A DNA stretch of 20,000 bases from an uncultured virus (IMG/VR IMGVR_UViG_3300027365_000012) (lineage: Duplodnaviria > Heunggongvirae > Uroviricota > Caudoviricetes): the IMG/VR virus record IMGVR_UViG_3300027365_000012; one strand, 5' to 3'. This document shows positions 1-20,000 of this stretch, in pieces. A program made the translations under genes and the position numbers. The notes below the pieces were generated by a model. The model did no database searches. It saw only the letters and a program-made list of their open reading frames with translations, and was not told where the DNA came from. Numbering within the stretch: the first letter of the stretch is position 1; each line of letters begins with the position of its first letter.

Positions 1-1974
1 CAGTACGGAGATCCCGTACTGCTCCAACATCGCCGCGCCCTTCTTGGTCGGGTTCACCAAGCTGACGAACAGCCGGCGCAGCGCGGTACCGGAGCGCGAT
101 GATTTGATGCCGGAGTTGGCCATGGCTTCGATGGCCGCGACCGTATCGCGCATCGAGATGCCTGCGGTCTGTGCGGCAGGGCCAGCGTAGGTCAGGGAGT
201 TCGCCAGCTGCTCGATTGTGGTGTTGGAGTTGGTGACCGCGGTCGCCATCACGTCCACCACTTCAGTCAGCTCCTCCGCTGTCTTGCCGAACGTCATCAT
301 CACGTTGGTGGCGATGTCAGCGGACTGGCCCATGCTGATGTTGCCGATCATGGCCAGGTCGAGCGCCGGGCGCAGTGCCAGCACGGCATCACCGGCTGAC
401 AGGCCTGCCATCCCGAGTTCGCCGAGGCCCTCTGCTACCTGAGACGCCGTGTATGCAGTGCTCTGGCCCAGGGCCCTGACTTGCACCTCCATCGCCGCCA
501 TGCTGCCGTTGTCAGACATCCACGCCGGCCTGGAGGTGGACATAATGGCGTCGGCCCGCGCCATGGTTGCGGAGAACTCGGTGCCGACGGTGATGGCGCT
601 GCGCAAGCCGGCGGCAATAGCATAGGTGGACGACGCCGCCACGATGGTGGCACTGGTGTACATGCCGATGCTGGTGTGCAAGCCCGCGAGGCCGGCGCGC
701 AGCATCGCTGCCGATTGCGATCCAGTTGCTTGGGCGAGAGACAGCCTCCGCTGGGCATTGGTGAGCCCCAGCAATTCGGCAGTTGTCATGGCCAGCAGTC
801 GGTTGTACCGCTCCTGCTCGGCGATCTGCCGGCGGGTCTGGGCGAGGTCCCGCCCATAGGTCCCGCTCAATAGGTCGCGCTGTACCTTCAAACGCTCTAG
901 CTTGTCGATCTCCGACTGCTTGGCCCGGTTCAGCTCAAGCTGGGCCTTGCTCATGCCGTGGGCCGCGCGGGCCTCGTCCAGCAGGGAGTCAGTGGTGCGC
1001 TTGTTGGCTGCTCGCAGAGCTTCCGCCTTGGCGACGGCCTCGGCCTCCGCGCGGGTCATGCGATGCAGGCCGTTCGCCACCTCCTGCATAACCTGATTCT
1101 TGGCCTTCAGCGAGGCAGCTTGGCGGGCCATCTGGGCGTTCTGCTCTGCCTGGGCCTGTGTCAACGCTGATATCGACTGGCGGGCCTTGTCGTCGCCGAG
1201 GATCTGCTTGCGCCGCTCAGCGATCTGCCGCTGCAGCAGGACGATGTCCTGCTCCACTCCGCCGTGCAGACTGGCGTACTGGCGCTCCAGTTCATTCAGC
1301 TTCTCGCGGCGTCGCTCGTCCTCGGAGATTGCCCGGCGATTGGCTGCCAGCCGTACCTGGGCGCTGGCCAGAGCCCTCCCTTCCGCCGAGTCAAGGCTCT
1401 GGATGGCATGCTCAAGCTCGATGGTCTTGAGCTTTCTGGCCTCTTCTGAGTTCAGGATGCGCTGGTTTGTTGCCAGCTTCGCCTTCAGTCGCTGGTTGTA
1501 CTGCCCCTCGGCGGTAAGAGCCGCCTGGATGGCTTTCACCAGGTACCGGTTCTGGTTGCTGAGTTCGGCCGTGATGTTGTTGGTACGCTCTGCCCACTTG
1601 ACGAAACTGCTCTTGGCGCCGGTGTCCTTGAGCAGCCGCTCCAGCTCTTTCAGCTCGCCGTTGTACGCGCGGGCGCGCGTCGTCAGGGTCAGGTTGTCGG
1701 CGGCTAGCTTGGAAAATAGCCCCTGGGCGGTGTCTCTAGACCGCTTTACCGCTGCCCCTGCTGCCTCTGCGTCTACCCCAACTCGCTCCAGCGCCTTCTC
1801 CAGCTCGCTGAAGTGTTGGTGCATTTCCTTCATGAGCTTGCCGGCTGCACCCGCCGGGGCCTTTGCTGCCTGCTGGACCTTATCCAGCGATTCTCCAAGT
1901 CCGCGTGTCTTTGCCTGGAACTCCGCCAGCTGCCGAAGCGCTTCGGAAAAGTCGATCTCGAACTTGTTGCTCAT
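1..1974 (-). CDS. Tail tape measure protein, TP901-type core (N-terminal part; runs off the left edge)
   Basis: Not in the ORF track because no stop lies in the window. ATG at 1974 (MSNKFEIDFSEALRQLAEF), open to base 1. Long Ala/Glu/Gln/Arg coiled-coil followed by typical tape-measure core motifs (RALGQSTAYTASQVAEGLGELGMAGLS; LRPALDLAMIG; VDVMATAVTNSNTTIEQLANSLTYAGPAA; MANSGIKSSRSGTALRRLF). Lies directly after the chaperone pair. Confidence 0.93.
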   Translation of the reverse strand, partial: MSNKFEIDFSEALRQLAEFQAKTRGLGESLDKVQQAAKAPAGAAGKLMKEMHQHFSELEKALERVGVDAEAAGAAVKRSRDTAQGLFSKLAADNLTLTTRARAYNGELKELERLLKDTGAKSSFVKWAERTNNITAELSNQNRYLVKAIQAALTAEGQYNQRLKAKLATNQRILNSEEARKLKTIELEHAIQSLDSAEGRALASAQVRLAANRRAISEDERRREKLNELERQYASLHGGVEQDIVLLQRQIAERRKQILGDDKARQSISALTQAQAEQNAQMARQAASLKAKNQVMQEVANGLHRMTRAEAEAVAKAEALRAANKRTTDSLLDEARAAHGMSKAQLELNRAKQSEIDKLERLKVQRDLLSGTYGRDLAQTRRQIAEQERYNRLLAMTTAELLGLTNAQRRLSLAQATGSQSAAMLRAGLAGLHTSIGMYTSATIVAASSTYAIAAGLRSAITVGTEFSATMARADAIMSTSRPAWMSDNGSMAAMEVQVRALGQSTAYTASQVAEGLGELGMAGLSAGDAVLALRPALDLAMIGNISMGQSADIATNVMMTFGKTAEELTEVVDVMATAVTNSNTTIEQLANSLTYAGPAAQTAGISMRDTVAAIEAMANSGIKSSRSGTALRRLFVSLVNPTKKGAAMLEQYGISVL

Positions 1975-1980
1975 GCGTGG

Positions 1981-2313
1981 TTACCTGCGAGGCGGCCGGC
2001 GGGGTTTTTTCTGGCCGGGGGGCTGATCAACGCTGCCTTTGGCCTTTGCGTAGTGGTCGTACAGAACGCCGTTATCGGTCTCTTCCATCGTCCGGAAAAA
2101 CAGCGGTCTAAGGTCTTGCTCCAAGTTCAGGACGTGGTCCGCAAACTGGGACATCTCCTGGTACTGCAGCGGCTGGTAGCCGTGTTCGGCATGCTGCCGC
2201 CTCCTGTGCAGGCGGAAGAACGCATCTACCAGCCACCGCATACCCGGCGGTGGCTCGACGAACCCCTCGAGGGCGGGATGTTTTCTCCCGAACTTCTCCT
2301 CGAGGGCCTTCAT
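1981..2313 (-). CDS. Tail assembly chaperone, downstream (gpT-like) portion, probably made as a G-T frameshift fusion
   Basis: Sits between the gpG-like ORF and the tape measure gene. Its frame is open upstream to about 2370, overlapping the end of the upstream ORF in the -1 frame. Confidence 0.75.
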   Translation of the reverse strand: MKALEEKFGRKHPALEGFVEPPPGMRWLVDAFFRLHRRRQHAEHGYQPLQYQEMSQFADHVLNLEQDLRPLFFRTMEETDNGVLYDHYAKAKGSVDQPPGQKKPRRPPRR

Positions 2314-2342
2314 CGCCTGCAGCCCTTTCGCCCCGTGCGTGA

Positions 2343-2765
2343 TCAGGAAGCGGCAGAATCCTTTACCGACTCAGCCGCTTGCTCCTCGGCCTTCTCCCGG
2401 TAATTGCCACGGTTCATGGAGAATCGTTCGATGAACTGCAGGAGGTCGCGGAACCGAGGGTCCAGGAGGTAGTCCAGTCCGACTTTCGGGGTGTACTTCA
2501 GCGGTTTTCCGCCTTTGGCTACACCTTCCCAGTCCAGTAGCACGGTCTCGGCCAGGACCTTGGCGTTGATCTCATTTGCTACCCGATCGCTTTCTTCGGT
2601 GCCGGCTGTAACTTCGTCCCAGCGCTCCAGGGTCAGCTTGGCCCGCAGCGCGTCAGCCTTGTTCGTGTTGTGGCGGGCGATCTTGAATCGCGCACCCATG
2701 AAGTTGGCCCATACCCCCTCTTCCGCCGCGGTCGGGTCCACTGCCAAGCTATCGATATCGAGCAT
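2343..2765 (-). CDS. Tail assembly chaperone (gpG-like)
   Basis: 140 aa directly after the tail tube gene. Motifs EEGVW, FKIAR, LAETVLLDWEGV, YTPK..L...P.F resemble phage tail chaperones. SD AAGGA upstream. Confidence 0.8.
   Translation of the reverse strand: MLDIDSLAVDPTAAEEGVWANFMGARFKIARHNTNKADALRAKLTLERWDEVTAGTEESDRVANEINAKVLAETVLLDWEGVAKGGKPLKYTPKVGLDYLLDPRFRDLLQFIERFSMNRGNYREKAEEQAAESVKDSAAS
2361..2367 (-). other. Putative -1 programmed frameshift site G GTA AAG
   Basis: Minus strand reads TCG GTA AAG GAT. The -1 frame (GGT AAA GGA TTC...) continues into the 1981-2313 ORF. Resembles the lambda G/T slippery site GGGAAAG. Confidence 0.6.
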
Positions 2766-2795
2766 GTGATTTCCTTGATTGGTTTCTGTATGAAG

Positions 2796-2826
2796 ATGGC
2801 CGCCATCCTAATGGATGCGCGGCCAT
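2796..2826. other. Intergenic stem-loop between tail tube and chaperone genes
   Basis: ATGGCCGC-CATCC-TAAT-GGATG-C-GCGGCCAT inverted repeat. No clear U-tract, so possibly a stabiliser or partial terminator after the tail tube gene. Confidence 0.5.
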
Positions 2827-2850
2827 ATTTACAGCTTTACAGGTTTGCGC

Positions 2851-3885
2851 TTACGGCTTCGCCACGTAGACGACGGCGATCGCGCAGGTGCGCGTAACAG
2901 CGCCGACGGTGACCTCACCTTTCTCCGCGGTCAGCGTCAGCGAGGTCTTGTAGTCCTGGTTCTCGCCGTCGGCGCTGTTGGAGGGGCTCTGCGACACCAG
3001 GTTCGGCAGGTAGATGGTGAAGGTGCCGTCAGCGGTCTCGATCGTCATCTCGGCGGAGAGGCGCTTGTTCTTCATGTGCGCGTCGAGCATGGTCTGGTCG
3101 AAGAAGTAGATCTCGCCGGACAGCGACACCCCGACCTTGCCCATGCCGACGCCGGCGGCGAACTCATGGCCGAGGCCGGGCTGCTCGCGCACGTTGTTCT
3201 GCACCTGCAACGAGGCGTCGGAGAACACAACTTCCAGCGGGGTGCCGCTGGGGTCCTTGATCACCAGGTTCTTCAGGTTGCTCGAGCTGTCGGCGATCTC
3301 GTAGTCGGCGGGCACCAACTTGGCGGTTGCCAGACTGCCGCCGAGGCCGTTGGCCCCCGCTGCTGCACTGCTGTAGTCGGCGAACATCGAGATCGTGTTC
3401 AGCGCCATCGTGATCAGTTCACCGTCACCGAACTCCAAGGTGAAGTCGTTCACCATGGTTCCGTAGTAACGCTCATGGAACAGCAGGTCGGTCTCTGCTG
3501 GTCCACTCTTTACGGTTTTCTCGACCGCCATGAACTTCTTGATGTCGCTGTCGGTGATGAAGACGCCCTTGCTGGTGTCCAGATCGTCCACCGGCGCCCA
3601 TTCAGCCATCAGTCCGAGCGAAAGCATGTCCTGGATGAATGGAGTTGCGCCGAATTCAGTCGTCACCGCGCCGGACGCACTGCCTTTCGTGTTTTTGGAG
3701 TTGCTCTGGCGGCGGTCATTGGTGATGGCCGTAGAGGTCTTTGCCTCTTTCGCCATGTTGAACCCCTCGGTGGTGAAGGGAATAAGGTTGAAAGTGACGC
3801 CTGCGAAATCACCCGCGGCGACCCCGTCGCCGATCGCGTATGCCAGCGAAACGGCGGAAGTATCAGTGAAGCTCTTGACTGGCAT
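2851..3885 (-). CDS. Major tail (tube) protein
   Basis: Probable ATG at 3885 (MPVKSFTDTS) after GAGAGGG; 344 aa. Beta-rich, Thr/Ser/Gly-rich, with motifs IPFTTEGF, YYGTMVNDFTLEF, VSLSGEIYFFD. Canonical position before the chaperones and tape measure. Confidence 0.85.
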   Translation of the reverse strand: MPVKSFTDTSAVSLAYAIGDGVAAGDFAGVTFNLIPFTTEGFNMAKEAKTSTAITNDRRQSNSKNTKGSASGAVTTEFGATPFIQDMLSLGLMAEWAPVDDLDTSKGVFITDSDIKKFMAVEKTVKSGPAETDLLFHERYYGTMVNDFTLEFGDGELITMALNTISMFADYSSAAAGANGLGGSLATAKLVPADYEIADSSSNLKNLVIKDPSGTPLEVVFSDASLQVQNNVREQPGLGHEFAAGVGMGKVGVSLSGEIYFFDQTMLDAHMKNKRLSAEMTIETADGTFTIYLPNLVSQSPSNSADGENQDYKTSLTLTAEKGEVTVGAVTRTCAIAVVYVAKP

Positions 3886-3889
3886 AGGC

Positions 3890-4324
3890 CTACCCTCTCG
3901 AGATGTCGAAGTCAAAGTTGAGCACGCCGCTGTACGACGTGAATCCCATCACCTTCGTCGTGCTCAACGGGGTGAAGGTGCGAAACCGGATACCCCGGAT
4001 CGTCTTTTCAGCAAACCAGTTGGAGACTCCCTCCAGCCGGCGCCTGTTTGGTATCTCCTGCAGGCTGTCCTTGGTCAGCAAGCTGACCACCAACTCCCCT
4101 CCGCAGCGGGTCGGGGAGACTGCGCTGACACCGGCTCGCTTGGTGTCTACAAGCTCTGCCTCGAACAGAAAAAACTCCTCGTTCTGGTCGAACAGGGGCC
4201 CGGCCTGCAGGTCTCCGACGTCCGCATCGTCGGTGAAACTGAACGCGAATCGCGTTCCTGGCGTGACCTGTTCAAACACGATCTCGCGGATGAACGCGAG
4301 CGAATCAGTCATGGACTGCAGCAT
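3890..4324 (-). CDS. Putative tail terminator/completion protein
   Basis: 144 aa immediately upstream of the tail tube gene, with TGATG coupling. Size and position fit a gpU-like protein; function inferred from synteny. Confidence 0.6.
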   Translation of the reverse strand: MLQSMTDSLAFIREIVFEQVTPGTRFAFSFTDDADVGDLQAGPLFDQNEEFFLFEAELVDTKRAGVSAVSPTRCGGELVVSLLTKDSLQEIPNRRRLEGVSNWFAEKTIRGIRFRTFTPLSTTKVMGFTSYSGVLNFDFDISRG

Positions 4325-4842
4325 CAGAGCGGTACCTTTCTCGTGTTGCCGGCGATGATCCGGCGGGCCGCGGCGGCGAGTGTCCGATTCACGGCTTCGG
4401 TCCCGGCCGCCTCGATACGCGCGTTGGCGGAATACTCGTCTTCTCCGCCGACTGCGTTGTAGAAGTAGAACTTGAACTCAGGCCGCCGGCCGGACACCAG
4501 GTCTTCCAGGACCTCTTTAAGCTCTCGCTCGCGGACGAATCGCACGGTGGTCGGCAGGTTGATCCCGCCGTCACGCCGGTAACCGACAGGGGGGACTGGA
4601 GCCCTCCCGCCTTTGGTGCCGCGCAAGTCTCGCACCTTGCCAAGTTTGCGCTGCCATGGGCGGCTCTTCCCCTCTCCGGCAAGCATCCAGTGCGCCGCCG
4701 CGTTGGACGAGTCGTGTTTCGTTGCCTTTACCGCGGCTTCCAGGCCTTCTAGTAGCGCTGAGCGGATAGCTCTGTTGAACAACTGCCCAACAAAATCGGC
4801 CATTTGGTTCGCCTGGGCGGTGAACTTCTTACTGCCGGCCAT
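4324..4842 (-). CDS. Putative HK97 gp10-like neck/tail completion protein
   Basis: Probable ATG at 4842 (MAGSKKFTAQ) overlapping the upstream TGA. VKATKHDSSNAAAHW resembles the 'TPVDTG.AR.NW' signature of gp10-like proteins. Confidence 0.55.
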   Translation of the reverse strand: MAGSKKFTAQANQMADFVGQLFNRAIRSALLEGLEAAVKATKHDSSNAAAHWMLAGEGKSRPWQRKLGKVRDLRGTKGGRAPVPPVGYRRDGGINLPTTVRFVRERELKEVLEDLVSGRRPEFKFYFYNAVGGEDEYSANARIEAAGTEAVNRTLAAAARRIIAGNTRKVPL

Positions 4843-5744
4843 CACTGGCACCTCAAAATGTACTGCCTCTCGCCGGGTTGCGTTGACACCTGGCGGATAA
4901 CGCGACGTCGTCCATCGATCTCGAGGGCCATCGTCGACGGCGCCGGTTTGAAACCTATGTGCTTGCTGTCGATCACCACCTCGAAGTAGTTCTCCGAGTC
5001 GGTGGCCCACAGTGCAAAGTCGCGGTATTTGGTGAGCACGCCGGTGACGTTGTAGGCCGTGCTGGTCGCGTCGTATGCGTGGGTTGCCCTGTTGTAGGCC
5101 TTGCCTCCCTCGACGTGCAGGACGAAGTTCAGCCGGTGGTCAGGCTCCTCGTCCACACGCAGGCCTGCCAGCCCACTATCCGGAAACGTGTCTACGACGC
5201 GGTAGCGCTTTCCGTGAAGCTCGAGAAAATCCCACTCTTCGCACCGGATATGCGCCGGAAGGAAGGCGAAGAAATTCTCCACCTTGACTTCATAGGTGTC
5301 CGCCTCGTTGGCGCTTGTGCGGAACTCCAGGTCGACGAACGCCCTGGCTACCTGCTGCTCCACCAGCCAGCCTGGATTGTCTGCCGGGCCCGCCGGAGAC
5401 TTACGGTAAATGGTGGCCAGCCCGGCGCTTCCGTTCGGTTCGTCGGTGGCCAGGTGGCACACCGTCAGGTCAACGTATGGCTGGCCGTCAAGCGCGTCCG
5501 ATCGGGTCTGGCCAAGCAGGTAAACCTGACCAGTGCCAGGGTGCCGGAACGTACGGCTAGCCGGAAAGGTGGTGCCGAACTCGGTGTAGAGCATCCGCCG
5601 GCGTAGTGGCTTGTTGAAGTTCGACAGGAAGCGGTCGGTCAGATCAATGCGGCCGATGAACCCAGGGACGAACGATTCAGTGGTCTCGTCCCAGGCCTCC
5701 ATTGGCTCGGTGATCTTCCTCGCTGCGATCTTGTTAAGAAACAT
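4842..5744 (-). CDS. Putative head-closure/head-tail joining protein (unusually long, 300 aa)
   Basis: Probable ATG at 5744 (MFLNKIAARK) after GAGG. Follows the adaptor gene. Contains LELHGKRYRVV and LEIDGRRRVIRQV...YILRC segments reminiscent of stopper beta-barrels. Confidence 0.5.
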   Translation of the reverse strand: MFLNKIAARKITEPMEAWDETTESFVPGFIGRIDLTDRFLSNFNKPLRRRMLYTEFGTTFPASRTFRHPGTGQVYLLGQTRSDALDGQPYVDLTVCHLATDEPNGSAGLATIYRKSPAGPADNPGWLVEQQVARAFVDLEFRTSANEADTYEVKVENFFAFLPAHIRCEEWDFLELHGKRYRVVDTFPDSGLAGLRVDEEPDHRLNFVLHVEGGKAYNRATHAYDATSTAYNVTGVLTKYRDFALWATDSENYFEVVIDSKHIGFKPAPSTMALEIDGRRRVIRQVSTQPGERQYILRCQ

Positions 5745-6222
5745 CGCTGCGGGCCTCGGTGACTGGGTCACGCGCAGGGGTTACGCGAGAGATCACGGTC
5801 ATTACTGCAGCTGACTGCTGAGAGCCGAGGACCTCGAGCAGCTGTTCCCGGAAGCCTGCAGCCTTGGCCAGCATCGATTTCTGCAACCAGAGGAAGCCCT
5901 CTTGGTCGCTGCGCTGGCCCTCGTTGGATCCGTCCGTGCTCTTGGTCAGCACGAACACAGGCGCCGTGGCAGCTACCGCCGCGGCGCAGAAATACTTGGA
6001 GAACAGGCGAAGCAGCCGGTACTTCTTAAAATCCTCTGCCGCTGCCTGCTCTGCCTGGCCTGCCGTGATCATGGCCTGCCAATCTCCTGCCCACCCGTCC
6101 AGCTCAACCGCCAGGTCGTCGTCCAGTCCGTACGACGCCATGGTTTCGTCAGGCAGGTCTGCCTGTGACACCGTCAGGACTCCGCGGATCTGGTCGAACG
6201 TGGTCAGGCTGAACAGGGGCAT
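5734..6222 (-). CDS. Putative head-tail adaptor/connector protein
   Basis: 162 aa, helical, two genes after the capsid. N-terminus TTFDQIRGVL..S..DLPDE is typical of adaptor proteins. Confidence 0.6.
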   Translation of the reverse strand: MPLFSLTTFDQIRGVLTVSQADLPDETMASYGLDDDLAVELDGWAGDWQAMITAGQAEQAAAEDFKKYRLLRLFSKYFCAAAVAATAPVFVLTKSTDGSNEGQRSDQEGFLWLQKSMLAKAAGFREQLLEVLGSQQSAAVMTVISRVTPARDPVTEARSDVS

Positions 6223-6223
6223 G

Positions 6224-6538
6224 TCAGACTCGCTTCAGCAGGCGGGCTTTGAGCTGGTTAGCCAGCCAGCCGTCGTTCAGCAGTGCCTTCTCGGCCTTCG
6301 GGCCGATGGACAAGCCGGACGAGTGTTGGTACAGGGTCGAGTGGGTCAGGTTGACCACCTTGACCAGTGCCTGGGCAGGAGTTTCCTTCACCTCGGGCAC
6401 TTCCGGCTCCGGCGCGGGCTCTTCCTTCACTTCCGGCTCCGGCGTGGGCTCTTCCTTCACCGCTGCGGCTTTTGCCTCGGCGTCCAGGGCTGCTTCCGCC
6501 TTGGCCAGCTCAGCTGCTTCATTCTTCTTCAAAGCCAT
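6224..6538 (-). CDS. Hypothetical virion-associated protein with Glu/Pro-rich linker
   Basis: 104 aa directly after the capsid gene, strong SD AGGAG, KEEPxPEPEV repeats. Confidence 0.75.
   Translation of the reverse strand: MALKKNEAAELAKAEAALDAEAKAAAVKEEPTPEPEVKEEPAPEPEVPEVKETPAQALVKVVNLTHSTLYQHSSGLSIGPKAEKALLNDGWLANQLKARLLKRV
6401..6460. repeat. 30-bp in-frame tandem duplication (2 copies, 1 mismatch)
   Basis: TTCCGGCTCCGGCGYGGGCTCTTCCTTCAC at 6401-6430 and 6431-6460, encoding VKEEP(T/A)PEPE on the minus strand. Confidence 0.9.
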
Positions 6539-6556
6539 AACTGCTCTCCTGTAGAT

Positions 6557-6575
6557 GGGCCGGCATGGCCGGCCC
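6557..6575 (-). other. GC-rich stem-loop just after the capsid stop codon
   Basis: GGGCCGGC-ATG-GCCGGCCC perfect 8-bp stem with no U-tract, so not called a canonical terminator. Confidence 0.55.
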
Positions 6576-6583
6576 CTGCTCCA

Positions 6584-7765
6584 TTACGCCTCGAGGCTGA
6601 CCACCGACCAGGCCTCGTCGTAGAGACGGGTCGACATCTCGCCGAAGTCGACGCGGAAGCCGGTCGCCTTGCGCATCACGTACTCTTCGATCGCATCGTA
6701 GGAAGCCGACACGTTGACGAAGCGCTGGATGGCGTAGCGCGGGTCAAGGCCAACCAGGTGCGCGGCGCCGAACACGTCAGCGTCCACCGGCACGATGCGA
6801 GGCTGGGTGATACCCAGGTTCAGACCGCCCCACGGTGCGACGATCTTGGACGAGTCGGTACCGGTGACCTTCGGCAGCAGGGCGTCATCGATGTTGATGG
6901 CGGTGTCGATGTCGGTCAGCACCTGGCTCAGGTTGCAGACCTTCTGCTTGCTGTGCAGCCACTTGATGAAGGCGCGCTTGGTGATCACACCGTTGGTGGT
7001 GATCGAGCTGTCGAACTCGCTGATCTTGGTCACCGGCAGGGCGCTGATGCCGGCATCTACGTCTCCCTGGACCATGGACTTCAACTGCTCCATGGCGCGG
7101 CGGATGCGATCGCCGCGGGACTGCGCTTCCATCACCGTACGAACCAGGTCGATAGTGGTGGCGGCCATGGCCTCGTCGGAAATCATCAGACCAATAGAGT
7201 TGGTCGGGATGCGGTACGACTTGTCGCCGGTGGTGATGGAGATCATGGTCTCCGGCTCCGCCAGCTGGGCGATACGACCGCTGCGGCTGCCTTCCGGTGC
7301 AGTGGTGTCGATGATCGGCTGGTCGGCCTTGGTGCCGTTGATGTTGCGGCTGACACCGATCAGGCTTTCCCAGACCGCCAGAATGTCGCTGCCGTCGTCA
7401 CGCAGGGCATCGGCCTGCATGGTTTCCAGGATCAGCTGCGGGTACAGCAGGCGGGCGCCCAGGCTGTTGTCGCTGCCATCGGGGCGGCGGAAGCCGTCGG
7501 CCAGCTGGGCCTTGGCGATGTCCTGCAGGGTCATTGCCGGCATGCCGAACTTCTGGCCGTCCAGCAGGCCGGAGTTGGCGTACATCTGGTCGAGCGGGTC
7601 GCCCATGCTGCGGTCCCAGTCCGGGGCCAGGTGCTTGGCGTACTGGCGGAGGGTCATGCCCTTCTCAGCCGCGTGCTTGTATGCCTCGACGGTGACGTCG
7701 ACGGACTTCAGGACCTTATTGCCCTTCTCATCCTTGGCCCAGTATTCGAGTTTGAATGGTTTCAT
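6584..7765 (-). CDS. Major capsid protein
   Basis: 393 aa after the protease/scaffold and decoration genes, strongly biased codons. HK97-fold-like segments (RIAQLAEPETMISIT, IGLMISDEA, LVGLDPRYAIQR). Confidence 0.85.
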   Translation of the reverse strand: MKPFKLEYWAKDEKGNKVLKSVDVTVEAYKHAAEKGMTLRQYAKHLAPDWDRSMGDPLDQMYANSGLLDGQKFGMPAMTLQDIAKAQLADGFRRPDGSDNSLGARLLYPQLILETMQADALRDDGSDILAVWESLIGVSRNINGTKADQPIIDTTAPEGSRSGRIAQLAEPETMISITTGDKSYRIPTNSIGLMISDEAMAATTIDLVRTVMEAQSRGDRIRRAMEQLKSMVQGDVDAGISALPVTKISEFDSSITTNGVITKRAFIKWLHSKQKVCNLSQVLTDIDTAINIDDALLPKVTGTDSSKIVAPWGGLNLGITQPRIVPVDADVFGAAHLVGLDPRYAIQRFVNVSASYDAIEEYVMRKATGFRVDFGEMSTRLYDEAWSVVSLEA

Positions 7766-7797
7766 GCGAATTTTCCCGTATTTGCGGTGATCTCGGA

Positions 7798-7811
7798 CCT
7801 GTATTTACAGG
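7798..7811. promoter_or_regulatory. Palindromic motif CCTGTATTTACAGG within a perfect 11-bp-arm inverted repeat (7793-7816), upstream of the capsid gene
   Basis: TCGGACCTGTA-TT-TACAGGTCCGA. A degenerate second copy, CCCGTATTTGCGGT at 7775-7788, overlaps the capsid ribosome-binding region. Confidence 0.75.
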
Positions 7812-7826
7812 TCCGATTGCCAAGGT

Positions 7827-8282
7827 TTAGAGCAGTTCGAGGACGACAGTGGTGCCGGCCAAGCCGGTGCCTTTGACGTTCATCACCCGGTACTTGTGGG
7901 TGGCCGGGGTGCCGGTCTTGACCTGCGGCTTGCCAGCGGTGCCGATTGCCAGCTGGTCATCGGCAACCACCAGGTCGCCCACAGCCATCGGCGTTGCGCC
8001 CTGGCCAGCGCCCACTTGAGCCTCGACCCGGAAGCCGCGATTCCCGCGCGCCACACCGCCGAAGGAGAAGCCGCCGGAGGTAGCCGCCTCGACACTGTCG
8101 ATGAACCCTTCGATCTCGTCGCCGGCCACGCACAGGACGTGGTTGCCGACCGGACCCATCTTGACCGCTTTGCGCTTGTCCTTGTCGGTGTACTTGGTGG
8201 CGGCATCGGGGCCGAGTTTGGTGGAGATGACGTTCAGTCGCTCGGGACTGTGAGTCAGCACATTGAATTCGAAATCAGCCAT
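7827..8282 (-). CDS. Putative capsid decoration/cement protein
   Basis: 151 aa, Gly/Ala/Val/Thr-rich beta protein between the protease and capsid genes (lambda D position). SD GAGGAGG. Confidence 0.65.
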   Translation of the reverse strand: MADFEFNVLTHSPERLNVISTKLGPDAATKYTDKDKRKAVKMGPVGNHVLCVAGDEIEGFIDSVEAATSGGFSFGGVARGNRGFRVEAQVGAGQGATPMAVGDLVVADDQLAIGTAGKPQVKTGTPATHKYRVMNVKGTGLAGTTVVLELL

Positions 8283-8293
8283 GGCTGGCCTCC

Positions 8294-8812
8294 TCAGTGA
8301 CGGAACGACGTGTTGGCCGCAGGACGGGTGTTGTCCTCGGTCGGGGTAGTGGTCTGCTGACCAGTTTTGAAGCGCTTGGCCATATCGCCCTGCAGCTCAT
8401 TGAACTGGGCGACGACCTCGGCAGCGGTGCTCTTGGCCTCGCGCGGGCGTTGTAGCGCGACCTGCAGGTTGCCGACGGCCACCTGGGCGACTGTCAGCAG
8501 CGAAGCCATCTGGGCTTCACGGCATGCCAGCTCCTGCTGCAGGGTGGCGTTGTCGGCCTCGGCAGCTTCCAGCTTGGCTTCCAGTCGGCCGATCTCTTTC
8601 ATCAGCGCCATGGTGTCAGTGCTGGCCTCTGTGGCAGGCTTTTCAGGTTCTTCCGCTTCCGGCTCGTCGCCGCCCTTGCCGTTGCCTTCGTTGGCCTCGG
8701 GCTCAGTGGTTTCGAGGCTGGCCTCGTAGTGTTTCAGCTCTTCCGCGGTCAGGACCGTTTTCGGGTCGGCGCCGGCCGCAATCTGAGCCAGTTTTTCAGC
8801 AGAGATGTTCAT
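8294..8812 (-). CDS. Putative nested in-frame scaffolding protein (lambda Nu3-like)
   Basis: In-frame ATG at 8812 (MNISAEKLAQ) preceded by GGAG at 7-nt spacing, right after the protease domain and a Thr/Ser linker. Confidence 0.6.
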   Translation of the reverse strand: MNISAEKLAQIAAGADPKTVLTAEELKHYEASLETTEPEANEGNGKGGDEPEAEEPEKPATEASTDTMALMKEIGRLEAKLEAAEADNATLQQELACREAQMASLLTVAQVAVGNLQVALQRPREAKSTAAEVVAQFNELQGDMAKRFKTGQQTTTPTEDNTRPAANTSFRH

Positions 8813-9688
8813 CTCGAATCTCCGGGGGTCACTGGTGGTGGTTGTGGAAGCGGCGCTTCCGATGAGATCGGCCAAGGTGGTAACCCGGTCGATCAGTCCT
8901 ACCGCAAGCGCTTCTTCAGCGAAGAAGGTCTTGCCCTCTGCCCAACGATCGCGCTCGCTCATCATCAGGTTTCGGTTGCGGGATACGTGCTCGAGGAAGA
9001 ACTTGTTGGTCTTTTCGAGGTTGTCTTGGAGGTAGGCCTTGGCCTTGTCGTCGAGATCTTCATACGGCAGGCCCAGTGCCTTGAACTCGCCGGCCCGGAA
9101 GACGTGGTACTCGATGCCTTCCTTTTCGGCTGCCTTGACGTAGGTGGTCAGCACCATGAGTGTGCCGATCGAGCCGACCTCGGCCATGCGAGAGGCCGTG
9201 ACCTGGCGTGCAGTGGAAGCCATCCAGTAGCCTGCAGAGAATGCATGCGAGTCGGTATGGGCGTAGACCGGCTTGCGTTTGTCGGCGCGCCGCATTGCGT
9301 CGGACATGATGTCCAGGCCGCGGACCACGCCGCCGCCGGTGGCAAAGTCCATGAGAATTTCATCGATTCCCTCCTCGTCCAGCGCGATCTGCAGGGCGTC
9401 GGCGATGGCCTCGTAGCTGGCCACGTAACCTGCCATCCAGGCGTGCCACCACTGGTGGGTGTTGGTCAGCGAGCCGTGCACCTTGACGATTGCCATGTTG
9501 CCGACACGGTCGAGCAGGTACAGGCCTTTGCGGTCGCTGTAGACGTTGAAGTTCTTGTCCCGGGTGGGGTGGCCGTCTTCGTCTTCGTCGTAGGCGACCT
9601 TCTCCGGCGGCTTGCCGGCGTACATAGCCTCGAAGCGATCGAGCTCAGCCAGCGCCTCTTCGGTGCCCAGCCAGGTGCGGAACTTCAT
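8294..9688 (-). CDS. Prohead protease, peptidase S49 family, with C-terminal scaffold domain
   Basis: Motifs ILMDFATGGG, AFSAGYWMAS (catalytic Ser), VGSIG, RAGEFK (Lys), AEEALAVGLIDRV; acidic coiled-coil C-terminus. SD AAGGAG. Confidence 0.92.
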   Translation of the reverse strand: MKFRTWLGTEEALAELDRFEAMYAGKPPEKVAYDEDEDGHPTRDKNFNVYSDRKGLYLLDRVGNMAIVKVHGSLTNTHQWWHAWMAGYVASYEAIADALQIALDEEGIDEILMDFATGGGVVRGLDIMSDAMRRADKRKPVYAHTDSHAFSAGYWMASTARQVTASRMAEVGSIGTLMVLTTYVKAAEKEGIEYHVFRAGEFKALGLPYEDLDDKAKAYLQDNLEKTNKFFLEHVSRNRNLMMSERDRWAEGKTFFAEEALAVGLIDRVTTLADLIGSAASTTTTSDPRRFEMNISAEKLAQIAAGADPKTVLTAEELKHYEASLETTEPEANEGNGKGGDEPEAEEPEKPATEASTDTMALMKEIGRLEAKLEAAEADNATLQQELACREAQMASLLTVAQVAVGNLQVALQRPREAKSTAAEVVAQFNELQGDMAKRFKTGQQTTTPTEDNTRPAANTSFRH

Positions 9689-9752
9689 ATCGTCTCCTTG
9701 GAAACGCTTTCACCAAACCCAACAGGGGTCAGGCCGTCGTACTCTTCACGGG

Positions 9753-11210
9753 TCACTGGTCGTCCCCTCCGGATTTGCTTGGCGTGCCAGGGTTTAGGGC
9801 GCGCCCGGTTGAACTTTCACGCTCGCCCTCGCCGGTCGGCGCGGATTTGCCGTAGAAGCCGGTGCCGGCCAGCAGGCTGGCCAGCCCCTGCGGACGCACA
9901 CCCAGTTGGTAGCAAGCCTCGGCGTCGTTGATCAGCCCGTGACTGAGCAGCTCCAGGACCCGCTTCTGCTTGGTACCTTTGTAGGCCTCGAGCTCCTCCT
10001 CAGGACGCAGGTTGACCGGCATGAACTCGAAGTAGACGTGCCCCTCGATACCAAGCAGTCGTACCGCCAGGGTCAACGCGCGGCTCATGACCTCTTCGAC
10101 TGGCGGCCGGGCGGCCTCTACCACCTTCAGGTAGATGAGGGTCTCGGCGTTGGATAGTGCCTGGCTGCCGCCGGCCCGCAGGCCGCTTACGGACGCCGGG
10201 GTCTTCAGCGATGCGCCGAGCAGGTTGCCGAGGGTGGTCAGCATCGGGCTGTAGTCAGCCTTGCTGCCGCCGGTGTCCTTGACCTCGTACTCGACCGAGT
10301 CGTAGGCGACCAGAGCGTCTTCTGGCTCCAGTCCTTCTAAGGCTTCCTCGACCTGCTGCCGAACCTCGTTGAAGAACTGGTTGCGCTTGGCTGGGTCGTT
10401 CTTGATTTGGTCCGGCGCGGAGGCCAGCACCTTCTCGCTAAGCAGCTTCGCCACCAGGCGGCTATGCCCGGTGCGGTTCACTGCGCGGTTGGTGTCTTCC
10501 AGAAACTCGTTGAAGTTGATCGTGTGCGTCAGCCCCGGCCGCAGCAGGCTTACCGCGTACGCCTCGTCGGCATTGCGGTTGTGTTCGGCGATGAAGACGG
10601 TTGGCAGGTTGAGGCCGATCTCACCGCTATCCTGCGTCGGGTAACGCCCGCCCTTGCCGTCGGCCTCCCAGGCGATAGTCGAGTAGCCGATCGGAACCAG
10701 CCGCTCAGGGCCGAACGCCTCGTCCAGGACAAGCTCAACTCCGCAGCCGCCGGTGCCTACCACATCGATCTGAAGGGTGGTCAATAGCGACTGCAGGCCG
10801 GGCTTGTCGTTGAAGCCTTGGCTGTAGTCATGCAGGGTGCTCAGGCGGTCGAGCAGCGAGTAGGCGGTACCCATCACCGCCAGGTCCATCGCCCCTTCAG
10901 CGTTGTAGCAGGCCAGTCGGTAGCCGCTGTTCGCGGCCAGCGCCACCATGCTGTTGGCAGCCGAGCTGAACAGGCCGTCCTCTCGCATGAGGACCCTGAT
11001 GATCTCGTTGACGTTCGACCGGTCGCGGATGTTCTTGATCGCGTTCGCAACGTAGGTGTTGAGCTCGTTGCGGATCGACTGGCCCTTGTCGAAGTCGGAA
11101 CCGGGGCGCTTGGCGCGAGCCTTGCCGGCGAGATTGCGCTTAGGCAGAACGACGCTCGCTCCGGCTGCTGCGGAGCGATTGGTGTTCTTTCCTGGTTGGG
11201 ATCTCGCCAT
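9753..11210 (-). CDS. Portal protein
   Basis: 485 aa between terminase and protease. Helical, with portal-like C-terminal features (FEFMPVNLRPEEELE, GLINDAEACYQLG). Call rests mainly on synteny and size. Confidence 0.82.
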   Translation of the reverse strand: MARSQPGKNTNRSAAAGASVVLPKRNLAGKARAKRPGSDFDKGQSIRNELNTYVANAIKNIRDRSNVNEIIRVLMREDGLFSSAANSMVALAANSGYRLACYNAEGAMDLAVMGTAYSLLDRLSTLHDYSQGFNDKPGLQSLLTTLQIDVVGTGGCGVELVLDEAFGPERLVPIGYSTIAWEADGKGGRYPTQDSGEIGLNLPTVFIAEHNRNADEAYAVSLLRPGLTHTINFNEFLEDTNRAVNRTGHSRLVAKLLSEKVLASAPDQIKNDPAKRNQFFNEVRQQVEEALEGLEPEDALVAYDSVEYEVKDTGGSKADYSPMLTTLGNLLGASLKTPASVSGLRAGGSQALSNAETLIYLKVVEAARPPVEEVMSRALTLAVRLLGIEGHVYFEFMPVNLRPEEELEAYKGTKQKRVLELLSHGLINDAEACYQLGVRPQGLASLLAGTGFYGKSAPTGEGERESSTGRALNPGTPSKSGGDDQ

Positions 11211-11212
11211 TA

Positions 11213-11233
11213 ACTGTATTTACAGGTTTACGG
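11213..11233. promoter_or_regulatory. Palindromic motif ACTGTATTTACAGG plus adjacent half-site TTTACGG, abutting the portal start codon
   Basis: The 14-mer at 11213-11226 lies 2 nt from the portal ATG, where an SD would be expected; no SD is evident. Confidence 0.7.
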
Positions 11234-11352
11234 TTTGGGGCGGATTATTAGGTATGCAACCCATTGGCGCAATAGGGTATTTTCACCCGCAGGTTGCGAA
11301 TCATGGCTCATCGCCGCTACGCTTCCGTAATCACAGGAAGAACGCGCATTCC

Positions 11353-11661
11353 ATGGTCAGAATATTTTTCGCAGCAGTGTTGGTTTCGGCACTGGTAGGT
11401 TGTCAGGCCGGGCCAGAAGCGAGGCTGAAAGAGGCCGCCAGGCAGACCGATTTCATCGGCAACCCAGACAGCGTCCAGTTCAGAAACGTGGCAGACGGTG
11501 CGCCTGGTGTGCTCTGCGGGGAGATGAAGTACGAACTGGCGAACGGCAGCTGGAGCGAGTGGACACCGTTCATTCACCAGTTAAAGGCGCTGGAGGTGCG
11601 CAGGCCATACAGCGGAGAAGTCGTCGACGAACTGAACGAGAAGCTCTGCGGCAAGCGCTGA
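11353..11661 (+). CDS. Small lipoprotein (moron-like insertion, opposite strand)
   Basis: ATG at 11353 after AGGAAG. Signal peptide MVRIFFAAVLVSALVG-C with lipobox LVGC, NPDSVQFRNV...LCGE motif and a C-terminal Cys; 102 aa. Confidence 0.8.
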   Translation: MVRIFFAAVLVSALVGCQAGPEARLKEAARQTDFIGNPDSVQFRNVADGAPGVLCGEMKYELANGSWSEWTPFIHQLKALEVRRPYSGEVVDELNEKLCGKR

Positions 11662-11664
11662 GCT

Positions 11665-13401
11665 TCACCACCCTGTCCTGGTCGCCGGCTTAGCGCCGGC
11701 GTTACTGCCTAGCTTCACCTTCCCCACGCTCGGCGGCGCCGAGATGACCGCCGACAGCCCGAGGTCTTCCACCAGCAGCGCAGCGACGTTGGCATAGTTC
11801 AGTGCGTGCACCCAGTGGTCGGTGTCGCTGGTCTTGATGAACCGCTCGACCATCTCCCCGTCCGGCCCCTTCGCGCGAATCTTCTTGGTGGTCTTGAGGT
11901 GCTCGAAGATCTCTTTGGTGATCTCCTCGCGCATCGGGTAGTGAATCTCGCCGGCGTTGTGCTTGTTCAACAGCAGCGAAAGCGTCTTCGTGCGGTCGGC
12001 ATTGACGACCATACCGTCAGCTTTCTCGTCGATCGGGAGGATTCCGCTGACTTTGTTCACATAGACCACCGCCCTGATGCCGAGCCTGGCGCCCACCAGG
12101 CTGTTGACCAGGGTGATGTCTGGGCCGGCGTCGATGCACAGCATGGCCATGCGGAAGTAGTCGTAGCGCTCAAGCACCTGACCGGTGGCAGGGCTCTCCC
12201 TGGTGTTGCGGATCTTCTCGGCCCACACGACGTGCCAGTGGCGGCCGACCTTCGCCTTGACGACGAAGTGGCACGTCTTGCCGACGTCCATCCCGCCGAT
12301 GGTCTGGCAGGTCACAGCCCATTGGCCAAATATCCACAGATCGACGTCGCTCACCCGCTTGCGGTGCTCATCGGTGGCCGTGAAGTTGTTTTCCGCGTCG
12401 TTGTACGGCAGGCCTATGACGAAGTTGTAGAAGTCGCTGCGCAGCGGGTAATCGCCCATCTGCTTGATGATAGCCGGCGGCGTGTTGTACTTGGGCACGT
12501 CCCAAGGGAACACCTGGTAGCTGTGGTCCCATACGTCTGGCCGCTTTGCCACCCACTGCCGGCGCTCGGGGTCGAGCAGGGCCTGCTGCAGGTCTTTACC
12601 GCAGCAGGGGCACTTGATGTAGGCGTCCTGGATCCGGAAGCGCCTGTCATTGACGTCATCCTTCGTGAACCTGACGATGCTGTCGTCGAAGCCCGGGACG
12701 ATGAAGTCGTGGTCGAAGTCGGGTAGCACCCACTGCCGGCAGCCGAGGCATTTGACCATGTAGTGCAACTGGTTTCCGGCCAGGAATCCCTTGTTTACCC
12801 CGTACTCGTCGACGGTTGGCGTCGAGAAGCGCATCCGCATGCCGCGGTTGCCCATCTCGTCGACCATGCTGGCGTGGCGCAGGCGGGAGTTCAGCTTCCC
12901 GAGCACGACCTCATTGGAGAAGTCGACCTCATCACTGATCACTACCTCGGCAGGAACGGAAATAGCGCTGTTGGCGCCGAATGAGCCAGTGATGTACAGC
13001 GTGCAGGTGCCGATCTTCTTCTGGCTCGCGCTGTTGCTCGCCTTGTGCACCAACCCGCTATAGAAATCTGAGCTGTCGATCGCAGTGTCGAAGCGGTCCT
13101 TGGAGAACGGCATCGCCATGTCGCGGGTCGGCAGGGTGAAGATGATCCGAATGTGCTTCATGGTGGCGCCCATGGCGATGGTCTTCTGAACCATCACCTC
13201 AGAGAGGCCAACCTGGGAGCACTTCTGGACGTCTATTCGGGCCCGAGTGTCTTTGATGATCTCCTGCTGGAACTCGTGGTCCTTGAAGGAGTACGGCTTC
13301 CCGTTGACGCGGCCGTACTTGAGCACGACCTTGTCCAACTCGCGCAGCCCCTCCTCGCGGTTGAGCTGCATCCTGAGTCTACTAGACGCGGAAGCCGACA
13401 T
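11665..13401 (-). CDS. terL: Terminase large subunit, lambda GpA-like ATPase plus nuclease
   Basis: Adenine-binding HEFQQEI, Walker A-like KCSQVGLSE, Walker B VVISDEVD, motif III FSTPT, Zn-ribbon CLGC...CPCC, RNase H-like GGMDVG, CIDAGP, DHWVHALNY. Confidence 0.95.
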   Translation of the reverse strand: MSASASSRLRMQLNREEGLRELDKVVLKYGRVNGKPYSFKDHEFQQEIIKDTRARIDVQKCSQVGLSEVMVQKTIAMGATMKHIRIIFTLPTRDMAMPFSKDRFDTAIDSSDFYSGLVHKASNSASQKKIGTCTLYITGSFGANSAISVPAEVVISDEVDFSNEVVLGKLNSRLRHASMVDEMGNRGMRMRFSTPTVDEYGVNKGFLAGNQLHYMVKCLGCRQWVLPDFDHDFIVPGFDDSIVRFTKDDVNDRRFRIQDAYIKCPCCGKDLQQALLDPERRQWVAKRPDVWDHSYQVFPWDVPKYNTPPAIIKQMGDYPLRSDFYNFVIGLPYNDAENNFTATDEHRKRVSDVDLWIFGQWAVTCQTIGGMDVGKTCHFVVKAKVGRHWHVVWAEKIRNTRESPATGQVLERYDYFRMAMLCIDAGPDITLVNSLVGARLGIRAVVYVNKVSGILPIDEKADGMVVNADRTKTLSLLLNKHNAGEIHYPMREEITKEIFEHLKTTKKIRAKGPDGEMVERFIKTSDTDHWVHALNYANVAALLVEDLGLSAVISAPPSVGKVKLGSNAGAKPATRTGW

Positions 13402-13410
13402 CTTTCCCCC

Positions 13411-13623
13411 TTAGCTGCTTACGACTGCGGCTTCCTGGGCCGGTACCAGGCTCACGGGCAGGTACAGGTCGAAGCTCTGTTCGAGGGAATCGATCGCCAG
13501 TAACGCCATCCGGGCGCCTGCGTTCGCAATGAGGTCAACCAATCGGCTGCCAGTGTCCGCTGTCCAAGTCCCTTCGGCGGATACGCGGATCGGCAAGAAG
13601 CCGAACATCAGGTATTTGTCCAT
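13411..13623 (-). CDS. Hypothetical protein (70 aa)
   Basis: Probable ATG at 13623 (MDKYLMFGFLP) after AGGAAAGAG; ends 10 nt before the terL start. Confidence 0.55.
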   Translation of the reverse strand: MDKYLMFGFLPIRVSAEGTWTADTGSRLVDLIANAGARMALLAIDSLEQSFDLYLPVSLVPAQEAAVVSS

Positions 13624-13800
13624 GGTGTTGCTCTTTCCTGCTGTGAAATCAGATCTTTTTGCACTCAAGGCTCGCCTTGTGATGTCTTTTTGACACTATT
13701 ATCGTCGGCGGTGGCGAATGATGCTCCAGTGCCTGAGCTTTGTCACACAGCCAAATGTCAAGTTTTCAAGCACATATGTGGGTAGCGTCCTCACTCCTTG

Positions 13801-13814
13801 CCTGTAAATACGGC
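13801..13814. promoter_or_regulatory. Palindromic motif CCTGTAAATACGGC
   Basis: Intergenic copy of the recurring motif, downstream of the putative terminase small subunit gene. Confidence 0.6.
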
Positions 13815-13843
13815 GAAAACTAGGCATTAAGCCTTTCGTCGGC

Positions 13844-14398
13844 TCAGCTTCCCTCCCCTGTTTCAATCCTCTCCAGCTCCTCGAGCAGGGCCTCCTGCTG
13901 CTTGCGGGTCAGGTGCGTCTCCATCACCCGCCGCAGAGCCTCCTCCTGCTTCTGGATTCGGTCGATCGTGTAGATCTTGGGGAGGTCGCGGACCATCACC
14001 TGGGTCACCTTCAGCGACAGGTTCATGGCGTCTTTCAGGGGGATGTCGTAATCCTCGGCGGTATTCGTCACCGTGCCGTCAGGGTTGACAATTCGTCGCA
14101 GCACCGTGTCCACGAGCTGGATCTGCTGCTTGAACGTCATCAGCACCGATGCTTCGAGTCCAGCGATCTTGGCGACCAGGTCCCTGCGCGCTGCCGGGCT
14201 CATGGCGTCGACGATCGCTTGCTGGACGTCGAGCGGCAGCAGGTCCTGTCTGAGGGCCCCGATGACGTCCTGGACAGCTGCCCGGAGCCCTGGGTCGTTC
14301 GACATGTCGTCAGGCTGGCCGTACGTGGTCAGGTCGGCGTGCGGATTGACCTGACGCCGGCGGCCGGGCCCGTCGTCGATGTCTGGGCGGTTCAGCAC
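13844..14398 (-). CDS. Putative terminase small subunit
   Basis: 184 aa, helical/coiled-coil, GTG start with GGAG SD, upstream of terL. Function from position only. Confidence 0.55.
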   Translation of the reverse strand: MLNRPDIDDGPGRRRQVNPHADLTTYGQPDDMSNDPGLRAAVQDVIGALRQDLLPLDVQQAIVDAMSPAARRDLVAKIAGLEASVLMTFKQQIQLVDTVLRRIVNPDGTVTNTAEDYDIPLKDAMNLSLKVTQVMVRDLPKIYTIDRIQKQEEALRRVMETHLTRKQQEALLEELERIETGEGS

Positions 14399-14411
14399 GT
14401 TACTACTCCAG

Positions 14412-14540
14412 TCATTGGTCAGCGTCCTCTCCGTTCGACATGTGGAAGGCGCTCTCGAGCTCGCGGAGCGCCTTCTGCATCAGGATCGCGGCTGCTGTGC
14501 CGGCGGCGCCGACACAGAGCAACAAGGCCAAGACTGCCAC
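14412..14540 (-). CDS. Small hydrophobic protein (42 aa; below the ORF-track cutoff)
   Basis: GTG directly after the HU stop: MAVLALLLCVGAAGTAAAILMQKALRELESAFHMSNGEDADQ. Fills the gap between HU and the next gene; one predicted TM/signal segment. Confidence 0.5.
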   Translation of the reverse strand: MAVLALLLCVGAAGTAAAILMQKALRELESAFHMSNGEDADQ

Positions 14541-14822
14541 TTACGCCTCGGCCCGTACCTGGTCGGGGTTCGCGCTGTAGGTCAGCACCGTGCGAGCTGG
14601 GACGTTGACCGGATTGCTCACGATGCCGGGGTTGATCGTACGGGCCTTGTACTGGCGAGCCCGGAACTTGCCGAAGCCGCGGAGCGTGAGGTGGCCTTTA
14701 TCGAAGGTCAGGTGGCTGATCCCTTCCAGGGTGGCTTCCACGGCTTGCTTGGCAGCTGCTTTGGTCAGGCCTGTGCGGTCGGCGACGTGGGAGATGAGGT
14801 CTTTCTTGGTGGCGTAGGTCAT
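14541..14822 (-). CDS. HU/IHF-family DNA-binding protein
   Basis: ATG at 14822 after AGGA; 93 aa. TKKDLISHVADRTGLTKAAAKQAVEATLEGI...LTLRGFGKF...KAR..NP....V.VPAR matches the HU signature. Confidence 0.92.
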   Translation of the reverse strand: MTYATKKDLISHVADRTGLTKAAAKQAVEATLEGISHLTFDKGHLTLRGFGKFRARQYKARTINPGIVSNPVNVPARTVLTYSANPDQVRAEA

Positions 14823-14919
14823 GGTCGTTGTCCTGTTCTTCTTGGGTTCAGGTCTCGGCGAGGTCCGATTGTTGGCTTCGGGAGTGGCCGACGTCCTCGA
14901 CACACCATGAAGCTGTAAA

Positions 14920-14933
14920 CCTGTATTTGCAGG
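14920..14933. promoter_or_regulatory. Palindromic motif CCTGTATTTGCAGG with adjacent half-site CTGTAAA (14913-14919)
   Basis: Upstream of the first gene of the minus-strand operon; overlaps the predicted start site of the leftward promoter. Confidence 0.7.
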
Positions 14934-14938
14934 AGTGC

Positions 14939-14967
14939 AGGTTATGGCCCACTTCCTGGGTTGTAAA
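14939..14967 (-). promoter_or_regulatory. Putative sigma70-type promoter for the HU/terminase operon
   Basis: -35 TTTACA (14967-14962), 17 bp, -10 TAACCT (14944-14939), with A/T tracts upstream. Confidence 0.45.
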
Positions 14968-15151
14968 GGGATTTCCTGGTGAAATTATGGCGAAATTGGC
15001 GGTTTTGTGGCTATAAAAGTATAAATAGCTAAGAAAAATGCAAAATTTTTGCGCGCGGAGGTAGGCGGGCTGTGACGCCTCCTATAACAAAAAAAGAGGG
15101 CCGGGGTCAGCTCTTATGCTTTTATATTCTTATCTTTTCCGCGCTTGTCGC

Positions 15152-15180
15152 TTGTTTCTACTGTTTTGCTTACGTATAGT
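15152..15180 (+). promoter_or_regulatory. Putative sigma70-type early promoter
   Basis: -35 TTGTTT (15152-15157), 17 bp, -10 TATAGT (15175-15180). AT-rich upstream (15113-15138). Predicted start about 15187. Confidence 0.6.
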
Positions 15181-15264
15181 TCATTCCGTGGCCAGGCAAT
15201 TACTGGTGGCCACCGAGGCAAGCTCCACCGCCTCGCCTGGCACTGGCTTTGCCTGCGCCTCGAC

Positions 15265-15276
15265 CGTTCTTTAAAC
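15265..15276 (+). promoter_or_regulatory. boxA-like antitermination element
   Basis: CGTTCTTTAAAC versus rrn/phage boxA YGCTCTTTAACA, about 80 nt after the predicted start and directly after a stem (CGAGGC 15214-15219 / GCCTCG 15257-15262). Confidence 0.5.
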
Positions 15277-15564
15277 CTGCTGGCTTGCCGCTCTGACCGA
15301 GCGGCTTTGATTGAGTCACGACGGCGCAGCTTGCGCCGTTGCGGATAGCCTCGCCAATTGTCTGACAATGGCTGGCGCTACCATTACTGGATGAACACCC
15401 GGCGACACTGGCGCCGAGTGCCGATAGTGGAACCAAAGCGCAAGAGGCAACACGCCAGACGGTCAAAGCCTCGGCGGGCATGGCGCCCCGCTTTGCAGCC
15501 TACGGGCATGCAGGGCGAAGCCATGCCCGACGATCGAGAAGACGGCTCGCACTGCATTGGGCGG

Positions 15565-15578
15565 CCTGTAAATACAGG
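15565..15578. promoter_or_regulatory. Palindromic motif CCTGTAAATACAGG capping an 11-bp stem (15560-15583)
   Basis: GGCGGCCTGTA-AA-TACAGGTTGCC, with two G-U pairs on the + strand. Confidence 0.7.
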
Positions 15579-15857
15579 TTGCCGGATCATTAAAAACTCA
15601 AAGCTCCGACCATCGATCTGCGCCCTACTGCGCCCCTTGTGTCGCTCGCCTGCTATCTGCCGCCAGTGTCGGCGATAGCGCCAAAGTCGAGCGGCGCATG
15701 GCGCTACAAAACGGGCCCTATCGACCGGAGCATGGAAACGAATCGAGCGGCTGGGAAGCCAGCCGCTCGCATAGTGCCTTCGACAATGCGCCCGACTAGG
15801 ACGCATTGCAGAAAGTATTAAAGAAAATCAGAAAGCTAATCGACCGGAGTTCCCACC

Positions 15858-16574
15858 ATGTCCAAAGCCAACAAAGTCACCGTCACCATTCGCGGCAAAG
15901 TCATTACCGCTCAACAAATCGCCGCTTTCGGCAAGGGCCTCGCCGCTCAATCCGACGTTATCACTACCTGGGCGAATTACTGCGCGATTCACGCCGTAGT
16001 TCATCACAATATCGAGCCGCTGAATGCCATGCTGCAAAATGGCGCGTTTCGCCTGGCCACTGGCAAACTGTCGAAACTCGGCGGCGAAGTGGTATCGTAT
16101 ATCAAAGCGCACGCGCCGCAAGTCCAGCTGGACTCCAAAACCGGCCGCTATATCGTCGCCCGCATGAAACCCGATAATCCGCGCTTTAAAAAGTTTGCTA
16201 ATCCGGCGAACCTCGACGCCGACGACAAGCCGGCCATTGTCGATGCTGGCGACTTCGCCTTGACTTTCGATCAATGGCGCACGCTAGAAAAAGCCGCAAA
16301 AAAGCCAAACTCGGCTCCACTGAAGGCTTCAACAGTCGCTAATCAATTGACCAAAGCGCTCGACGCGATCAATTCGAAAGCGTTTTCCGCCACGGCCGAA
16401 GAGGCGCGCGAACTGGCAAAGCAACTGTCGGAGCTGTTTGTGACTGTCGATTTTGTTGCCTCCCAACTGGCCAGCAAAGCCGAGCCAGTAGACGACGGCA
16501 AAGTGACCGAGCTGCTGAAAAGTGGCCAGTCTGGCAAGTCGAAACGCGCCGGTGGCAAAGTCGCCGACGCTTAA
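15858..16574 (+). CDS. Hypothetical early protein (238 aa, Lys/Ala-rich)
   Basis: ATG with GGAG SD, long clean ORF followed by a strong terminator. Lys is mostly AAA, unlike the AAG-dominated structural genes. Confidence 0.88.
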   Translation: MSKANKVTVTIRGKVITAQQIAAFGKGLAAQSDVITTWANYCAIHAVVHHNIEPLNAMLQNGAFRLATGKLSKLGGEVVSYIKAHAPQVQLDSKTGRYIVARMKPDNPRFKKFANPANLDADDKPAIVDAGDFALTFDQWRTLEKAAKKPNSAPLKASTVANQLTKALDAINSKAFSATAEEARELAKQLSELFVTVDFVASQLASKAEPVDDGKVTELLKSGQSGKSKRAGGKVADA

Positions 16575-16595
16575 CGGGATAAATCCGCCCGCCGA

Positions 16596-16609
16596 CCTGT
16601 ATTTACGGG
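16596..16609. promoter_or_regulatory. Palindromic motif CCTGTATTTACGGG capping a 13-bp stem (16589-16616)
   Basis: CCGCCGACCTGTA-TT-TACGGGTCGGCGG, immediately before the terminator. Confidence 0.7.
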
Positions 16610-16618
16610 TCGGCGGAT

Positions 16619-16646
16619 AGCCGCCTTCGGGCGGCTTTTTTCTTTT
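16619..16646 (+). terminator. Rho-independent terminator
   Basis: GCCGCC-TTCG-GGCGGC stem with a UUCG loop, followed by TTTTTTCTTTT. Confidence 0.92.
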
Positions 16647-16694
16647 CGCGCGCGCGCGTGTACGCACATACGCGCCCCGCCGCGCGCCCTGGAG

Positions 16695-16770
16695 AAAGCC
16701 GCCGAAAGGCCGCTGAAAAAGTCCTGAAAAGTCCGGAAAAGTACCGGAAAATCGGCAATAGCACCGAAAT
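16695..16770. repeat. Phased A-tract array (degenerate ~10-11 bp repeat such as GAAAAGTCCG)
   Basis: A-tracts start at 16695, 16705, 16716, 16727, 16737, 16748, 16757 and 16767. Confidence 0.8.
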
Positions 16771-16845
16771 CAGGCCGGCACTCACAACCTATAGGTGACG
16801 GGAATCTCACCGCCAGAACCGGCTCACACCAGAAGGAATCACGCC

Positions 16846-17280
16846 ATGCAACCGAACCGCCAAGACACCGACCTGCCGCTGCCAAACATCTACTTTGTCA
16901 GCGTCACCCATGCCCTGACCGGCCAGACCCACCACATGTACATTCCGGCCGACTTCAACGGCGCGGCGTTCAAGAAGGCCCAGAACCTCTGCGCCGAGCG
17001 CCACCACTTCCGCCCCTACCGCTCCAACAGCGTCATCAAGATGCGCCGCCTGAAGCTCTCCGACTACCTGGAGAACCCCGGCGCCCTGCCGGCCGCTGCC
17101 GCCGTCGCTGCCGAACTCGGTGAGCGCGACATGCTGGCTGCTCTGGCCAAACGTCCACAGGAGATCGCAGCGATGATGGAGCAGCGTGGCGAGACCATCG
17201 ACTTCGACGCCCTGGCCAAGGCCCTGGGCGAGCAGCTGCGTACCCTCGACGGCCTGCCTGGCACGAAGGAGGTGGCGTGA
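16846..17280 (+). CDS. Hypothetical protein (144 aa)
   Basis: Probable ATG at 16846 (MQPNRQDTDL) after AAGGA; high-GC3 codon pattern. Confidence 0.8.
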   Translation: MQPNRQDTDLPLPNIYFVSVTHALTGQTHHMYIPADFNGAAFKKAQNLCAERHHFRPYRSNSVIKMRRLKLSDYLENPGALPAAAAVAAELGERDMLAALAKRPQEIAAMMEQRGETIDFDALAKALGEQLRTLDGLPGTKEVA

Positions 17281-17534
17281 TGGGACGTCAGGTAGAAGCC
17301 CAGCTCGGGGGCCTGGCGCTGGCTGGGTGCCTCGTACAGATCGCCTTTTTCGCCGAGGACGACGAAGGCGCCGCGGTGGTCGTTCGCAGGCCCATCGTGG
17401 ACTTCCCTGACAGCAGCCGGCTCACCAGCGACCTGTGCGACGCCCTCGTCTTCGACTGCCGCAACCGGCAGAGTGCGAACTTCTGGGCGCTTGAGCAGCT
17501 CATCGACCTCGGCGTCCCGTTCCGCTGGAGCTAG
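17280..17534 (+). CDS. Hypothetical protein (84 aa)
   Basis: AAGGAGG SD and TGATG overlap with the upstream stop (alternative GTG start at 17277). Confidence 0.7.
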   Translation: MGRQVEAQLGGLALAGCLVQIAFFAEDDEGAAVVVRRPIVDFPDSSRLTSDLCDALVFDCRNRQSANFWALEQLIDLGVPFRWS

Positions 17535-17595
17535 GCAGGCCACACGTAAAGGTGGCCATCATTTCCACAGGCAGGCCACACGTAAAGGTGGCCAT
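17533..17595 (+). repeat. Two identical 27-bp direct repeats separated by 9 bp
   Basis: AGGCAGGCCACACGTAAAGGTGGCCAT at 17533-17559 and 17569-17595. Each contains a GGCCAC/GTGGCC inverted repeat. Confidence 0.92.
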
Positions 17596-17613
17596 GAGCC
17601 ACGAGGATCATTT

Positions 17614-17856
17614 ATGAAGAAGAAATTTCCCTGTTTGGTCAGCCGTGGCGATCGTCGCGTCCGAGTCGACAGCGACGTCCTCGCCGACAAACTGGCTCCG
17701 CTACTCAACGCCACCCCGCAAGGGGTCATCGACGCCCTCGCCAAGGGCCGCACGCTGCGATACGGAGCGGCTGAATTCGTCGCCCTGATCCGTCCTGCGA
17801 CCGCGGCCGAACTCTCTGCCGCGTGCCCTTCTGATGCCTTGGTAACCTGCGCGTAA
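17614..17856 (+). CDS. Hypothetical protein (80 aa)
   Basis: ATG at 17614 (MKKKFPCLV) after GAGGA. Confidence 0.7.
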   Translation: MKKKFPCLVSRGDRRVRVDSDVLADKLAPLLNATPQGVIDALAKGRTLRYGAAEFVALIRPATAAELSAACPSDALVTCA

Positions 17857-17866
17857 GGAGCTCCAC

Positions 17867-18169
17867 ATGTTCAACTTCGATCCGTTCCAGAGCAACAAGC
17901 CAGGTGCCACCCGCGCCCACCTCCTGGACGAGGACGGCCGCCCATCTGCCTTCGTCGCCTTCACCCTTGGCCACGACGACGCCCTGGGTCCGTTTACCCG
18001 CTTCGCCGTCACGCTGATGGGCAGCGACCACACCGAGCAGCGTTACAGCGCCTGGATGGTATGGGATCGGGCCAGGCCAATGGTCATGGACGAGGTCCCG
18101 GCCGCCCCCTCGCCTCGCGTCGCACCGATTCCGTCGTGGTCGTCATTGGCCAAGGCAGCCGCCGCGTAA
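17867..18169 (+). CDS. Hypothetical protein (100 aa)
   Basis: AAGGAG SD, ATG start, high-GC3 codons. Confidence 0.78.
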   Translation: MFNFDPFQSNKPGATRAHLLDEDGRPSAFVAFTLGHDDALGPFTRFAVTLMGSDHTEQRYSAWMVWDRARPMVMDEVPAAPSPRVAPIPSWSSLAKAAAA

Positions 18170-18205
18170 AGGTGGGTATGAACTTCCTGGGGCAGGCTGT
18201 GCGCC

Positions 18206-19069
18206 TTGGCTGAGCAGTCGGTTGAGGTGCGTGTCGTCATGCGCGACGGCGAGCCTTGGTTCGTGGCCAAGGACGTGGCAGATATCTTGGGCTACGGCGA
18301 CACAGAAGCCATGACAAGGAGACTGAAACATAACGAGAAGGGGTACCTACGTGGCGTAGGTACCTCTGGAGGGGCCCAGGAAATGAGCATCCTTAACGAG
18401 CCAGGCCTGTACAGAGCGATCCTCGGATTTCGCGACTCACACGACCTGAATCGCCTGCTGGACGAGGACGAAAAAGCTGACCCGCACATTGTGCGGGTCA
18501 GCTCTGCAACCGGCGTGGTACAAGGGCGTAGCTTTGATCTGATCACCGAATCCGGCCTCTACCACGCCGTATTCGTCAGTCGAAAGCCCGAGGCAAAGGC
18601 ATTCCGAAAGTGGGTGACGTCTGAAGTCCTCCCCTCCATCCGCAAAACCGGCTCCTACAACGCCGACCGCTGGCACAGCCTGGAACAAATCGCCCAGGAT
18701 GCCTCCAATGCGTCCGAAATCCACGCTGATTTCTGGACTGAGAGGGTCCGTCTGGCCCTCGAACTGCCAGCATTCAAGGACGTCCTCGTCCGCGTGGGCA
18801 GCTTCACCGCAGTCCAGGAGCACGCTGTCCCGTTCGTACTGCCGTTCGTCCTCGGCGGCCGAACCGTCAAAGGGCTGCCTGACGACTACTGGAGCCGCAT
18901 GCTGGACGACCTTCGCAGCGCCAAGGCATTGACCAAGGACGAGTTTCTGCGCAACGCCGCGCTGATGCCCAAGGTGCGACGCGCCCTCAAGGAAATCGGC
19001 TGGACAGGCAACGCCTGGAACCTTGCCGAAATGCTTTATTTGCAGGATCTACTGGAAGTCGAGGACTGA
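18206..19069 (+). CDS. Bro-N domain (antirepressor-like) protein; start uncertain
   Basis: VRVVMRDGEPWFVAKDVADILGY, LNEPGLY / ITESGLY and SRKPEAKAFRKWVTSEVLPSIRKTGSY are classic Bro-N signatures. Confidence 0.92.
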   Translation: MAEQSVEVRVVMRDGEPWFVAKDVADILGYGDTEAMTRRLKHNEKGYLRGVGTSGGAQEMSILNEPGLYRAILGFRDSHDLNRLLDEDEKADPHIVRVSSATGVVQGRSFDLITESGLYHAVFVSRKPEAKAFRKWVTSEVLPSIRKTGSYNADRWHSLEQIAQDASNASEIHADFWTERVRLALELPAFKDVLVRVGSFTAVQEHAVPFVLPFVLGGRTVKGLPDDYWSRMLDDLRSAKALTKDEFLRNAALMPKVRRALKEIGWTGNAWNLAEMLYLQDLLEVED

Positions 19070-19091
19070 CTCGACCCGACCCCGTTCCCTT

Positions 19092-19122
19092 GGCGCCCTC
19101 CCTGTGAGGGCGTCGTCGTTTC
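19092..19122 (+). terminator. Possible weak terminator or stem-loop after the Bro-N gene
   Basis: GGCGCCCTC-CCTGT-GAGGGCGTC stem followed by GTCGTTTC (poor U-tract). Confidence 0.35.
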
Positions 19123-19133
19123 TGAGGTCCACT

Positions 19134-19307
19134 ATGAGCATCACTCAACAGCTTGCCCACTGGTTCATCGCCCTCGGCCTCGACCCGGCCATGGGCGCCC
19201 TCCTCGCCCTCATCCTGCTCGTCGCCGTGCCCCTGATGATCGGCGCCGGCGTGGTTGCCGCCCTGGAGGCCGTCCCTTTCCACCGCCGCCGGAGTCGCCT
19301 GCTGTGA
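19134..19307 (+). CDS. Small membrane protein (57 aa)
   Basis: ATG at 19134 after GAGG. Hydrophobic core ALLALILLVAVPLMIGAGVVAAL and basic tail HRRRSR. GTGA overlap with the next gene. Confidence 0.7.
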   Translation: MSITQQLAHWFIALGLDPAMGALLALILLVAVPLMIGAGVVAALEAVPFHRRRSRLL

Positions 19308-19957
19308 CGCCGCTGTACTACCGCGACCACCAGATCCGCGTCGTCTCCGACTGGGTCGGCCAAGAGCACGCCTTCGTCGACGACGTGCTCCCGCTGCTCG
19401 GCTACCGCGACCTCGACGCCCTGCGCCGGCGCGTCGGAGAAGACGCCCTCGACGTCTACGATGGCCTCCACACCGTCAAGGTGCGGGCGCTGGTCAGTGT
19501 TGCCATCAAGCAGCGCAAACAAGACACCGAGGCCTTCGCCCGCTGGGTCGTCGACCAGTGGGGCGGGCCCGGCGATCAGGAGGCCCTACAGCGCCGGCTT
19601 GAGCGCAAGACCTGGGGTCGCCAGCCCATCGACGAACTCACACTCGGGCAGCTGTGCGCCGCCTTGGGCGTGAGAGCCGACCACCGCGCCGACCTCCACA
19701 ACGCCCTGCGCGCCGCTTCTGACGCTGTTTGCAGCATAGGGCTACCTGGGTTCAGCCTCGGGGGCGATCGCTTCACCAGCGGCGTCCTGGTGGCTCTGGC
19801 GACGCGCTCGGTGGTGGCGGCACGGGCAGCGCTCTCGCCGGGCCAGGTCCGCGCCCTGCGCGCCCTCTCCAAAGCGATGAGCAGCGGAGATCGAATGAGC
19901 GAGGAACAGCTCGCTGCGGTCCTCGAGGGAGAAGATGAGGTTATGCAAGTACAATAG
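19304..19957 (+). CDS. Protein with a divergent Bro-N-like N-terminal domain (217 aa)
   Basis: LYYRDHQIRVV...AFVDDVLPLLGY...RKQDTEAFARWV parallels the Bro-N pattern F....IRVV...FVA.DV...LGY...RKPEA..F..WV. Confidence 0.7.
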   Translation: MTPLYYRDHQIRVVSDWVGQEHAFVDDVLPLLGYRDLDALRRRVGEDALDVYDGLHTVKVRALVSVAIKQRKQDTEAFARWVVDQWGGPGDQEALQRRLERKTWGRQPIDELTLGQLCAALGVRADHRADLHNALRAASDAVCSIGLPGFSLGGDRFTSGVLVALATRSVVAARAALSPGQVRALRALSKAMSSGDRMSEEQLAAVLEGEDEVMQVQ

Positions 19958-20000
19958 TATTTGCATAAGCGTAGATAGGTGCTGTCTATATATATAATAT

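Follow-up and report, generated by a model that had tools for sequence, protein, structure and literature searches.

The window analyzed here, that is, the whole 20,000-nucleotide stretch of DNA from an uncultured Pseudomonas-type phage, contains at positions 15187-15857 of the + strand a folded, protein-free stretch of ~670 nt that heads a set of early-type genes. This stretch, hereafter the leader, lies behind a predicted promoter, carries a boxA near its 5' end and runs into a gene for a 238-aa protein, which is followed by a terminator-like hairpin (Table 1). A sequence-only reading of the locus had proposed a large structured RNA, free of ORFs, with a promoter and a boxA-like element; the results presented below uphold this much for the + strand, add that element and promoter are both conserved, and place the element beyond chance. 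The same reading hinted at a packaging or prohead RNA, on which the evidence is neutral. The synteny of the leader is with the 238-aa gene and the early block, and the packaging genes lie on the opposite strand. The 238-aa protein has 90 homologues, none of which bears a functional name, and it matches no Pfam or PHROG family; the only match to a PDB sequence profile is to a designed protein (E 0.006), Foldseek returns nothing at E≤0.001, the best VIA-align score (Z 5.3) falls on a helical hairpin, and the ESM Atlas gives only unnamed viral clusters. A stable hairpin lies 3' of the gene in all 14 relatives examined, with a canonical T-run in 6 of the 14.

Table 1. Features of the leader, its promoter region and the gene that follows, in window coordinates.
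Feature	Coordinates	Strand	Remarks
T-rich block, possible UP-like element	15112-15150	+	15112-15132 invariant in 7/7 close relatives
Sigma-70-type promoter, TTGTTT-17-TATAGT	15152-15180	+	predicted start near 15187
Hairpin P1, GTGGCCA/TGGCCAC	15188-15213	+	2/7 pairs changed on both sides
Hairpin P2, CGAGGC/GCCTCG	15214-15235	+	3/5 pairs covary, e.g. A-U to G-C in 8 sequences
boxA, GTTCTTTAAAC	15266-15276	+	10/11 match to GYTCTTTAANA; final consensus position missed
Hairpin P3, GCCGCTC-TGACC-GAGCGGC	15287-15305	+	10 nt past boxA; kept in 10/13 aligned leaders
Domain D2	15303-15470	+	closed by helix 15303-15313/15460-15470
D2 inner hairpins	15319-15341, 15353-15372, 15399-15417	+	
D2 inner stems	15375-15379/15437-15441, 15381-15394/15418-15430	+	
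Domain D3	15475-15529	+	stem 15475-15484/15520-15529 enclosing hairpin 15488-15500/15505-15518
Motif hairpin	15556-15587	+	tip is palindrome CTGTAAATACAG (15566-15577); base of stem covaries
A-rich linker, CATTAAAAACTCAAA	15588-15602	+	conserved; unpaired in consensus
Domain D4	15603-15731	+	closed by 15603-15608/15726-15731
D4 interior, long irregular hairpin	15637-15699	+	apical stem-loop 15652-15679, loop CCAGTGT
Hairpin CGAGCGGCTGG-GAAG-CCAGCCGCTCG	15744-15769	+	7/11 pairs changed on both sides
Long irregular hairpin	15772-15820	+	contains CAATGCG/CGCATTG; adjoins ribosome-binding region
Unstructured A-rich stretch	15821-15857	+	Shine-Dalgarno GGAG at 15846-15849; unpaired in consensus
First gene of unit, 238-aa protein without assigned function	15858-16574	+	syntenic with leader in every relative found
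Motif hairpin (16588-16613), then terminator-like hairpin (16619-16636) and T-run	16588-16646	+	

Fourteen distinct metagenomic phage sequences have a homologous leader ahead of this 238-aa gene, and a leader of the same layout is found in the cultured Pseudomonas phages PMBT3, Lana and UAntarctica, each of which has an unannotated gap of 841-906 nt ahead of the homologous gene. The PMBT3 leader folds with a z-score of -6.7, and 76 of the 77 PMBT3 genes from the leader to 33647 are co-directional with the leader; the published abstract on PMBT3 terms the phage virulent. The three cultured relatives were recovered by protein comparison only, and blastn of 14900-15900 against 50,697 GenBank phage records gave zero matches. 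An 18-mer scan of viral contigs yielded 10 stretches; three of the 10 (L014, L016, L017) were discarded, their similarity being limited to 18-19 letters. A protein-pattern scan of genome contigs yielded no relative, and two candidates from a DNA-pattern scan of genome contigs (L027, L028) proved to be chance matches without leader similarity.

The promoter named by the sequence-only reading is present with the hexamers and the 17-bp spacing that it had given, and among relatives the hexamers are kept and the spacer drifts. The -35 variants in 13 leaders are TTGTTT, TTGCTT, TTGACT and TTGCAT, the -10 variants are TATAGT, CATAGT, TACTAT, TAATAT and TATTAT, and UAntarctica and PMBT3 have TTGCAC and TTGCTC with TAGTAT. 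A scan for consensus promoters omits the site because its -35 hexamer matches consensus at only 3/6 positions. Both the distant clade and the Pseudomonas phages have T-rich tracts at the equivalent position, and the block upstream of the promoter is possibly a UP-like element. The promoter sequence suggests that transcription would start here, and its type and position suggest that the RNA would be made early.

Control that depends on boxA is well established for rRNA operons and lambdoid phages. The boxA-like element noted earlier matches the gamma-proteobacterial boxA consensus, GYTCTTTAANA in the excerpts of PMC5725501, at 10 of 11 positions; among 15 leaders, ten match at 10/11 and five at 11/11. 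The first nine letters, GYTCTTTAA, are invariant in 15/15 leaders, and this core is the sole block invariant across the 15, which come from three deep clades. It occurs once in the 20-kb window, where 0.07 occurrences are expected, and boxA is canonical in PMBT3, Lana and UAntarctica. In the consensus structure boxA is unpaired, with hairpins on both sides; it lies 86 nt past the -10 hexamer of the promoter-like site and 581 nt ahead of the start codon. Its sequence would suit Nus binding and antitermination, and Nus factors are described in the same excerpts as able to block Rho without N (PMC5725501).

The leader shows no coding signal. The earlier claim that the region is ORF-free stands in the sense that 15187-15857 contains no conserved ORF and no codon periodicity, the first conserved gene beginning at 15858: no open frame is common to all 13 aligned leaders, and the single start codon inside the leader that is preceded by a Shine-Dalgarno sequence is not kept among relatives. 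Variable columns are distributed by phase as 70/68/68 in the leader vs. 72/45/175 in the 238-aa gene, and identity to the window among the 7 close relatives is 85-97% for the leader vs. 73-88% for the downstream gene. Open frames of 50-150 codons are present on both strands of the leader region, as expected at 57-62% G+C.

Folding and covariation both exceed controls. The + strand folds with a minimum free energy of -310 kcal/mol, compared with -253 ± 7.5 for 60 dinucleotide shuffles (z -7.6), and the minus strand also beats its shuffles (z -4.25); a second set of z-scores, from 20 shuffles, gives -8.7 (+) and -4.1 (-). A consensus built from local domains comprises 184 pairs, with 88% of cells paired, and covaries among the homologous leaders above controls: 61 of the 184 pairs are changed on both sides, vs. 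39.6 ± 3.6 after shuffling (0/500 shuffles reach the observed value) and 16 to 24 in slid controls. As expected in general for a structured non-coding RNA, then, compensatory changes exceed controls, coding signal is absent and the stretch is conserved.

The individual folded parts bear out most of the hairpins that had been read from the window. Every stem quoted is present at the coordinates given for it; of eight local stems, six hold, and in the other two the pairing is more likely to involve a different copy of the same arm. Pooled, these stems have 22/65 pairs changed on both sides vs. 10.6 ± 2.1 shuffled (0/500). In P1, L020 has A-U in place of G-C, and in L005 and L006 the change runs from C-G through U-G to U-A. 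For the arm at 15214-15219, first paired with 15257-15262, which is a second copy of the P2 3' arm, the nearer partner 15230-15235 is at least as good (3 covarying pairs and 91% of cells paired, vs. 1 and 86%) and the distal one scores lower; P2 may nonetheless pair alternatively with the distal copy. The proposed stem 15503-15510/15522-15529 is the less likely one: 15522-15529 more probably pairs with 15475-15482, and 15503-15510 clashes with hairpin 15488-15518, which has 3 covarying pairs. P3, in whose place the distant clade has another hairpin, appears terminator-like in a scan; its U-rich tail is not kept in L002, L007 and L012, covarying there within the next helix, and since the tail is not conserved P3 is not a conserved terminator.

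Domains D2, D3 and D4 each covary. A structure-aware alignment of D2 in 11 leaders has 56 pairs with 97% of cells paired, 16 of them changed on both sides vs. 8.8 ± 1.7 shuffled (0/500) and 2 to 4 in slid controls, and single columns of the D2 closing helix contain as many as four kinds of pair. The D3 stem and its inner hairpin have 3 covarying pairs each, with 93.5% of cells paired in the inner hairpin, and the GGCATGG/CCATGCC of the window is GGCAAAG/CTTTGCC in the distant clade. D4 has 36 pairs with 96% of cells paired, 15 of them changed on both sides vs. 5.4 ± 1.6 shuffled (0/500) and 2 to 8 in slid controls; its covariance model finds 14/14 leaders searched, including the distant clade at E 1e-16 to 1e-17. 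Between D3 and D4, the motif hairpin has a tip of varying length among relatives, and since the palindrome occurs as a motif at 7 intergenic sites in the window, this tip may be a DNA-level site. The linker that follows is possibly a degenerate second boxA, by resemblance only: distant-clade leaders read GTTCTTTTATAA or GTTATTTAACAA at this place, and in the Pseudomonas phages a second CTCTTTAACAT or CTCCTTAACAT occurs farther 3'. The hairpin at 15772-15820 has 8/20 covarying pairs, and both the distant clade and the Pseudomonas phages have its equivalent, followed by a ATAACCCACTA-like sequence.

The five nested long-range helices proposed at first are complementary in the window and do not covary above controls: 7/44 pairs are changed on both sides vs. 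5.9 shuffled (172/500 shuffles reach 7), and the 14 double-change cells compare with 3 to 16 in slid controls. Changes that break long-range pairs are compensated within each domain; examples are L003 and L020, which have GC for TT at 15637-15638, and L004 and L005, in which the 15420-15430 arm is rearranged. In place of the ~300-nt multi-branched core that these helices had implied (15373-15448 with 15632-15683), covariation favors two separate domains, 15303-15470 and 15603-15731. The loops ACACTGG in D2 (15405-15411) and CCAGTGT in D4 (15663-15669) are complementary to each other. The complementarity is 11 bp long in the close clade, a length matched by 0-3/300 shuffles, shrinks to 7 bp in L003 (reached by 77/300 shuffles) and is a different 9-bp complement in L019 (reached by 22/300); loop-loop pairing is suggested by these matches and no more than suggested.

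How far the fold extends among relatives can be bounded. The D2 model misses the distant clade and the Pseudomonas phages, and the D4 model misses the latter, so that what is shown to be shared there is the outline, not the fold; when the 5' module of 15 leaders is aligned by sequence only, no more than 7 consensus pairs emerge, and one fold for both sides of the deepest split is therefore not supported. The RNA had not been recognized as a member of a known family, and Rfam cmscan agrees, with 0 matches across the 20-kb window; at E≤1, 14800-16000 gives two matches only, whose 22 and 19 bits fall short of the respective thresholds, 80 and 40, and the loci of six relatives give 7 tRNA matches and nothing else. 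A term search of the Lana paper and excerpts of the PMBT3 paper give no mention of the leader region, and a conserved, covarying ~670-nt folded RNA joined to boxA at the early genes of virulent Pseudomonas-type siphophages was not found in the literature searched.

The layout invites comparison with several known systems. Like a bacterial rrn leader, the phage leader has a host-type promoter with an upstream T-rich block and hairpins followed by an unpaired boxA that fits the gamma-proteobacterial consensus, and, as in an rrn operon, boxA is followed by a long untranslated structured RNA with domains closed by long-range helices; unlike in rrn, the RNA past boxA is not rRNA, matches nothing in Rfam and continues into a protein gene. 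Like the lambda nutL/N leader, it combines an early-type promoter, a boxA close to the 5' end, followed within a few bases by a hairpin, and a structured untranslated stretch ahead of the first gene. However, it is about three times longer, the lambda N leader having about one third of its length; lambda boxB is a hairpin right after boxA with a GNRA-like pentaloop, read by an N-type arginine-rich protein, and P3 has 7 bp and a 5-nt loop, TGACC, that is not of boxB type, and is replaced in the distant clade; no N-like arginine-rich protein is recognizable among the neighboring ORFs scanned, where lack of a match is not exclusion; and the relatives are virulent siphophages, not lambdoid phages. 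Like HK022 put and EAR, the leader is a structured RNA right after an early-type promoter and could act in cis on polymerase, but HK022 put, EAR and the other processive antitermination elements made of RNA only span about 70-120 nt and need no boxA, whereas the phage leader is ~670 nt long with a boxA and has no match in Rfam. With GOLLD and ROOL it shares a length above 500 nt, several domains, strong covariation, carriage by phages and lack of an assigned function; GOLLD and ROOL are described as stand-alone genes, whereas the phage RNA is a 5' leader with a boxA that continues into a gene, and no Rfam model matches it. boxA sites occur upstream of CRISPR arrays, where they precede a repeat array rather than a conserved folded RNA. 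Excerpts of PMC5725501 describe boxA sites upstream of suhB and other genes and discuss the structured part of the lambda RNA that extends from nutL to the start of N. As at suhB and CRISPR, the phage boxA lies outside rRNA; at those loci host Nus factors are recruited so as to govern the action of Rho on poorly translated RNA, and suhB-type sites lie at most about 50 nt from the start codon, compared with 581 nt in the phage.

We propose, with a probability of about 0.5, that 15187-15857 is an untranslated, multi-domain, structured, cis-acting 5' leader of a rightward early-type unit, loaded with Nus factors through boxA. According to this proposal, a transcript would start from the host-type promoter; ~80 nt into it, the unpaired boxA would be bound by host NusB-NusE(S10), which, with NusA, NusG and SuhB, would convert RNA polymerase to an rrn-type, Rho-resistant complex; and this complex would traverse ~590 nt more of untranslated RNA and possibly read past the hairpin-terminator that follows the first gene and enter the long block of co-directional genes. 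Such a complex tethers the 5' RNA near polymerase and so may help D2 and D4 to close through their long-range helices. The folded domains and the hairpin beside the ribosome-binding site would probably serve to stabilize the mRNA, to control translation of the 238-aa gene, or both; any role of the folded core is one that we infer, and what we observe is conservation, absence of coding signal, covarying structure, the boxA match and synteny. Complexes of the rrn type are known mainly to counter Rho, and read-through of the intrinsic terminator at 16619-16646 is therefore doubtful without a phage factor; the unit may accordingly consist of the leader and one gene only. The leader proposal does not account for ~500 nt of conserved covarying structure, since boxA alone needs about 12 nt.

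That surplus bears on an alternative that we rate as possible but unlikely, namely that the RNA gives rise to one or more stable RNAs acting in trans: D2 and D4 would be excised at their closing helices, much as rRNA is cut at helices of leader and trailer, boxA would protect and chaperone the transcript as in an rRNA operon, and the excised RNAs would have a host or phage partner as their target, serving for instance as decoy or scaffold. Two autonomous domains, each with a covarying long-range closing helix, and a large conserved structured core beyond the needs of boxA function are consistent with such a precursor, as is the rrn-like order of strong promoter, upstream T-rich block, hairpins and boxA; at rRNA, moreover, the main role of Nus factors is in RNA folding, according to excerpts of PMC5725501. 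Against it, the RNA always continues directly into a gene with a good Shine-Dalgarno sequence, which is typical of a leader. The closing helices have only 6-12 pairs, and classical RNase III stems are longer. Rather doubtful, too, is imitation of an rRNA operon, by which a strong host-type promoter and boxA would recruit the host machinery for rRNA transcription and folding and D2 (~168 nt) and D4 (~129 nt) would be released or displayed as functional RNAs; beyond being part of a leader, the two domains would then engage a host factor of RNA binding, ribosome assembly or defense as its decoy or scaffold, and the partial reverse complementarity of D2 and D4, like that of the loops ACACTGG and CCAGTGT, would be a tertiary or conformational feature.

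The strict synteny of leader and gene in all relatives would also suit a translational or attenuation regulator of the 238-aa gene, bound by the gene's own protein or another early factor and switching between alternative pairings, which we consider improbable. In keeping with such a regulator, a hairpin or terminator delimits the unit, the Shine-Dalgarno sequence has a covarying hairpin 26 nt ahead of it, arms are duplicated (GCCTCG twice, CGGGCATG twice) and D2 resembles the reverse complement of D4. But covariation backs one fold and gives no positive support to alternative pairings, the 238-aa protein has no recognizable RNA-binding fold or family, and 670 nt far exceeds the operators of this kind; we know of no operator of the autoregulation or attenuation type that is not far below that length.

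A DNA-level function of the inverted repeats, as a replication origin, a region associated with packaging or cos, or an array of palindromic protein sites forming single-stranded hairpins or cruciforms, is very unlikely. The location, in a divergent region with the HU gene (14541-14903) and the terminase genes next to it, the better-than-chance folding of the minus strand and the one hairpin tip that recurs as a palindrome at 7 intergenic sites would fit such a function, and a strand-neutral test, which took pairs from a fold of the window without G-U, found 114 G-U vs. 120 A-C cells in the other sequences and hence no strand bias. Other comparisons point to the + strand: consensus pairs at p≥0.5 number 166 on + vs. 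68 on -, and the union of both strand predictions contains 183 G-U and 93 A-C cells. Conserved + strand G-U pairs inside helices would be A-C mismatches on the minus strand; in hairpin 15488-15518 two adjacent pairs are U-G in 13/13 and 12/13 sequences. Stem sequences are wholly replaced with their loops kept (15657-15675 in L003), which is typical of RNA stems and not of protein sites, both promoter and boxA are oriented (+) to read the region, and the leader travels with the 238-aa gene rather than with the packaging genes. An overlooked protein, such as the 140-aa frame 15384-15806 (-) or the 106-aa frame 15358-15678 (+), is extremely unlikely despite the several frames of 50-150 codons, which the G+C content predicts, given that no frame is common across clades, L004 and L005 have 19- and 34-nt indels, variable sites are even by phase and neither frame has a Pfam match.

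If the proposal of a boxA-bearing leader is true, the element would be a new large phage RNA family with cultured members, PMBT3, Lana and UAntarctica, in which it can be tested, and would represent a non-lambdoid lytic phage borrowing the antitermination and folding machinery of host rRNA. It would also offer a concrete system for studying what large leaders do.

In the window phage (G+C 62%), structural and packaging genes, including those for tape measure, tail tube, S49 protease, portal and gpA-type large terminase, occupy the minus strand and extend as far as an HU-like gene. Plus-strand genes start at 15858, with the gene for a 238-aa protein. A sequence-only reading had placed a candidate large structured RNA in the leader before this gene, and all sequences that it quoted are found where it had located them. 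Folding exceeds chance: the plus strand of 15187-15857 folds at -310 kcal/mol, as compared to -253 +/- 7.5 kcal/mol for 60 dinucleotide shuffles, which corresponds to z -7.6 (minus strand, -4.25); with 20 shuffles the values are -8.7 (plus) and -4.1 (minus).

GenBank phage records gave no nucleotide match to the leader region. Queries with the 238-aa protein and conserved DNA words turned up relatives among metagenomic and viral contigs; 18-mer matches in L014, L016 and L017 and genome-contig matches in L027 and L028 were dropped as chance. Homologous leaders precede the same gene in the relatives, giving 14 distinct sequences, including the window, in three clades: a close clade (n = 10: window, L002, L020, L004, L005, L006, L007, L003, L012, L033), L019 by itself, and a distant clade (n = 3: L008, L021, L022). 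Identity to the window is 85-97% in the leader vs. 73-88% in the gene for the seven close relatives compared, and 53-63% and 59-67%, respectively, for L019, L021 and L022. One homologue of the 238-aa protein bears the name Stutzerimonas stutzeri, which fits the G+C content and is no proof of host.

Averaging the base-pair probabilities of ten singly folded leaders on alignment A3 and extracting nested pairs yielded a consensus of 184 pairs, with 88.2% of cells paired over 13 sequences. Of the 184 pairs, 61 change on both sides, vs. 39.6 +/- 3.6 in shuffled alignments (0/500 reaching 61); double-change cells number 170 vs. 58.3 +/- 5.9, and controls with partners slid by 1-3 columns give 16-24 pairs and 24-38 cells. 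Independently, RNAalifold on the same alignment returned 128 pairs, 54 with compensation.

Features of the leader and its surroundings in the window
Feature	Position	Strand	Remark
HU-like gene	14541-14903	-	
HU operon promoter-like site	15013-14984	-	
AAATTTTTGCGCGCGGAGGTAGGCGGGC block	15040-15075		left of leader promoter
Leader promoter-like site	15152-15180	+	
P1	15188-15213	+	5' hairpin
P2	15214-15235	+	5' hairpin
boxA	15266-15276	+	unpaired in model, between P2 and P3
P3	15287-15305	+	hairpin
D2	15303-15470	+	closing helix 15303-15313/15460-15470, up to 4 pair types per column
D3	15475-15529	+	domain
Hairpin	15556-15587	+	between D3 and A-rich linker
A-rich linker		+	unpaired, between hairpin 15556-15587 and D4
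D4	15603-15731	+	domain
3' hairpins	15744-15769, 15772-15820	+	
Ribosome-binding region		+	open, after 3' hairpins
238-aa gene	15858-16574	+	
Hairpin with T-run	16619-16646		3' of 238-aa gene
(CG)n tract	~16650-16662		
GAAAAGTCC-like direct repeats	~16700-16760		
Next gene	16795		
CTGTAWWTACAG sites	~2825-2834, 7799-7810, 11214-11225, 13802-13813, 14921-14932, 15566-15577, 16597-16608		intergenic

For D2 and D4 we used structure-aware alignments from covariance models, which are biased towards the model by construction; slid controls in them give only 2-8 pairs. The D4 model is present in 14/14 leaders searched (36 pairs, 96% of cells paired), with 15 covarying pairs vs. 5.4 +/- 1.6 shuffled. 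For the D2 model (56 pairs, 97% of cells paired; 16 covarying pairs vs. 8.8 +/- 1.7), 17 sources were searched and 11 matched, all from the close clade or L019; the distant clade gave no match. L004:2411-2600 and L005:2420-2609 have 19 nt deleted and 34 nt inserted within D2, with local compensation in the stems, indicating that the inner arms tolerate remodelling while the closing helix stays. In L020:1630-1680, an additional ~45 nt that form an inverted repeat of their own (GCAGTTTGCGCC...GATTGCAGGG) separate D3 from the motif hairpin.

The eight local stems proposed earlier covary as a set (22/65 pairs vs. 10.6 +/- 2.1 shuffled). Six stand as drawn. In the other two, the arm probably has a second copy of its partner as its true mate: 15214-15219 the nearer copy 15230-15235, and 15522-15529 the copy 15475-15482, since the partner first proposed for the latter overlaps hairpin 15488-15518, which is well supported. 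Covariation gives no support to the five nested long-range helices: double changes occur in 7/44 pairs vs. 5.9 shuffled (172/500 reach 7), no better than slid controls, and substitutions that break these helices are compensated within D4 (L003, L020) or within D2 (L004, L005). Covariation favours local folds over D2-D4 pairing. Long-range complementarity does exist: in L006 the D2 model scores 21 bits (E 0.005) against D4 read on the minus strand, and D2 on its minus strand is in turn a weak match for the D4 model, so that 15373-15448 and 15632-15683 are partial reverse complements. This could stem from an ancient inverted duplication, from a second conformation of the RNA, or from contact between the loops ACACTGG and CCAGTGT, the case for such contact being weak.

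Among cultured phages, Pseudomonas phages Lana, PMBT3 and UAntarctica come closest (terminase 55-60% identical to that of the window, 238-aa homologue 28-31%). In each, 841-906 nt without annotation precede the 238-aa homologue; a promoter-like site and a canonical boxA lie there, along with other blocks common to all three. Neither the D2 nor the D4 model matches these phages. For folding of the PMBT3 leader, z is -6.7 (plus) and -5.3 (minus), and double-sided changes affect 45/133 predicted pairs in a comparison of three sequences only. These cultured phages also have one to three tRNA genes (L023:2044-2364, L024:1708-2065, L026:1602-1672), located on the opposite strand between their HU/IHF-like gene and leader; the window has none.

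The window boxA, GTTCTTTAAAC, matches the published gamma-proteobacterial consensus GYTCTTTAANA (PMC5725501) at 10/11 positions, and 5/15 leaders match at 11/11 (L008, L021 and the three Pseudomonas phages). Letters 1-9 are invariant in 15/15 leaders, and GYTCTTTAA occurs once in the 20-kb window vs. 0.07 expected. Within the 5' module, for which a sequence-only alignment gives just 7 consensus pairs, boxA is the sole block common to the deepest clades.

The 12-bp palindrome CTGTAWWTACAG occupies seven intergenic sites (14 strand-hits vs. 0.6 expected), most directly upstream of minus-strand structural genes, often as the tip of a GC-clamped hairpin, and sometimes a second TTTACAG follows it; possible roles are as an operator used throughout the phage, as a late promoter or as a hairpin for RNA processing. 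The conserved AAATTTTTGCGCGCGGAGGTAGGCGGGC block has a GACCTAGGCG-like core that also occurs in the three Pseudomonas phages and the distant clade; the block may be a cos-associated site or may belong to the leftward promoter. The (CG)n tract and GAAAAGTCC-like repeats both lie in the 220 nt that separate the terminator from the next gene.

We read the region as the structured, boxA-bearing 5' leader of an early transcription unit. Since this reading leaves ~500 nt of kept, covarying structure unexplained, two rivals deserve real weight. The foremost, in which the leader would be cut into trans-acting RNAs in the manner of an rRNA operon, has a low but appreciable probability. Somewhat less probable is a riboregulator of the 238-aa gene, whose product gave no recognisable family or fold in sequence-family and fold searches. 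A DNA-level element is unlikely. Folding both strands of each homologue gives 166 (plus) vs. 68 (minus) consensus pairs whose mean probability reaches 0.5; certain G-U pairs are invariant within helices. The union of both pair sets holds 183 G-U vs. 93 A-C cells, pairs from a G-U-free fold of the window 114 vs. 120 in other sequences, and pairs predicted on both strands 27 vs. 19, so the substitution pattern by itself leaves the folded strand unsettled. The promoter and boxA both face rightward; with the larger z-score and more consistent plus-strand folds, they make plus-strand RNA the most likely folded form. A missed gene is very improbable: the 13 aligned homologues share no open frame between the promoter-like site and ATG 15858, the sole start codon with a Shine-Dalgarno inside the leader (TTG 15806) is not kept, and variable columns by phase number 70/68/68, vs. 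72/45/175 in the downstream gene.

Rfam 15 has no match to the window or to six relatives' loci. Library searches covering boxA, phage antitermination, structured RNA and the Pseudomonas phages yielded nothing on the leader, nor did a term search of the Lana paper or passages of the PMBT3 paper. A stable hairpin lies 3' of the 238-aa gene in 14/14 relatives examined, with a canonical T-run in 6/14, including the window, and in PMBT3, 76/77 genes between the leader and position 33647 share the leader's orientation. According to PMC5725501, Nus factors can block Rho without help from N and serve mainly in RNA folding at rRNA, and the region from nutL to the lambda N start is highly structured. 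In the boxA-bearing leader, boxA would recruit host Nus factors, and the Nus-loaded polymerase would cross ~590 nt more of untranslated RNA without Rho termination, perhaps also reading through the terminator that follows the first gene. Formation of long-range helices may also be aided by the Nus complex.
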